Of a DNA stretch of 64,000 nucleotides, positions 1-64,000 are shown one piece after another (the stretch's first letter is position 1; the number at the start of each line of letters is the position of its first letter). The DNA is taken from contig JADDPR010000266.1 of assembly GCA_016781775.1 (NCBI GenBank), positions 6,485 through 70,484 on the forward strand, in the 5' to 3' direction. The notes under the pieces are model-generated. The model was not told the origin of the DNA and did not search any database. It saw only the letters and a program-made list of their open reading frames with translations. The position numbers and the translations under genes are program-made. This DNA is from Rubrobacter sp. Lineage in GTDB: Bacteria > Actinomycetota > Rubrobacteria > Rubrobacterales > Rubrobacteraceae.

Positions 1-292
1 CCGGCGGCACGTCCTCGACGTTCAGCATCTCGTAGAGGGCGAGGCGCAGGATGTTCCGGTCGATCGCGCTCATCCGCTCCACCGTCCAGCCGACGGCGGC
101 CTCCCCGATGCGGGCATCGAGCTCTTCTTTGTGCTCCTCGACCCCCCGCACGAGCCTGGCCATGTAGAGGTCCACCTCCTCGCCCCGGTAGGAGCGCCAC
201 CTGTTCAGGACGTCCTCGACGGGACGGCCGGTGAGGTCGCCCTGGTAGAGCGTGATAAAAGCGTTCTTTCGCGCCGTACGTCGGCTGCTCAA
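1..292 (-). CDS. nusB: Transcription antitermination factor NusB (3' end runs off window)
   Basis: Manual translation from TTG at 292: (M)SSRRTARKNAFITLYQGD...GWTVERMSAIDRNILRLALYEMLNVEDVPP; directly follows efp. Confidence 0.93.
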   Translation of the reverse strand, partial: MSSRRTARKNAFITLYQGDLTGRPVEDVLNRWRSYRGEEVDLYMARLVRGVEEHKEELDARIGEAAVGWTVERMSAIDRNILRLALYEMLNVEDVPP

Positions 293-307
293 GCCTTTTT
301 TCTCCCC

Positions 308-865
308 CTAGACCCTCGTCAGATACTCTTTGGTGCGCGTGTCCACCCGCACCCTATCGCCGATGTTCACGAAGAGGGGCACCTGCACCACGAGCCCAGT
401 CTCGAGCGTCGCGGGCTTCGAGCCCCCGGTCGCCGTATCCCCCTTGAGGCCGGGGTCCGTCTCCGTCACCTCGAGGTCCACGTGGGCCGGAGGTTCGACG
501 CCGATAACCTCACCGTCCGCGCTCAGAACCTTGGCCTCGCCGTTCGGAACGATAAAGCCCGCGGTCTCGCCGAGAACGTCGGACGGGACCGCGACCTGCT
601 CGAAGGTATCCGAGTCCATGAAGTTGTACAGGTCCCCGTCCGCGTAGAGGAACGTCATGGGCCGCGTCTCGGTCCTCACGGGCTCGAACTTCTCCCCTGC
701 CCGGAAGGTCTTCTCGATCACGGCCCCCGTGTCGATGTTCCGAAGGCGCGTCCTCACGAACGCCCCGCCCTTCCCGGGCTTGACGTGCTGAAAGTACAAG
801 ATCGTGAAGCGCTTGCCGTCCGAGCGGAAGGCCGCACCGTTTTTAAACTGGCTCGTCGAAATCAT
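308..865 (-). CDS. efp: Elongation factor P
   Basis: [10 protein letters not shown]...[13 protein letters not shown]...[16 protein letters not shown]...VPLFVNIGD; ATG at 865 gives 185 aa. Confidence 0.97.
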
Positions 866-914
866 GAAATCAACTACTCCCGATACCGCTACCCTACTCC
901 AAAAACGCCGCGAT

Positions 915-923
915 ATTATCGCA
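915..923 (-). promoter_or_regulatory. Putative extended -10 (TGcGATAAT) upstream of efp
   Basis: Minus strand reads TGCGATAAT about 50 nt upstream of the efp ATG. Confidence 0.4.
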
Positions 924-955
924 CAAATCCTCCCGCCCTCCCGACGAGCGCGAGG

Positions 956-979
956 ACACCCGAACGCCCGAACGCCCGA
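956..979. repeat. Three tandem 8-nt units AC(A/G)CCCGA in the efp-aroQ spacer
   Basis: acacccga-acgcccga-acgcccga read directly. Confidence 0.6.
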
Positions 980-1102
980 GCCGAAAGCTCCGCCCAAAGC
1001 ACCGCGATACACGGTCTTGGACCCCATCCAAGCCGTCACGCCCCCCGCCAGGTGAAGCTCGGTCGCGGGCCTGTCCCGCCGACGAAGTACCGGCGAACGG
1101 CT

Positions 1103-1546
1103 CTAGCCGCGCCGTTGCTCCAGCACGTAACGCGTAGCCGCGACGTAGCCCCACTCCCTCATGCCGGCGACTACCGCGTCCACCGCGGGCGAGACGACCG
1201 AGTGGCGCCGCCAGGACTCCCTGGCGTGGACGTTGGAGAGGTGAACCTCGACCTTCGGTACGGCCACCGCCTCCAGCGCGTCGTGGAGGGCGTAGGCATA
1301 GTGGGTCCACGCGCCGGGGTTGATCAGGAGCCCGTCCGCATTGGCGGCCTCCCGGATAAAACCGACCATTTCTCCCTCGTGGTCCGTCTGCCTGAACTGG
1401 AAGTTCACCGCCGGAAACTCCCCCCCAAGAAGGCTCTCGATGTCGTCGAGGGTGAGAGTTCCGTAAACCGCCGGACGCCGCTTGCCGAGGGTGCCGAGGT
1501 TGACACCGTTGAGGACGTGGACGGTGGCGTTGGGGCTAGGGTCCAA
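1103..1546 (-). CDS. aroQ: Type II 3-dehydroquinate dehydratase
   Basis: VLNGVNLGTLGKRRPAVYG, INPGAWTHY, EVHLSNVHARESWR motifs. Confidence 0.95.
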   Translation of the reverse strand: MDPSPNATVHVLNGVNLGTLGKRRPAVYGTLTLDDIESLLGGEFPAVNFQFRQTDHEGEMVGFIREAANADGLLINPGAWTHYAYALHDALEAVAVPKVEVHLSNVHARESWRRHSVVSPAVDAVVAGMREWGYVAATRYVLEQRRG

Positions 1547-2633
1547 GGACAGAGCCTATCGCCGAGCGTGCTTCGTCCGCGGTCACGGGGACGCCGTGTA
1601 CGGGCCGCCCGATGTCTTCGAGCAGGACGAAGCGGTATCGTCCCTCCCCGTCGGAGCTCCGGCGCTTTTTGTCCCGGCCCATCGCACCGAGGACGGCCTC
1701 GACGTCGGCGGAGGGGACGGTCAGCGGGAGGCCGGCGGCGCGGAGGAGGTCCTCGTGCGTCTCGACGAGGTCGGGACCGAGCTTGGATTGCGAGAGGCGG
1801 GCGGCGGCGAGCATGCCGACGGCCACGGCCTCCCCGTGCGGGAGGTCGTAGCCCGCAGCGGCTTCGAGGCCGTGCGCGATCGTGTGGCCGTAGTTCAGGA
1901 CGGCGCGGAGGCCGGCCTCCCTCTCGTCCTCCGTGACGACGGCGGCCTTGTAGCGGACGGAGTCCAGGATCAGGGCTTGCAGGGCTTCGGCGTCGCGTCC
2001 CCTGGCCGCGCCGAGGTGCTCGCCCAGGTCGTCGTAGAAGGAGCCGCCCGAGAGGATGCCCATCTTCACCACCTCGGCGAGGCCCTGGGAGAGCTCGCGG
2101 TCCGGGAGCGTTTGGAGCCAGTCGAGGTTCGCGGCGACGAGGCGGGGCTGTAGGAAGGCCCCGACGAGGTTCTTCCCCTCCGGCAGGTCGAGCCCGACCT
2201 TGCCGCCCACGGAGCTGTCCACCATCGCCAGGAGCGAGGTCGGAAGCTGGACGAGGTTTATCCCCCGCATGTAGCTGCTCGCCACAAAGCCGCCGAGGTC
2301 CCCCACCACGCCGCCCCCGAGGGCGAAGAGCGTGCCGTCGCGCGGAAGACCGGCCGCGGCGAGGCGGCGCAGGACGGTCTCGTAGACGGCGAGGCTCTTC
2401 GAGGCCTCGCCCGCCGGGACCGTTACGACCGCCGGGATCTCCCACCCGGCGTCCGCGAGGGCGGCGGAGACGGCGTCGGCGTGCAGGGGCCCGACGGACG
2501 AGTCGGTGAGGATGGCCCCGGCACCGGGCCGCAGCGCATGGGAGACGGCGGAGGCGAGGTCGAGGGCGGGTTCGACGCGAACCTCGTAGGGCGCTGCGGA
2601 GCCCGTATCGACCGTAACGCTTCCCGCGAGCAC
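1536..2633 (-). CDS. aroB: 3-dehydroquinate synthase
   Basis: GEASKS, ALGGGVVGDLGGFVASSYMRG, PTSLLAMVDSSVGGK, LNYGHTIAH; start trimmed to GTG at 2633. Confidence 0.95.
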   Translation of the reverse strand: MLAGSVTVDTGSAAPYEVRVEPALDLASAVSHALRPGAGAILTDSSVGPLHADAVSAALADAGWEIPAVVTVPAGEASKSLAVYETVLRRLAAAGLPRDGTLFALGGGVVGDLGGFVASSYMRGINLVQLPTSLLAMVDSSVGGKVGLDLPEGKNLVGAFLQPRLVAANLDWLQTLPDRELSQGLAEVVKMGILSGGSFYDDLGEHLGAARGRDAEALQALILDSVRYKAAVVTEDEREAGLRAVLNYGHTIAHGLEAAAGYDLPHGEAVAVGMLAAARLSQSKLGPDLVETHEDLLRAAGLPLTVPSADVEAVLGAMGRDKKRRSSDGEGRYRFVLLEDIGRPVHGVPVTADEARSAIGSVLGP

Positions 2634-2635
2634 CG

Positions 2636-3145
2636 TTACGCCGCCTCCGTCTTGAGCCACTCGACGATCTCGTCGGCGACGCGGCGCGGAGGGCGTCCGC
2701 CGGGCTCGAGGTGCAGGGAGGCGACCTCGAGGTAGTAAGGGAGCCGCTCGGCGTAGCGGCGGGAGAAGTCCTCGAAGCTCGCGCCCCTCAAGGGCCGGCC
2801 CGAGCCGCGGGTCCTGCGGTACAGGACGTCGGCGTCCTCCCACAAAAAGACCGTCGGGACTTGCCGCAGGAGGGCGCGGTTGCGCGGGTCGATCACGACG
2901 CCGCCGCCGCACGAGACGACCCTCTCCCGGGGGCCGTCCAGGGCCTCGATGAGTTCCCGTCGCTCCAGCTCGCGGAAGCGGGGTTCGCCGGAGGAGGCGA
3001 AGATCTCGGGGATGGAGAGCCCCGCCCTCTCGGCGATGGCCGCGTCGAGGTCTAGAAGCTGCCAACCGAGTTGCCCCGCGAGGGCGCGCCCGACCGTGGT
3101 CTTACCGCTGCCCATGTAGCCTACCAAGGCGAGCGGTCCCCGCAT
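2636..3145 (-). CDS. aroK: Shikimate kinase
   Basis: P-loop GYMGSGKTT, DLDAAI, GEPRFRELE, SCGGG, RPL. Confidence 0.95.
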   Translation of the reverse strand: MRGPLALVGYMGSGKTTVGRALAGQLGWQLLDLDAAIAERAGLSIPEIFASSGEPRFRELERRELIEALDGPRERVVSCGGGVVIDPRNRALLRQVPTVFLWEDADVLYRRTRGSGRPLRGASFEDFSRRYAERLPYYLEVASLHLEPGGRPPRRVADEIVEWLKTEAA

Positions 3146-3149
3146 CGGG

Positions 3150-4331
3150 CTATTCGCCGTTCCCGGCGCTCTTGGCGCGTACCTCGTCGCGCAGGCGACC
3201 GGTGTAGGACTCGTAGGCGGCGCGCAGGTCGGTCATGTTGTCCCCGCCGAACTTCTCCAGCAGGGCGTCGGCCAGCACGATCGCGACCATCGACTCCCCG
3301 ACCACGGCGGCGGCCATCACGGCGCACGAATCGGCCCTCTCTTTAAAGGCTCGGGCGGGCTCGTAGGTCGAGAGGTCGACCGTCCGAAGCGCCTTGGCGA
3401 TCGTCGAGATCGGCTTCATGGCGGCAGAGACGACGACGGGCTCGCCGTTCGTCATGCCGCCCTCGAAGCCGCCGGCGCGGTTGGAGGAGCGGACCAGCTC
3501 GCCGTTCTCCAGCAGGATCTCGTCCTGCACCTCGCTGCTTCTGCGGCTCGCCACCCCGAAGCCCATCCCCACCTCCACGCCCTTCATCGCGTTGATGGAC
3601 ATGATCGCGTGCGCGAGCCTGGCGTCGAGCTTGTCGCGCCAGTCCACGTAGGAGCCGAGCCCCGGCGGCAGGCCTTCGGCGACGACGACGAACTCCCCGC
3701 CCAGGGCGTCGCGGGCGTAGCGGGCCGCGTCGATCTCGGCCTTCATCTTCTCGGTAACCTCGGGGTCCGGGCAGCGCACCTCCGACTCGTCGGCCTTCTC
3801 GGCCTGAAGGGCCGCCGCCTCCTTGTCCATCGCGACCTCGCCGATCCGGTAGACCGCGCTGTTGATTCTGACGCCGAACTCGGCGAGGAGCTTGCGCGCG
3901 ATGCCGCCGGCGGCGACGCGGGCGGTCGTCTCCCGGGCGCTGGAGCGCTCCAGGACGTTCCTCAGGTCGTCGAAATGGTACTTCTGCATCCCCGGGAGGT
4001 CGGCGTGGCCGGGCCTGGGGAGCGTGATCTTCTTGGGCTCCTTCTCGGGCGGCTCTGGGCTCATCCGGTCCACCCAGTTGGAGTAGTCCTTGTTCCTCAC
4101 GAGCATGGCGATCGGGGAGCCTAAAGTGTACCCGTGACGCACCCCGCCGAGAAACTCGACCTCGTCCTTCTCTATCTTCTGCCGGCCCCCGCGGCCGTAA
4201 CCCTTCTGCCTACGCGCGAGGTCCCGGTTGACGTCTGCCGCCACGAGGCCCAAACCAGCCGGGACCCCATGCACCAACGCGACCTCGCCAGGTCCATGCG
4301 ACTCCCCTGCCGTGGAAAAATCGAACCTCAT
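3150..4331 (-). CDS. aroC: Chorismate synthase
   Basis: TAGESHG, PRPGHAD, ERSSARET, GGFEGGMTNG, MKPISTI. Confidence 0.97.
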   Translation of the reverse strand: MRFDFSTAGESHGPGEVALVHGVPAGLGLVAADVNRDLARRQKGYGRGGRQKIEKDEVEFLGGVRHGYTLGSPIAMLVRNKDYSNWVDRMSPEPPEKEPKKITLPRPGHADLPGMQKYHFDDLRNVLERSSARETTARVAAGGIARKLLAEFGVRINSAVYRIGEVAMDKEAAALQAEKADESEVRCPDPEVTEKMKAEIDAARYARDALGGEFVVVAEGLPPGLGSYVDWRDKLDARLAHAIMSINAMKGVEVGMGFGVASRRSSEVQDEILLENGELVRSSNRAGGFEGGMTNGEPVVVSAAMKPISTIAKALRTVDLSTYEPARAFKERADSCAVMAAAVVGESMVAIVLADALLEKFGGDNMTDLRAAYESYTGRLRDEVRAKSAGNGE

Positions 4332-4372
4332 CTACCCCGCACCTTCCCTCTCTGAAAGAAGCTCTCGAACAA

Positions 4373-4398
4373 GGCGGCCGGCATGTTCCCTGGCCGCC
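4373..4398 (-). terminator. GC hairpin (GGCGGCC/GGCCGCC) between the pil operon and aroC; possible weak terminator
   Basis: 7-bp inverted repeat followed by TTGTT on the minus strand; U-tract is weak. Confidence 0.3.
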
Positions 4399-4490
4399 CG
4401 GCTAATATAAACTAGCAGCCCCCGCCCGAACACCCCCACGCGCGCGACGACGCCGCAGCCCACATGGCCATCCCCCGAACGGGGAGCCCC

Positions 4491-5237
4491 TTACCGGCCC
4501 AGTCCACCGCCGCTATCGAAGAGGTTCCCGTTGCCGTCCCCGTCGCCGTACTGGCCGGAGCCACCGCCACCGGAGCCGCCGTTCCCGGAGCCACCACCGT
4601 TACCGCGATTCCCACCGGAGCCGCTGCCCGAGCCGTTACCGGAGCCGCTGCCGTCGTCAAAGTCGGAATCGCCGGGCGAGGTTTGATCCAGGGAGTCGTC
4701 CCCGCCGTCCGCGTACTGATCGCCGCCGGATCCAGCATCGGAGCCCGACCCGGCATCGCCCGAGCCATCCTCGGTCTCCGATCCGCCACCGTCGGAGCCA
4801 TCCGAGCCCGTCCCGCTCCCCGCATCGTCGTCGCCGGCATCCGCGTCCGTGTCGCCCCCTGCGGCGTCGCCCCCGCCCGCGTCCGCCGGGGGGAAGAGCT
4901 CCCGGAACGGGTCCTTGCTCTCGTAGATGTCTATGGACTCGTTGTCGCGGTTCTCCACGCTGGGCGCGGGGGTCTCGGAGGGGCCGCCTTCCTCCTCCGG
5001 TGCCTGGGCGACGGACGGCTGCGCGGCCTGGCGGGCGACGCGCTCCTCCTCGCCCGGATCTCCGATGATGATGCCCGCGAGGAGCCAGGCGAAGATGATG
5101 AGCGCCAGCGCCGCGAGGACCGGCGCCAGCACCTTGTTGTCGCGAAGCAGCCCGTCGCGGAGCCCGCCGAGCGCCTCGACGATGCGGGTGCCAAGGCCGC
5201 GGCGCTCCGGCTCCATAAGCTGGAGTCGGCGTACCAT
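4491..5237 (-). CDS. Bitopic membrane protein with DPF motif and Gly/Ser/Asp-rich tail; PilP/PilW-like accessory protein
   Basis: One TM (VLAPVLAALALIIFAWLLAGIII), 'SKDPFRELFPP', low-complexity tail; directly after pilO. Confidence 0.6.
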   Translation of the reverse strand: MVRRLQLMEPERRGLGTRIVEALGGLRDGLLRDNKVLAPVLAALALIIFAWLLAGIIIGDPGEEERVARQAAQPSVAQAPEEEGGPSETPAPSVENRDNESIDIYESKDPFRELFPPADAGGGDAAGGDTDADAGDDDAGSGTGSDGSDGGGSETEDGSGDAGSGSDAGSGGDQYADGGDDSLDQTSPGDSDFDDGSGSGNGSGSGSGGNRGNGGGSGNGGSGGGGSGQYGDGDGNGNLFDSGGGLGR

Positions 5238-5239
5238 CC

Positions 5240-5944
5240 CTACGTCCCCCCGGCGGCGGTGGTGCCCTGCGCCGCCGTCGTGCCGCCGGTCGGTCCTCCG
5301 GGGGCCGCGGGTGCCGCGGGGCTCGTCGAGCCGCTCGCGGGCTGGACGTACGTCTCGGCCTGGATCTCGACCGTCAGAACCTCCTCCGTCCCCGCCACCG
5401 TGGTGCTGCCCCCCTCCTCCTGGAGTTCTTCCCAGGTAGTCTCGTTGACCGTCACCAGACGGCTCAGGTTCTTGAGCCGGAAAAAGAAGTCCTGCATCTC
5501 CAGGTACGTCCCTTCAAAGGACATTGTAAGCGGTATGCGCGAAAAGTCACCATCTGCCGGGGCCGGCGCGGTCGCTCCCCCTGCCGTGGCCCCACCTGCC
5601 GTGGCCCCCGGGTCTCCGGGGGTGATAACGAGCTGGGTCGCGCCGGCGTCCTCGGCGATCTGCTCGATCTGGACGAGGAGGGTCGGGATCTCCTCCTGCT
5701 CGGGGAGGCGCTTTGAGTACTCGAGGATGTTCCGCTCGATCTCCGGGGCGTTACGCCGGACGTTCTCCAGCTCGGCAACGCTCTGCTCGAGCTGGGCCCG
5801 TTGCTGCTCCCTCTGGGTCCGCTCGTCGTAGGCGGCGAGGTAGCGCTGGCGCAGCGGGCTGAAGAGCAGGAAGTAGTAGCCGACCGCGAGGAGAAGCAGG
5901 AGCAGGATCCCGAGTATCAGGATGTTCCGGTCGTTACGGTCCAT
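5240..5944 (-). CDS. pilO: Type IV pilus assembly protein PilO
   Basis: N-terminal TM, coiled coil, 'RLPEQEEIPTLL', 'FEGTYLEMQDFFFRLKNLSRLVTV'. Confidence 0.88.
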   Translation of the reverse strand: MDRNDRNILILGILLLLLLAVGYYFLLFSPLRQRYLAAYDERTQREQQRAQLEQSVAELENVRRNAPEIERNILEYSKRLPEQEEIPTLLVQIEQIAEDAGATQLVITPGDPGATAGGATAGGATAPAPADGDFSRIPLTMSFEGTYLEMQDFFFRLKNLSRLVTVNETTWEELQEEGGSTTVAGTEEVLTVEIQAETYVQPASGSTSPAAPAAPGGPTGGTTAAQGTTAAGGT

Positions 5945-6704
5945 ACTGGTACTCCACCTCCGAGAAGTTGTCGCCGGCCCGGCTCGCCTGCTGGTCCTGG
6001 AGCGGCGCCCCCGTATCGTCCTCGCCCTCGTCCGGCTGGCCGTCCTCGAGGCGCACCTCGTTGCCGTCGTCCCCGACGCGGGTGACGAGCTCGGCGGAGA
6101 CCTCGAAGGTGATCGCCTCGCTCGCGAAGGTCTCCCGGTCGAGCTCGGCGGTGGTGAGCCGGGCGTTCGCGAGGAAGCGCAGGTTGTTCATCCTCACCAT
6201 GAAGTCCGAGACGTTCTGGTACTCGGGCTCCGCGATACCGGTGAACGTGATGGTCCCCGGCGGCTCCAGGTTCTGCACGGTCGGCGGCTCGACCGGCGGG
6301 GTCTGGATGTTGACCGGGGTCGCCTGCCCCACGAAGCTGTCCAGCGCCGTGGCATCCGGGATCACGAACGCGAGCTGGCGCAAGAACTCGTCCCACGGGA
6401 AGCGCGTGCGGAAGATGCCGTCCGCGATGGGCTTCTTCGCGTCCAGCCGCGCCTGCAGGTCCGCGTAGGGCTCTAGCTCCTGAATGCGTGCCTGCTGTCG
6501 GGCGATGTCCCCGTCCACGGCGGCGATCCGCTCCTCCTCGTTCCCCAGCCGGATAAAGTAGAGGAGGTACAGCCCGATCATCAGCATCACCAGAATCGCC
6601 CCGGCGATGAGCAGGGCACCGATGATGCCGCCCCTCGACGCCGACGGTAAACTCGGCCGGCGGCCTCGCCGCTCGTCGGGCGGCAGAAGGTTTACACGCC
6701 TCAC
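5934..6704 (-). CDS. pilN: Type IV pilus assembly protein PilN
   Basis: N-terminal 'RVNLLP' PilM-binding motif, TM, coiled coil, ferredoxin-like domain. Confidence 0.88.
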   Translation of the reverse strand: MRRVNLLPPDERRGRRPSLPSASRGGIIGALLIAGAILVMLMIGLYLLYFIRLGNEEERIAAVDGDIARQQARIQELEPYADLQARLDAKKPIADGIFRTRFPWDEFLRQLAFVIPDATALDSFVGQATPVNIQTPPVEPPTVQNLEPPGTITFTGIAEPEYQNVSDFMVRMNNLRFLANARLTTAELDRETFASEAITFEVSAELVTRVGDDGNEVRLEDGQPDEGEDDTGAPLQDQQASRAGDNFSEVEYQYGP

Positions 6705-6729
6705 GGCGTGACCTCATGCAACCCTCTGA

Positions 6730-7836
6730 TCACGCCTCCTCCAGGGCGAGCCCCAGGGAGACCGCGAGCACGGGCTCCATCACCCGGAGCTGCTCGTCGG
6801 GCACGTTCGACTTGTTCGCCGCGAGCTTCTGAAGGGGCGTGCCGCGACGCGTCGGGATGCCCAGCAGCTCCCCGAGGTAGGCGTCGAGCCCGTTCACCAG
6901 GGCCCCCTCGCCCGAGACGAAAACCTGCGCCACCTCCCGAGAGCCGGGCTGCGAGTAGTGGTACTCGATCGAGCGCTGCACGTCCTCCGCGAGCGCCTGG
7001 ATCGCGTCCTCCAGCCCCCGCCTCACGTCGTACATCAGCGCCGGGTCGAAATCAGCCTCTGCCTCCGGGTCCGCGCCCTCGTCGTCGACGGTCTGGGACC
7101 CGATCCTCACCCTCGGGTTCATAAGCTGGCGCTCGGCCTCCTCCTCGGGGACGTCGGCAACCTCGGAGACGACCTGGGCCAGGTAGCCCGAGCCACCCGG
7201 GATGAAGCGCGTCAGCGTCGGGGCGCCACCCTGTGCGATGAGAAGGTTCGTTATCTCCGTCGCCACGTCGAGAAGCAGGATCGCCCCCTCGTCGTCGAAG
7301 AGGGCGTTCGGCAGCGTCGAGCGGACGAGGGAGAGCGCCTTCACGTCTATCCCCTGGGGCCGCAAGCCCGCTGCCCGCACCACCGAGGCGAAGCGCCCGA
7401 CCATCTCCTTCTGCGCCGCGACGATAAGGATCCGGTCGAGGTCCGAACCCTCCCCAGCCGGCCCGAGCACCACGTAATCGAGGATGGCCTCGTCGATCGG
7501 CATCGGGATGTGGTCCTGGGCCTCGAAGCTTATGGCCCCCTTGAGATCGTTTGGGTTCATCCTCGGAAAATCCAGGAGACGAACGACGACCTTCTGGTTC
7601 GCTACCCCAAGGTAGGCGTTCTTCCCCTTGAACGAGTGCGATCCCCAGAACTCCTTGAGCTCGCTGGCGAGCAGATCGTGGTCGGCGACCTCTCCATCGG
7701 CCACGGCCCCCGCGGGGAGCTTGCGGTAACCGACGTGCTGGAGCGTGTAAGCACCGCCGGATTGGGAGACCTGCACCGCTTTGATCGCCCCGCGGTCTAT
7801 GTCCAGCCCCACGGCCTGCGCCCTGAAACGCCCCAT
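6730..7836 (-). CDS. pilM: Type IV pilus assembly protein PilM (actin-like)
   Basis: VGLDIDRGAIKAV, FEAQDHIPMPIDEAILDY, VFVSGEGA, SLGLAL. Confidence 0.93.
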   Translation of the reverse strand: MGRFRAQAVGLDIDRGAIKAVQVSQSGGAYTLQHVGYRKLPAGAVADGEVADHDLLASELKEFWGSHSFKGKNAYLGVANQKVVVRLLDFPRMNPNDLKGAISFEAQDHIPMPIDEAILDYVVLGPAGEGSDLDRILIVAAQKEMVGRFASVVRAAGLRPQGIDVKALSLVRSTLPNALFDDEGAILLLDVATEITNLLIAQGGAPTLTRFIPGGSGYLAQVVSEVADVPEEEAERQLMNPRVRIGSQTVDDEGADPEAEADFDPALMYDVRRGLEDAIQALAEDVQRSIEYHYSQPGSREVAQVFVSGEGALVNGLDAYLGELLGIPTRRGTPLQKLAANKSNVPDEQLRVMEPVLAVSLGLALEEA

Positions 7837-7840
7837 CCCC

Positions 7841-8601
7841 CTACACCTCCCCGCTCACGGCCAGAAAGAGCTCGGTGTAAGAGCCCCAGATCTGCGGCCC
7901 GAGAAACGACACCACAACCCCCGCGATGGCGAGGAACACCCCGAAAGGCAGCGCGGTCCTACGCTGCATCCTCCCCGTCGCCATAAGGACCCCCGCCGTG
8001 ATCGCGCCCAACAGCGCTCCGAGAAAGACGGCCAGGAGGGCATAGAGCCCGAGAAAAGCCCCGAGCATCCCCCCATCTTCACGTCGCCCATCCCCATCCC
8101 GCCGGGCCGGGCGATCGCGAGCGCGAACAAAGCCCCCGCCACGCCGATCGTTGATAGAAGGTAGACCCACCAGCGCGAAGGCTCTAGCGCCACCGACAGG
8201 ACGAGTCCGACGACCGTCGCCGGGAACACGATCGCGTTCGGCAGCAGCCTGTACTGGAGGTCCGTCCCCCCGAGCGCAACGAGCACCCCTATAAGGACGA
8301 TCGCCGACACAAGCTCCAGCGAGAGCCCGTATCGGTAAGCCGCGATCCCGAACAAAAGCCCCGTAAGCCCCTCGACGAGGGGGTACCGCGGCGAGATGCG
8401 CACCCCACAATCACGGCACCTCCCCCGGAGCAGAAGGTACGAGAGCAGCGGCACGTTGTCGAAGCTCTTTATGGGGGCCTCGCAATTCGGGCATCGCGAG
8501 CTCGGCCATACGATGGACTGGCGAAGTGGAACCCTGTGGATCACGACGTTCAGGAAGCTCCCGACCGCGAGCCCGAAGAGCACCGCGACGACGACGATCA
8601 C
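7841..8601 (-). pseudogene. pilD: Prepilin peptidase/N-methyltransferase PilD with a one-base frameshift in a G6 tract (8069-8074)
   Basis: GSFLNVVIHRVP, CPNC/CRDC, DLQYRLLP, GMGMGDVK in one frame; C-terminal MLGAFLG...LPFGVFLAIAG in another frame; one extra G restores a full ORF. Confidence 0.85.
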
Positions 8602-9257
8602 GCCTCACCCTCCACCGACCCCAGCGGCGCGACCCGGACGTCCTCCTCGACGACCGCCCTTCGCCCCACGCTCGCGTTCTGCCCGATTACCGCCCGAACC
8701 CCAACCCGGGCCGCCGACCCGACCACGGACCCGGCCGCGAGCCACGTCCCGGCCCCGACCACCGCATCTCGATCTACCACGGACCTCGGCCCCACGTAAC
8801 AATGGCTCCCGACCGCCGCGTCGGGGTGCAAGACGGCGCCCGCCGCCACGACCGTACCATCCCCGACCATCGCCTCGGACGACACGTACGCCATCGGATG
8901 AATCGCCGTGAAGAAGCTCGCCCCCAGCGCCCGCACCGAGTTCGCGATCCTCAACCGCGCCGCGTTGTCGGTCACGGCCACGATGACGTGTACCTCCTCG
9001 ACGGAAAGCATGCTCTTCAACATGCTCACGTCCCCGAGCACCGGAAAGCCCCTGACCTGACCCGGAAGCGCAGCGTGAGCGTCGTCGTAGAAGCCGATCA
9101 CCAGCGACCCAAACCCCGACGCTATCATCACATCCAGGGCCAGACGCCCATAACCGCCCGCCCCAACAATAGCAACCCTTACAGCGTCGTCGAGGTCAAT
9201 TTCTTCTACCTGTACTTGGGGCTGAGGTATGCCAGTTCTTGCTCCGGGCTCGGTTAT
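8598..9257 (-). CDS. PglD/NeuD-like sugar acyltransferase (Rossmann N-domain + hexapeptide beta-helix); start uncertain
   Basis: In-frame upstream 'VRVAIVGAGGYGR', then 'IGFYDD', 'GFPVLG', 'DNAARLRI', 'TAIHPMAYVS' and hexapeptide repeats; no ATG/GTG/TTG upstream of the GAGG motif. Confidence 0.75.
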   Translation of the reverse strand: MTEPGARTGIPQPQVQVEEIDLDDAVRVAIVGAGGYGRLALDVMIASGFGSLVIGFYDDAHAALPGQVRGFPVLGDVSMLKSMLSVEEVHVIVAVTDNAARLRIANSVRALGASFFTAIHPMAYVSSEAMVGDGTVVAAGAVLHPDAAVGSHCYVGPRSVVDRDAVVGAGTWLAAGSVVGSAARVGVRAVIGQNASVGRRAVVEEDVRVAPLGSVEGEA

Positions 9258-9292
9258 CTCGCTCTCCTCTCATACATGCTTGGGCGCCCCAT
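9254..9292 (-). CDS. Putative leaderless 12-aa upstream ORF MGRPSMYERRAR (or frameshifted 5' end of the downstream gene)
   Basis: ATG exactly 7 nt after TGcTAGAAT; its TAA overlaps an ATA in frame with the acyltransferase. Confidence 0.35.
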   Translation of the reverse strand: MGRPSMYERRAR

Positions 9293-9299
9293 GAGCGGC

Positions 9300-9308
9300 A
9301 TTCTAGCA
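9300..9308 (-). promoter_or_regulatory. Extended -10 promoter TGcTAGAAT for the acyltransferase-pilD-pilMNOP operon
   Basis: Minus strand TGCTAGAAT in the fmt/pil intergenic region. Confidence 0.55.
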
Positions 9309-9383
9309 TCATGGCATACGACTCGCGCCTATCTCTACATGGTGAGTGCACCCGAGAAGCCACCCACTACAGGTAGTGCCCCG

Positions 9384-10304
9384 TCAGGACGAAAACGAGC
9401 CCTCCAGCCGCCTCCCACGCAGAAAATCGGGGGCCGAAAGCACCTTCGAGCCCGGCGCCTGTAGCTCGAGAACCTCCAATACCCCTTCGCCGCAAGAGAC
9501 CAGAATACGAGCTTTTGCAGGTAAAACTACTCCTGAAACCGCTTCACTCGTACTTTCTTCGAAGATCCTGGCGCGGAGTACCTTTATGGGGCCGGACCAA
9601 TCCGGATGCTCGGTGCGCGCTCCTATATGTGGTGTAAGAGCGCGGACCTGATCGTGCACTTTCTCGACCGGCTCGCTCCACTTTATGACCCTCTCCTTAT
9701 CCCCTAGTTTAGGTGCGTAGGTGGCTCGACCATTGTCCTGTTCGCTGAGGGTTAGCGAGTTTTTAGCGAGATTAGACATACCCTTGACTACAGCGTTAGC
9801 GCCAAGCTCTGCGAGCGCGGCGGTCAGCTCGCCCCCGGTCATCTCCGGGGGAATGGGGGTCCGTAGTTGAAGGGCGAAAGGGCCGGTATCGAGGCCCTCG
9901 TCCATGCGCATGAGAGAGACGCCGGTCTCCTTCTCCCCCGCCATGATGGCCCGCTCGATGGGGGCGGCGCCGCGGTAGCGAGGGAGGAGGGAGGCGTGTA
10001 CGTTCCATGCGCCCAGAGGGGCGGCATGGAGGGTGTCGGCGCGAAGTATCTGACCGTAGGCCGCGACCACGAGGGCGTCGTGGTCCGAGATCTCGCCGGC
10101 AACCTCGCTTATGCGGGCGGGTTGCCTCAGGGGGAGGCCCGCCTCGGTGGCGAGCTCCGCGACGGGGCTGCGGGTGACCTTGCGGCCACGCCCGCGGGGG
10201 CGGTCGGGCTGGGAGATCACCAGCCCGACCTCGTGCTCGGAGTCCAGGAGGCCGCGGAGGATCGTCGCGGCGAAGCCTGGGGTACCGGCGAACGCTAGCT
10301 TCAT
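9384..10304 (-). CDS. fmt: Methionyl-tRNA formyltransferase
   Basis: FAGTPGFA, SQPDRPRGRG, AAYGQIL, NVHASLLPRYRGAAPIERAI, MDEGLDTG. Confidence 0.97.
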   Translation of the reverse strand: MKLAFAGTPGFAATILRGLLDSEHEVGLVISQPDRPRGRGRKVTRSPVAELATEAGLPLRQPARISEVAGEISDHDALVVAAYGQILRADTLHAAPLGAWNVHASLLPRYRGAAPIERAIMAGEKETGVSLMRMDEGLDTGPFALQLRTPIPPEMTGGELTAALAELGANAVVKGMSNLAKNSLTLSEQDNGRATYAPKLGDKERVIKWSEPVEKVHDQVRALTPHIGARTEHPDWSGPIKVLRARIFEESTSEAVSGVVLPAKARILVSCGEGVLEVLELQAPGSKVLSAPDFLRGRRLEGSFSS

Positions 10305-10325
10305 GCGGGCGGTACCGTGGCGCCG

Positions 10326-10835
10326 CTAGCCGCGGGCGAGCTGGCGCTCGCGCATCTCGCGCAGGGCCTGCTTGCGGGACTCGCGGTCGGTGCGATCCAG
10401 GATGAGTACGCCGTCTAGGTGGTCGATCTCGTGCTGGAAGATGCGCGCGAGGAGGCCCTGCGCTTCCACCCGCAAGGGCTCGCCGGACGGGGTCTGCCCC
10501 GTGACGGTGACCGCCGTCGGCCTCTCGACCTCGACCCTCGTCCCGGGCAGAGAGAGGCAGCCCTCCACTTCCTTCTCGGACTCCTCGGAGCGCTCCTCTA
10601 TCTTCGGGTTGACGATGGCGAACTCCACGCTCTCGCCGCCCTCTTCCTCGTAGGCCGCGACCAAAATGCGCTTGAGGCGCCCTATCTGGTTCGCCGCGAG
10701 CCCGACGCCGTCGTTCTCGCGCATGATCTTCAGCATCTCTTCGGCGAGCTTCTGCAGGGACTCGTCGAACTCCTTGACCGGGGTCGCCCTCGACTTCAGC
10801 ACGGGGTCGCCGAACGTCCTGATCTCATGTGCCAT
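10326..10835 (-). CDS. def: Peptide deformylase
   Basis: GVGLAANQIG, EGCLS, QHEIDHLDG; ATG at 10835. Confidence 0.97.
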   Translation of the reverse strand: MAHEIRTFGDPVLKSRATPVKEFDESLQKLAEEMLKIMRENDGVGLAANQIGRLKRILVAAYEEEGGESVEFAIVNPKIEERSEESEKEVEGCLSLPGTRVEVERPTAVTVTGQTPSGEPLRVEAQGLLARIFQHEIDHLDGVLILDRTDRESRKQALREMRERQLARG

Positions 10836-10837
10836 GG

Positions 10838-13120
10838 TCAAACCTCCTCGGGGTCCATCTCGATCCGCGCCCGGAGCTTGCCGCCCGTGCCGGCCGCCGC
10901 CCTGGCCACGACCGCCGCCGCCGAAGCGACGTCGGCGCGGGCGTGGCCCCTCAAGAGAAGCCGCCACACGGTACGCCCTCCGTCGGGCCCGGACGCCAAA
11001 AGCGGCATGGGGTCCGTCATCGTAACCCCCGGCCCGATCGCCGGCCGCAGCTTTGATTCTACCGCACGCCGCACCTCCCCCTCGGGCCCGGACAGCGAGA
11101 CCTCCGCGACGTGACCGTACGGCGGGTAGCCCAAGGACCGCCTCCCCGGTAGCTCCGCGGCGGCGAAGGAATCGTAGTCGCCGCGGAGCGCCGCGAGCAA
11201 GGCCGGATGCTCCGGCGAGCGCGTCTGCGCGAGGATCCTCTCCCGGCTGGCCTCCGCCGCCCGGTACAGCACCTTGAACCCCTTCTCGATCGAGAACGTT
11301 CCGGAGACGAACGCGTCCGCGTCCGGTACGGCGACCATGTCCCACCCCTCGCACAGGACCATCCGGGGCGCACCGACCACGATCCTCGCCCCCCCACCAG
11401 CCCGATCCTCGGCCGAGACCAGTCCGACCTCGACCCCGAGCGCCTCGGCGAGGGCGTCCCTCACCCCTTCCGCGGCGAGCCCTACGGCCCTGAGACGATT
11501 CGAACCGCACGCCGGACAAGAATCGGGGGCCTTCTCCCGCCGCCCGCACCCACCACAAACCAGGGCACCGTTGCGCACGCCGTTCGTCGAGGCCTTGCCC
11601 TGAAGGGCGAGGGAACGCTCGCAGGAGGCGCAGCAGACGACGTGCCCGCAGCGTCCGCAGGAGACGCTCGTCGCGCGACCGAGCCGGTTGACCGGGACGC
11701 CGACCCGCCCTCCGGAGCGGACGGTCTCGCGACACGCCTCGATCAGAGACGAGCTCAGCGCGGCACCCGTCCCGCGCATGTCCACGACCCCGACCGAAGG
11801 CCAATTCTCCTGCGGTCGGGGCGGCAGGCGACGGGCTCCGGCCTCCGGCGCATAAAGCCTCAGCGACGGCGTCGGAGAGAGAAAGAGCGCCGAGGTGTTC
11901 TCGATCCGGGCGCGCGCCATGGCGAGCTCGCGGGCGTGGACGTGGAGCCCTTTGTGATCCGCGGAGGCCCGATGGTCCTCGTTCGGCTCGTCGACCACGC
12001 AGATGGCACCCAGCGAGGCCAGGGGGACGAGGGCCGCCGTCCGCGTCCCGACGAGCACGTCGACCTCGCCGCTCCGCGCCGCCTCGTAGGCCGTGGCGCG
12101 CTCGCGGCCCTGGGAGCCGTGGTAGGGCGCGACCGTCAGCCCGGCGGGGAGCAGGCGCACGAGGACCCGAACCAGCCCCTCGACGCACCCGACGTCCGGC
12201 GCGAGCACCAAGGTCTGGCCGCCGCGCCTGATCGCGAGCCGCGCGATGGCGGAAGCCGCCACCGGCCACTCTGCCGTCGGGACGCGCCACAGCCATGACC
12301 CTCCTCTGTCCAGCGCCCGCTGCGCTCCATCACGGTACCCGTCGAGGTCCGTCCCCGAGCCGCGGGTGTAGGAGATCGGGGCGCCGTCCGGCCTCTCTTC
12401 GATCCGGACCGCGCCGCGCCGCACGAGCTGCTTCAAGGGGCCTCGCCCCGCGCCGGTCATCCGGAGCAACTCCCTGGCGGGCAGGCCGCCCGCACGTTGT
12501 TCCAGGACCCGGAGAAGTTCCCGCTGCCGGGTCGCTCGCCGTGGGGGCTCGGCATCTCCCTGCCCGGAAGGCGCGACCCATTCGACGATCCGTCGCTCCG
12601 GGTGCACCGGGGAGAGGGAGATCCTACCCTCGGCCTCCGCGGCCCTGAGGGGCGAGGGACCTAGAGTGTTGCGAAGCTCCGTCCTGCTCACGAGGTCTCC
12701 CGGCCTCCACGGCCAGTCGCCGGCGGGTCGGAGCACCTCGTATGAAAGCTTGACGCCGGGCGGGAGCGCCGTCTTGAGGACGGCGGGAAGGGGCTGGGCA
12801 GACGCCATCGCTGCCCAGCCGCAGAGCCTGACCACCTCGGGACGCAGGGAGAGGGACGGGAGGACCGTCCGAATCTTCGCGAGGGCCCGTCCGTCGGCTC
12901 CGCGCCCGAAACCGACCACGATCCCGAGCCGGGCGTAGCCCGAGAGGGGGACCGTAACGGCCGCCCCGACCCGGATTCCGTCCGCGAGGTGTTCGGGGAG
13001 CAGGTAGTCGAGGGGAGGCAGGGCGTGGGACGGGATCAGGAGGCTAACCCTGGCTACCCGTCCCTCTTCCCTTTGCGTTGGGCCCCGCCGCCGGGCGGAG
13101 GTCGTCGTGGGCCCGGTCAA
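10838..13120 (-). CDS. priA: Primosomal protein N' (PriA), helicase motifs degenerate
   Basis: LDY...GAAVTVP...GIVVG N-domain, VLVGTRTA, four CxxC pairs, QTRSPEHP, RSLGYPPYG, IEMDP; lies between metK and def. Confidence 0.88.
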   Translation of the reverse strand: MTGPTTTSARRRGPTQREEGRVARVSLLIPSHALPPLDYLLPEHLADGIRVGAAVTVPLSGYARLGIVVGFGRGADGRALAKIRTVLPSLSLRPEVVRLCGWAAMASAQPLPAVLKTALPPGVKLSYEVLRPAGDWPWRPGDLVSRTELRNTLGPSPLRAAEAEGRISLSPVHPERRIVEWVAPSGQGDAEPPRRATRQRELLRVLEQRAGGLPARELLRMTGAGRGPLKQLVRRGAVRIEERPDGAPISYTRGSGTDLDGYRDGAQRALDRGGSWLWRVPTAEWPVAASAIARLAIRRGGQTLVLAPDVGCVEGLVRVLVRLLPAGLTVAPYHGSQGRERATAYEAARSGEVDVLVGTRTAALVPLASLGAICVVDEPNEDHRASADHKGLHVHARELAMARARIENTSALFLSPTPSLRLYAPEAGARRLPPRPQENWPSVGVVDMRGTGAALSSSLIEACRETVRSGGRVGVPVNRLGRATSVSCGRCGHVVCCASCERSLALQGKASTNGVRNGALVCGGCGRREKAPDSCPACGSNRLRAVGLAAEGVRDALAEALGVEVGLVSAEDRAGGGARIVVGAPRMVLCEGWDMVAVPDADAFVSGTFSIEKGFKVLYRAAEASRERILAQTRSPEHPALLAALRGDYDSFAAAELPGRRSLGYPPYGHVAEVSLSGPEGEVRRAVESKLRPAIGPGVTMTDPMPLLASGPDGGRTVWRLLLRGHARADVASAAAVVARAAAGTGGKLRARIEMDPEEV

Positions 13121-14364
<1,244 letters not shown>

Positions 14365-14368
<4 letters not shown>

Positions 14369-15465
14369 CCCACCCTTTCCTCGCCTATAGTTGCAGCGAG
14401 GGTGTCCAGTATGCGACCGGCCACCTCCCGCTTCGACGCCCGGGGGACAAAATCCTCGCCCTCGCGACCAACGATGTAAACCTCGTTGTCGTCGGAACCA
14501 AATCCGGTCCCCGCGAGCGAGACATCGTTCCCCACCACAAGGTCTACGCCCTTGCGCGCGAGCTTCTCGCGAGCGTCGGGCACGGGATCCCCATGCGTCG
14601 CCGCGAATCCTACCATAAAGAGCCCAGGGTTCCCCTCGCGAACTGCCCGAAGTATGTCTCCAGTCGCGACGAGCCTGAGATCCAACTCCCTCCGCCCCCC
14701 GCGCCGTATCTTCCCCTCGTGTACCTCCGCCGGCGTGAAATCGGAGACGGCCGCCGCCATAACCAGGGCGTCCGCCTCCCCCGCGAGCCGCATCGTCGCC
14801 TCCTCGAGCTCCCTATAAGTCTCGACCGGGACCCACCCCACCCCGGGCTCTACCCCCTCGACGTTCGCCGCGACGACCGTGACCTTGGCACCACGGCGCC
14901 AGGCCTCGCGGGCGATGGCTCGCCCCATCTTCCCCGACGAGCGGTTGCTGACGACCCGCACCCGGTCGATAGGCTCCCTGGTCCCCCCGGCGGTGATCAA
15001 AATCCTCAGCCCAGAAAGCGGCCCACCCATCGCGTTCAGCACGGCGCCCGCCACTTCGACCGGCGAGCCCGTTTCCCCGGTACCGCCCACCACACGGACA
15101 CCGTCCGCCTCGAGCAGCGCCACGTTCTGCCGAACGGCGGGGTGCGAGGCGGTGCCCTCGTCGAGCTCGGGCGCGACCACGATAGGGATGCCCACGGAGA
15201 CCTCGAAGAGCGAAGCCGCCCCTCCCATGCCCCGGGCGAGACGGGCCAGCGTGCCGGCGGTCGCGGGGGCGAAGACCAAGGCCCCCGGGGAGGCGGATGG
15301 CGCCTCGACCACGGGGGCTACGGTTGCAAAAGCGGCCGGTCCGACGAAGAGCTTCGTGCGCGGTTCGAGCACGACCTCGACGTTGTGGCCGGCTGAGACG
15401 AGCTCGTGAGCGATCTCGGGGACCAGCAGGGCGCCCGGCCCGGGACCGACCACGAGGAGTATCAC
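14365..15465 (-). CDS. coaBC: CoaBC (PPC synthetase domain intact, PPC decarboxylase domain degenerate)
   Basis: [41 protein letters not shown]; N-domain keeps '[12 protein letters not shown]' and '[11 protein letters not shown]'. Confidence 0.88.
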
Positions 15466-15487
15466 GACGGAGTCTGCCGGGGTCGGA

Positions 15488-15886
15488 TTAAGCGGCGCCC
15501 TCGCCGTCCGGGTCGGCGCTGTCCTCCGCATCGCCCTCGGCCGGGGCGTCGCCGATGGTCGGGCTCGCACCGGGGATCGAAGCGTTCGGGCCGAAGGAGT
15601 CGCCGCCGGCGGCCCCGACCTCCTGCTCGATCTCCTCGGCGAGCTCCTCCTGGGACTTCTTGAAGCCGACCTGCAGCTTGTCGGTCCTGAGCTCCTCGAA
15701 GGCGATGCTCAACGGGTGCTGGGAGCGGGTGTGGACCTGCGGACCCGGGATGCCCAGCGAGTCGTTCAAACCGAGGGTCGCGGTGTACTCGTTAATCTGG
15801 CGCGCACGCCGCGCGCCCGCGAGCACGAGCCCGTAGCGCGAGTCGACCTTGCCCAGAAGATCGTCTATCTTCAGCTCGTTCAGCAT
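15488..15886 (-). CDS. rpoZ: RNA polymerase omega subunit with acidic C-terminal tail
   Basis: IDDLLGKVDSRYGLVLAGARRARQIN, PLSIAFEEL; gmk-rpoZ-coaBC synteny. Confidence 0.92.
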   Translation of the reverse strand: MLNELKIDDLLGKVDSRYGLVLAGARRARQINEYTATLGLNDSLGIPGPQVHTRSQHPLSIAFEELRTDKLQVGFKKSQEELAEEIEQEVGAAGGDSFGPNASIPGASPTIGDAPAEGDAEDSADPDGEGAA

Positions 15887-15887
15887 C

Positions 15888-16454
15888 CTAATTTCCTCCT
15901 ATGATCTCTCTCATCGTCCTGATCATATCCTCCCGCGCCTGCTTGCGGTCGCCGTTGACGACCTCGCGGTCGAACTCATCCGCGGCCGCGACCTCGCCGA
16001 CGGCCGTCGTCATACGTAGCTCCAGCGCCTCCAGGTCCTCAGTCGCCCGGCCCTGGAGGCGCTTACGTGTCTCCTCCAGGGAGGGCGCCCGCACGAAGAC
16101 CATCACCGCGTCCGGCCGCTTCCGGCGCACGTTGCGCGCCCCCTGAAGCTCTATCTCGAGGATAACGGAGCGCCCCTCGTCCAGGAACTCTTCCACCTTC
16201 GCCTCGGGTGTCCCGTAGAGGTTGCCGGAGTACTCGGCCCATTCCAGAAACTTCTCCTCCTCGATCCAGCGCTCGAACTCCTCCCGCGAGAGGAAGATGT
16301 AGTCGCGGCCGTCCACCTCGCCCTCCCTGGGACCCCGCGTGGTCGCAGAGACCGAGTAGGCGAGCTCGGGCACCGCTTCGAGGGCCTGGCGGATAAGGGT
16401 CGATTTGCCTGCTCCGGAGGGCCCGGAGACGACGATCAGGCGTCCTCGTCGCAA
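15888..16454 (-). CDS. gmk: Guanylate kinase
   Basis: SGPSGAGKST, SATTRGPREGEVDGRDY, GNLYGT, LEIELQGA. Confidence 0.97.
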   Translation of the reverse strand: MRRGRLIVVSGPSGAGKSTLIRQALEAVPELAYSVSATTRGPREGEVDGRDYIFLSREEFERWIEEEKFLEWAEYSGNLYGTPEAKVEEFLDEGRSVILEIELQGARNVRRKRPDAVMVFVRAPSLEETRKRLQGRATEDLEALELRMTTAVGEVAAADEFDREVVNGDRKQAREDMIRTMREIIGGN

Positions 16455-16771
16455 CCCAGAGCCTCGAGAAGACGGTCCCGCTGGCCGTGGGTGAGGCCGA
16501 CGAGGGTCTTGGACCGGCTCACTCCCGCCTCACGCAGGATCCTGGTGACCTTTACCCGTCCCATCCCCCGCACGGCAAGCAGCATCTCCTCGACCTTTGC
16601 GCCCTTGAGCTCCTCCGAAGGGTCCATGAGCAGGCCGTAGATGTTTCTGTCTCCGCTCTTGAGCTCGCGCTTGGCGTCGGCGCGGGCGAACCGGATCCGG
16701 TTAGCCTCCTCCAACGCGGTGCGGCGCTCTTGCGAAGTCCTCTCTGGTGCGCGCCTCAACATCGGCATCAA
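16436..16771 (-). CDS. mihF: Actinobacterial integration host factor (mIHF/sIHF)
   Basis: RRTALEEANRIRFARADAKRELKSG, KVEEMLLAVRGMGRVKV, GLTHGQRDRL; upstream of gmk. Confidence 0.85.
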   Translation of the reverse strand: MMPMLRRAPERTSQERRTALEEANRIRFARADAKRELKSGDRNIYGLLMDPSEELKGAKVEEMLLAVRGMGRVKVTRILREAGVSRSKTLVGLTHGQRDRLLEALGCDEDA

Positions 16772-16780
16772 ATTATATCA
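16772..16780 (-). promoter_or_regulatory. Extended -10 TGaTATAAT directly upstream of mIHF
   Basis: Consensus TATAAT with TG in a GC-rich background. Confidence 0.6.
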
Positions 16781-16790
16781 GCGTACCCCT

Positions 16791-17678
16791 TTAAGTTCCC
16801 AAGGCGCCCGCGAGGTCCCCGGCCCGCAACCCGGCCCCCCGAAGATATTCAGCAAACTCCGCGAGCATCGCTCCGGGCTCCCGCACGAAACCTCCCGCTC
16901 CGACCTGCACGGCCGTCGCCCCGGCGAGCATAAACTCCGCCACGTCCGTACCGCTCGCCACCCCGCCACACCCGATCACCGGGATGTTTACGGCCCGCGA
17001 GACCTCGTAGACCGCCCGGAGCGCGACCGGCTTGATCGCCGGTCCCGAGAGCCCACCGCGCAGAAAAACACGCCTCTCCCCCGCGTCCACGACGAGCGCG
17101 GGGATGGTGTTTATGACCGTAACTGCATCGGCGCCCGCCTCTTCCGCGGCCACGGCGTTCCCCACCACCCCATCGTTCGTCAGCTTGACGAAGACCGGTT
17201 TCGCACCGGCCAGCGCCCCCTTGGAGGCCGCCACGGCATCTCCGACCGTGGAGGGGCTCGCGCAGAAGGTGCCGCCGCCGTGCTCGACGTTGGGGCACGA
17301 GAGGTTGAGCTCGATCGCCGAGACGCGCGTCTCGGAGGCCAATGTTTCGCACATAGAGGCGAACTCGCCGACGGTGTCGCCCGCGACGGAGACGAAGAGC
17401 GGGAGACCCACGGTGTAGAAGGCGTCGAGGTCTTCGAGGAAGCGGTCGAGGCCGGGGTTCTGCAGGCCGATCGAGTTGATCATGCCGGACGGCGCCTCGG
17501 CGAGGCGCGGCGGCGGGTTACCCGCCCTCGGCCTCGGGGTAACGGTCTTCGGGAGCATCGCCCCGTAGACGTCCTCCGCTCCATCCAGCACCTCCTTGCC
17601 CAGAGTACCGGCGGCGGGGATCAGGGGCGTCCGAAGCGGTATGCTGCAAAGCTCGACGGCGAGGGCTTGGGGCCCCAC
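16791..17678 (-). CDS. pyrD: Dihydroorotate dehydrogenase, family 1B catalytic subunit
   Basis: KTVTPRPRAGNPPPRLAE, NSIGLQNPG, ELNLSCPN, VKLT, GGLSGPAIKP. Confidence 0.95.
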   Translation of the reverse strand: MGPQALAVELCSIPLRTPLIPAAGTLGKEVLDGAEDVYGAMLPKTVTPRPRAGNPPPRLAEAPSGMINSIGLQNPGLDRFLEDLDAFYTVGLPLFVSVAGDTVGEFASMCETLASETRVSAIELNLSCPNVEHGGGTFCASPSTVGDAVAASKGALAGAKPVFVKLTNDGVVGNAVAAEEAGADAVTVINTIPALVVDAGERRVFLRGGLSGPAIKPVALRAVYEVSRAVNIPVIGCGGVASGTDVAEFMLAGATAVQVGAGGFVREPGAMLAEFAEYLRGAGLRAGDLAGALGT

Positions 17679-17695
17679 CAGATTTTCGGAGCGAG

Positions 17696-18448
17696 CTACC
17701 ACGCGAGCGCCTCCGCTCTGAAAACCGGGCCCTCCACGCAGGCCCTCCGGTAGGTCTTCTCTCCGGCCTCCCACACGGGAACGGCGCAGCCGTAGCAGGA
17801 GCCGTTGGCGCAGGCCATCCTCTCTCGTAGCGCAAGCTGGGCAGAAACAACCCCTTCGGCGGCGTGTTTCGCCGCCTGGAGCGTCTCGGCCGTCCCGCTC
17901 ACGTAGAGCGTGGCATAGCCGGAGAGCTCCCCGACGCGATCGAGCACCGCCCGGGGAGGGTCGGAGGCACCTCCCGTCTCGATGAGGGCCGCGCTCTCGT
18001 AGCGGGTACGAAGGAATTCGGCGTAGGCCTCCGGGGCGCCCTCCGGTACCTCCAGGTAGACGTCGTGGCCGACACCAGAACCTTTCAAGCGCCGCGAGAG
18101 CAGCTTGAGCGGCGAGACCCACACCCCCCCACCGATCAAGGCGACCGGTCCGCTACCCTCCGTTCCGAAGCCGCGCCCGAGCGGCGCGCTGACGAGAAGC
18201 CCGGCATCCTCCCCGGCCAGGAGGGCGGTGCCGCGGCCACGGACCTCGAAGAGAAGGCTCACGGTCTCGCCCTCATGGTCGTGGGCGAAGAGGGGCCGGG
18301 GCAGGAAGGGGTCCAGACCCGCGTGGTTTTGCGGGCGGGCCATCACGAACTGGCCGGGACGGGGGGCCTCGCCCGTCCAGCGATAACGCAGCAGGACGTG
18401 GCGGCCGTGCTCCTCCCGGCCCAGGACTTCTACGGGATGGAGCTTCAC
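17696..18448 (-). CDS. pyrK: Dihydroorotate dehydrogenase electron transfer subunit
   Basis: PGQFVM, LPRPL, PLGRGF, MACANGSCYGC...CVEGPVF 2Fe-2S motif. Confidence 0.9.
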   Translation of the reverse strand: MKLHPVEVLGREEHGRHVLLRYRWTGEAPRPGQFVMARPQNHAGLDPFLPRPLFAHDHEGETVSLLFEVRGRGTALLAGEDAGLLVSAPLGRGFGTEGSGPVALIGGGVWVSPLKLLSRRLKGSGVGHDVYLEVPEGAPEAYAEFLRTRYESAALIETGGASDPPRAVLDRVGELSGYATLYVSGTAETLQAAKHAAEGVVSAQLALRERMACANGSCYGCAVPVWEAGEKTYRRACVEGPVFRAEALAW

Positions 18449-18455
18449 CGAGGCG

Positions 18456-21400
18456 TCAGGCCTTCGCGGCGTAGAGGCTCTGGAGGGAGTTCACGCGTCC
18501 CAGGCCGCCCCGTATCTTCGACTCGATGCCCTGGACGGCCGCCGCCGCCCCGGCGAGCGTCGTGATGCAGGGCACACCGTGCATGAGGGCCTTGCGCCGG
18601 ATCTGGTAACCGTCCGTCCTCGCGCCGTGGCCCCAGGGAGTGTTGACGATGAGGTCCACGCCGCCGTACTCGATGAGCCCGAGCACGTCGTCCTCCCCGG
18701 CCCCTATCTTCGGCACCACAGAGACCCTGAGACCGTTGTTGCTCAGGACTTCCGCCGTCCCCTCGCTCCCGGCGAGCTCGAACCCGAGGTCCGCGAAAGC
18801 CCGGGCTATAAGGACGACCGCCCGCTTGTCGCGGTTCGCGACGGAGATGTACACCCTACCGCTCGACGGGAGGGTCTGGCCCGCCGCCGTCAGCGCCTTG
18901 GCGAAGGCGCCGCCGAAGGTCGGGTCGATCCCCATGGCCTCGCCGGTCGAGCGCATCTCCGGGCCGAGCAGAGGGTCGACCCCGGCGAAACGGTCGAACG
19001 GGAAGACCGGCGCCTTGACGCTGAATCGGCCGCTCGGGTGGGCGCCGAGGTTCATGTCGCGCAGCTTCTCCCCGACGAGGACGCGCGTCGCCACCTTCGC
19101 CAGGGGCACCCCGGTCGCCTTGGAGACGAACGGCACCGTCCTGGAGGCGCGGGGGTTGCACTCGATCACCAGCACGTCCTCGCCCCGCACGACAAACTGG
19201 ATGTTCATCAAGCCCACGACCCCGACCGAGAGCGCGAGCCGGCGCGTGTAGTCCTCGATGCGCTCCAGCAGCGCCCTGTGCAGCGTGATCGGGGGCGTCA
19301 CGCAGCTCGAGTCGCCGGAGTGTACCCCCGCCTCCTCGACGTGCTCCATGATCCCGCCGACGTAAACCTCCTCGCCGTCCGAGACGGCGTCCACGTCGAC
19401 CTCCATGTAGTCTTCCATGAACTCGTCGATAAGGATCGGATGCTCCGGGTCCGTGCTAACGCTGGAGCTCAAATACAGGTCGAGATCGGAGTCGTCGTAG
19501 ACGATCTCCATCCTCCGCCCGCCGAGCACGTAGGAAGGCCGGACGACGACGGGGTAGCCGAGCTCGCGGGCCACGCTCCTCGCCTCCTCCGCAGACGACG
19601 CGGTCCCGAACCGGGGGTGCGGGATGCCGAGCTCTTCGAGGAGCGCCCCGAAGCGGGAGCGGTCCTCGGCGAGGTCGATCGCGTCGGGGGAGGTCCCGAG
19701 GATCTTCACCCCGTTTTTCTGGAGCTCGTCGGCGAGCTTGAGGGGGCTCTGGCCGCCGAACTGGAGGATGACGCCCTCCGGCTTCTCGCGCCGGACGACC
19801 TCGAGGACGTGCTCGGCGGTCAGCGGCTCGAAGTAGAGCCTCGTCGAGGTGTCGTAGTCCGTCGAGACGGTCTCGGGGTTGGAGTTGACCATCACCGCGT
19901 CGTAGCCGGCCTCCTTGAGGGCGTAGCTCGCGTGTACGCAGGCGTAGTCGAACTCGATCCCCTGCCCGATCCGGTTCGGCCCGCTGCCGAGGACGACCAC
20001 GGAGGGGTTATCCCCCCGGACTACCTCGTCCTCGACCTCGTAGGTCGAGTAGAAGTATGGGGTGCGCGCGGGGAACTCGCCGGCGCAGGTGTCGACGGAC
20101 TTGTAGGTCGGACGGATCCCCAGGGCGCCGCGAACGCCCCGCACCACCTCGGTCGAGGAACCGGAGGCCGTGGCTATCGCCTCGTCCGACAAGCCGGTCC
20201 GCTTGAGCTCGTGGAGCTCCTCGGTCGAGAGCGTCTCCGAGACGGAGCCTTCGGCGGCGACGATCCTGGCGATCGAGGCGACAAAGAAGGGATCCATGCT
20301 CGTCCTGTCGCATATCTCGCGTATGTCCGACCCCGCCCTGAGGGCGTCGAAGACCGCAAAGATCCTGTACGGGTTCGGCTCGTCGAGGAGCCCCTGCACG
20401 TCCTGGGGCTCCACCTCCAGCGAAGCCATAGCCTTCATCAGGCTCTCCGTGAACGTCCGGCCTATGGCCATAACCTCGCCCACGCTGTGCATCTTGGTCG
20501 AGAGGCGGGGTGCCGCCGCCGGGAACTTCTCGAAGGCGAAGCGCGGGATCTTTGTGACCACGTAGTCGAGGGCGGGCTCGAAGGAGGCCGGGGTCGCGTG
20601 TGTGATGTCGTTCGGGATCTCATCCAACGAATACCCCACCGCGAGCTTCGCCGCGATCTTCGCGATCGGGAACCCCGTCGCCTTGCTCGCAAGCGCACTG
20701 CTCCTCGACACCCTGGGGTTCATCTCGATCACATAAAAGTCGTTCCCCTTCGGATCGACCGCGAACTGTATGTTCGAGCCCCCCGTCGAAACTCCGATCT
20801 CACGTATTATGCGTAAAGAAGCGTCACGCAGGGTCTGGTACTGGCGGTCGGAGAGGGTCTGGGCGGGGGCGACGGTGATGGAGTCGCCGGTGTGGACGCC
20901 CATGGGGTCGATGTTCTCGATGGAGCAGACGATCACGACGTTGTCGGCGAGGTCGCGCATGACCTCGAGCTCGAACTCCTTCCAGCCGGCCACACTCCGC
21001 TCGACGAGGACGCTGCGGACGGGGCTGGCGTCGAGGGCGTCGGCGACGGCCGTTCTGAGTTCCTCGGCGTTGTGGACGGTGGCGCCGCCCTTGCCGCCGA
21101 GGGTGAAGCTTGGGCGCAGGATCAGGGGGTACCCGATGCGCGACGCCAGTTCTAGCGCCTCGTCGATGCGGCTGACGACCTCGCTCTCGGGGACCTTCAG
21201 GCCGATCTCCCCCATCGCATCGTGAAAGAGTTGGCGGTCCTCGGCCTTCTGGATGGAGTCGACAGGGGCGCCGAGGAGCTCGATCCCGAGCTCCTCGAGG
21301 ACGCCCGCCTCGTGCAGCTCGATGGCGAGGTTCAGGGCCGTCTGGCCGCCGAGGGTCGGGAGCACCGCGTCCGGGCGCTCCCGGCGAAGGATCTCCGCCA

Positions 21401-21620
21401 CCGTCTCGACCGTAAGGGGCTCGACGTAGGTCACGTCGGCGAGCTCCGGGTCGGTCATGATCGTGGCGGGGTTCGAGTTCACGAGGATTACGCGGTAGCC
21501 CTCGTCCCGCAGGGCCCGGCAGGCCTGCGTCCCGGAGTAGTCGAACTCGGCGGCCTGGCCGATGACTATCGGGCCGGAGCCGATGATAAGGATGCTCGAA
21601 AGGTCGTTGCGGCGCGGCAA
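18456..21620 (-). CDS. carB: Carbamoyl-phosphate synthase large subunit
   Basis: [42 protein letters not shown], second [18 protein letters not shown] domain; TTG at 21620. Confidence 0.98.
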
Positions 21621-21633
21621 GAAATTCTCTCCT

Positions 21634-22746
21634 TTAGAGCGCCCGGGCGCCGGAGGCGACCTCGACGAAACCGTCGAAGAGGTAGCCCGAGTCGTGGGGC
21701 CCGGGGCTCGATTCGGGGTGATACTGGACGCTCCAAGCACGAAGACGCGGACTTCTTAGGCCCTCGACCGTGCCGTCGTAGAGGTTTCGGTGCGTGAGCT
21801 CGACGCCCTCGGGCAGCTTCTCCCCGACGACCGCGAAGCCGTGGTTCTGGCTCGTGATCTCGATCTTGCCCGTGTCCAGGTTCCTTACCGGATGGTTCGC
21901 CCCGTGGTGGCCGAAGGGCATCTTGTAGGTCCTGCACCCGAGCGCGAGCCCCAGAAGCTGATGGCCGAGGCATATGCCGAAGACCGGCGCCTCGCCGATC
22001 ACGTCCTCGACCGTCGCGGCGGCCTTCTCCAAGGCGGCGGGGTCGCCAGGGCCGTTGGAGAGAAAGACGCCGTCGGGACGGTGGCTCAGGATCTCCTCTG
22101 CCCCCGTCGAGCCGGGCACCGCGAGGACGGATGCGCCTCGGCTCCTGAGCTCGCGGTAAATCGAACCCTTCACGCCGTAATCCAGGGCTACCACCCGGCA
22201 ACGCTCCTCGCCGAACGCGGGCAACAACGTAGGCTCGGTCAGCTGCGCGCTCGACGACGCGAGGTCGAGACCCTCCATCGAAGGGTGAGACTTCGCCTTC
22301 CCGCGCAACACTTCAACGTTCGTCTCCGTGGTCGAGATGACGCCGCGCATCGCGCCCTTGTCCCTCAAGTGACGAGTGAGGGCGCGGGTGTCCAGGCCCT
22401 CGACTCCCAGGGTGCCGTGCGCTTCGAGGAGGTCGGCAAGGGAGAGCTCGCTCGCCCAGTTGCTCGGGTACTCGGTGTATTCGCGGACGAGGACGGCGGC
22501 GGCCTGCACCTTCCTCGATTCGGCGTCGTCGGGGATCACGCCGTAGTTCCCGATGAGGGGGTAGGTGAAGAGCACGATCTGGCCGCGGTAAGACGGATCG
22601 GTCAGCGTCTCCTGGTAGCCGACCATGCTGGTCGTGAAGACGACCTCCCCCGACACGTCGCCGTCCCCCGCGAAGGTCCATCCGGAGAAGGATACCCCGT
22701 CCTCCAGGACCACCAGGGCCCGACTCCGCCCCGCCAGGGGTCCCAA
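21634..22746 (-). CDS. carA: Carbamoyl-phosphate synthase small subunit
   Basis: [45 protein letters not shown]. Confidence 0.97.
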
Positions 22747-22753
22747 ATTGTTG

Positions 22754-24094
22754 TTACGCCCGTGACCCAAACCTTGCTCCCGTTCGATCTTGTACAAGCT
22801 CTCCACCGACCATCGTGCCCACGACCCGACCCTTGAGGTTCCTCCCCAGATAGGGGCTGTTGCCGGACAAGCTGAGTAGCCCGTCGGCTCGCACCGTCCA
22901 CTCCTCGGAGAGGTCCACGAGCGCGAGGTCCGCGGGCGCCCCCGCTTCTATCCGCCCGGCCCCGTCCCCTACCCAGCGCCCGGGCGCCGAGGACATCGCC
23001 CCGACGAGCCTGCTCAGGGTGAGGGAGCCGCCCAGCACCAGCTCGGTGAAGAGCGCCGAGAAGGCCGTCTCGTGCCCGAGAAAACCGGGCGCGGCCTCCT
23101 CCAGTGGGAGATACTTCTCCTCGGAGGCGTGCGGCGCGTGGTCAGTCGCGACAAAGTCAAGGATACCATCCCGCAAGGCCTCCCCGACGCCGAGCCTGTC
23201 GCCCTCCGGCCTCAAGGGCGGGTTCACCCTGTACATCCCCTCCAGGCTCTGTACGAGCTCGTCGATAAGGGTGAGGTGATGCGGGGTCGTGTCCGCGGTG
23301 ACGTCCGCAGCAGGGACGCTCCCCTTGAAGAAGCCCACGAGGGCGGCGGAGAGCGCGGTCGAGACGTGGGTGACGTGGACCTTCGCGCCCGTTTCGGCGG
23401 CCAGGACGAGCGCTGTCGCCGTTGCGACGTCCTCGGCGCTTCCCGGAGAGCCGGGGAGGCCGGCGAGAGCCGCCGCGGCCCCGTCGTGGACGACGCCCGT
23501 CGCGAGCGTGTGGTCCTCGCAATGGAGGATCACGGGCATCCCGGAGTCCTTTGCGTACAGCATCGCGTTCCGGAGGACCCCGGAGGACTGCGTGCCGAGC
23601 CCGTCGTCGGAGACGCAGAAGGCGCCGGCCTCCTTCATCAGGCGCATCTCCGTCAGGCGCTCGCCCTTCAAACCCTCGTGCAAAGCCGCGGAGACGTAGG
23701 CACGCACCCGAGACTCCCCCTCGACGCGCCGTACGAGGCCGGAGACAACGACGGGGCGGTCGATCACGGGGTCCGTGTTCGGCATCATCACCACGCTCGT
23801 GAAGCCGCCCGCCGCGGCGGCGGCCGAGCCGGTTTCTATCGTCTCTTCGTCCTCACGGCCGGGGGTGCGCCAGTGGGCGTGCACGTCCACGAAGCCGGGG
23901 AAGAGGTGGAGCCCGTCGGCTTCGATGTTCCGCAGACCCTTCAGGTTCTCGCTGACCTCCGCAATGCGCCCCCCGGAGATCCGAACGTCCATCACCCCGT
24001 CGAGACCGGAGGACGGGTCGAGAACGTGCGCTCCACGGACGACGAGGTCGTCCGGTCCGGTGGTCGGGATGTTTGTCGGGGCGTGGTGCGTCAC
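22754..24094 (-). CDS. pyrC: Dihydroorotase
   Basis: [45 protein letters not shown]. Confidence 0.95.
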
Positions 24095-25017
24095 GCGGCT
24101 ACCCTGCTGCGGGCGACGTCCATGGACAGGGCGAGGACGGCCGAGCGGACCGCGACGCCGGATGCGACCTGATCCGGTATAAGCGAAGACGCATCCAGGA
24201 CCACGTCGCCCGCGACCTCGACGCCCCGGTTGACCGGTCCCGGGTGCATAACCACGGCACCGCCCGCGAGGTGACGCCTCGCGACGCCGTAGAATCGCGC
24301 ATACTCGGGGACGGAAGGGACGCGAGGGGAGCCCCCGGTCATGCGCTCCTTTTGAAGGCGGAGGGCGTAGAGGACGTCGGCGCCCCAATCGACCGCATCG
24401 TCGACGGAGGGGAGCACGGGTAGGCCCCAGGCCCCGGCGTCGAGCGGCAGCAGGGTCTGTGGGGCGACGATCGCAAGCTCCATCCCGGCGGCCCGGAAGG
24501 CGGGGATGATGCTGCGGGCCACCCGGCTGTGCACCACGTCCCCGACGACGGCGACCTTGCGCCCCTCGAGCTCGTCGAAGCCCCCGAGGTGGCCGGAGAG
24601 GGCATGCAGGTCCAGTAGTGCCTGGGTCGGGTGCTGCCCGCGTCCGTCGCCCGCGTTGATGACGGCGGCCTCGGTATGGAGGGCGGCGAGGCGGGCGGCG
24701 CCGGCGGCGGGGTGGCGGAGCACGATGGCGTCGGCCCCGAGACTGTCGAGGGTGACTATCGTGTCGATGAGGCCCTCGCCCTTCTGTATGGACGAGCCCC
24801 TTTCGGAGAGGGAGATCACGTCCGCCCCGGCCCTGCGAGCGGCGAGCTCGAAGGAGACGGCGGTGCGCGTGGAGGCCTCGAAGAAGGCGAGGCACACGAT
24901 CTTTCCGGCCAGCGGACGATCGACGGTTCCGGAGGCGTAGTCGCGGGCGAGATCGAGCACCTCCCGGAGGTCGGCCCGGCTCGTGCCCTCGAGGGTAAGC
25001 AGGTTTCTAGCGGGCAA
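24091..25017 (-). CDS. pyrB: Aspartate carbamoyltransferase
   Basis: [46 protein letters not shown]. Confidence 0.97.
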
Positions 25018-25609
25018 CGGTGATCACCCCGTCCTCTCCATCGGTCTCGACGAGCTTCACCCGCACGGTCTCCGCGCGGCTTGTCGGGACGTTCTTGCCG
25101 ACGTAGTCCGCCCGGATCGGCAGCTCCCGATGCCCCCGGTCCACGAGGATCGCGAGCCGTATTGCCGCCGGACGCCCCATCTCCAGCAAAGCATCCATCG
25201 CGGCCCGAGACGTCCGCCCGGTGTACAGCACGTCGTCGACGAGGACCACGGTCTTGCCCGCGACGTCGAACGGCAGCCGGCTCCCGCGCAGCTCCGGCTC
25301 CCTGCCGTCGTTCCCCAGATCGTCGCGGTGGAGCGTGATGTCCAGGGAGCCTACCGGTACCTCCAGTCCCTCGAAACGCCGTATGTTCTCGGCGATCCTG
25401 TGGGCGAGCGGCACCCCCCGCGTGAGCACGCCTACGAGGGCCAGATCTTCCAACGAAGTCGCGTTGCGCTCCAGGATCTCGTGCGAGATGCGCCTTAGTG
25501 ACCGGTCGAGGCCGTCTTTGGAGAGAATCTCGGAGTTTCGGCTCCCGGCCGGCGTCTCCGCCCGGCCGCGCCTGTCGTGCCGACGAACGTCGGCGCTCGA
25601 ACGTTTCAA
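25007..25609 (-). CDS. pyrR: Pyrimidine regulatory protein / UPRTase PyrR
   Basis: [48 protein letters not shown]; TTG at 25609 after GAAGGGGG. Confidence 0.96.
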
Positions 25610-25616
25610 GCTGGTA

Positions 25617-25651
25617 CCCCCTTCGCGCCTCACGGGGCGCCGTTAAAGGAT
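25617..25651 (-). promoter_or_regulatory. PyrR-binding RNA stem-loop overlapping the pyrR Shine-Dalgarno
   Basis: Minus strand AUCCUUUAACG-GCGCC-CCGUGA-GGCGC-GAAGGGGG resembles the PyrR binding loop (CUUUAA...CCNGNGAGGC...GAAGG). Confidence 0.8.
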
Positions 25652-25667
25652 CGGTAAATTTCCGCTG

Positions 25668-25696
25668 ACGGTATCAAAGCCCGCGCGAAGCGTCAA
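25668..25696 (-). promoter_or_regulatory. sigma70-type pyr operon promoter TTGACG-N17-TACCGT
   Basis: Exact 17-nt spacer containing the TG extension. Confidence 0.7.
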
Positions 25697-25724
25697 GAAG
25701 CCGGAGAGGCGGAGCCCGTCCTCC

Positions 25725-26618
25725 TCACAAGCCCAGGGAGGCCGCGGTGGCTCGAAGGTCCTCGGGTACCCCGGACTCGAACTCGACGGGCTCGTGCGTG
25801 ACAGGATGCTCGAAGCCGAGGCGTTCGGCGTGGAGCCAGAGGCGCGCCTCCGGGACGGGTATCCCGTAAAGCGGATCTGCGTAGACCGGAAAGCCGATGG
25901 CCGAGAGGTGAACCCGGATCTGGTGAGTCCGGCCCGTTTCGAGCGTGACGGCGAGCATGGAGTGGCCCGCCGCCTCCGAGAGGACCTCGAAGTGCGTCAC
26001 CGCCTGCCGGCCGACCCCCGCGGTCATGAGGGTCGGGTTCGTGGGATGGCGCCCGATAGGAGAATCGATCGTCCCCGTGGCGGGCAGGCCGACGCCTACC
26101 ACCACCGCCCGGTACTGGCGCTTCACCCGCCGCGCGGAGAGCTGGGCCACGAGCCCCGAGTAAGCGGCCTCGTCCTTCGCGAGCACCATGAGCCCGGAGG
26201 TATCCCGGTCGAGGCGTTGCACCACCCCGGGCCGATCTTCATCCTCCCCGCCCGCGATGCCCCTGTTCAGCAACGCGTTGACGAGCGTCCCGGAATCGTT
26301 CCCGGCACCGGGATGCACCACGAGACCGGCGGGCTTGTCCACGACGATCAGAGACTCGTCCTCGTAGACCACGGGGACGGGGATGTCCTCCGGGAAGAGG
26401 CCCCTCTGCGGAAGATGGGCCTCCACGCTCTCCCCGGCGCGAGCCTTGTATGAGGGCGAAGCCTCCTCGCCGCCCACGCGCACGGAGCCGTCCTCGATCA
26501 TGCGCCGCGCCGCGCTACGGCTGACGTCGAATCGCAGGGCGACGAGACGGTCCAGGCGCTCCCCCGCCTCGGTCGGCCCGACCTCGAAGTTGTGGCTCTC
26601 GGCGTCCAGCGTGGCTAT
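25725..26618 (-). CDS. rluD: RluA/RluD-family 23S rRNA pseudouridine synthase; non-canonical start
   Basis: DKPAGLVVHPG, RPGVVQRLDRDTSG, LETGRTHQIRVH, LHAERLGFEHP; S4 domain 'GERLDRLVA...SRSAARRMIEDG' lies upstream of the first ATG. Confidence 0.92.
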   Translation of the reverse strand: MATLDAESHNFEVGPTEAGERLDRLVALRFDVSRSAARRMIEDGSVRVGGEEASPSYKARAGESVEAHLPQRGLFPEDIPVPVVYEDESLIVVDKPAGLVVHPGAGNDSGTLVNALLNRGIAGGEDEDRPGVVQRLDRDTSGLMVLAKDEAAYSGLVAQLSARRVKRQYRAVVVGVGLPATGTIDSPIGRHPTNPTLMTAGVGRQAVTHFEVLSEAAGHSMLAVTLETGRTHQIRVHLSAIGFPVYADPLYGIPVPEARLWLHAERLGFEHPVTHEPVEFESGVPEDLRATAASLGL

Positions 26619-26935
26619 AGGAGCGGTCCCAGCCGCTTGAGAATCTCTGCCGGATCCCCGCCCCGCACGAGGACGGACTTGTCGCGGGAGGTAGCACCGT
26701 GGACGATGGACACCGCGGAGGGTCCCAGGCCCAGCAGCCCTGCCAAGAAGCGCTCCACCTCGGCGTTCGCCTTGCCGTCGACGGGAGGAGCGGCCACAGA
26801 GAGCTTGACGGCCTCCTCGCCGTAGACCCCCTTCAAAGAGGTCCTCTTGGCCCCGGGTGAGACCCGAAGCCGGACGAGTACGCCGTCTTTGGTGGGACGG
26901 ACGAACCCGCGTGCCTCCGTCCCGGCGCTAGCCAC
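26615..26935 (-). CDS. DUF167/YggU family protein
   Basis: RVSPGAKR, VAAPPVDGKANAE, GATSRDK. Confidence 0.9.
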   Translation of the reverse strand: MASAGTEARGFVRPTKDGVLVRLRVSPGAKRTSLKGVYGEEAVKLSVAAPPVDGKANAEVERFLAGLLGLGPSAVSIVHGATSRDKSVLVRGGDPAEILKRLGPLL

Positions 26936-27938
26936 GCCTGCGCAGGAAGCGGCTCGCCCGGAAGATCCTGCTCTCCTCGGTCTTCTGCCCGGACTTGTCC
27001 TCGTCGAAGAACCGGTCGTAGGCCGGTCCCTCGCCGGTCGGCGCGGGCTCCTCCCGGTTCACCTCCTCCGCACCCACGGGCCTGGCGTCCACCTCGCGCA
27101 CGGAACCGTCGTCCAACCCCGCGAGGGGCCCCGTCTCCTGCGCGCTCGTCGAGGCGCTCGCCGTCGAACCCGTCCCGGCACCCGCCCGGGTCGTCGAAGG
27201 CTCGACCTCCGGCTCCGTCGCCTCGGGCTCGGGGGAGTCCGCGACCGTCTCCGACGCATCCGCCCCCCCGCTCGGGGTCCGGGGCACCTCTATGCGCTGG
27301 GTCGCGTCCTCGGCACCAACGTCCCCACCGCCGTCCGCGAGATCGCCGGTCGCGGCATCCGTCGAGGCGCCGACCTGCGCGGTGCCGTCGATGGCATCCT
27401 CGGAGCGCCGGGTCTCGGCTGCCCGCCGAGCGGTGGCGATGGACTCGGTGTCGAGGCGCTCGCGGAGGGAGGCCTCTATCTCCTTCGCCGAGGCGACGTC
27501 GGCGTTTTCCATCACGGCGAGGTAGCTCTTGAGGAGGTGGCGAAAGTCGTTCTGGAAGTCTTGCTTGGCCTTCTGCAAGACGCCATAAGATTCCTGGACC
27601 CGCTCGACCCGGGAGGAGGAGTCGGCGAGGATGCGGTGCGCCTGCTCCTTCGCCTCGCGCACGACAAGCTCGGCCTCCTTGTTCGCGTTGCGCCGGAGGT
27701 CGCGGGCGACCTGCTGGGCGTGGACGAGCGCCTCGCGGATCGCCCCCTCGAGCTCCTCGAACTGATCGAGGCGGCTCTGCAGGGTGGAGATCTCATCCTT
27801 CATCCGTTGGTTCTCGGAGAAGGAGCGCTCGAACTCGTCGGCCACCTCATCCAGAAAATCGTCCACCTGATTCGCGTCGTAGCCCCGCAGGCTGTTCTTG
27901 AACTCCCTGCGACGCACGTCAATCGGTTTTATAGCCAT
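26928..27938 (-). CDS. divIVA: DivIVA cell-polarity protein with long acidic tail
   Basis: IKPIDVRRREFKNSLRGYDANQVDDFLD, coiled coil ALVHAQQVA...EAELVVREA. Confidence 0.92.
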   Translation of the reverse strand: MAIKPIDVRRREFKNSLRGYDANQVDDFLDEVADEFERSFSENQRMKDEISTLQSRLDQFEELEGAIREALVHAQQVARDLRRNANKEAELVVREAKEQAHRILADSSSRVERVQESYGVLQKAKQDFQNDFRHLLKSYLAVMENADVASAKEIEASLRERLDTESIATARRAAETRRSEDAIDGTAQVGASTDAATGDLADGGGDVGAEDATQRIEVPRTPSGGADASETVADSPEPEATEPEVEPSTTRAGAGTGSTASASTSAQETGPLAGLDDGSVREVDARPVGAEEVNREEPAPTGEGPAYDRFFDEDKSGQKTEESRIFRASRFLRRRG

Positions 27939-27942
27939 ACCA

Positions 27943-28299
27943 TCACCCCGTTATCGGTCTTATAAATTGGTTGATCACTATCAGTAACAGGCCGGACGCT
28001 ATGTTCAACCCTATGATCGCGATGATCGGCGAGAGGTCAAGGCCGAAGCCCCCGATCCTCAAAGGCGGTATCACGCTCCTTATCGGCCCCAGGATAGGGT
28101 TGACGATCGCCCGTACCGCGTCATACACCGCTTGAAAGAACCCGCTCGACGGGTACCTGGGGATAAAACTGATGACGATGGACGCCAGAATAGCCCCGAA
28201 GAGTATGTAGTAGACGTAGTTGACGATGTTGGCGAGCACCTCGGCGACGCTGAACCCGAAAAGCTGCGCAAGCGTCAGTATGCTACCCACCCCCGTCAA
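27943..28299 (-). CDS. YggT/YlmG membrane protein
   Basis: PILGPIRSVIPPLRIGGFGLDLSPIIA. Confidence 0.9.
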   Translation of the reverse strand: MTGVGSILTLAQLFGFSVAEVLANIVNYVYYILFGAILASIVISFIPRYPSSGFFQAVYDAVRAIVNPILGPIRSVIPPLRIGGFGLDLSPIIAIIGLNIASGLLLIVINQFIRPITG

Positions 28300-29090
28300 T
28301 CCGCCAGCCTCCGCGCTCGCTCGGTGGCTGCCTCGATGCCGTCGTAGACCGCCGCCACGAACCCGGCCTTCTCCATCGCCACGAACGCAGCCGCCGTCGT
28401 ACCGCCCGGCGTCATGACCTCGTCCCGAATCTGGTGCGCCGACCGCTCCTTGAGCAAGACCGACGTCCCCCCTATCGTCTGATTTACGAGCCTGCGCGCC
28501 ACGTCCCTGGGGATACCCTCCCGCACCCCGGCCTGAATAAGCGCGTCCGCGAAAAGCGCTACGTACGCCGGCCCCGATCCATGCAGCGCGGTCGCCGCAT
28601 CGAAGAGCCGCTCGGGCAACTCCATCACGTCCCCGACGTGCCCGAAGATCTCCATAACGGTCGGAACGTGTTCCTGCCCGGCCTCGTTCGCCGCAACGAC
28701 CGCGGAACCTAAGCCCACCGAAGCGGCGACGTTCGGCATCACGCGCAAGACTGGAGTCCCGGCGGCGAGCCTCCCCTCGATCGCCTTGATCGGCACCCCA
28801 GCCGCGACACTAACTACCGCCGTACCCTCGATCGTCGGTGCAACCTCGTCCAGCACCGTCAGCACGTCCCAGGGTTTAACCGCAACGATAAGTAGATCGC
28901 TGGCCTCGGCGACCTCCCTGTTGGATTGAGTAATTTTTACGCCGTAACCCTCAGCGAAATGTTTCAACTGCTCCTCGTGGACGTCGCTCACCATGAGGTC
29001 GAAGTCCGGGGAGGCCGAGAGACGGGCTACGAGGGAACCCCCGATCTTGCCCGCCCCGATGATGCCTACTTTCTTGGAAGTCACGGACAC
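28296..29090 (-). CDS. proC: Pyrroline-5-carboxylate reductase
   Basis: IGAGKIG, AVKP, SVAAG, RVMPN, GSGPAY, VMTPGGTT. Confidence 0.96.
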   Translation of the reverse strand: MSVTSKKVGIIGAGKIGGSLVARLSASPDFDLMVSDVHEEQLKHFAEGYGVKITQSNREVAEASDLLIVAVKPWDVLTVLDEVAPTIEGTAVVSVAAGVPIKAIEGRLAAGTPVLRVMPNVAASVGLGSAVVAANEAGQEHVPTVMEIFGHVGDVMELPERLFDAATALHGSGPAYVALFADALIQAGVREGIPRDVARRLVNQTIGGTSVLLKERSAHQIRDEVMTPGGTTAAAFVAMEKAGFVAAVYDGIEAATERARRLAD

Positions 29091-29096
29091 GAAGGG

Positions 29097-29711
29097 CTAG
29101 AGCTGGTTGAAGAACGCGCGCTCGGCGAGCCGCTTGCGCTCCTCGGCCGAGACCTCGACGTTCCGCGGCGTCAGGAGGAAGACCCTGTTCGCGACGGTCT
29201 GGATCTGCCCGTCCAGCGCGTACGTGAGCCCCGAGCAGAAGTCCACCATGCGCCGCGAGAGCTCGCCGTCGGCGTGCTGGAGGTTCAGGATCACCGGCTG
29301 CTGGCGCTTGAAGCGGTCGGCCAGGGCCTGGGCGTCGTTGAAGTTGGCGGGGTCGATCACGCTGACCCTCGTCGAGGGCGCCACCCGGTTGTCCGGAACC
29401 GCCCTGAGGTGCCCCGAGTTGTTCTGCGCAGCGCCGTAACCGCCCGAGGCGGACCGCTCGCCCCTCCCGGCGTTCTCGCTGCCGAAGAGATCACCCAAAG
29501 AGGTACCGAAGGCCGAGGAGCGCTCGGCGCGACCCAGACGGCGAACCGCCGGGCTCGGCTCGCTCACCGGCTGCTCCGTCTCGCCGCCGTAACGACTGCC
29601 CTTGGAGGCGTAGCGACGCCCTTCCTCCTCTTCCTCTTCGTAGTAATCATCCTCGTCCACGCCGAAACCAAACCACGCGGCGACGCGCTCGAGTTGATCT
29701 CTAACTCCCAT
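29097..29711 (-). CDS. sepF: Cell division protein SepF
   Basis: N-terminal amphipathic 'AAWFGF', PANFNDAQ, PVILNL, RRMVDFCSGLTYALDG, FLLTP. Confidence 0.95.
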   Translation of the reverse strand: MGVRDQLERVAAWFGFGVDEDDYYEEEEEEGRRYASKGSRYGGETEQPVSEPSPAVRRLGRAERSSAFGTSLGDLFGSENAGRGERSASGGYGAAQNNSGHLRAVPDNRVAPSTRVSVIDPANFNDAQALADRFKRQQPVILNLQHADGELSRRMVDFCSGLTYALDGQIQTVANRVFLLTPRNVEVSAEERKRLAERAFFNQL

Positions 29712-29734
29712 CCGACCTCCTCACGGGCCTCACC

Positions 29735-30445
29735 TTACCGGGCCTCCTCGATGAGGGCCCGCCCGATCCTGACAATGGTGGCCCCTTCTTTGACGGCGAC
29801 AGCATAGTCGTTGCTCATACCCATGGAAAGTTCCGAAAGGTCGAAGTGTGGGGCCCAACCGGCCCTTAGCCTATCACGTGTCGCCCTGAGCTTTGCGAAA
29901 ACATAACGTACATCCTCGGGGTCCGCAACCAGCGGCGCGAGCGTGGAGAAGCCCCGGATCCGGACCTTTCCGCCGGTCCCGGCCGCCGCTTCCAACACGG
30001 CCTCGACCTCCTCCTCCCCGACCCCGTACTTGGACTCCTCACCGCTGACGTTGACCTGCACGAGCACCTCCATCCCATCCCCGGGCGCCCTCTTCGCCAA
30101 CTCCTCGACGAGCTTCGTCGAGTCCACGGAATGCACGAGCGCCACCCTACCCGCGACCTCCTTCGCCTTGCGGCGCTGCAGGTGGCCGATAAAGTGCCAC
30201 TCGAAGGCTTCCGGAAAGAGCTCCTGCTTGCGCAGCAAGTCCTCGGTCTTGTTCTCCCCGAGAAGCTCGATCCCGGCCTCCGCGAGCGCGCTTATCCCTT
30301 CCGGCTCGTAGTACTTGCTCGCCACGAGAAACCGCACTTCCTCCGGCCGGCGACCGCTCTCGCCGGCGGCCTCCGCGATCCTCTCGCGTACGCCCTCGAC
30401 TCGCTCCCTTATAAGACCCTTGGTCTGCAAGCTAACGCTCATCAT
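29735..30445 (-). CDS. yggS: PLP homeostasis protein YggS/YlmE
   Basis: VASKY, GENK, WHFIGHLQRRK, LSMGMSNDY, GATIVRIG. Confidence 0.95.
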   Translation of the reverse strand: MMSVSLQTKGLIRERVEGVRERIAEAAGESGRRPEEVRFLVASKYYEPEGISALAEAGIELLGENKTEDLLRKQELFPEAFEWHFIGHLQRRKAKEVAGRVALVHSVDSTKLVEELAKRAPGDGMEVLVQVNVSGEESKYGVGEEEVEAVLEAAAGTGGKVRIRGFSTLAPLVADPEDVRYVFAKLRATRDRLRAGWAPHFDLSELSMGMSNDYAVAVKEGATIVRIGRALIEEAR

Positions 30446-31208
30446 CCCGTCGACCGTCGCCCCCGGGGTCCAGCGCCACCGCCGCGAGGTTGCGGCCGGT
30501 CTTCGGTCCCTCCTTGCGGTGCGAGTAGAAAAGGTCGGTCCGGCAACCGGTGCAGAGCCCGAGGTCGTGCACCTCCGTCACGCCGGCTTCATGCAGGTCG
30601 GTCCGGATCGCCGCCGGCAGCGAGAGCATGCGTCCATCAACGACCTCCCGTCCGAACCTCGCGGCGAACTTCCCGGCGATCTCCTCCGAGACCTCGTAGC
30701 AGCACTGGCGGATGCCGGGCCCTATATAAGCGCGAACCGAAGGGGGGTCGCCCATCTCCTTCGCCGCCTTGCCCGAGATCCCCTTGAGCGTCCCCCTCCA
30801 TCCGGAGTGGACCATGCCTACGATCCCGTCGCCCACGAGCGCGACCGGCGCGCAGTCCGCTATCGCGACGACGAGCGAGAAACCTGCGCCCTCCGTGACG
30901 AGTGCATCCCCCTCCCCCGCGAACCCGCCTTCCTCCACCCGCACCACGCCGTCCCCGGCGACCTGCCGGACCCAGGCGGAGGAGCGCCCGTTCATGGCGT
31001 TCCTTATGCGGGAAAGGTTTTCCTGGACGGCGGAGGGCTCGTCGCCGACGAGGGTCGAGATGTTGAGCGTGTCGTAGGGCGGCTCGGAGACGCCGCCCTT
31101 GCGGGTAAAAAACCAGAGCTTCGCCCCCGGTGAGGCGGGCTCGGGGACAACGTAAGGCGCGCCGCCAGGGGTGTCGGCGGCGCGCTCTCTCCAGGGTGCG
31201 GTCTGCAA
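30432..31208 (-). CDS. pgeF: PgeF/YfiH (YlmD) laccase-domain protein
   Basis: FTRKGGVSEPPYDTLN, ADCAPV, HSGWRG, IGPGIRQCCYEV, CTGC...FYSHR. Confidence 0.93.
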   Translation of the reverse strand: MQTAPWRERAADTPGGAPYVVPEPASPGAKLWFFTRKGGVSEPPYDTLNISTLVGDEPSAVQENLSRIRNAMNGRSSAWVRQVAGDGVVRVEEGGFAGEGDALVTEGAGFSLVVAIADCAPVALVGDGIVGMVHSGWRGTLKGISGKAAKEMGDPPSVRAYIGPGIRQCCYEVSEEIAGKFAARFGREVVDGRMLSLPAAIRTDLHEAGVTEVHDLGLCTGCRTDLFYSHRKEGPKTGRNLAAVALDPGGDGRRDDER

Positions 31209-31229
31209 GGGCTAGCCCGGCCGGACCGC

Positions 31230-32306
31230 CTAGCGGCGGCGGAGGAAGGCCGGGATGTCGAGTACGTCGCCGCTCTCCCTATCCGCGGCCGGTGGCTCCT
31301 CCCGATCGCGATCCCGGGGGGCGTCGACCACCTGCTCCTCCCGGCGCCGGGTGACGAGGCGTTGATCGAAACCCGTGGCAATCACCGTCACGCTGACGCG
31401 TTCGCCGTAGGTCTCGTCCACCACCGCCCCGAAGATAAGGTTCGCGTCCTGGTGGGCGGCGTTGTGCACGATCTCCGCGGCCTCGTTCACCTCGAAGAGC
31501 CCGAGGTCCGTCCCGCCCGTGATGTTCAAGATGATCCCGGTGGCACCCTCGATGCTCGCCTCGAGCAGGGGGCTGCTGATCGCGGTCCTCGCCGCCTCGG
31601 CCCCCCTGGCCTCGCTGCTCGACTCGCCGATGCCCATAAGAGCGGAGCCCGAGTTCTGCATGATCGTACGCACGTCCGCGAAGTCGAGGTTTATGAGGCC
31701 CGGAACCGTGATGAGGTCCGTGATCCCCTGAACGCCCTTGCGCAGCACGTCGTCGGCCATCTTGAAGGCATCCATCATGCTGGTCCGCTTCTCGGCGACC
31801 TGCAAGAGCCTGTCGTTCGGGATGATGATCAGGGAGTCGACGTTCTCCTTGAGGCGCTTGATGCCCTCCTCGGCGTACGTCCCGCGCCGCCGACCCTCGA
31901 AGGTGAACGGCCGCGTCACGACCCCGACCGTAAGAGCACCCTGCTCCCGGGCCAGCTTCGCGACCACGGGGGCCGCGCCCGTCCCGGTGCCGCCTCCCTT
32001 GCCGGCCGTAACAAAGACCATGTCGGCCCCGCGAAGGGCCTCCTCGATCTCCTGCTTGCTCTCCTCGGCGGCCTCCATCCCGATCTTCGGGTCGGCGCCG
32101 GCCCCGAGGCCACGCGTCAGCTTCTCGCCGATGTGGATCTTCATGTCCGCATCGCACATCTGCAACGCCTGCGCGTCCGTGTTCACGGCGATGAACTCGA
32201 CCCCGGTCAAACCGGAGTTGATCATGCGGTTCACGGCATTGGTCCCGCCGCCGCCGATCCCTACGACCTTGATCACCGCCAAATAGTTAGTCCCCGACTC
32301 CAACAT
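31230..32306 (-). CDS. ftsZ: Cell division protein FtsZ
   Basis: [32 protein letters not shown]-terminal [10 protein letters not shown]. Confidence 0.99.
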
Positions 32307-32355
32307 TACCTTCCCAGCCCTCCGTCGCCTGCGCTTTAGCCAGCCTCTCCGGTCC

Positions 32356-33567
32356 CTAACCGGGCAAAACCCGGAACCACCCCTTGACCGCGGCCACTAT
32401 GCTACCAAAATCAAATGCCCCCGCACCTTTACTCTTCGGTCGAAGGTCATCGTTTTTCGCGGCGAAGTATAGCAGACCGACCGCCGTTGAATACTGAGGC
32501 TTCTGTACAGGCTTAACGTCGCCCTTGATGCGACGGGGCACGGCGAGCCTGGCGCGCATTCCGAGTATCTCCTCGGCAAGCTGCCCGAAGCCCTCCAACT
32601 GCGAGCCCCCACCGGTGAGCACGATGCCCCCCGGCAGGGAGTTTCGGACGCGCGCATGGTCCAGGGAATCGCGGGCGAACTCCAGGACCTCGCGGGCCCG
32701 GTATTCGAGAATCTGGCTGATGAACTTGGCGCTGTGGTGCCGGTCGTCGAGGAGGACGGGGGCGACGTCGTCGACCCCGTCGGAGAGCGCGCTGCCGTAG
32801 CGGACCTTGAGCCGCTCGGCGTCCTCGAACGGCAGCTTGAGCCCGTAGGCGACGTCGGCCGAGAAGCTCTCGCCCCCGATCGGGACGACGGCTGTGTGGG
32901 CGAGGGAGCCGCGTAAGAACGCGGCGATGTCGGTCGTCCCGCCGCCGATGTCGAGGAGGGCGGTCCCCATCTGCCTGTCGTCGGGTGAGAGGCACGCCTC
33001 GGCGGAGGCCAGCGGTTCGAGCACCACGCGCGAGACCCTCACCCCGCAGTCCTCGACGGCGCCGAGCAGGTTCTGGATGCTGGAGATCGCGCCGCTCACC
33101 ACGTGCGCCCGCATCGTCACCCGGCGCGCCGCGAGGCCGACTGGCTGCCTTACCCCCTCGGTGCCGTCGAGGACGAAGGAGCGCGGGACGACGTGCAAGA
33201 CCTCCTCGTCCTCGTCGGGGTCCGCGCCCCGCGCCTCGGCATGGAGCCTCTTCAAGAACCTCTCGGTGACGAGGCGGTTGCGGCTCCTGTTGAGGAGCGT
33301 AACCTCGGTGTTGAGGGAGCGGATGTGGCTCCCGGCTATGCCGACGCTGACGGGTCCACCGCGCAGCTTGCCCCCGCCGCACGCCTCGATGGCCTCGGCT
33401 ACGGACTCGGTCGCGGCCTCCCGGTCCACGACGACGCCGCGCCGCAGGCCGTAGCTCGGGGCCTCTCCCATCGCGAGCACCTCGACGGGGCGCCGCCCGT
33501 CGACCCGACCCGCGATCGCCACGATCTTCGTCGTGCCGACATCCAGCCCATAAACCAGCTTCGACAC
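32356..33567 (-). CDS. ftsA: Cell division protein FtsA
   Basis: [46 protein letters not shown]-terminal amphipathic helix. Confidence 0.96.
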
Positions 33568-33574
33568 GTTCGCG

Positions 33575-34261
33575 TTACCCGTTCGGCCTACCGGAGGGAC
33601 CGTCCCTCTCCACCGCCGCCGCAGCGACCACGACCCTCTCCGGGGAACGCAGGTCGAAGTACGGAGCTTCCGGATGCTTCTTCATTACCCCCGCGAGGGC
33701 GCGAACCTGTCCGGCCTCCACCCCTCCTCCGAACAGGACGCGACGGCCCTCCACGGTGGCCTCCACGCCCCCCGCTCCTACCCCGTCCACGGAATCGAGA
33801 CGCACCCCGTTCTCCTCCAACGCCTCGCTGATACCCAAGATCTCCTCCAGCCGCCCCTCGTCGAGCTCGACCCTCCTGAGGCGCGCTCCCCCCAACCCGG
33901 GGAGCTGCGTGCCGTCGGCAGCCCACACGCCGCCCCTCCCCCGGCCCAGATCGCCGCTCAGAACGGCCCTGCGCTCCTCAACCTCTACTAGAACTATACC
34001 GGATTCCTTATTTTCCAGCACCTTTGCACCCTTCACCCAAGGATTAGCTTCTATCTTACGCGCCAGCTCCTCCTCGTCGAGAGTGAGGAAGCTAGCACGG
34101 TCGGGCAAGGCAGCCCAGGCCTCCCTCTCGGGGAACATACGGGCCCCCTTTACGTCGACGCCGGTAACGGGGAACAGGAGGTAGGCCCCGTAGAAGGCGG
34201 CGAGTGCGGTGAGGGAAGCGACAACGACCGAGACGATCAGGGCTTTCAGCAGCCTATGCAG
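33575..34261 (-). CDS. ftsQ: Cell division protein FtsQ/DivIB; probable CTG start
   Basis: TM helix plus POTRA 'VTGVDVKG...IEANPWVKGAKV...VEVEER', C-terminal 'YFDLRSPERVVV'; between murC and ftsA. Confidence 0.82.
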   Translation of the reverse strand: MHRLLKALIVSVVVASLTALAAFYGAYLLFPVTGVDVKGARMFPEREAWAALPDRASFLTLDEEELARKIEANPWVKGAKVLENKESGIVLVEVEERRAVLSGDLGRGRGGVWAADGTQLPGLGGARLRRVELDEGRLEEILGISEALEENGVRLDSVDGVGAGGVEATVEGRRVLFGGGVEAGQVRALAGVMKKHPEAPYFDLRSPERVVVAAAAVERDGPSGRPNG

Positions 34262-34296
34262 AGGGAATCGCCTTCACGAGAATTCTTCCGTACCGC

Positions 34297-35649
34297 TTAT
34301 CCGAGGGTAGCCAGGAACTCGTCGCCCGCTCGCGAGATGTCCCCGGCGCCCATAGTGAGGACGGTGTCGTTGGGGTGGGAGATGGCGCGAAGCACGGTCG
34401 GGATGTCGTGCCCGTCGGGGACGTAGTAGACGTCTGGGCGCTCGGGGGCCTGACTCTCGCAGACGGCGTCCACGATCAGCTTCCCGCTCACCCCCGGCTG
34501 GGGCATCTCGCCGGCGCCGTAGACCTCCGTCACGAGGACAGCATCGGCGGCGGTCAAAGCCTCCCCGAACTCGCGGTACAGGGTACGGGTGCGCGAGTAA
34601 CGGTGCGGCTGGAAGACGGCAACCACCCGCCCGTCCGTGGAGGAGGTAGCCCGGGCTACCTCCAGGGTCGCGGAGAGCTCCGTCGGGTGGTGGGCGTAAT
34701 CGTCCACGACGCGGATGCCGTCCTTCACGCCCTTGAGTTGGAACCGCCGCCGGACGCCACCGAAGTTCTCGAGGCTCCGGGCGGCCGCGTAGGCGTCGTG
34801 GCCGAGCCAGCGGGCGACGCCGGCCGCCGCGAGCGAGTTGAGGATGTTGTGCCGTCCGTGGACGCCGAGCTCGACGGCGCCCCGGCTCTCACCGTCCTCG
34901 TACAAGAGATAGGAGTTGGACGTGAGGGGCTCCGCCCTGAGGTCCCCGGCCCCTATCCCGTAGGTCGTAACGGGGCAAGGGGCGAGGGCCGCGAGCTCCG
35001 TGCAGTTCGCGTCGTCGGCGCAGGTGACGAGGTGTCCTCCGGCGGGGAGCTTCCGGACGAATTTCTCGAAGGTCTCCATGACGTCCTCGAGGGAGGAGTA
35101 GAAGTCCGGGTGGTCGAACTCGACGTTGGTGACGACGGCGGCGAGGGGGTCGAGGTGGAGCAGGGAGCGGTCGGACTCGTCGGCCTCGGCGACGAAGAGG
35201 TCGGAGGAGCTTAGGACCACGTTGCTGCCTATGTCGTTCAGCTCGCCGCCTATGAGCGCGGTCGGGTTCTCGCCCTGGGCCCTGAGGGCGTGGGTCGTCA
35301 TGCTCGTGGTCGTGGTCTTGCCGTGGGTGCCGGCGACGGCGACGCTCCTGCCCCCGGAGAGGATGCGGGCCAGGGCGCCGGCGCGGGGGACCACCGGGAT
35401 CGAGCGCCGGTGCGCTTCGAGGAGCTCGGGGTTCGTGGAGGGGATGGCCGTCGAGATCACGACCTCCTCCGCGTCGCCGACCTGATGGGCGGCGTGCCCG
35501 ATATAAACCGTCACCCCGGCCTCCGAAAGCCTCCGGGTGTAGGGCGACTCCTTGAGGTCGGAGCCCGTGACGCGGTGGCCCGCGCCGTGCAGGACCTCCG
35601 CGATGCCGCTCATCCCGGCGCCGCCGATCCCGATCATGTGGATCTTCAT
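34297..35649 (-). CDS. murC: UDP-N-acetylmuramate-L-alanine ligase
   Basis: IHMIGIGGAGMSG, AGTHGKTTTT, EADESD, DDYAHHPTE, FQPHRYSRT. Confidence 0.98.
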   Translation of the reverse strand: MKIHMIGIGGAGMSGIAEVLHGAGHRVTGSDLKESPYTRRLSEAGVTVYIGHAAHQVGDAEEVVISTAIPSTNPELLEAHRRSIPVVPRAGALARILSGGRSVAVAGTHGKTTTTSMTTHALRAQGENPTALIGGELNDIGSNVVLSSSDLFVAEADESDRSLLHLDPLAAVVTNVEFDHPDFYSSLEDVMETFEKFVRKLPAGGHLVTCADDANCTELAALAPCPVTTYGIGAGDLRAEPLTSNSYLLYEDGESRGAVELGVHGRHNILNSLAAAGVARWLGHDAYAAARSLENFGGVRRRFQLKGVKDGIRVVDDYAHHPTELSATLEVARATSSTDGRVVAVFQPHRYSRTRTLYREFGEALTAADAVLVTEVYGAGEMPQPGVSGKLIVDAVCESQAPERPDVYYVPDGHDIPTVLRAISHPNDTVLTMGAGDISRAGDEFLATLG

Positions 35650-36764
35650 CGTGTTCCTCCGTTCGTCCCAGTTGTAGCCGCGGAGAGGAGCCTCCCGGCG
35701 ACCTCGTCCGCCGCGTGCGGGGTGGCGAGGCCGCGCATGTTCCGGGCGAGCCCCTCCCGACGCGTCTCGTCGTTGAGTAGTCCCTCGACCCGGTCCCGAA
35801 GCGCCGCTGCGTCCACCTCGTCGTCGAGCATAAGCTCGCCCGCCCCCCCCTCGGTGAAGTAGCGGGCGTTGTAGAGTTGGTGATCTCCGGTCGCGTAGGG
35901 GTACGGGACGAGGACCGAGGCCCGGCCCACGGCGGCGGCATCGAAGAGGGAGCCTGCTCCGGCACGCATCACCACGACGTCCGAGGCAGCGATGGCGTGC
36001 CAGAGCTCATCGTCGTACGCGACGATCTTGTGGCGGGGGTTCTTCGTGGAGAGGCGCCCGAAGTCGCGTCGGCCGGAGATCTGTACGATCGAGTACGGCG
36101 TCTCCCCGCCCCCGAAGGCCTCCGCCGCCGCCAGGTTGAGCTTCAGGGCGCCGCCGCTCCCACCAAAGAGCAGGACCACCGGCGGCTCGACCCCGAGGCG
36201 GGCGAGCCCCTCCTCCCGCGACGCCTCAAAGAACTCCTTGCGCGTCGGCATCCCGACGGGGACGGCGCGCTTCAAGGCTTGCCTCGCCGCCGGGAAGGTG
36301 ACGAGCACCTCCTGCGTGAAGCGCGAGGCGAGCTTGTTCGTCCTGCCGGGGACGGAGTTCTGCTCGTGGAGGAAGGTCGGGATGCCCAGAGCCCTGGCCG
36401 CGAGGACCGCCGGGGCGCTCGCGTAGCCGCCGACGCCGAGAACGGCGCCGGGGCGAAAGGACTTCAGGATCCCGCGGCAGCGGGAGACCGCCCGCGCGAA
36501 GAGCAGGCCGGCCCGGGCTCGGGCGGTCGGGCCTCCGGCGAAGCCGGCGAGGGGGAGGGCGTGGAGATCGTAGCCCGCCTTCGGGACGAGGTCGGCCTCG
36601 ATGCCGGTCTCCGAGCCTATAAAGGCGACTTCGGCCGCCGCACCGCGCAAGCTATCCGCCACGCACAACGCGGGGATCGCGTGCCCCCCCGTCCCGCCGC
36701 CGGCGATCAGGACGCGAGCTCCCGCGCCGCTCCCCGGTCGAAGCGCGTCTCGCCTCTCTCGCAA
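35646..36764 (-). CDS. murG: Lipid II GlcNAc transferase MurG
   Basis: AGGGTGGH, GVGGYAS, HEQNSVPG, FGGSGGA, RAGA, HQLYNA; TTG start 9 nt after GGAGG. Confidence 0.95.
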   Translation of the reverse strand: MRERRDALRPGSGAGARVLIAGGGTGGHAIPALCVADSLRGAAAEVAFIGSETGIEADLVPKAGYDLHALPLAGFAGGPTARARAGLLFARAVSRCRGILKSFRPGAVLGVGGYASAPAVLAARALGIPTFLHEQNSVPGRTNKLASRFTQEVLVTFPAARQALKRAVPVGMPTRKEFFEASREEGLARLGVEPPVVLLFGGSGGALKLNLAAAEAFGGGETPYSIVQISGRRDFGRLSTKNPRHKIVAYDDELWHAIAASDVVVMRAGAGSLFDAAAVGRASVLVPYPYATGDHQLYNARYFTEGGAGELMLDDEVDAAALRDRVEGLLNDETRREGLARNMRGLATPHAADEVAGRLLSAATTGTNGGTR

Positions 36765-37794
36765 CCTCACTATCCTCCGATACGCGGTACAGAATCCCCA
36801 CCGCCGCAAAGCAGACGAGGAGGCTTGAACCGCCGTAGCTTATAAACGGCAGCGTCATCCCGGCCAGTGGGACGACGCTCATGGTGGCCCCGATGTTGAA
36901 GACGGTCTGGACGGCGAACATCGTGGCGAGGCCCGCCGCCAGGCACCGGCCCAACACCGTCGGGGCGTTCAGGGCGATGAAGTACGCAGAGACCACGAAG
37001 AAGCCGAAGGCCCCGATCACGGCGAACATCCCGAGGAGCCCCAGTTCTTCTCCGACGAGGGCGAAGATCATGTCGGTGTGAAGCTCCGGCACCGGTATCG
37101 CGCCGCCCCCGGCGCCGGCCCCGAGGTAGCTCCCTCCGCGTATCGCGCTCATGGACTGGCAGATCTGGTACCCCGACCCGTCGCAGACGCTCAAGGGGTC
37201 CAGAAAGGTCATGAACCGCTCTCGCCTGTACGGCTCCGCGAGCATCGCCCCGACGAGCATCACGAGCGCCCCGCACCCCGCGAGCAGGAGGTCGCGCGTC
37301 CTGAGCTCCGAGGCCCACAACACCCCGGCCGCCCCGGCCGCCACGACCACCGAGGTCCCGAAGTCCGGCTCCACGAGGACGAGCACGAAGAGGAGCCCCA
37401 CCGCGCCGATCGGCCGCCACGGCAACCCCGACCCCGGACGCGCCCGCGAGACCACCGCCGCGAGAAGCACCACCGCCGCGAGCTTCGCGAACTCCGCCGG
37501 CTGCACCTGTATAGGCCCAACTCCTATCCACCTGCGGGCCCCCCCGATCTCGTCCCCCACGAAGAGCACGAGAACGAGGCTCAGCAGCACGCCCACGTAC
37601 AGCGGCGGCGCTATCTTGCGCCAGGCCGTGTACCGTATCCCCTTCGTCACGAAGAACGCCACGACCCCGACCCCCACGTGCGCGAAGCGCGTCACGAGGG
37701 TATCCGTGCTCGAGGTCGCCGAGTACACCATCACATTCCCGAGGGCCGCGAGCGCGAGCGCGACGACGAACAGGTTCGCCCGAAGCGAGGTCAC
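36652..37794 (-). CDS. ftsW: SEDS peptidoglycan polymerase FtsW
   Basis: MVYSAT, GARRWI, QPAEFAK, EPDFGT, GYQICQS, PELHTDMIFA, EELG, LPFISYGGSS. Confidence 0.95.
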   Translation of the reverse strand: MTSLRANLFVVALALAALGNVMVYSATSSTDTLVTRFAHVGVGVVAFFVTKGIRYTAWRKIAPPLYVGVLLSLVLVLFVGDEIGGARRWIGVGPIQVQPAEFAKLAAVVLLAAVVSRARPGSGLPWRPIGAVGLLFVLVLVEPDFGTSVVVAAGAAGVLWASELRTRDLLLAGCGALVMLVGAMLAEPYRRERFMTFLDPLSVCDGSGYQICQSMSAIRGGSYLGAGAGGGAIPVPELHTDMIFALVGEELGLLGMFAVIGAFGFFVVSAYFIALNAPTVLGRCLAAGLATMFAVQTVFNIGATMSVVPLAGMTLPFISYGGSSLLVCFAAVGILYRVSEDSEVAREARRASTGERRGSSRPDRRRRDGGARDPRVVRGG

Positions 37795-39122
37795 GGTCGC
37801 ACCCCGTCCGGAGCGGTCGAGAGCCGCGCAAAGGCCTCCCCCCTCTCCGCGTAACCGGAGAACTGGTCGAAGCTCGCGCACCCGGGCGAGAGCAGTACTA
37901 CGTCGCCCGGCCGGGCGAGGGCGCGAGCCTCCTCCACTGCCGAGCGGAGGTCGGGGAGCAGCCGGACCTCCGCCTCTACCCCGGCCTCGTTCAGAAACCC
38001 GTGGAGGCGGGGCCCCGCCTCCCCCTGGCAGAGGATCGCGCGGCACCATCCCAGGTGGGGCAGCACCTCCGAAAAATCGGTCTCCTTCTCCGAGCCCCCG
38101 AGGATAAGCACGACCGGTCCCTCGATCCCCGCGAGCGCCGCCGCCACGGCGGCCGGATTCGTCGCCTTCGAGTCGTCGACCCACGCCACACCCCCGCTCT
38201 CCCCGACGACCTCCATCCTGTGCGGCTTGAGACCATAACCCCGAAGCCCCTCACGGATGCCTGCCATCCCGGCCCCGAGCCCCTCGGCCGTCAGGGCAGC
38301 AAAGAGCGCGTTCTCCAGGTTGTGCCCCCCCACAAAAGGCAGCTCCGAGACCTCCACGAGAGGCTGCCCCCGAAGCAGCAACCTTCCCTCCTGGACCCTC
38401 GTCTCCCCATCCCCGACGACGACCGTCTCGGCGGCGAGCCCCTCCACCGCGCTCCGGCCTACCTCGTCGCCGGCGCTCACCAGCGCGAGGTCCTCCGGGT
38501 TCTGCCCGTCGAAGATGCGCAGCTTGTCGGCGACGTACTCCTCGAAGGAGGCGTGCCAGTTGAGGTGATCGGGGCGTACGTTCAGGAGCGCTGCGACGTC
38601 GAAGCCGGGGTTTTCGAGGTAGTGGAGCCCGAACGAGGAGACTTCGAGGACGAGCGTGCCGGCGTCGCGGACCTCCTCCAGGCAGCCGGTGAGGGCCCGC
38701 CAGGAGTTGCCGGCGACGGCGTGCGGGACCTCGGAGGCGGTCAGGCAGTGCCCGATCATGTCGACCACCGTCGTCTTGCCGTTCGTCCCGGTGACGGCCG
38801 CGACGTTGAGGCCCGGGGCCTCGGTCCTCAGGAGCTCGAGCCCGAGGGCAACCTCCGAAAGAATGGGGATGCCCCCCTTCTCCGCGGCCGAGAGCAGGGC
38901 GTCGGCGGGCCGGATGCCGGGGCTGGCAACGACCCGGTCGAAGCCCTCTTCGAGAACCTCGGGGCCAACACCGAAGCGCGTCTCGGCGCCGAGCCCTTCG
39001 GCCGACCGGCGCAGCCCTTTGGAATCGTTCGCGTCAACCGCGATCACTTCGACGCCACGCTCCCCCAAAGCGCGCGCGGCGGCGAGGCCGGACTCCCCGA
39101 GGCCGTAGACGAGGGTGGTCAT
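37791..39122 (-). CDS. murD: UDP-MurNAc-L-Ala-D-Glu ligase
   Basis: GLGESG, VTGTNGKTTV, LEVSSF, PDHLNWH, DDSKATN, LSPGCASFDQF. Confidence 0.97.
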   Translation of the reverse strand: MTTLVYGLGESGLAAARALGERGVEVIAVDANDSKGLRRSAEGLGAETRFGVGPEVLEEGFDRVVASPGIRPADALLSAAEKGGIPILSEVALGLELLRTEAPGLNVAAVTGTNGKTTVVDMIGHCLTASEVPHAVAGNSWRALTGCLEEVRDAGTLVLEVSSFGLHYLENPGFDVAALLNVRPDHLNWHASFEEYVADKLRIFDGQNPEDLALVSAGDEVGRSAVEGLAAETVVVGDGETRVQEGRLLLRGQPLVEVSELPFVGGHNLENALFAALTAEGLGAGMAGIREGLRGYGLKPHRMEVVGESGGVAWVDDSKATNPAAVAAALAGIEGPVVLILGGSEKETDFSEVLPHLGWCRAILCQGEAGPRLHGFLNEAGVEAEVRLLPDLRSAVEEARALARPGDVVLLSPGCASFDQFSGYAERGEAFARLSTAPDGVRP

Positions 39123-40114
39123 ACGGCGTCGTTGTACAGGGTGAAGTAGTAGAGGACGAAACCGGCGGAGGCGAAGACGGCCTGGATGATCCAGAAGCGC
39201 ACCACAACCTTGTTCTCTTCCCACCCCATAAATTCGAAGTGGTGGTGGATCGGGGCCATCTTGAAGACCCGCTTGCCGGTGAGCTTGAAGAAGACCACCT
39301 GGATCATCACCGAGAGCGTCTCGATCACGAAGATCCCGCCGATCACCGGCAGCAGCATCTCCGTCTTCGTCAGCACCGCTGCCACCGCGAGCACGCCGCC
39401 GATGGCGAGCGACCCCGTATCCCCCATAAACACCTCGGCGGGATGCGAGTTGAACCAGAGAAACCCGATGATAGCCCCGACCATCGCCCCGCACACCACG
39501 GCGAGGTCGTACTGGCGCTCCAGAAACGCTATGGCGGTGTAGGCGAGCAGCGCGATAGCCCCGGCCCCCGCCGCGAGCCCGTCGAGCCCGTCGGTCAGGT
39601 TGACGGCGTTCGTCGCCCCCACGATCACGAGCAGCACGAGCACGCTGAAGAGCGCCACCCCCACGACCCCGGGTCCGAGCACGAGGTTCCGGTCGAGCCC
39701 CGGCAGTATCACGTTCTGCGTCACGCCGACGTATCGCAGGGCCATGATGTCCGCGACGACGACGGCGAGCATGAGAAGCAGGGCTTTGTAGCGCGCGCTC
39801 AGCCCCTCGTTGCGCCGGTTGGAGATCTTCTGCCAGTCGTCATACAGCCCTATCGCCGCCACGGCGGAGACAAGGAGCAGCACGGTCGCCGTAGCGAAGT
39901 TCGGTCTCGCCACCACGACGAGCGCCGAGGCGAGGCCGAGCAGCATCACGACGCCTCCCATCGTCGGCGTCCCCTGCTTTATGAGGTGCGTCTGCGGCCC
40001 CTCCTCGCGCACGAACTGCCCGAACTTCTTGTTTCTGAGGAACTCTATAAACTTCGACCCCAACGCCAGGGTAACCAGAAAGGCGATCCCGGCCGCCAGG
40101 ATAACGCTAAACAA
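39119..40114 (-). CDS. mraY: Phospho-MurNAc-pentapeptide transferase
   Basis: KQGTPTMGG, DDWQK, NAVNLTDGLDGLA, FMGDTGS, MAPIHHHFE. Confidence 0.98.
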   Translation of the reverse strand: MFSVILAAGIAFLVTLALGSKFIEFLRNKKFGQFVREEGPQTHLIKQGTPTMGGVVMLLGLASALVVVARPNFATATVLLLVSAVAAIGLYDDWQKISNRRNEGLSARYKALLLMLAVVVADIMALRYVGVTQNVILPGLDRNLVLGPGVVGVALFSVLVLLVIVGATNAVNLTDGLDGLAAGAGAIALLAYTAIAFLERQYDLAVVCGAMVGAIIGFLWFNSHPAEVFMGDTGSLAIGGVLAVAAVLTKTEMLLPVIGGIFVIETLSVMIQVVFFKLTGKRVFKMAPIHHHFEFMGWEENKVVVRFWIIQAVFASAGFVLYYFTLYNDAV

Positions 40115-41495
40115 GAGCCAATCTCTCCTTTAACTTGCGAGTCAGCCGATCCAGCCCGACCCCTCTGGATCCCTTGACGACGACGTAGTCGCCTTCTTCG
40201 AGCACGCTCTCGAGACCTTCGGCTGCGGCCTCTGCGCTCTCGTACTGCAGGGACTCGCCGGGGAAAGCCTCCGCGTACCATCGAGCCTCGTCCCCGACGC
40301 ACACAAGCTTCTCTACCCCGACCTCGGCCGCGAGCCGGCCGGCCTCCCGGTGATACTCCCGGGCCGCTGCCCCGAGCTCGAACATGCCGCCGAGCACCGC
40401 TATCAGCCGGCGCTGCTGCCGCCGCGCGCCCTCGGCCCCATAACGTAATACGGCCGCGACCGCGGCCGGAGACGCGTTGTAAGAGTCGTCGTAGACGATG
40501 ATGTCCTCCCGAAGCCTGTATACCTCGCCCCTGAGGCCCGTACGCCTGAGACGCGTGAGGCCGCTGGCGCACTCCTCGGGGCCCACCCCGAGCGCCAGAC
40601 CGCCCCCGATCGCCGCCAGAAGCGGCTCCACGAGGTGCGTCCCGAAGACCGGGGCCTTGACCTCGATCTCACGTCCTTCGTCCCTCGTGTGCAGGGTAAA
40701 GGAAAGCCCGCTCTGTTGCTCGGCGACCTCGGAAGCGTAAAGGTCCGCCTCAGGTGTACGCCCGAAGGTGATGCGCCGCCCTATCCCCCTTCCGGTTCCC
40801 GTAGAAGCGGCGGGCGCATCGACGGGACATACGAGGACGCTCGCGGGGCCCTCGGGGAGGGACATTGCCAGCTCGCCCTTCGTGGCGGCGAGGGCCTCGA
40901 GGCTGCCGAACGAATCGAGGTGTACCGGCGAGACCGCGGTAAGGACGCCGACGTCGGGCGGGGCTATGCGGGAGAGGTGGGCGATGTCTCCGGGATGGGT
41001 CGCGCCCATCTCGAGGACGAGCACCTCCGCCTTCTCGTCGGCGCCGAGCACCGTGAGGGGTAGACCGATCTCGTTGTTGAAGTTCCCCTCCGTAGCACCC
41101 ACGCGCCTGCCCGCGGAGCGCAGGATCGCCGCAAGGGCGTCCTTTACTGTCGTCTTGCCCACGCTGCCCGTGATCCCGACGACCGTCGGAGCGCCCTCCC
41201 GGGATAGGGTCCATCGAGCAAGCTCCCCCAAGGCAGCCTGCACGTCCTCCACCACGACCGTCGGCACGGAGAGAGGCCTCTCGCAGACCACCGCGACCGC
41301 GCCCCTCAACATCGCCTCCGGCGCGAAGTCCGCCCCGTCCACCCGGCCCTTCAGGGCGAAGAACAGCTGCCCCTCGCGTACCTGTCGGGAGTCAACGGCC
41401 GCCCCCGAGACCGGTGTTTGCGCCCTCTCAGCCGGGACCTCGTGGAGCGCGCCGCCCATGGCCTCCGCGGCCCGTTCCAAGGAGACGGGCCTCAT
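40107..41495 (-). CDS. murF: UDP-MurNAc-tripeptide-D-Ala-D-Ala ligase
   Basis: DSR, GITGSVGKTTVK, NFNNEIGLP, LEMG, DDSYNASP, VKGSRG. Confidence 0.97.
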   Translation of the reverse strand: MRPVSLERAAEAMGGALHEVPAERAQTPVSGAAVDSRQVREGQLFFALKGRVDGADFAPEAMLRGAVAVVCERPLSVPTVVVEDVQAALGELARWTLSREGAPTVVGITGSVGKTTVKDALAAILRSAGRRVGATEGNFNNEIGLPLTVLGADEKAEVLVLEMGATHPGDIAHLSRIAPPDVGVLTAVSPVHLDSFGSLEALAATKGELAMSLPEGPASVLVCPVDAPAASTGTGRGIGRRITFGRTPEADLYASEVAEQQSGLSFTLHTRDEGREIEVKAPVFGTHLVEPLLAAIGGGLALGVGPEECASGLTRLRRTGLRGEVYRLREDIIVYDDSYNASPAAVAAVLRYGAEGARRQQRRLIAVLGGMFELGAAAREYHREAGRLAAEVGVEKLVCVGDEARWYAEAFPGESLQYESAEAAAEGLESVLEEGDYVVVKGSRGVGLDRLTRKLKERLALV

Positions 41496-43324
41496 CGCTC
41501 GCCACCCTCGGGGTGCTGGTCCATGGCGGGCATATCCTTGCGGTCGGGCGGGACGTTCATGTAGCTCAGGGTGAAGCTCATGATCTTCTGGAATGCGGGG
41601 GCGGCAACTACCTCGCCCCAGTAAGTCGTCTGCGGATCGTCCACCAGGACAAGGGTCAGGTACTCCGGATCATCGGTGGGGGCGAAACCGATAAAAGAGG
41701 TGAAGTAGCCCCCGCCGTAGAGCCCGGTCTCGGGGTCGACCTTTTCGGCGGTACCGGTCTTCCCGGCGACGCTGTAACCGGGGATCTTGGCGAGCCCGCC
41801 CGTCCCCTCCTCGCCCTCGACCACGCGCTGGAGCATCCCGCGTACTATAGTCGAGGTGTTCTCGCTTATCACCCGGCGGCCGGGAGCCTCGGGGGCCGCC
41901 CCTTGCGTCACGTGCGGCGTCACGGCGAGACCGCCGTTGGCGAGGGAGGCGTAACCCGCCGCAAGCTGCAGGGGCGTTACGGTGAGGCCCTGGCCGATCG
42001 GGATGTTGCCGATGGAGGCGCCGCTCCACTCCTCGTACGGGGGCACGAGACCCGCGTCCTCGCCCCAGAGATCCACGCCGGTCACCTCCCCGAAGCCGAA
42101 ACGGCCCATGTACTCGGCGAGCTTCTCCCCGCCAAGGGCCTGCGCGACCTGCACCGTTCCGACGTTGCTAGAGCGGGCGAGGATGCCGCCGGGATCGAGG
42201 GTCAGGATCTCGTGGGGCTCGGAGTCGTTGATGATTCTGTCGGCGACCGCCATCTGGTCGGGGATGACGAAGGAGCTGTCCTCCGACACCGCCCCCTCTT
42301 CTATCGCGGCGGCCATCGTGAAGGCCTTGAAGGTGGATCCGGGTTCGTACGGGTCGGTGAGCGCCCGGTTGCGCTGGGCCTCCCCGGAGGCCTCCCCGAA
42401 CTCGTTGTTGTCGTAGCCGGGGACGTTGGCGAGTGCGACGACCGCGCCGTCCTCGACGCGCATCACGATCCCGAGGGCGCTCTTGGCCTCGTGCTCCTCG
42501 ACGGTCTCGACGAGCGTCCCCTCGAGCTCGCCCTGCACGGCGGTATCCAGGGTGAGCTTTACGTCCTCGCCGCTTTTCAGCTCCTCTTCGTGGCTCGCCT
42601 CGACCCCACCGTACGCTATGTCCGCCCCAAGGTGCCCGAGGGTCTGGCTCGCGAGGGCACCGTTCGGGTAGACCCTCTCGGCGTCCGGGGAGACCGAGAC
42701 GCCCGGGAGTGCGAGGTCCTGGATGCCGCGCGCCTTCCCGGGCTCGACCCCGGAAGCGACGACGCTGTAGCCGCTCAGGCCGCCGCCGGCGTCCCTTTTC
42801 GTGAGCTTCTCCTCCACCTCGGAGGGCTCGAAGCCGAGCATCCCGGCCAGCGCCTCCGCCGCCGCGCGCGGGTCCTCGACGAGGTACGGCGTCGCCACGA
42901 TCTTCGAGGCCTCGAGGCTGGTCGCCAGCTGCCGGCCGTCGGCGCTGAGTATGGCGCCGCGCTCGGCCCGGTCCTCGACGGCGGAGACGCGACGGTGCTC
43001 CGTGGCGAACAGCCCTGTGCCCTCCTCGTTTGCCGTTGTCAGCTGCACGGCCCGTCCCCCGAGCGAGAGACAGACGACGGCGACGACGCCCACGGCCAGC
43101 CGGACCCTGCCGTGCCCGACCGCCTGGCCGCGGGCGCCACCAACAGGAGGTCGTGTCCTCCGCGACGTGCCACGCCTCCCCCTGGCCGTGAGCGGCACGA
43201 CCTTCTCGCCGTCCGCGCACCCGAGGCTGGCGGCGGTGCGGGGGCCGCCCCGGACCTTCCGGTCCCGGGCATCAACCGCCGCTCCCCTTTTCTTCCTCCC
43301 CTTCACTCGCCACGTCCTCCCCAT
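41492..43324 (-). CDS. ftsI: Class B penicillin-binding protein FtsI (start uncertain)
   Basis: RGAILSADG, RVYPNG, LTLD, EPGSTFK (SxxK), SSN, KTGTA. Confidence 0.93.
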   Translation of the reverse strand: MGRTWRVKGRKKRGAAVDARDRKVRGGPRTAASLGCADGEKVVPLTARGRRGTSRRTRPPVGGARGQAVGHGRVRLAVGVVAVVCLSLGGRAVQLTTANEEGTGLFATEHRRVSAVEDRAERGAILSADGRQLATSLEASKIVATPYLVEDPRAAAEALAGMLGFEPSEVEEKLTKRDAGGGLSGYSVVASGVEPGKARGIQDLALPGVSVSPDAERVYPNGALASQTLGHLGADIAYGGVEASHEEELKSGEDVKLTLDTAVQGELEGTLVETVEEHEAKSALGIVMRVEDGAVVALANVPGYDNNEFGEASGEAQRNRALTDPYEPGSTFKAFTMAAAIEEGAVSEDSSFVIPDQMAVADRIINDSEPHEILTLDPGGILARSSNVGTVQVAQALGGEKLAEYMGRFGFGEVTGVDLWGEDAGLVPPYEEWSGASIGNIPIGQGLTVTPLQLAAGYASLANGGLAVTPHVTQGAAPEAPGRRVISENTSTIVRGMLQRVVEGEEGTGGLAKIPGYSVAGKTGTAEKVDPETGLYGGGYFTSFIGFAPTDDPEYLTLVLVDDPQTTYWGEVVAAPAFQKIMSFTLSYMNVPPDRKDMPAMDQHPEGGER

Positions 43325-43703
43325 CGCTCCCGCTGTAGGTCTTCAGGTCCCTGCCGGATGGATCTCTCATGCCGAGATCCCGCCTCGCTAAGCTCCGAAC
43401 CCTCCCCGGTTCCGAGAGCTCCGAGACCTTGACCTCCAGACGCTCGGCCTCCACCTCGGCCTGCGCCTTCTCCTCCTGTAGAACCGTCGCCTCCGCCTCG
43501 AGCCCGGCCGCCGTTGTATGGACGTAGACGCTCCCAAGCATCAACACCACCGGAACCACGACGAAGACCAGAAAAGATCGGCGCCTGCGCGCTGCCTGCC
43601 CCCTGGCCCTCGCGGCGTTACGGGGCGCCCCGCCCGGTAACCTCCCGAGAGGCGCCTCGACGGCCGGTGCCCCGTAGTCTCGCTTTCTCTGGGGCGCGGC
43701 CAC
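43272..43703 (-). CDS. ftsL: Cell division protein FtsL
   Basis: Single TM, coiled coil, 'ELSEPGRVRSLARRDLGM'; between rsmH and ftsI. Confidence 0.8.
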   Translation of the reverse strand: MAAPQRKRDYGAPAVEAPLGRLPGGAPRNAARARGQAARRRRSFLVFVVVPVVLMLGSVYVHTTAAGLEAEATVLQEEKAQAEVEAERLEVKVSELSEPGRVRSLARRDLGMRDPSGRDLKTYSGSDGEDVASEGEEEKGSGG

Positions 43704-44635
43704 TACCGTCCCCCTAACGGCTCGTTCGTGCGAACGGCGGAGCGCAAGCGGGCGGACGCGCTGCGAGAGTTCTCCCCGACCTCCTGCTGAGAAGGCTTAC
43801 GCACCACTCCCCTGCGAAGGATCGGCGCCGCCCCGCACACGCACACCGGCAGCTCCGGCGGACAGACGCAGCGGCCCTCGCGGTCCTTTATGAACCGCTT
43901 GACGGTACGGTCCTCGCCGGAGTGGAACGTGATCGCCACGAGACGCCCGCCCGGTACGAGGAGCTCCTCCGCAGCGTCGAGCGCCCGTTCGAGGCCCCCG
44001 ATCTCGTCGTTCACGAAGACCCGCACCGCCTGAAACACCCTCTTCGCCGGGTTGCCGCCCCTCTCCTTCCAGCCGACCGCCGAGCGCACGGCCCCCGACA
44101 ACTCCACCGTCGTAAGGAGCGGACGACGCTTGGAGATCTCCCCGGCGACCCGCCGAGCCTCCCCGCGCGGCACGTCCCCGTAGCGGACGAGGACGTCCGA
44201 GATCTCCGCCGGCTCGGCCTCGTTCAGAAAATCCGCCGCGGACCGGCCGGAGCTCGGGTCCATGCGCATGTCGAGCGGGCCCTCCTGCACGTAGCTGAAG
44301 CCACGCTCGGCCTCGTCGATCTGGAAGCTCGAGAGCCCGAGGTCGAAGAGGACGCCGTCCGCCCGCACGCCTTCCTCCACGAGCCGCTTCAGAACCTCGT
44401 CGTAGGCGCCGACCTTGAAGGAGAACCGCGGGTCCTCACGCAACTTGGCCGCCCTTTCGGCGGCCTCGGGATCGCGGTCGATGGCTATAAGTCGCCCCCC
44501 GGGCCCGAGCTCCTCCAGTATTCTCCGGGAGTGCCCCCCACCGCCGAAGGTGGCGTCGACGATCGTCTCGTCGCCCTTGGGCGTGAGCGCCTCGAGCGCC
44601 TCTTCTAGCATCACGGGATAGTGTCCGGTAGTCAT
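43703..44635 (-). CDS. rsmH: 16S rRNA m4C1402 methyltransferase
   Basis: HYPVML, DATFGGGGHS, DLGLSSFQID, RGFS, PLDMRMD, FHSGEDR. Confidence 0.97.
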   Translation of the reverse strand: MTTGHYPVMLEEALEALTPKGDETIVDATFGGGGHSRRILEELGPGGRLIAIDRDPEAAERAAKLREDPRFSFKVGAYDEVLKRLVEEGVRADGVLFDLGLSSFQIDEAERGFSYVQEGPLDMRMDPSSGRSAADFLNEAEPAEISDVLVRYGDVPRGEARRVAGEISKRRPLLTTVELSGAVRSAVGWKERGGNPAKRVFQAVRVFVNDEIGGLERALDAAEELLVPGGRLVAITFHSGEDRTVKRFIKDREGRCVCPPELPVCVCGAAPILRRGVVRKPSQQEVGENSRSASARLRSAVRTNEPLGGR

Positions 44636-45075
44636 CAAACCCCGAAGTCCCTTCCGGCGAACTCCTCGACGATCTCCGCAAAGGACTCGTCGGCGCTCGA
44701 CAGGTAACGGTTCCACTCGTCGGTGTCCCATATCTCCAAGCGGTCATCCACCCCGGCGAGGGTAACCGATTGCGAGAGACCCGCGTACTGGGCGAGCTTG
44801 GTGGGGACCAGGACCCGCCCCTGGCGATCCAGGGTAGCCTCGAACGCCATCGAGAAGAACATCCTCGAGAGCTGACGCCCCTTGGCCGACAGGTCCGCGT
44901 TGGCCTTTATGTTCGCTTTGAATGCCGCCCACTCGTCCGGCGGGAACGCGAACAAACAACGATCAACCCCCTTGGTGATGACGATGCCGCCCTCAAAGTA
45001 GGAGCGGAGTCGGGAGGGGAGAGTCAACCGCCCTTTCTCATCTAGGGTGTGCTCATACTCTCCCAGAAGGGCCAG
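44635..45075 (-). CDS. mraZ: Transcriptional regulator MraZ; CTG start
   Basis: (M)ALLGEYEHTLDEKGRLTLP...LDRQGRVLVP...GVDDRLEIWD; GGGAGG 8 nt before CTG. Confidence 0.95.
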   Translation of the reverse strand: MALLGEYEHTLDEKGRLTLPSRLRSYFEGGIVITKGVDRCLFAFPPDEWAAFKANIKANADLSAKGRQLSRMFFSMAFEATLDRQGRVLVPTKLAQYAGLSQSVTLAGVDDRLEIWDTDEWNRYLSSADESFAEIVEEFAGRDFGV

Positions 45076-45086
45076 GGTCTCGTCCT

Positions 45087-45111
45087 CCCACTACGTCCCA
45101 CTTTGACCCAC
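45087..45111 (-). promoter_or_regulatory. MraZ operator: three GTGGG repeats with 10-bp periodicity
   Basis: GTGGG-TCAAA-GTGGG-ACGTA-GTGGG just upstream of mraZ. Confidence 0.8.
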
Positions 45112-45121
45112 AACGCTGGGA

Positions 45122-45150
45122 ATTCTGGCATACCCCTGCAAAACCTGCAA
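45122..45150 (-). promoter_or_regulatory. dcw promoter TTGCAG-N17-CAGAAT (TG-extended)
   Basis: 17-nt spacer; lies directly upstream of the MraZ boxes. Confidence 0.55.
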
Positions 45151-45437
45151 TCGAGCGGGGCCTTATTCGGGTTATCGGCACAGAACTCGCCCTTTCGAGC
45201 CCTTTTTACCCTCCCCCCCAGGGTACTGGACCCCCTATACAAAACGCAACCACAAGCGTGAGCCCAGTGATATCGAGGCAGTGTTGCGTTAGCTCCGGCG
45301 GAGCGATCGAGTGGAACATGTAGGTGAGGCTGCGAAGCTGGCACTACATATTGAGCGACAGAGAAATAGGCGTTGGAACTCGGTCTTCCCTTGCGGATAG
45401 ACAGGGATGGGAGTCCGATGGGAAGCGGGTAATAGGG

Positions 45438-45511
45438 TGGGCCCACCAGGACTCGAACCTGGGACCGTCCGATTATGAGTCGGATGCTCTAACCAACTGA
45501 GCTATGGGCCC
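45438..45511 (-). tRNA. tRNA with CAT anticodon, most likely tRNA-Ile2 (lysidine-modified)
   Basis: GGGCCCA/TGGGCCC acceptor stem, D-loop AGTTGGTTA, anticodon loop CTCATAA, GGTTCGAGTCC; lacks initiator features; CCA not encoded. Confidence 0.88.
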
Positions 45512-45530
45512 AAGAATCTTGGGCGGTGAG

Positions 45531-45602
45531 CTGCCCTGGTAGGACTCGAACCTACAACCCTCCGATTAACAGTCGGATGCTCTGCCATTGAGCTACAGGG
45601 CA
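45531..45602 (-). tRNA. tRNA-Asn(GTT)
   Basis: TGCCCTG/CAGGGCA acceptor stem, anticodon loop CTGTTAA, T-arm GGTTCGAGTCC, discriminator G. Confidence 0.95.
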
Positions 45603-45613
45603 ATGATGTTCAA

Positions 45614-45642
45614 AGTATACGGCCCACGGCCTCCGGCTTCAA
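45614..45642 (-). promoter_or_regulatory. tRNA operon promoter TTGAAG-N17-TATACT
   Basis: Near-consensus hexamers with exact 17-nt spacer, ending 11 nt before tRNA-Asn. Confidence 0.75.
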
Positions 45643-48551
45643 GATTCCGGGGTCATGTTGCTTGCGGCCTGTCTGAGCTGCCTGGCCTCCGTATGCAGGC
45701 GAAGTTTCTCGTCGAAGTCTTCGGTACGGGCCTTGGCCCTCTCGCGGCTGAGGGCGCCGAGCCTGAACCAGGCCGCGCGCAACGAAGCCTCCGAGGGATC
45801 CAGCCTCTCCCCCTCCGCTTGGAGCGCGCTCACCTCGTCGAGCAACGGACGAACCCGCTCGTCGGCGAGGAGGGCGCCCGGCTCGTCCGCGTGTTCGAGA
45901 AGCAAGGCGTAGATGTGCGCCTGGGTTTCGTCGCCAAAGTCTTTCAGCTTCAGAACAAAGGGCGCATCGAGGATACCGGGCGCCTCCACCCCCTCGGCGA
46001 TCGCACGGGCGGCCAGGCCGGGACGGGCAAACGCGTGGGCGAGCACCTCGCGGCCCGCCTCGATCACGGGGTCCCGGGGCCGGCGACGCGCTGGACGATC
46101 TGCTTTGCCTGGCTCTCCATCCCCGGGCTCGGGCGCGGACCTCAGGGCTCGGGCGTTCACGCCCAGGGCTTCGGTGGCGAGCCGCAGGGCATCCCGATAA
46201 AAGACGGGGTCCCGTATCTCCTTTATAAGCCCCTTAATTTCGGACATGACCCGCGAGCGTTCGGCGGCTCCCGAGCCGCGCGCTCGGTCCGCTTTGCGGC
46301 GGAAGATGTACTCGAGGACCGGCACGGCCCCCGAGAGAAGCTCGCGGAACTCCTCGGCGGGGTGCTCGAGCAGCCAATCGGCCGGGTCTTCGGAGAGCCG
46401 GAGCACGCGGAGGTCGAGCTTCAACTCGGCGGCCGTGGCGGCCGCCCTTTCGACGGCCTTCTCCCCCGCCTCGTCGGGGTCGAAGATCAGGTGAATAGTC
46501 TCTGCGTAACCGCTCAACGACTTGAGGTGTTGCTCGGTCATCGCCGTGCCAAGGGTGGCGACGGAGTTTTTGATCCCGGCCTGATTGAGCATCAAGACGT
46601 CGGTGTACCCCTCGACGATGAGGGCGACCTTCTCACGCCGCATCTCCGCGGCGGCCTGGGGGAGACCGTAGAGCAGGGAGCGCTTGTTGAAGAGCTCCGT
46701 CTCCGGGGAGTTCAGGTACTTCGGCTTCGCGTCCCCAAGGGTGCGAGCGCCGAAGCCGACGATGCGCCCGCGCAAGTCGGAGATCGGGAACGTCACCCGA
46801 TCCACGAACCTCTCACCCCCACGAGGCGACAGCAGACCGGCAGCGTCCAGAGCGCTACGCTCCAGCCCGATCTTGCGCGCCGCCGCCGAGAAACTCGCCG
46901 CCCCGCGAGGCGGGGCGTACCCCAAACGAAATTCTTCGATAGTAGAAGACCCCATTCCGCGCCCCTTCAGGTAGCGGCGAGCTTCCTCGGCGGTCGAAGC
47001 TTTGAGGAAGTACTTATGATAGTAGACGGCGGCGGCTGCGAGGGCCTTGTAGGCGGAGCGGCGTCGGGCGGTGCGCGTCTTGGCGGCGCGTTCCTCCCCC
47101 GGCGAGCGCCCCTCGAACTCCAGCTCGATCCCGAATCGCTCGCCGAGGTGCGAGACCGCCTCGGCGAAGGGGAGGTTCTTCAGTTCCATAACGAGCTTGA
47201 TGGCGTCGCCTCCGCGCTGGCAGTTATGGGTGGTGCCCATTTTGGTCAGGAACGTATGAGAGCCCGTCGTGGTGATGTCGACTACCGTGGCGGGGTTCTT
47301 CCGCTCGTCCTCGATCTCCTGCACCACCGACCAGTAGTACGTCGTGCCGTTTACTGGCGCGAAGAACCCCTTCATGGATTCCCTACGCGGCATGTGTAGG
47401 GCGAAGGTTTTCCTGCGGCTCACGCCGTCTTTGGCCGTCCGAGCAGGGTAGGAGTTTATCGAGACCGGCTTCTCCATCTGAATTAGAAGGGCGAAGACCC
47501 CGTAAGCCAGTTCTTCCGAGACGGTAGCAGCGCCCACGGACCCGTTTTGTGTGCGCCCATCTCCATCAAGGTAGCCTTGAACAAATGCAGCCTGGGTTTC
47601 AGGCGTCCAATTCAAAGCTTCTATAGGGACACGCTTCTCCGCGCATCCACTTCCGAACCAGTGGCGGAACAGCGCAGATAGATCCGTGCTGGAGCACGTT
47701 ACCTCGCAGATGTTTTTCTCCTGACGGACCCTCTTCGTGCTCGGTTTTGCGAACTCCTCATCGAGTATTCTCGAAACCTCTTCGGCCAGGGTCTCGCTCT
47801 CGTCGGCGCTGAATGACCACTTAACGCCGCCCCTGTATAAGGACCCTTCGGCTGCGTACACGCCGTACAACCAGGCCGTCCTGTCGTTCACGTGCAGCGA
47901 GGTGGTTCGCACGTTTCTCGGACCGCTCGTATAGGGTTTGATCACGTGCTCGCCTATAAGAGGAGCGTCTTCCCTCTCGACCGCTGGGATCACGGGGTAG
48001 AGCAAAAAATCTCCCTCACGAATATCGGCGGCGTGCTTCACGGACAGCTTGGCGTCCGAACCCTTTCGTCCGAGCTTACTGGAAAACCTTATCTGTTCGC
48101 CGCCCCTGTGCCGTAGGTGAAGGCGTGGGACAGCCCGTAGTGCCTCTTCCTTCTCGACGAAGACGCACCAGTGGTCCGGCGTGAGCTCCAGCCCCTCCTT
48201 CGCAGCACCGGTACGGATCTTCAAGGTGGGCTTGGATTTAAAGACCTTGTCCGTGATGGTCTCGCGCCGTCCGTCGAGACCGATAACCTCGTCGCCGATC
48301 TCGGCCGCGGCTATGGGGATCAAGCCCCTGGAGGTCCAGATGCGCTCGTTGGCTTCCAAGCACCCGAAGCAGTGATAGAAGCCCTTCTCTGGGGAGACGC
48401 CGAAGGAGGGTGATTTCTCGTTGTGGTCGGGGTAGGGGCAGAGGCCGGTGAAGCGGGCGCCCACCCGGCGGAGCGCGGTGAACTCGGAGGCGACCTCGAC
48501 GATGTTCGCCCCCTCCCTTACGGCCTCTATGCTGCGCTGCGAGATCCTCAC
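45639..48551 (-). CDS. dnaG: DNA primase DnaG, intein-containing precursor
   Basis: CPYPDHNEKSPSF...YHCFG|intein|CQRGGDAI, FPI...VGFGAR, KYLNSPETELFNK, VEGYTDV, FDPDEAG; GTG start 7 nt after TAGAAT. Confidence 0.97.
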   Translation of the reverse strand: MRISQRSIEAVREGANIVEVASEFTALRRVGARFTGLCPYPDHNEKSPSFGVSPEKGFYHCFGCLEANERIWTSRGLIPIAAAEIGDEVIGLDGRRETITDKVFKSKPTLKIRTGAAKEGLELTPDHWCVFVEKEEALRAVPRLHLRHRGGEQIRFSSKLGRKGSDAKLSVKHAADIREGDFLLYPVIPAVEREDAPLIGEHVIKPYTSGPRNVRTTSLHVNDRTAWLYGVYAAEGSLYRGGVKWSFSADESETLAEEVSRILDEEFAKPSTKRVRQEKNICEVTCSSTDLSALFRHWFGSGCAEKRVPIEALNWTPETQAAFVQGYLDGDGRTQNGSVGAATVSEELAYGVFALLIQMEKPVSINSYPARTAKDGVSRRKTFALHMPRRESMKGFFAPVNGTTYYWSVVQEIEDERKNPATVVDITTTGSHTFLTKMGTTHNCQRGGDAIKLVMELKNLPFAEAVSHLGERFGIELEFEGRSPGEERAAKTRTARRRSAYKALAAAAVYYHKYFLKASTAEEARRYLKGRGMGSSTIEEFRLGYAPPRGAASFSAAARKIGLERSALDAAGLLSPRGGERFVDRVTFPISDLRGRIVGFGARTLGDAKPKYLNSPETELFNKRSLLYGLPQAAAEMRREKVALIVEGYTDVLMLNQAGIKNSVATLGTAMTEQHLKSLSGYAETIHLIFDPDEAGEKAVERAAATAAELKLDLRVLRLSEDPADWLLEHPAEEFRELLSGAVPVLEYIFRRKADRARGSGAAERSRVMSEIKGLIKEIRDPVFYRDALRLATEALGVNARALRSAPEPGDGEPGKADRPARRRPRDPVIEAGREVLAHAFARPGLAARAIAEGVEAPGILDAPFVLKLKDFGDETQAHIYALLLEHADEPGALLADERVRPLLDEVSALQAEGERLDPSEASLRAAWFRLGALSRERAKARTEDFDEKLRLHTEARQLRQAASNMTPES
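47223..48362 (-). mobile_element. Intein (380 aa) with LAGLIDADG homing endonuclease in DnaG
   Basis: Block A CLEANERIWT, block B LTPDH, LAGLIDADG blocks WLYGVYAAEGS and FVQGYLDGDG, block F VVDITT..SHTF, block G THN/C. Confidence 0.96.
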
Positions 48552-49102
48552 TCCGCACATTCTACGGTGAACGACGCGGATGACCTAGGGGAGGGTGCTC
48601 GCCCGGGTGGTCGAGTTGCCAGGTCCTGCCCGCACGGCCCCTCTCCAACCGCCTGGTGAGTCCCCGAGGCTTCCTCCAAGAGCCTCCTCGGACGGCACGC
48701 CCCTCTCCTCTTGCACGAAGAGAACGTAGCAGCCTCATGGGCATGCGTTGGCCACGTCCGGCGGCAAGCTTCCGCGCATGTCCTTATTTTCCTACCGCAC
48801 GGTTGTGGCCGAGGGCATACGAGATCAGTTCAAGGGGGCGGTGAATTCGCGTTGGTCCAAGAGCCGAGCAACCGGTTTCGCTCCTCAAGAGGGCCCGAGC
48901 AGGAAAAGTAAGAGCGGCTCCAATTGAATTTGTGCTTCTTGCGGGGCGATTATCGAGCGTGTAGGCGGGGTAAGTGCGTCGAAGAGTGCGCCCCCAGGGG
49001 AGCACAGTGACCAGCTTCGTTAGTCCCGAAGGGCATGTTGTTGCGAGGCTTCCTCGCAGCGAGACGGAAGCACGGCACGAGCCTCAACCTCGACCCTCAG
49101 TT

Positions 49103-49936
49103 TCACCCGAGGTTCTTTAAATCTCCGGAAGCGAAGTTTCGTTCCATCCAACCGACCGCGTGCTCGACAAGACCACGCGCGTCGAAAAGGTGGGCGGTGC
49201 CCTCTCCAACCGGTCCGCTCCTGCCCCTCCCGGCCGCAAGGGCAGAACGCGCAACGTACTCGATGTAGTCCTCATCGCCAAGGATGCGTTCGTAGGGGAA
49301 GGCACCGTCGGCGGTGTCGATGTCCGAGAAGGTCCGCCAGATGCGCTCACCCCCCTCGATCACGGGCGAGCCGTAGCTCACGCGGCGTTTGCCTGAAACC
49401 TCTGCGATAGCCTCCGCATGATGCACGAGCGTCACGGTTTCCAGCGGCGCACCCAGCACCGCCACTTGGCCACCGAGTTCGACGATCCGGGCATAGGGCG
49501 TGCCGGCGCCGTAGGCGTCGTCGTAGGGGTGAGAGGCGGTGAGCACTTCGGCGAGGGGACCGACGGCCGCCACGCCCGCCTCCGGGTGCAGGCTGTGGCG
49601 CGCCCCCGGCCAGGTCCTCAACGCCTCGGCGACCCGTCCGTGTTCGCGACGGGAGAGCGCGACGCGCGGGTCGTATGCCGGGTGCTCTTCGAGGTAGATC
49701 CGCCTGGTTTCGTCGTCCAGCGCGTCGAGGTCGTCGGGCGGCTCGTCCTGCCAGCCCGTGTAGGCCATGAGCGTCCCCCCGGGTCCCAAGGTGTCGAGAA
49801 GGGCGCGCACGACGGTCTCAGCGCCGCCGACCACTCTGCCGAGCGCGGACATCCGGCAATGAACCATCGCCACCCCGCCCGGCGCCAGCCCGAGCCTCGT
49901 CAGGTCACGAGCCAGCCCCGAACGCGCCACCAACAT
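49103..49936 (-). CDS. Aminoglycoside N(3)-acetyltransferase family protein
   Basis: LGLAPGGVAMVHCRMSALGRVVGGA, GTLM, GRVAEALRTWPGARHSLHP, LGAPLETVTLVHHAE; ATG 7 nt after TACCGT. Confidence 0.9.
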   Translation of the reverse strand: MLVARSGLARDLTRLGLAPGGVAMVHCRMSALGRVVGGAETVVRALLDTLGPGGTLMAYTGWQDEPPDDLDALDDETRRIYLEEHPAYDPRVALSRREHGRVAEALRTWPGARHSLHPEAGVAAVGPLAEVLTASHPYDDAYGAGTPYARIVELGGQVAVLGAPLETVTLVHHAEAIAEVSGKRRVSYGSPVIEGGERIWRTFSDIDTADGAFPYERILGDEDYIEYVARSALAAGRGRSGPVGEGTAHLFDARGLVEHAVGWMERNFASGDLKNLG

Positions 49937-50159
49937 ACCCCGCACGGTAGCAGGAGCACCGAAGTCAAGCCACGCCAACGACGGCGAACGTTTCTCCGTT
50001 TCCGGCGAACGAGGGGGCCGCGATTTTTTTGAGGGTGTTCGTACATACGGCCCGGGAAGTTTCGCCCGACTGCGCATGGGGCGCTCGTCTTCACCGCTCC
50101 GGGACCGTCTCTGGACTTCGTACGCGCTCCGGCGCTTCGGGATGCGTGTTTACCTCGCG

Positions 50160-50741
50160 TTACCTCCCCTCCGGGTCGATCCACTTCTTTTCGGCGGGTG
50201 GCGTGTAGTGCTTCATCGCATCCAGCAGCCGGCTTGGGTCTTCCCCGGCGAGGACGAGAGAGCGATGCTTCGGGCGGACGAAGCCCTCGGCGACGGATCT
50301 ATCGAAGAGGGAGACGAGGGGCTGCCAGTACCCGGCGACGTCGAGGAGGGCGCAGGGCTTCTCGTGTATGGAGAGCTGAGCCCAGGAGAGGACCTCGAGG
50401 AATTCTTCGAAGGTGCCGTAGCCTTCGGGCAGAGCGACGAAGCCGTCCGAGAGGTCGGCCATCATCTTCTTGCGCTCGTGCATAGAGCCGACGACGTGGA
50501 GCTCGGCGAGGCCCTCGTGCCCAATCTCCTTGGAGACCAACGCGTCCGGTATCACGCCCACCACCTCGCCACCCGCCGCGAGGGCCGAGTTCGCCACGGC
50601 CCCCATGAGCCCGACCTTGCCGCCGCCGTAGATGAGCCTTAGCCCTCGACGGGCGATCTCCTCCCCCATATGGCGTGCCGCCTCCGCATAGACCGGCCGC
50701 GAGCCCTCGCTCGAGCCGCAGAACACGCAGACGCTCTTCAT
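50160..50741 (-). CDS. LOG-family (TIGR00730) nucleotide phosphoribohydrolase
   Basis: VCVFCGSS, YGGGKVGLMG, MHERKKMM, ALPEGYGTFEE. Confidence 0.93.
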   Translation of the reverse strand: MKSVCVFCGSSEGSRPVYAEAARHMGEEIARRGLRLIYGGGKVGLMGAVANSALAAGGEVVGVIPDALVSKEIGHEGLAELHVVGSMHERKKMMADLSDGFVALPEGYGTFEEFLEVLSWAQLSIHEKPCALLDVAGYWQPLVSLFDRSVAEGFVRPKHRSLVLAGEDPSRLLDAMKHYTPPAEKKWIDPEGR

Positions 50742-50786
50742 CTTTCGTACCTCCTCCGTGGGAACGGTCTCGCTCCTGTCGCGGGG

Positions 50787-51767
50787 TTACTCGGAGAGTG
50801 CGTCCGGCTTCGGGAGGAAGACTCGCTCGTAGGTCGTCAGGGCGTAGCGGTCGGTCATGCCGGCGACGAAATCCACGGTCTGGACGACGGGATCGGGGTC
50901 CGTTCGGGGCCGCTTCTCGGGGTTTTCGAGGTAGTGCTCGAACAGGGCGGCGACCACGGTACCGGCCTTATCCGATCGTCGAAGGCTCGGGTTGTGGTAG
51001 ACGTACTCGAAGAGCCAAGTCCTGAGCTCGATCAGAGCTTCGTGGACCCTCTTGGAGAGGGTTATCTTCCTACGTTCCCAGGAAGCGGAGATCATGTCGC
51101 GCACCAGGGTGTCTATCCGAGCGCTCGTGCTGTCGCCGAGGACGGAGATTGGGCCCTTCGGCAGGTCCTCGAAGGCGATGACTCCCGCCCTGAGCGCGTC
51201 GTCGATGTCATGGTTGACGTACGCTATGCGATCGGCGATGCGGACGATCTCACCCTCCCGCGTCGACGGGTAACCTTGCCCGGTATGGTTGAGGATGCCG
51301 TCCCTGACCTCGTGGGTAAGGTTCAGACCGGCCCCTTCCCTCTCCAACACGTCCACGACGCGCAGGGAGTGCTCGTTGTGGCGGAAGGTCCGTCCGTGCT
51401 CTTCGAGGACGCGCGCGAGGGCTTCCTCGCCGACGTGGCCGAAAGGGGTGTGACCGAGGTCGTGGCCGAGGGCTATAGCCTCGGTGAGGTCCTCGTTGAG
51501 GTCAAGAGCGCGAGCGATGGTACGGGAGACCTGCATCATCTCGAGGGTGTGGGTGAGGCGGGTGCGGAAGTGGTCGCCGTCCGGGGAGATAAAGACTTGC
51601 GTCTTGTGCATCAGGCGGCGGAAGGCTTTGGCGTGCAGGATCCTGTCCCGGTCCCGTTGAAACGGGTTACGCACCCCGTCGGGCGGCTCGGGTCTCGGAC
51701 GGCCGACGCTGGTCTCGCAGGCCCATCCGGACTGGGTTCCGCCCACGCGCAGGTTCGGTTCGCTCAC
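50787..51767 (-). CDS. dgt: dGTP triphosphohydrolase-like HD protein
   Basis: FQRDRDRILH, FRRLMHKTQV, RTRLTH, HDLGHTPFGH, ADRIAY, VAGMTD. Confidence 0.95.
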   Translation of the reverse strand: MSEPNLRVGGTQSGWACETSVGRPRPEPPDGVRNPFQRDRDRILHAKAFRRLMHKTQVFISPDGDHFRTRLTHTLEMMQVSRTIARALDLNEDLTEAIALGHDLGHTPFGHVGEEALARVLEEHGRTFRHNEHSLRVVDVLEREGAGLNLTHEVRDGILNHTGQGYPSTREGEIVRIADRIAYVNHDIDDALRAGVIAFEDLPKGPISVLGDSTSARIDTLVRDMISASWERRKITLSKRVHEALIELRTWLFEYVYHNPSLRRSDKAGTVVAALFEHYLENPEKRPRTDPDPVVQTVDFVAGMTDRYALTTYERVFLPKPDALSE

Positions 51768-52531
51768 GCGGGACGGGCCGAACGCCTGTCGGGGGCGTCG
51801 AGGAAGGATGCGTTTCCGGGGGCATGAGCGATAACGTGGGCGGCGACGACCCTGCGGACGCTCTCCCCGAGGCCATCTTCTACCCGGGCCTCCTTCAGCG
51901 GCCTCGACACCAGCGTACGGAGGGCGTCGAGGGTCCCGTCCGGGAGCGGGAAGGCGTCGCCGGCGTAGCCCGCCCGGCGGCATTCGGGACAGAGCACGCC
52001 GCCCAGGGGCGGGGCGTAGTAGAGGAAGCCTTCGTCCGCGAGCCCATCAAGGTTCCGCTCGCAGGAGACGCAGGCGTCGAGGCGGAGGGCGTAGCCGGAG
52101 AGCATCGAGAGCTTCAGCGCGAAGGCCGACGCGACGCTACCGTGATCCTCCGTGCGACCCTCCAGGGTATCGAGGGCGTGGTAGAGGAGGTTGAAGACCC
52201 TGCGGTCGGCCTCGTCCCCGCCGGCGAGGGCGCGCATCGTCGCGACCAGGCCGCCGGCGGTCTCGAGGCGGGCGAGGTCCTCGCGCACGCCGTGGAAGCT
52301 CCTCAAGACCTCGACCTGGGTGATGGTGTCCAGGGTGCGGCCCTCGTAGGCGAGGAAGTCCACGCACGAGAGCGGCTCCAGCCGTCCGCCGAAGCGGGAC
52401 TTCGTGCGGCGGATGCCCTTCGCGATCACCGAGACGGACCCCGCGTCCCTCGTGTAGAGGTCGAGAATGCGGTCGGCCTCTCCGTAGCGGATCGAACGGA
52501 GGACTATGCCCTTACTCTTGTAGACCGCCAT
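51764..52531 (-). CDS. recO: DNA repair protein RecO
   Basis: GIVLRSIRYGEADRIL, AKGIRRTKSRFGGRLEP, CVSC...CPEC. Confidence 0.96.
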   Translation of the reverse strand: MAVYKSKGIVLRSIRYGEADRILDLYTRDAGSVSVIAKGIRRTKSRFGGRLEPLSCVDFLAYEGRTLDTITQVEVLRSFHGVREDLARLETAGGLVATMRALAGGDEADRRVFNLLYHALDTLEGRTEDHGSVASAFALKLSMLSGYALRLDACVSCERNLDGLADEGFLYYAPPLGGVLCPECRRAGYAGDAFPLPDGTLDALRTLVSRPLKEARVEDGLGESVRRVVAAHVIAHAPGNASFLDAPDRRSARPA

Positions 52532-53219
52532 TCTCCGCTTCCTCCATGATCGCCACGCTCCCGCTGGTCCCGAGGCGGGACGCCCCCGCGTTCAGCATCT
52601 CTATGGCGTCCTCCAGCGTCCTGATGCCTCCGGAGGCTTTCACCGAGAGCCCCTCCGGCGCCTCCTCCCTCAGGAGCGAGACGTCCTCCTGATTGGCCCC
52701 GCCCGGACCGAAGCCCGTCGAGGTCTTCACGAAGTCCGCGCCGCTGGAGGCCACGATCTGGACCGCGAGGCGCTTCATCTCGTCCGTGAGGTAGGCCGTC
52801 TCGATGATGACCTTGAGGACGACGTCGTTCAGCCCGTTGTTCATCGCAACGGCGCTCACCTCGCCGTTCAAGCTCGCAAGCTCCTCGGCCACGTAGGAGA
52901 ACTCGCCCGAGAGGAACTTCGAGATGTTCATCACCACGTCGATCTCCGAGGCGCCACCCACGATGGCGTCCCTGACCGCCGCCGCCTTCACGCCGGTCGT
53001 GTCCGCGCCGAACGGGAACGAGACCACCGTCGCGACCTTGACGTCCGTCCCCCGCAGGGCCTTCGCGGCGAGACGGACGTGGCACGGAAGGATGCAGACG
53101 GCGGCGAAGTGGTAGCGGGCCGCCTCCTCGCAGAGCTTGCGGACCTCGCCCTCCGTCGAGTTAGGCTTGAGCAGGGTGTGATCCACCGTCTTCGCGAACT
53201 CCCTGACCCTCATGCCCAA
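52512..53219 (-). CDS. deoC: Deoxyribose-phosphate aldolase
   Basis: VDHTLLKP, SFPFG, EIDVV, KVIIET, FVKTSTGF, VKASGGIR, RLGTS. Confidence 0.96.
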   Translation of the reverse strand: MGMRVREFAKTVDHTLLKPNSTEGEVRKLCEEAARYHFAAVCILPCHVRLAAKALRGTDVKVATVVSFPFGADTTGVKAAAVRDAIVGGASEIDVVMNISKFLSGEFSYVAEELASLNGEVSAVAMNNGLNDVVLKVIIETAYLTDEMKRLAVQIVASSGADFVKTSTGFGPGGANQEDVSLLREEAPEGLSVKASGGIRTLEDAIEMLNAGASRLGTSGSVAIMEEAENGGLQE

Positions 53220-53265
53220 CCGGCCACGCTCCTCCCCAGATGCTACGGAAAACCTTACGCGCGTA

Positions 53266-54177
53266 TTATAGCCCGAGCCGCTCCAGGAACCTCGGGTCGT
53301 TTCTCCAGCCGGGCGTGACCTTTACCTTGAGGTCCAGATAGATCCGGGTACCGAGCAGCTTCTCCACGTCGCGCCGGGCCTCCGTGCCGATCTGCTTGAT
53401 TGTACGGCCGTTTTTGCCGAGCACGATCATGCGCTGCGTCGAACGCTCGACGTGGATGATGGCGTACACGACCGTAACGTTCTCCTTACGCTCCACCTCG
53501 TCGATCTCGACGACGATGGCGTGCGGAACCTCCTCCCTCAGGGCGTTCAACGCTTTTTCCCGAATGTACTCCGCCAGGATAAGGGCCTCCGGATAATCCG
53601 TGACCTCCCCCTCCGGAAAGTACCGCGGCCCTTCGGGCAGAAGCCCCACCACCGCCTCATTCAGGGGCTCGACGTTCAACCCTTGGAGGGCGCTGAGAGC
53701 GAAGATCTCCTCGTAGGAGTTGGTGCCCGAGACGGCCTCGATGACCGGGAGCACGGCATCCTGACCCGGGAGGAGGTCGACCTTGTTCACGCAGGCTACG
53801 GCGGGCGTCCCGGAGTCGGCGACGAGCCGGGCCACGTAACGGTCTCCGGTACCGAGCTCCCCTTGCACCTGCGTGGCGTCGAAGAGAAGCAGGACGACGT
53901 CGGCCTCCTTGAGGCTGTCGAGCACCTGCTGTTGCATGCGATTCCGCAACGTGTCGCGGGGCTTCTGAGAGCCCGGGGTATCCACGAAGACTGCCTGGTA
54001 GCCAGGACCGTTGCGCACCCCTCGGATGGGGCTGCGCGTAGTCTGGGGGCGGGGCGAGGTTATGGAGACCTTGGTGCCAACGAGGGTATTGATGAGCGTG
54101 GACTTTCCGACGTTCGGACGGCCCACCACGGCCGCGAAGCCGCTCTTGAAGCCCTCCTCCTGCCCGTTCCTTATCAC
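53266..54177 (-). CDS. era: GTPase Era
   Basis: GRPNVGKST, PQTTR, DTPG, NKVD, EEVPH, KH domain. Confidence 0.97.
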   Translation of the reverse strand: MIRNGQEEGFKSGFAAVVGRPNVGKSTLINTLVGTKVSITSPRPQTTRSPIRGVRNGPGYQAVFVDTPGSQKPRDTLRNRMQQQVLDSLKEADVVLLLFDATQVQGELGTGDRYVARLVADSGTPAVACVNKVDLLPGQDAVLPVIEAVSGTNSYEEIFALSALQGLNVEPLNEAVVGLLPEGPRYFPEGEVTDYPEALILAEYIREKALNALREEVPHAIVVEIDEVERKENVTVVYAIIHVERSTQRMIVLGKNGRTIKQIGTEARRDVEKLLGTRIYLDLKVKVTPGWRNDPRFLERLGL

Positions 54178-54569
54178 AGGGCCTCCGGACCGAACGAGTG
54201 CGGCAGTATCTCCTCGAAGGGATACCGAAGAGGGGCGCCCCCTTCGTCGAGCACGACAACCTCCTCGCAGCCGAACTCGCGCAGCACCTGCCGGCACGCC
54301 CCGCAGGGAAAGCAGGGGGCCGCGTTCGGGCTGACCACCGCGACGAGCCGTATCTTCCGGTCCCCCGGCGGAGCGTCGGCGACCATCTTCATCACCGCGC
54401 CGCGTTCGGCGCAGATCGAGAGCCCGTAGGAAGCGTTCTCCGCGTTGCACCCATCGTATAGAGCGCCGCCTTCCGTAACGATGGCCGCACCCACCCGGAA
54501 GCCGCTGTATGGGGCGTAAGCCCGTCTCGTGACCGCCCTTGCGGCGTCGATCGCGTCGTTGAGTTGCAT
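54174..54569 (-). CDS. cdd: Cytidine deaminase (homotetrameric type)
   Basis: AYAPYSGFRVGAA, NAENASYGLSICAER, PCGACRQ. Confidence 0.96.
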   Translation of the reverse strand: MQLNDAIDAARAVTRRAYAPYSGFRVGAAIVTEGGALYDGCNAENASYGLSICAERGAVMKMVADAPPGDRKIRLVAVVSPNAAPCFPCGACRQVLREFGCEEVVVLDEGGAPLRYPFEEILPHSFGPEAL

Positions 54570-54579
54570 GTTCTCGATT

Positions 54580-55326
54580 CTATAGGAGTTGGAAGACGAC
54601 GACGGTGAGAAGGGTCCCGAGGACCGCGCCGATCGCGACCTGGTAGACGGAGTGGAAGCCCGCCTCGACCCGGCTCTGGCAGACGAGGAGGGCCATGAGC
54701 AGGGTGATCGCCGAGATCAAACCGGCGTACCGCGCCCCCCCATCGACGGCGACGAAGCTCGCCGCTACCCACGCGGCGAACGAGACGGCCGCGTGCGCGG
54801 ATGGCATCCCGCCCAGAAAGGCGTTCGGGGACCGGGTGAGCGCCTTGCCGAGCACGACGGCGATGGAGACCAGAACGAGCGCCACAAGCGTGAGGTGCCC
54901 CGGCCAGCGCCGGACCCGGTCCAGGGTCTCAAGGGAGAACGGGCCGAGGTCGTCGCCGAGGATCAGGTACCCCACGAGCACCGCCGCGACGCTCGCCACG
55001 AGCACGGCCCCCGCCGAGACGTCCTTGGCAAGCTTCGCCAGGGGATGGTACTCCTGGGTGACGAGGTCCACGGCGAACTCCATCGCCGTGTTGAACATCT
55101 CGGCCACGAAGACGACGAGGATAACGAGGACGAGCATCGCGAGCTCCAGCTTGCTCGCCCCGACGAGCAGGCTCAGGACGAGCACCGCCGCCGCAGCGAC
55201 GGCGTGAAAGCGCATGTTCCGCTGCGTCCGGACCGAGTAAACGAGCCCCCGGTAAGCGTGGTTGAAGGACCGGGCTACCCCCTGCTGGCCCTTTATGGAC
55301 CTCGCGACCTTCTTATCCCCCGCCAC
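54580..55326 (-). CDS. dgkA: Undecaprenol/diacylglycerol kinase fused to a PAP2 phosphatase domain
   Basis: SFNHAYRG, QRNMRFH, EMFNTAME, AKDVSAGAV; then GGMPSAHAA...QSRVEAGFH. Confidence 0.88.
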   Translation of the reverse strand: MAGDKKVARSIKGQQGVARSFNHAYRGLVYSVRTQRNMRFHAVAAAAVLVLSLLVGASKLELAMLVLVILVVFVAEMFNTAMEFAVDLVTQEYHPLAKLAKDVSAGAVLVASVAAVLVGYLILGDDLGPFSLETLDRVRRWPGHLTLVALVLVSIAVVLGKALTRSPNAFLGGMPSAHAAVSFAAWVAASFVAVDGGARYAGLISAITLLMALLVCQSRVEAGFHSVYQVAIGAVLGTLLTVVVFQLL

Positions 55327-55732
55327 CTACGTCCCTCAGCACGGCGCCCTGCACGGCCGCCATCTCGCTCGCCTCGAAGTCCTCCCCGTGGTCCATCCCC
55401 GAGAGGTGCAACGCCCCGTGGACCACCAGTTCCTCGATCCCCATCTCCGAGCTCGACACGCTCGGGCAGATCACGATCTCCCCGACCATCTCCCCGTACG
55501 GCCCGTCGATCTCGAAGCTCAAGACGTCGGTCGGCGCGTCTTTGTCCCTATACTTGAGGTTGAGTCCCCGAATGGTCTCCTCGTCCACGAGGGCTACCGA
55601 AACCTCGCCCATACGTTCGGGGTCGTAGCCGCGGGCGGCGAACGCGGCGGCGGCGAGCTCCGTAGCGCGCTCGGCGGAGAGCTCGCCGAAACCCAAATCA
55701 TCCAGGACGGCGACGGAGAAAGGCATAAGCAC
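55313..55732 (-). CDS. ybeY: rRNA maturation factor YbeY
   Basis: LNLKYRDKDAPTDVLSF, GEIVIC, HGALHLSGMDH. Confidence 0.95.
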   Translation of the reverse strand: MLMPFSVAVLDDLGFGELSAERATELAAAAFAARGYDPERMGEVSVALVDEETIRGLNLKYRDKDAPTDVLSFEIDGPYGEMVGEIVICPSVSSSEMGIEELVVHGALHLSGMDHGEDFEASEMAAVQGAVLRDVGGGG

Positions 55733-55733
55733 C

Positions 55734-58097
55734 CTACCCGGTCGAGCCCCTCGCGGGGGCGGGCTTCTGAGCGGGGGGCTGGGGGTACTCGATGCGCGGC
55801 CCGATAAAGCCTATAAGGGCTTCACGGATCGCCTCGCCCGTCTCGTGGATCTCGTGCATCGTGAGCTGGCACTCGTCGAACTGGCCGTCCTCGAGCTTGC
55901 CGCGGATGGTCCCATTGACGATGTCCTCGATGCGCTTGGGGGTCGGCTTGTCGAGGGACTTGACGGTCGCCTCGACGGAGTCGGCGAGCATCAAGATTCC
56001 CGCCTCCTTGCTTTTTGGCTTCGGTCCTCCGTAGCGAAAGTCCGCCTCGCGGACGTCGACGCCGGCGAGGTCGCCGCCAAGGGAGTCTTCCAGGGCCTTG
56101 CGGTAGAAGTACTCGATCCGGGTCGTGCCGTGGTGCTCGGCGATCATGTCGAGCACCTCCTGCGGGAGATTCCACTCGCGCCCGAGCCTGAGCCCGTCCT
56201 TCACGTGGCGCTTGATAATGCGTGCCGATAGCGCGGGCGTGAGGCTCTTGTGCGGGTTGGCCCGCCCGATCTGGTTCTCGATAAAGTAGTACGGATGCTC
56301 GAGCTTGCCGACGTCGTGGTAGTACGCCCCGACGCGCGCGAGCAGCGGGTCCGCCCCAATCCGCTCGGCGGCGTTCGCAGCGAGGCTGCCGACCTGAATG
56401 GAGTGCGTGAAGGTACCCGGCGCCCCGCTAAGCAGCTTGTTCAGGAGCGGGTTGCCGGTGTCTGCGAGCTCGAGCATCTTCTGCGGTGTGAGGATGTTAA
56501 AGGCGTTCTCGAGGAGCGGCAGCAGGACCATCGCGAGCATCAGCGAGAGCAGGCCGTTTACGAGCCCTATGCCGCCCTGGCCCAGAGCGCCCCTCAGGCC
56601 GTCTCCACCGATCAGGGCGAACGCGAACGTCACGACCCCCGTGACGACCGCGATGAGAAGCCCGGCCCACAAGAACTCGGTCCTCGGGCCGACGCGCAAG
56701 ACCGTGTAGATCGCGAACCCCGAGGTCAGGATCAGCACCGACGTGAGAAAGAAGTCGTTGCCGGCGATGATGCCGATGTTGACGCTCTCGATGACCACCA
56801 TGAGGAACATCAGGCGCGGCCCGAGCAGGATCGTCCCCAGGATCGAGAGGCCCGCGAGCGGTATGAGGTAAGAGGGGAGCGAGAGCACGACGAAGACGCG
56901 CGCCAGCGCCGTGAACAGGATCAGGAGCAACGCCGCGAGCAGGATCCTTATGGCGGCCTTACCCTTGAGGATCCTCTTCCCGAAGCGCTCCAGGAAGTAC
57001 CAGGCGATCCACATCTCCGTCGCCACGACTATCCCGACGCCGAGCAGCACGGACCAGGGGTTGGCCCCGCCCGTGAGACCGAGGGCCTCCAGCCGGGCGA
57101 CGTCCCCCCGGTCCAACACCTCCCCCCTGGCGACGACGCGCTCGTTCTGCGCGATGCGCCCCGACACGTCCTCGACGGAGGCGGCCGCCTCGTCCCGCGC
57201 CGCCTCCGTCGCCGCCCGATCCACGACGTAGTTCGGCGCCAAAAAGCCCCTGCTCGAGACGTCCACCACGACCGCGAGCTCGCCCGAGGCATCCCTCCTG
57301 GCCGCCTCGGAGAGCCTCTCACGTCCCTCGGAGAGCGTCACGACGAACGCAGGGAGCCCCTCGACGCCCTCGTCGGCGACGGCCGTGGATCCGTACAACT
57401 CCCGCAGGTTCTCGACCGCGTAGCGCTCGGCCTCGTCCACCCGTTCGTCCTCGAGAAAGACGAGCGAGCGGGCCACGTCACCGGGGATGGGGAAGGGTGC
57501 GGTCCCCTCCACCCGTGAGACCTTCTCCTCCGGCTCGGCCCCGGAGGCACGTATCCCGCGCACCTCTTCGAAGAAGCCCTCCACCGCCTCGACCTGCCGC
57601 GCCGGGATCTCCTCGTCCTGCCGATAAGCCTCCCTCGCGCCGTCACGCGCCTCCTGGCGCGCGGCCCCCGTGGCGACGGGGTCCACGTAGGAGACGCTAC
57701 GCTGGGCATAGACGTCGTCCTCGGCGACGCTACCGACCTCGAAGTCCGTCCCGCCGAGCCCACCCGTGTAGTAGGCGGGACGGAAATCCACGCTTATAAG
57801 GACGGTGAGCGAGAGCCAGGTGAAGAAGAGCAAGAACATGTAGAACCGCATGTGCGGGAGCCCTTCGACCCATCCCCGGAACTTCTCCATCCGTGTGGGC
57901 AGCCGATGGAACTTCTCCGGCCGTTTGCCGGGGACCGAAGGTTGCTCCGGCGGCGCCTCGACCGGGGACGCGGGTTCGGAGCCGCTCCCCGGCCCACCAC
58001 CGTTCCTGGAAGCGGCCCCGTTGGGGAAGTCCCGGGGTTCGCTGGCCTGGCCCTCGCGGGCCTCGTTGTTCGGGGGTTCGTTCACGCCACCCGCCAT
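55734..58097 (-). CDS. pgpH: 7TM-HD membrane phosphohydrolase (PgpH-like c-di-AMP phosphodiesterase)
   Basis: Extracellular domain, about 7 TM segments, APGTFTHS, YYHDVGK, YFIENQ, EHHGT, MLADSVEA. Confidence 0.88.
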   Translation of the reverse strand: MAGGVNEPPNNEAREGQASEPRDFPNGAASRNGGGPGSGSEPASPVEAPPEQPSVPGKRPEKFHRLPTRMEKFRGWVEGLPHMRFYMFLLFFTWLSLTVLISVDFRPAYYTGGLGGTDFEVGSVAEDDVYAQRSVSYVDPVATGAARQEARDGAREAYRQDEEIPARQVEAVEGFFEEVRGIRASGAEPEEKVSRVEGTAPFPIPGDVARSLVFLEDERVDEAERYAVENLRELYGSTAVADEGVEGLPAFVVTLSEGRERLSEAARRDASGELAVVVDVSSRGFLAPNYVVDRAATEAARDEAAASVEDVSGRIAQNERVVARGEVLDRGDVARLEALGLTGGANPWSVLLGVGIVVATEMWIAWYFLERFGKRILKGKAAIRILLAALLLILFTALARVFVVLSLPSYLIPLAGLSILGTILLGPRLMFLMVVIESVNIGIIAGNDFFLTSVLILTSGFAIYTVLRVGPRTEFLWAGLLIAVVTGVVTFAFALIGGDGLRGALGQGGIGLVNGLLSLMLAMVLLPLLENAFNILTPQKMLELADTGNPLLNKLLSGAPGTFTHSIQVGSLAANAAERIGADPLLARVGAYYHDVGKLEHPYYFIENQIGRANPHKSLTPALSARIIKRHVKDGLRLGREWNLPQEVLDMIAEHHGTTRIEYFYRKALEDSLGGDLAGVDVREADFRYGGPKPKSKEAGILMLADSVEATVKSLDKPTPKRIEDIVNGTIRGKLEDGQFDECQLTMHEIHETGEAIREALIGFIGPRIEYPQPPAQKPAPARGSTG

Positions 58098-58115
58098 TAT
58101 GCCCGTTCCCGGCCC

Positions 58116-59087
58116 CTAGGATGCCCCGGGCTGGTCGACGGCTTTCTCGTATGCGTCCACGATGCGCATGACGAGGTCGCTCCGGACGATGTCGTCGCGC
58201 TTGAGACGCACAAAGGCGACCCCTTCGACCCCGCCGAGCGCCTGCTGCGCGTCGTCGAGGCCGCTCGTCTTCCCGCGGGGCAGGTCGACCTGCGTCGCGT
58301 CGCCCGTGATCACCATCTTCGAGCCGAACCCCAACCGCGTCAGAAACATCTTCATCTGCTGCGGGGTCGTGTTCTGGGCCTCGTCCAGGATCACGAAAGC
58401 GTCGTTCAGCGTCCGCCCGCGCATAAACGCGAGGGGCGCCACCTCGATCGTGCCGCGCTCGAGGTGTCCGCCGAACTTGGCCGGGTCGATCATCTCGTAC
58501 AGCGCGTCGTACAGTGGCCTGAAGTAAGGGTCCACCTTCGCCATCATGTCGCCCGGCAGAAATCCCAACGACTCCCCCGCCTCGACCGCGGGCCTGGTGA
58601 GGATGATCCTGTTGACCTCGCCCCTGTTGAGCGCGTCGACCGCGAGCGCCACCGCAAGGTAGGTCTTCCCCGTTCCTGCCGGTCCCACCCCGAAGACGAC
58701 CTGGTGCTTGCGGATCGCATCGGTATACGCCTTCTGATTGCGGGTCTTTGGCGCCACACGGCGGCCCCGATGCGTGAGGATGATGTCCCCGAGGACCTCT
58801 TTGCCATCGCCGGACGAGCCCATCTTGAAGAGCCGCTCGGCGGTCTCCGGCGTAGGATGATTCCCCCTCTCGGCGAGGTCCACTAAGCCGTCGAAGACCA
58901 CCTCGGCCCGCTCCACGGCGTCCTCGGCCCCGCGCAGGACGATCTCGTTCCCGCGGACGATCACCTCGCACTCCACGAGCTCTTCGACCCTTCTCAGAAC
59001 CGAGTCCCGGTCCCCGAAGACCTCGTACTGCCTCCCCGGCGGAACCACCAGCTTGGCCTCGACCTGATTTCCAGACTTGGTGTCCGT
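58116..59087 (-). CDS. phoH: PhoH/YbeZ-family ATPase; possible ACG start
   Basis: KTRNQ, GPAGTGKTYLA, TRPAVEAGESLGFLPG, APLAFMRGRT, DEAQN, FLTRLG. Confidence 0.95.
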   Translation of the reverse strand, partial: TDTKSGNQVEAKLVVPPGRQYEVFGDRDSVLRRVEELVECEVIVRGNEIVLRGAEDAVERAEVVFDGLVDLAERGNHPTPETAERLFKMGSSGDGKEVLGDIILTHRGRRVAPKTRNQKAYTDAIRKHQVVFGVGPAGTGKTYLAVALAVDALNRGEVNRIILTRPAVEAGESLGFLPGDMMAKVDPYFRPLYDALYEMIDPAKFGGHLERGTIEVAPLAFMRGRTLNDAFVILDEAQNTTPQQMKMFLTRLGFGSKMVITGDATQVDLPRGKTSGLDDAQQALGGVEGVAFVRLKRDDIVRSDLVMRIVDAYEKAVDQPGAS

Positions 59088-59121
59088 ACTTCCTCCTTAA
59101 ACTTCTACCATAACGTTGTAC

Positions 59122-59568
59122 TTAACCCTGCAGCCGGCTTCGCACGACCCCGGAGAGCTTCCGGCCGTCGGCCCTACCCGCGGCCACGGCGTTCGCCCGG
59201 CCCATCACCGCGCCCATCTCCCTCATGCTCGTGGCGCCCGTCTCGGCTATCGCCTGATCCACGAGGGCTTCGAGCTCCTCGTCCGAGAGCGGGGTGGGAA
59301 GATACACGCGGACCATCTCGGCTTCTCGCGTCTCGGCCTCGGCCTGCTCCTCCCTCCCGGCCTTGCGGTACGCCTCGGCCGACTCCTCCCGCTGCTTCAC
59401 CTGGCGCCGAAGAACCGCCATCTCCTCGTCGTCGTTCAGGGGTTGGCCCTTCTCGATCTCGGCGTTTTTGAGGGCGGCGGAGATCATGCGAAGGGCGGTG
59501 ACGCGCCCCTTGTCGCGGTCTCTCATCGCCTCTTTTGTATCACGTGCAACGTCATCGCGTATGGCCAT
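59122..59568 (-). CDS. GatB/YqeY domain protein
   Basis: KEAMRDRDK, LRMI, KQREES, YLP, MGAVMG, RADG. Confidence 0.92.
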   Translation of the reverse strand: MAIRDDVARDTKEAMRDRDKGRVTALRMISAALKNAEIEKGQPLNDDEEMAVLRRQVKQREESAEAYRKAGREEQAEAETREAEMVRVYLPTPLSDEELEALVDQAIAETGATSMREMGAVMGRANAVAAGRADGRKLSGVVRSRLQG

Positions 59569-59912
59569 TACGGCATCCTCACCCTCTCGCCGCCCATGAC
59601 GTGGGCGTGGAGGTGGAAGACCTCCTGGCCGGCGTCCGGGCCGTTGTTGATCCTGAAAGCGTACCCCGATTCGGCGATGCCCTCACCCTCGGCGACCCCC
59701 TGGGCGACCTCGAAGATGCGCTTCGCCACGCCGTCGGGGACGTTCCCGACCTCGGCGAGCGACGAGATGTGCTCCTTCGGGATGACGAGCACGTGAACCG
59801 GCGCTCTACCGTTTATGTCGCGGAAGGCGAGCACCCCGTCCTCGTCGCGCAAGATCTCGGCCTCGATCTCGCCCTTCACGATCTTGCAGAACACGCAACC
59901 TTCGTCGCTCAT
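59568..59912 (-). CDS. HIT-family nucleotide-binding protein
   Basis: CVFCKIVKGEI, AFRDI, HVLVIPK, GQEVFHLHAH. Confidence 0.95.
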   Translation of the reverse strand: MSDEGCVFCKIVKGEIEAEILRDEDGVLAFRDINGRAPVHVLVIPKEHISSLAEVGNVPDGVAKRIFEVAQGVAEGEGIAESGYAFRINNGPDAGQEVFHLHAHVMGGERVRMP

Positions 59913-60655
59913 GGTCTCCTCTCGCTTTTCCCTGCTATACCTTCTCCGATCCCACCCGGCACCGCGGCGCACGCCCGGGCGACCGCCACCATCCCCGCGG
60001 TCTCGCTGCGCAACCTGAACGGCCCGAGCGACGCGAGCTTCGCACCCTCCCCGACAGCGAGAGCTAACTCCCCCTCGCTGAAGCCCCCCTCGGGACCGAC
60101 GAAGAGTCCCACCGCAGAGTTCGGAACCGCGTCCTCGATCGGCGGCAGTTCGGGCCCGTTGTGCAGGAGCACCCCGGACTCGCCAGCCTCTCCCATAGCC
60201 TCGGCGAAAGGCACCGCCTCGCGAACCTCCGGGATGCGAAGCCTCTGCGACTGGCGGGCCGCCGCCAAAGCCACCCGGCGCCACCTCTCGACCTTGCCGT
60301 CGCCGCGGTCGAGCCGCACCACGCCATGCTCCGTTACGATCGGCACGATGGCGCCCACCCCGAGCTCCGTCGCCTTCTCCACCACGAGGTCCATGTGTCG
60401 CCCCTTGGGCACGGCCTGGTAGAGGGTTACGCGCCCCTCGTCGGCGGGGGCCGGGCGCTCCCCGGTCACGGACGCCTCCCGCCCTTCGGTGAGCTCGGCG
60501 ACGAAGAGCCGCCCCGAGCCATCGACGACCTCGATAGCCTCGCCGGCCCGCGCCCGGAGGACCTTGAAGAGGTGGTGACCCTCCTCGTCGGGCAGACGAA
60601 GGACGTCGCCTACGGAGAGGCTAACGTCGGAGAAGACGCGCGTGCGTACGGACAC
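59909..60655 (-). CDS. rsmE: 16S rRNA m3U1498 methyltransferase
   Basis: HHLFKVLR, EKATELG, AARQSQR, VGPEGGFS, LRSETA. Confidence 0.96.
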   Translation of the reverse strand: MSVRTRVFSDVSLSVGDVLRLPDEEGHHLFKVLRARAGEAIEVVDGSGRLFVAELTEGREASVTGERPAPADEGRVTLYQAVPKGRHMDLVVEKATELGVGAIVPIVTEHGVVRLDRGDGKVERWRRVALAAARQSQRLRIPEVREAVPFAEAMGEAGESGVLLHNGPELPPIEDAVPNSAVGLFVGPEGGFSEGELALAVGEGAKLASLGPFRLRSETAGMVAVARACAAVPGGIGEGIAGKSERRP

Positions 60656-60671
60656 GAGAGACCCGCCGAAC

Positions 60672-61799
60672 CTACCTGAAGACGGCCCTCAGGCGGTCGA
60701 AGAAGGAGTCGCCGCCGCCGTTGTAGGTCTCCTCGCCGCTGATCTCCTCGAAACGCCGCAACAGGTCGCGCTGCTCGTGGTTCATGCGCGTCGGCACCAT
60801 CACGTCCACGACGACCTTGAGGTCGCCCCGTCCCCGGCGTCTCAGGCGCGGCATCCCCTCGCCTCTGAGCGTCAGCGTCTCGCCGGGCTGAGTCCCCGGC
60901 TCCACCTTTACGCCCTTCTTGCCATCGAGCGTCGGCACCTCGGCCTCCGTGCCCAGGGAGGCCTCCACGAAGCTGACCCTCATCCTGTGTACGAGGTCGT
61001 CCCCGTCGCGCATGAGCTCCTCGTCTTCCTGCACCCTCACCCTGACGTACAGGTCCCCCGCAGGGGCGCCGCGCTCGCCCTTGTGGCCCTGGCCGGTGTG
61101 GCGAATCCGCATCCCGCTCTCGATCCCGCCGGGGATGGAGACCCGGCGCGTGACCACCTCGGAGACGCGCCCGCTGCCGTAGCAGTTCTCGCACATCTCC
61201 TCGATGATCCTGCCGCGTCCCGCGCAGGTCGGGCAGGCGCCCGTGCTGACCATCTGGCCGAGCAGGCTCTCCCGGACGGTCCTCACCGCGCCCGCGCCCC
61301 CGCAGGTCCCGCACTGGCGCGACTTCGTCCCGCCGATCCCGTCGCAGACCTCGCAGTTTTTGACCACCTGCACGTTGACTTCGCGCTCCGCCCCGAACGC
61401 GGCCTCCCGCAAGGAGATCTCCACCTCGGCCTCGACGTCCTCTCCGCGCGCCGGGGCCCGCCCGCCGCCGAAGAACGAGCCGCCGAACCGGTCCCCGAAA
61501 AACGCATCGAAGATGTCCTGGAAGCCGCCGAACGGGTCTCCGCCCATGCCGGGCCCACCGGCACCCCCGCCGCCGCGGGGAACCTGGTGTCCGTAGGTGT
61601 CGTAGGCCCTTCGCGACTCGGGGTTCGAGAGCACCTCGTAGGCCTCCGTCAGCTCCTTGAAGCGCTCCTCCGCCCCGGCGTCGTCCGGGTTAGCGTCGGG
61701 GTGGTGCTCGCGGGCGAGCCGCCGGTAAGATTTCTTGATCTCGGTATCGGAGGCCTCGCGCGCGAGGCCCAGGATCTCGTAGTAGTCACGCTTCGCCAA
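60672..61799 (-). CDS. dnaJ: Chaperone DnaJ
   Basis: J-domain with HPD, G/F region, four CxxCxGxG repeats. Confidence 0.98.
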   Translation of the reverse strand: MAKRDYYEILGLAREASDTEIKKSYRRLAREHHPDANPDDAGAEERFKELTEAYEVLSNPESRRAYDTYGHQVPRGGGGAGGPGMGGDPFGGFQDIFDAFFGDRFGGSFFGGGRAPARGEDVEAEVEISLREAAFGAEREVNVQVVKNCEVCDGIGGTKSRQCGTCGGAGAVRTVRESLLGQMVSTGACPTCAGRGRIIEEMCENCYGSGRVSEVVTRRVSIPGGIESGMRIRHTGQGHKGERGAPAGDLYVRVRVQEDEELMRDGDDLVHRMRVSFVEASLGTEAEVPTLDGKKGVKVEPGTQPGETLTLRGEGMPRLRRRGRGDLKVVVDVMVPTRMNHEQRDLLRRFEEISGEETYNGGGDSFFDRLRAVFR

Positions 61800-61811
61800 A
61801 GAGGATGCTCC

Positions 61812-62828
61812 TTAGAACCTGGAGTCGAGGTGCTGGGTCAATGCCTCCGCCGCCGAACGGACGGTGGAGATGGCGGCGCCGTACTCCATGCGCTTGGGCC
61901 CTATAAGGGTAACGACGCCGAAAGGCCGCTCGTGCCGGTTGTAGGCCGAGGCTACGAGGCTGGTCCCCGTGAGATTGTAGAAACCGGACTCGGCCCCGAT
62001 CGCGACGACCACCCCGCTGCTGGATACCGAGCGCCTGAGGGAATCCCCGACGAGCTTCAACAGCCAGCGCCGCCGCTCGAAGACCTCGACCACCGCCGCG
62101 AGGCTGGCGGGGTCCAGGTCGTCGAGACGGGCGAAGAGGGCCGAAGCCCCCCGAATAAACAGGCCTCGTTCCGTCGCCCGACCGAGAACCTCGACCGCCT
62201 GCAAGACCGCGCCCACGGCGAGCGGGTTGTAGTCCGAAAGGTAGCGCCGGGCCGACGAGAGCTGATCCGTCCCCACCGAGTACCCCCCGAGGAACGTGTT
62301 GAGGGAGGAGAGAATCCCCCGCACCTCTTCGTTCGGGACGTCGTGCGGCAGCGAGATGGTCGTGCTCGAAGACAGGCCATTCTCCGTGGTGACGACGACG
62401 AGGTGCGTCCCCTCCCGCAAGGGCAGGTGGTCCACCCGCGCCACCGAGTCGCCCAGGGCGCTCGGCCCCGCCACGACCGCGAGGAGGCGCGTTACCTCGC
62501 TCATCCCCTCCGAGACCCCCTGCAGGAGCTCGTCCACGTTACCGACGCCCTCCGGCGCCTCGAAAGAGGGACCGGTCGAGCCCGTCTCCTCGACCATCAG
62601 GGCATCCACGTAGTAGCGGTAGCCCGCGTCGGTCGGCACGCGCCCGGCGGAGGTGTGCGGGTGCGTCAGGAGCCCTTCGGCCTCCAGCGCCGCAAGTTCG
62701 GACCGTATAGTGGAGGAGCTCGCGTCGACCACGTCAACGAGGGAGGCGCTGCCGACAGGCGTGCCCGTCTGGATGTACAGCTCCAGCGTCTTCGTCAGTA
62801 TTTCGTGCTGTCTAGCGGAGATCGCCAT
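61812..62828 (-). CDS. hrcA: Heat-inducible transcription repressor HrcA
   Basis: YIQTGTPVGS, SSSTIRSEL, PHTSAGRVPTDAGYRYYVD, IGPKRMEY; ATG 7 nt after TGgTAGAAT. Confidence 0.96.
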   Translation of the reverse strand: MAISARQHEILTKTLELYIQTGTPVGSASLVDVVDASSSTIRSELAALEAEGLLTHPHTSAGRVPTDAGYRYYVDALMVEETGSTGPSFEAPEGVGNVDELLQGVSEGMSEVTRLLAVVAGPSALGDSVARVDHLPLREGTHLVVVTTENGLSSSTTISLPHDVPNEEVRGILSSLNTFLGGYSVGTDQLSSARRYLSDYNPLAVGAVLQAVEVLGRATERGLFIRGASALFARLDDLDPASLAAVVEVFERRRWLLKLVGDSLRRSVSSSGVVVAIGAESGFYNLTGTSLVASAYNRHERPFGVVTLIGPKRMEYGAAISTVRSAAEALTQHLDSRF

Positions 62829-62873
62829 GCCGAAAATTCTACCACGAGGGCTATCATTCCCCGCTCCCGAGCC

Positions 62874-62893
62874 GTGCACGTGCGCACATGCAC
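62874..62893. repeat. 20-bp near-perfect palindrome between lepA and hrcA
   Basis: GTGCACGTGC-GCACATGCAC, one mismatch. Confidence 0.6.
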
Positions 62894-62907
62894 AGGAGGC
62901 GTAGGGG

Positions 62908-64000
62908 CTAGAGCTTCAGCGCGGCGAGGAAGGCCTCCTGCGGTATCTCGACGCTCCCGACCTGCTTCATGCGCCGCTTGCCCGCCTTCTGCTTCTCGAG
63001 CAGCTTGCGCTTCCGGGAGATGTCGCCGCCGTAGCACTTGGCGATAACGTCCTTGCGGTAGGCGCGGACGGTCTCGCGCGCGATGACGCGCTTGCCCATA
63101 GCAGCCTGGATCGGCACCTCGAACTGCTGGCGCGGGATAAGCTCCTTGAGCTTCTCCACGAGCGCGCGCCCCCGGTAGTACGCCTTGTCGCGGTGGACGA
63201 TGATCGAGAGCGCGTCCACGACGTCGCCGGAGACGAGCACTTCGACCTTCACGAGGTCGGAGGCCTCGTAGCCCTTGAAGTCGTAGTCGAACGAGGCATA
63301 ACCCTTCGTCCGGCTCTTCAAGGCGTCGAAGAAGTCCGTGATGATCTCCGCGAGCGGCAGGTCGTACGTAAGCTGCACGCGCCGCGACGAGATGTACTCC
63401 ATCCCGACCTGCACCCCGCGCCGCTCGTGGCAGAGGCTCATCACCTGGCCAACGTACTCCTTCGGTCCTATAAGGGTGGCCCGCACCACGGGCTCCCGGA
63501 TCTCCAGGTACGACTCCGGCAGATCGCTCGGGTTCGTCACGATCCGGACCTCGTCCTCCATGACGACCTCGTACCGGGCGCTGGGAGAAGAAGCTATAAG
63601 GTCGAGGTCGAACTCCCGCTCCAGCCTCTCCTGCACGATCTCCATGTGAAGAAGCCCCAGGAAGCCGCACCTGAACCCGAACCCCATCTTGGAGTTCTCC
63701 GGCTCGAAGAAGAGCGAAGCGTCGTTGAGCTGAAGCTTCGACAGGGCGTCGCGCAGGCGCTCGAAGTCGTCGCCCTCCGTCGGGTACAGCCCGCTGAAGA
63801 CCGTCGGCAACGCCTGAGCGTAGCCCGGCAGCGCCTTCTCGGCCGGCTGGGCGACGCGCGTAACCGTGTCGCCGACGCGCAGGGCCTCTATGTCCTTGAG
63901 CCCGGCGATAACGTACCCGACCTCGCCCGCCTGCAGCGACGGGAGCGCCGTCGGCTTCGGCGAGTAGCACCCGACCTCCAGAAGCTCGAACCGCTCGTCC
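62908..64000 (-). CDS. lepA: Translation factor LepA/EF4 (5' end outside window)
   Basis: [56 protein letters not shown]. Confidence 0.98.

What the first reader, a model, noticed from the sequence alone, without database searches (positions are those of the whole stretch)
47223..48362. Homing-endonuclease intein splits the zinc-binding motif of DnaG primase; the +1 nucleophile is a Zn ligand
Seen: DnaG reads CPYPDH...YHCFG, then a 380-aa insert beginning CL and ending THN, then CQRGGD. The insert has class-1 intein blocks A, B (TxxH), F and G and two LAGLIDADG motifs, and it looks more AT-rich than its flanks. Established: DnaG's CHC2 domain needs the last CxxC to bind Zn2+ and recognise priming sites; Zn2+ and Cys oxidation inhibit splicing of several inteins; commonly reported bacterial intein hosts are DnaB, DnaE, RecA, GyrA, SufB and RNR. 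Inference: the precursor cannot complete its native Zn site until it splices, and the intein's own Cys1 sits where the fourth ligand belongs (CFG-C). Zn binding or oxidation could therefore hold the precursor unspliced, giving a metal/redox-gated switch on replication priming. I do not know of this insertion site being characterised, but I cannot check novelty here.
Basis: partly seen in the sequence, partly recalled or inferred. Interest (0 to 1): 0.88.

Follow-up and report, generated by a model that had tools for sequence, protein, structure and literature searches.

The report
Mobile intein in primase zinc finger
The DNA primase gene of this soil actinobacterium carries a 380-residue intein with a homing endonuclease directly in front of the last zinc-binding cysteine; the same site is occupied in many other primases and empty in close relatives, so it is most likely a selfish mobile element that must splice out before primase works, and the proposed zinc/redox switch is possible but untested.

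Summary
Observation confirmed. Window 47223-48362 (minus strand) is a 380-aa class-1 intein with a LAGLIDADG endonuclease in the only full dnaG found in the genome, between HCFG and the fourth CHC2 zinc ligand. Hint HMM scores are below cut-off, but the predicted fold matches solved inteins end to end (Z 32). It is not rare: 18 of 104 Rubrobacteraceae genomes carry it, empty alleles with 95-98% identical exteins exist, and 73 of 98 examined relatives at 50% clustering sit at the same CHC2 position in DnaG-type, primase-helicase and stand-alone CHC2 proteins. Patchy presence, intein/extein tree conflict and a conserved endonuclease point to ongoing homing. The precursor's Cys-3/Cys1 CxxC resembles the known MoaA redox trap, but it follows automatically from the site; nothing here shows regulation. 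DnaG is a listed intein host (PMC4760082); I found no paper describing this site. This scan noted the same site twice before on other genomes. Verdict: real, new member of a known kind.

The parts
45639..48560 (-). dnaG primase precursor ORF (973 aa from ATG; a GTG three codons in may be the true start)
   Evidence: only full dnaG found in the assembly
48363..48548 (-). N-extein: first part of the CHC2 zinc-binding domain, ending HCFG
48438..48440 (-). Zn ligand 1, Cys of CPYPDH
   Evidence: invariant in 85 of 85 aligned filled alleles; aligned to 1D0Q via an empty allele
48423..48425 (-). Zn ligand 2, His of CPYPDH
   Evidence: 85 of 85
48369..48371 (-). Zn ligand 3 = extein Cys-3; forms CFG-C with intein Cys1
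   Evidence: 85 of 85
47223..48362 (-). 380-aa class-1 intein with LAGLIDADG homing endonuclease
48360..48362 (-). intein Cys1 (block A nucleophile)
   Evidence: sequence; 85 of 85
48171..48182 (-). block B TPDH (Thr B:7, His B:10)
   Evidence: Thr 84 of 85, His 85 of 85
47844..47870 (-). LAGLIDADG motif 1 (LYGVYAAEG; predicted catalytic E172)
   Evidence: acidic in 78 of 85
47634..47636 (-). block D Lys243; the profile position aligns with a Lys of PI-SceI
   Evidence: Lys 84, Arg 1 of 85; profile alignment
47556..47582 (-). LAGLIDADG motif 2 (VQGYLDGDG; predicted catalytic D268)
   Evidence: acidic in 76 of 85; PF14528 38 bits, above cut-off
47244..47285 (-). block F (Asp362, His369)
   Evidence: Asp 85 of 85, His 84 of 85
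47223..47228 (-). block G His-Asn
   Evidence: Asn 85 of 85, His 83 of 85
47220..47222 (-). +1 Cys: splicing nucleophile and Zn ligand 4 of the spliced primase
47217..47219 (-). +2 Gln: fixed in filled Rubrobacteraceae alleles, variable in empty ones
45639..47222 (-). C-extein: rest of zinc domain, catalytic core (DNAG_N, Toprim), C-terminal part

Best explanation
This is a class-1 intein with a LAGLIDADG homing endonuclease inserted before the fourth zinc-ligand cysteine of the genome's DnaG primase, and it likely persists as a selfish element that splices itself out of the protein and likely spreads by homing into empty dnaG alleles. Shown: anatomy, boundaries, identity of the +1 residue with the zinc ligand, filled and empty alleles among relatives, purifying selection on both domains, lateral movement of the intein between Rubrobacteraceae lineages. 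Inferred from the standard class-1 mechanism: Cys1 N-S shift, transfer to Cys+1, Asn380 cyclisation, S-N shift, giving HCFG-CQRGG, the sequence of natural empty alleles; the zinc knuckle then folds. Inferred: the site is favoured because it offers an invariant Cys nucleophile inside a conserved motif of an essential gene, so imprecise loss is lethal and the DNA target is shared by many primases. Any zinc or oxidant sensitivity of splicing is expected as a by-product of three Cys and a His gathered at the splice junction, not shown to be a selected switch.
For: Fold matches endonuclease-bearing inteins over exactly residues 63-442. Splicing residues near-invariant in 85 aligned alleles. Only full dnaG in the 89.9%-complete assembly. 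Empty alleles differ by exactly the insert: P0074 vs P0136/P0139/P0144 at 94.6-95.4% extein identity, P0105 vs P0128 at 98.3%. 18 of 104 family genomes filled, 8 of 49 high-quality ones. On a 38-row C-extein tree filled/empty needs 9 changes, at least 7 forced by starred branches; shuffles average 12.2, 24 of 500 as low. Lateral transfer: P0074/P0079 inteins 90.8% identical, exteins 68.0%; 12 of 23 strong intein splits conflict with strong extein splits, 6 shared. Endonuclease dN/dS 0.17, like the splicing domain (0.15-0.16) and extein (0.18), 17 alleles; 85 of 95 inteins are exactly 380 aa, range 374-382. Same site filled in 73 of 98 examined cluster representatives of varied architecture.
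Against: No experiment: splicing and DNA cutting are inferred. Intein and extein identities still correlate (Spearman 0.59-0.65), so much inheritance is vertical and old. About one allele in ten has lost a predicted catalytic acid. Synonymous sites are near saturation (pS 0.63-0.65), so dN/dS is rough. A selfish history does not exclude later use as a sensor. No empty allele was seen in the 4 runs laid.
Confidence: 0.8

Rival explanations
1. Domesticated conditional splicing: Cys-3 and Cys1 form a disulfide, or Zn2+ is captured by Cys37, His42, Cys-3 and Cys1 (a surrogate CHC2 site), holding the precursor unspliced under oxidative or zinc stress and so pausing new primase production.
For: CFG-C has the Cys-3/Cys1 spacing of the P. 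abyssi MoaA and engineered DnaE redox traps (passages in PMC3922620, PMC10663303, PMC11766414). Zn binds the initiating nucleophile of mycobacterial DnaBi1 and blocks splicing in vivo (PMC7360933). Three native Zn ligands precede Cys1 in sequence. In the precursor model residues 31-60 score pLDDT 58-68 against 90-95 in an empty allele, so the knuckle is not predicted to be natively formed before splicing (AF2 models no zinc; weak evidence).
Against: The arrangement is forced by the site; Cys-3 is invariant in empty alleles too (26 of 26). Most family genomes lack the intein and near-identical strains differ. No mini-intein among 95 alleles, where a kept regulator would not need the endonuclease. 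Four nested relatives sit in terminase large subunits without Cys-3. A gate on splicing affects only newly made primase (inference).
Confidence: 0.13
2. Splicing-independent function: the precursor binds zinc through Cys1 or the spatially close Cys+1 and primes with the intein as a tolerated insert.
For: Inteins bring their ends together, so Cys+1 lies near Cys-3; in the precursor model the helices on both sides of the insert are confidently predicted (pLDDT 85-91). Splicing-independent insertions are known in an engineered reporter (PMC7360933).
Against: All splicing residues are conserved with dN/dS about 0.15, which indicates that splicing is selected; the zinc knuckle is poorly predicted in the precursor.
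Confidence: 0.04
3. Assembly artefact, or a decayed non-splicing relic.
For: Hint HMM scores are below cut-off; the genome is a 578-contig assembly.
Against: In-frame, stop-free, 105 other 90%-identity clusters with the same junctions, a contig from another sample spanning both junctions, no second dnaG found.
Confidence: 0.01

Closest known systems
Class-1 inteins with LAGLIDADG (DOD) homing endonuclease: Tli and Pho VMA inteins (7QSU, 7QSS, 7QST), PI-PkoII (2CW7), PI-SceI (1VDE), PI-PfuI (1DQ3)
   Same: Fold and domain layout (Z 20-32 over about 300-330 residues); blocks A, B, F, G; two LAGLIDADG motifs and a block D Lys.
   Different: 17-21% identity only; host is bacterial DnaG; Hint HMMs score below cut-off.
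DnaG inteins of the bacterial census (Novikova et al. 2016, PMC4760082: 14 inteins, COG0358, Actinobacteria and Proteobacteria)
   Same: Same host protein and a phylum that includes this family.
   Different: The passages and searchable supplement give no insertion site or accession list for DnaG (supplement file 1 could not be searched), so I cannot say whether those 14 use this site; the only Rubrobacter row in that supplement, R. xylanophilus, has '-' for inteins.
Mycobacteriophage TOPRIM/primase inteins (Kelley et al. 2016, PMC5050341; bioRxiv 10.1101/2025.01.02.630785)
   Same: Inteins in DnaG-like primases.
   Different: Stated to lie in the TOPRIM active site, not in the CHC2 zinc finger.
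Pyrococcus abyssi MoaA intein and engineered Ssp DnaE CPGC redox trap (Callahan et al. 2011, seen only through reviews)
   Same: Extein Cys-3 and intein Cys1 in a CxxC; host Cys are likely metal ligands (MoaA ligand role recalled, not from a call).
   Different: Disulfide shown there, untested here; CFG-C rather than CPGC; here both Cys-3 and Cys+1 are zinc ligands of a replication enzyme.
Mycobacterium smegmatis DnaBi1 zinc- and oxidation-sensitive intein (PMC7360933; PMC6195587 seen as listing only)
   Same: Replisome host; splicing nucleophile can bind zinc.
   Different: Class 3, internal Cys118, zinc bound by intein residues only.

Membership tests
Class-1 intein | Hint fold whose ends coincide with the insert boundaries | tested here: met
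   AF2 model, Foldseek and VIA: residues 63-442 align to residue 1 to end of solved inteins
Class-1 intein | Hint-domain HMM above curated cut-off | tested here: not met
   Intein_splicing 20 bits vs 35.8; TIGR01445 13.9 vs 24.5; several same-site relatives do pass (P0164, P0197, P0200, P0229, P0245). A detection limit, not a defining property.
Class-1 intein | Cys1/Ser1, Thr B:7, His B:10, Asp F:4, His-Asn end, Cys/Ser/Thr +1 | tested here: met
   all present and conserved in 83-85 of 85 alleles; definitions from PMC4031507 passages
Class-1 intein | In-frame insertion with natural empty alleles that match the predicted spliced product | tested here: met
Class-1 intein | Demonstrated protein splicing | not testable with these tools
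   needs expression
LAGLIDADG homing endonuclease (intein-encoded) | Two LAGLIDADG helices with acidic catalytic residues and a block D Lys | tested here: met
   E172, K243, D268 present; PF14528 above cut-off
LAGLIDADG homing endonuclease (intein-encoded) | Signs of homing: patchy distribution, lateral transfer, purifying selection | tested here: met
LAGLIDADG homing endonuclease (intein-encoded) | Cleavage of the empty site | not testable with these tools
   needs an in vitro or two-plasmid assay
Bacterial DnaG primase (CHC2 zinc domain + Toprim core) | Three Cys and one His zinc ligands, DNAG_N and Toprim domains | tested here: met
   ligand set from PMC6163395 passage
Conditional-splicing (redox-trap or zinc-gated) intein | Extein Cys at -3 beside intein Cys1 | tested here: met
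   sequence
Conditional-splicing (redox-trap or zinc-gated) intein | Comparative sign that the trap is selected (kept intein, loss of endonuclease, Cys-3 specific to filled alleles) | tested here: inconclusive
   none of these signs found; Cys-3 is fixed by its zinc role, so the test has little power
Conditional-splicing (redox-trap or zinc-gated) intein | Reversible block of splicing by oxidant or Zn2+, in the native host | not testable with these tools
   needs splicing assays

The most novel reading that the evidence does not exclude
The last cysteine of the primase CHC2 zinc finger is an undescribed, widely used intein hotspot at which the precursor presents a surrogate metal site (Cys, His, Cys-3 from the host plus intein Cys1), so zinc loading or oxidation of the host's own zinc domain competes with splicing and gates primase maturation in bacteria and phages.
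Probability: 0.13. Interest if true: 0.7.

Novelty: new member of a known kind. Interest (0 to 1): 0.27.

Why it matters
As it stands it adds a well-populated intein family at a site that I did not find described, one that standard Hint HMMs miss in this protein, so such DnaG proteins can be annotated without the intein. It offers a natural test system, with filled and empty alleles at 95-98% identity and a residue that is both splicing nucleophile and zinc ligand, for the open question whether inteins at metal sites are regulators or parasites. If the gate proved real it would tie replication priming to zinc or redox state through the host protein's own ligands.

Tried and rejected
Single-sequence Pfam/NCBIfam Hint search: below cut-off; PDB phmmer best E 0.013; resolved by profile and structure. 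Search for long proteins sharing the zinc-domain words found only proteins already seen. Annotated phage collection: 121 records matched, 1 covered 80% or more of the query and its intein is at a non-CHC2 site. Sequencing runs: no RNA holder listed, so no statement on expression; runs X9 and X10, whose word share of about 0.47 suggested an empty allele, proved to be low-coverage fragments of the filled allele, and no joint skipping the intein was listed in 4 runs. No second intein of this family in the genome. Callahan et al. 2011 was not held and is cited through reviews; PMC7886860, PMC2677866 and PMC8861304 passages had nothing on this site. InBase could not be consulted. No complex prediction was run: halves of a split domain pass by likeness to solved structures and zinc cannot be scored. 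Rejected: artefact, mini-intein, class 2/3 mechanism (Cys1 and Asp F:4 present), uniqueness of the site.
Full report
1. Observation. Window 47223-48362 on the minus strand is 380 codons without a stop, from CLEANE to MGTTHN, in frame inside a 973-aa ORF at 45639-48560. The flanks read CPYPDH...FYHCFG and CQRGGD. Pfam finds the CHC2 zinc finger in two stretches, DNAG_N and Toprim; NCBIfam finds dnaG (TIGR01391, 361 bits) in two stretches. The insert has 58.6% GC against 66.1% and 67.2% for the exteins, lower than all but 0.9% of 3031 same-size genome windows. Close homologues bearing organism names are Rubrobacteraceae genomes assembled from metagenomes, and the runs that hold at least 0.4 of the stretch's words are soil or sediment metagenomes.

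2. It is an intein. Sequence HMMs are weak: LAGLIDADG_3 passes its cut-off (38 bits) but Intein_splicing does not (20 vs 35.8 bits). An AlphaFold2 model of zinc domain plus insert (85-row alignment, mean pLDDT 88.3) hits endonuclease-bearing inteins first (TliVMA E 6.5e-19; Z 32.4, rmsd 2.9 A, 317 residues), and many solved inteins align from their residue 1 to their end on model residues 63-442, exactly the proposed boundaries. In 85 aligned filled alleles Cys1, His B:10, Asp F:4, Asn and Cys+1 are invariant; Thr B:7 is kept in 84 and the penultimate His in 83. These are the class-1 residues named in PMC4031507 (passages).

3. The +1 residue is the zinc ligand. An empty allele from a relative aligns over 97 residues to the solved zinc domain 1D0Q (E 3.6e-26) with CFGC on CFGC; the domain binds zinc by three Cys and one His (PMC6163395 passage). 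The window's gene is the only full dnaG found in the 89.9%-complete assembly; a second CHC2 ORF on contig C99 showed no match to the catalytic core. Splicing is therefore very probably required (inference). In the precursor model the region holding three ligands (residues 31-60) scores pLDDT 58-68, against 90-95 in the model of an empty allele (26-row alignment); this fits an unformed knuckle, but AF2 models no metal.

4. Distribution. Of the best 120 of 767 homologues, 106 including the window's own have a complete intein at this site, 2 are partial and 12 are empty. Of 104 family genomes 20 matched the intein, 18 over its full length (one of the 18 is the unpublished G072); 8 of 49 high-quality genomes carry it. 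Of the 30 loci returned from 61 relatives, 5 were filled and 25 empty (5 of the empty ones are from unpublished genomes and were left out of trees and tests). Single 90%-identity clusters hold both forms: P0074 against three empty members at 94.6-95.4%, P0105 against P0128 at 98.3%, the gap being exactly the intein. A profile search of 1.84 billion cluster representatives gave 824 hits at E up to 1e-30 and listed 150. I examined the 105 with near-full-length matches: 69 met a strict CHC2 pattern with Cys+1, 74 had Cys at -3. After dropping 7 rows with unclear ends and using a looser pattern, 73 of 98 were CHC2-site inteins (where 4 further known rows were added). Their hosts include DnaG-type proteins, primase-helicase fusions, proteins with the CHC2 domain after the Toprim core, Prim-Pol proteins, a CHC2-UDG fusion and short stand-alone CHC2 proteins (49 scanned). 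On the intein tree the CHC2 label needs 4 changes against 22.3 for shuffles (0 of 500 as low); there is a separate well-supported 14-row group of DnaG inteins, so one or two invasions of the site are both possible (quick tree, long branches among the non-CHC2 rows).

5. Evidence for homing. On a tree of 38 C-exteins (15 filled, 23 empty; duplicates, short and unpublished rows left out) presence changes 9 times, at least 7 on starred branches; shuffles average 12.2 and 24 of 500 are as low. Among 95 filled proteins, some pairs have far closer inteins than exteins (P0074/P0079 90.8% vs 68.0%; P0032/P0053 91.3% vs 70.7%), and 12 of 23 strong intein splits conflict with strong extein splits while 6 are shared. 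Against this, identities correlate overall (0.59, 0.65), so vertical descent also matters. Median dN/dS over 17 alleles is 0.17 for the endonuclease, 0.15-0.16 for the splicing halves and 0.18 for the extein, with synonymous sites near saturation. Predicted catalytic residues are kept in most alleles: acidic at 172 in 78 of 85, Lys/Arg at 243 in 85, acidic at 268 in 76. Lengths are 374-382 aa in all 95; one 339-aa allele outside that set (P0104) is the only notable deletion among complete ones.

6. A flank signal. The +2 residue is Gln in 17 of 17 filled loci but 12 of 25 empty published loci; in a larger set, which holds some alleles twice, 109 of 109 against 17 of 37, with 17 independent pairs giving a median sign-test p of 0.004. 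Outside this family +2 varies (Gly in 30 of 69). Three readings remain: endonuclease specificity with resistant non-Gln alleles, co-conversion during homing, or a splicing need (a +2 effect is reported for Npu DnaE, PMC4031507 passage). The closest empty relatives in the genome search (92-94% identical N-extein) read CGKGG.

7. The switch idea. The chemistry is plausible. A Cys-3/Cys1 disulfide blocks splicing of the P. abyssi MoaA intein and of an engineered DnaE intein (review passages, PMC3922620, PMC10663303, PMC11766414; the primary paper was not held), and zinc on the initiating Cys blocks DnaBi1 in mycobacteria (PMC7360933 passages). But any Cys1 intein before the last Cys of a CxxC shows this pattern, Cys-3 is invariant in empty alleles too, most relatives do without the intein, the endonuclease is maintained, and four relatives nested in the family sit in terminase large subunits with no Cys-3. 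I put in vitro sensitivity to zinc or oxidant at better than even (inference from the above) and a selected physiological switch at about 0.13.

8. What is known. DnaG is in the top 15 bacterial intein hosts, 14 cases in Actinobacteria and Proteobacteria (PMC4760082, passages and supplement file 2; file 1 not searchable and may bear on this) and in a review table (PMC5874633 passage). Phage primase inteins are reported in the TOPRIM active site (PMC5050341 passage) and as a host class in a 2025 preprint (passages only, its supplements are closed). Six full-text searches listed no paper on an intein in the CHC2 finger; subscription papers and InBase were not covered. A sequence look-up in the scan's notes found nothing; a word look-up found two earlier reports of the same site in other genomes with the same verdict; they are unchecked notes and were read after my own analysis.

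9. Verdict. A real, well-formed, mobile intein at a frequently used and apparently undescribed site: a new member of a known kind. Interest 0.27; the zinc/redox gate would merit about 0.7 if shown.

Noticed in passing
proteins P0175, P0185, P0194, P0195: Four inteins nested within the CHC2-site family (99% SH-aLRT with P0191) sit at xxP|CTTNAVRG in phage terminase large subunits: a likely extein switch from primase zinc finger to terminase.
   Followed up: partly
window 47217-47219 and relatives: Gln+2 is fixed in filled Rubrobacteraceae alleles and often replaced (Ser, Lys, Gly) in empty ones; possibly endonuclease-resistant alleles.
   Followed up: partly
G010:C53 (L005) and G010:C21 (L048): One assembly holds a filled dnaG fragment (68% to the query) and an empty one (86-92%); may be mixed binning (4% contamination) or two copies.
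   Followed up: no
G004:C1:2020465-2022245 (L047): Empty dnaG of a near-complete relative appears frameshifted near residue 226 of the intein-less protein; likely a sequencing error in an essential gene.
   Followed up: no
P0103: Allele whose intein ends inside block F and lacks the +1 Cys and the next extein helices: decayed or misassembled.
   Followed up: no
P0182: Family member with only a 21-residue leader and Ala at +1: possibly a free-standing endonuclease derived from the intein.
   Followed up: no
L049:548-3649 (G005:C7; unpublished genome): 1034-aa ORF with a related intein at QGSEGA|CTGF and what looks like a second insert; the motif recalls a papain-like catalytic Cys (recalled, not tested). 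Rests on an unpublished genome.
   Followed up: partly
L050:1-2895 (G056:C30) and L055 (G053:C115): Distantly related inteins in a SufB-like protein and in a sugar-epimerase-like protein (labels recalled from sequence, not scanned).
   Followed up: no
L075:2093-5206 (MW679026.1, Eggerthella phage LE2-3): Protein annotated 'tRNA synthetase', three genes after the portal gene, carries a related intein at SMGLN|CETTTCSVC; the annotation looks doubtful.
   Followed up: partly
window 49103-50077 (-): Aminoglycoside 3-N-acetyltransferase family gene (PF02522, 196 bits) directly upstream of dnaG, after a LOG/SLOG family gene and an HD-domain dGTPase-like gene.
   Followed up: partly
window 45435-45602 (-): tRNA-Asn and tRNA-Met genes between dnaG and mraZ-rsmH at the head of the cell-division cluster.
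   Followed up: yes
G000:C99 near 669-998: Stand-alone CHC2 zinc-finger ORF elsewhere in the same genome with an empty site (CYG|CGMRGD), not invaded.
   Followed up: partly
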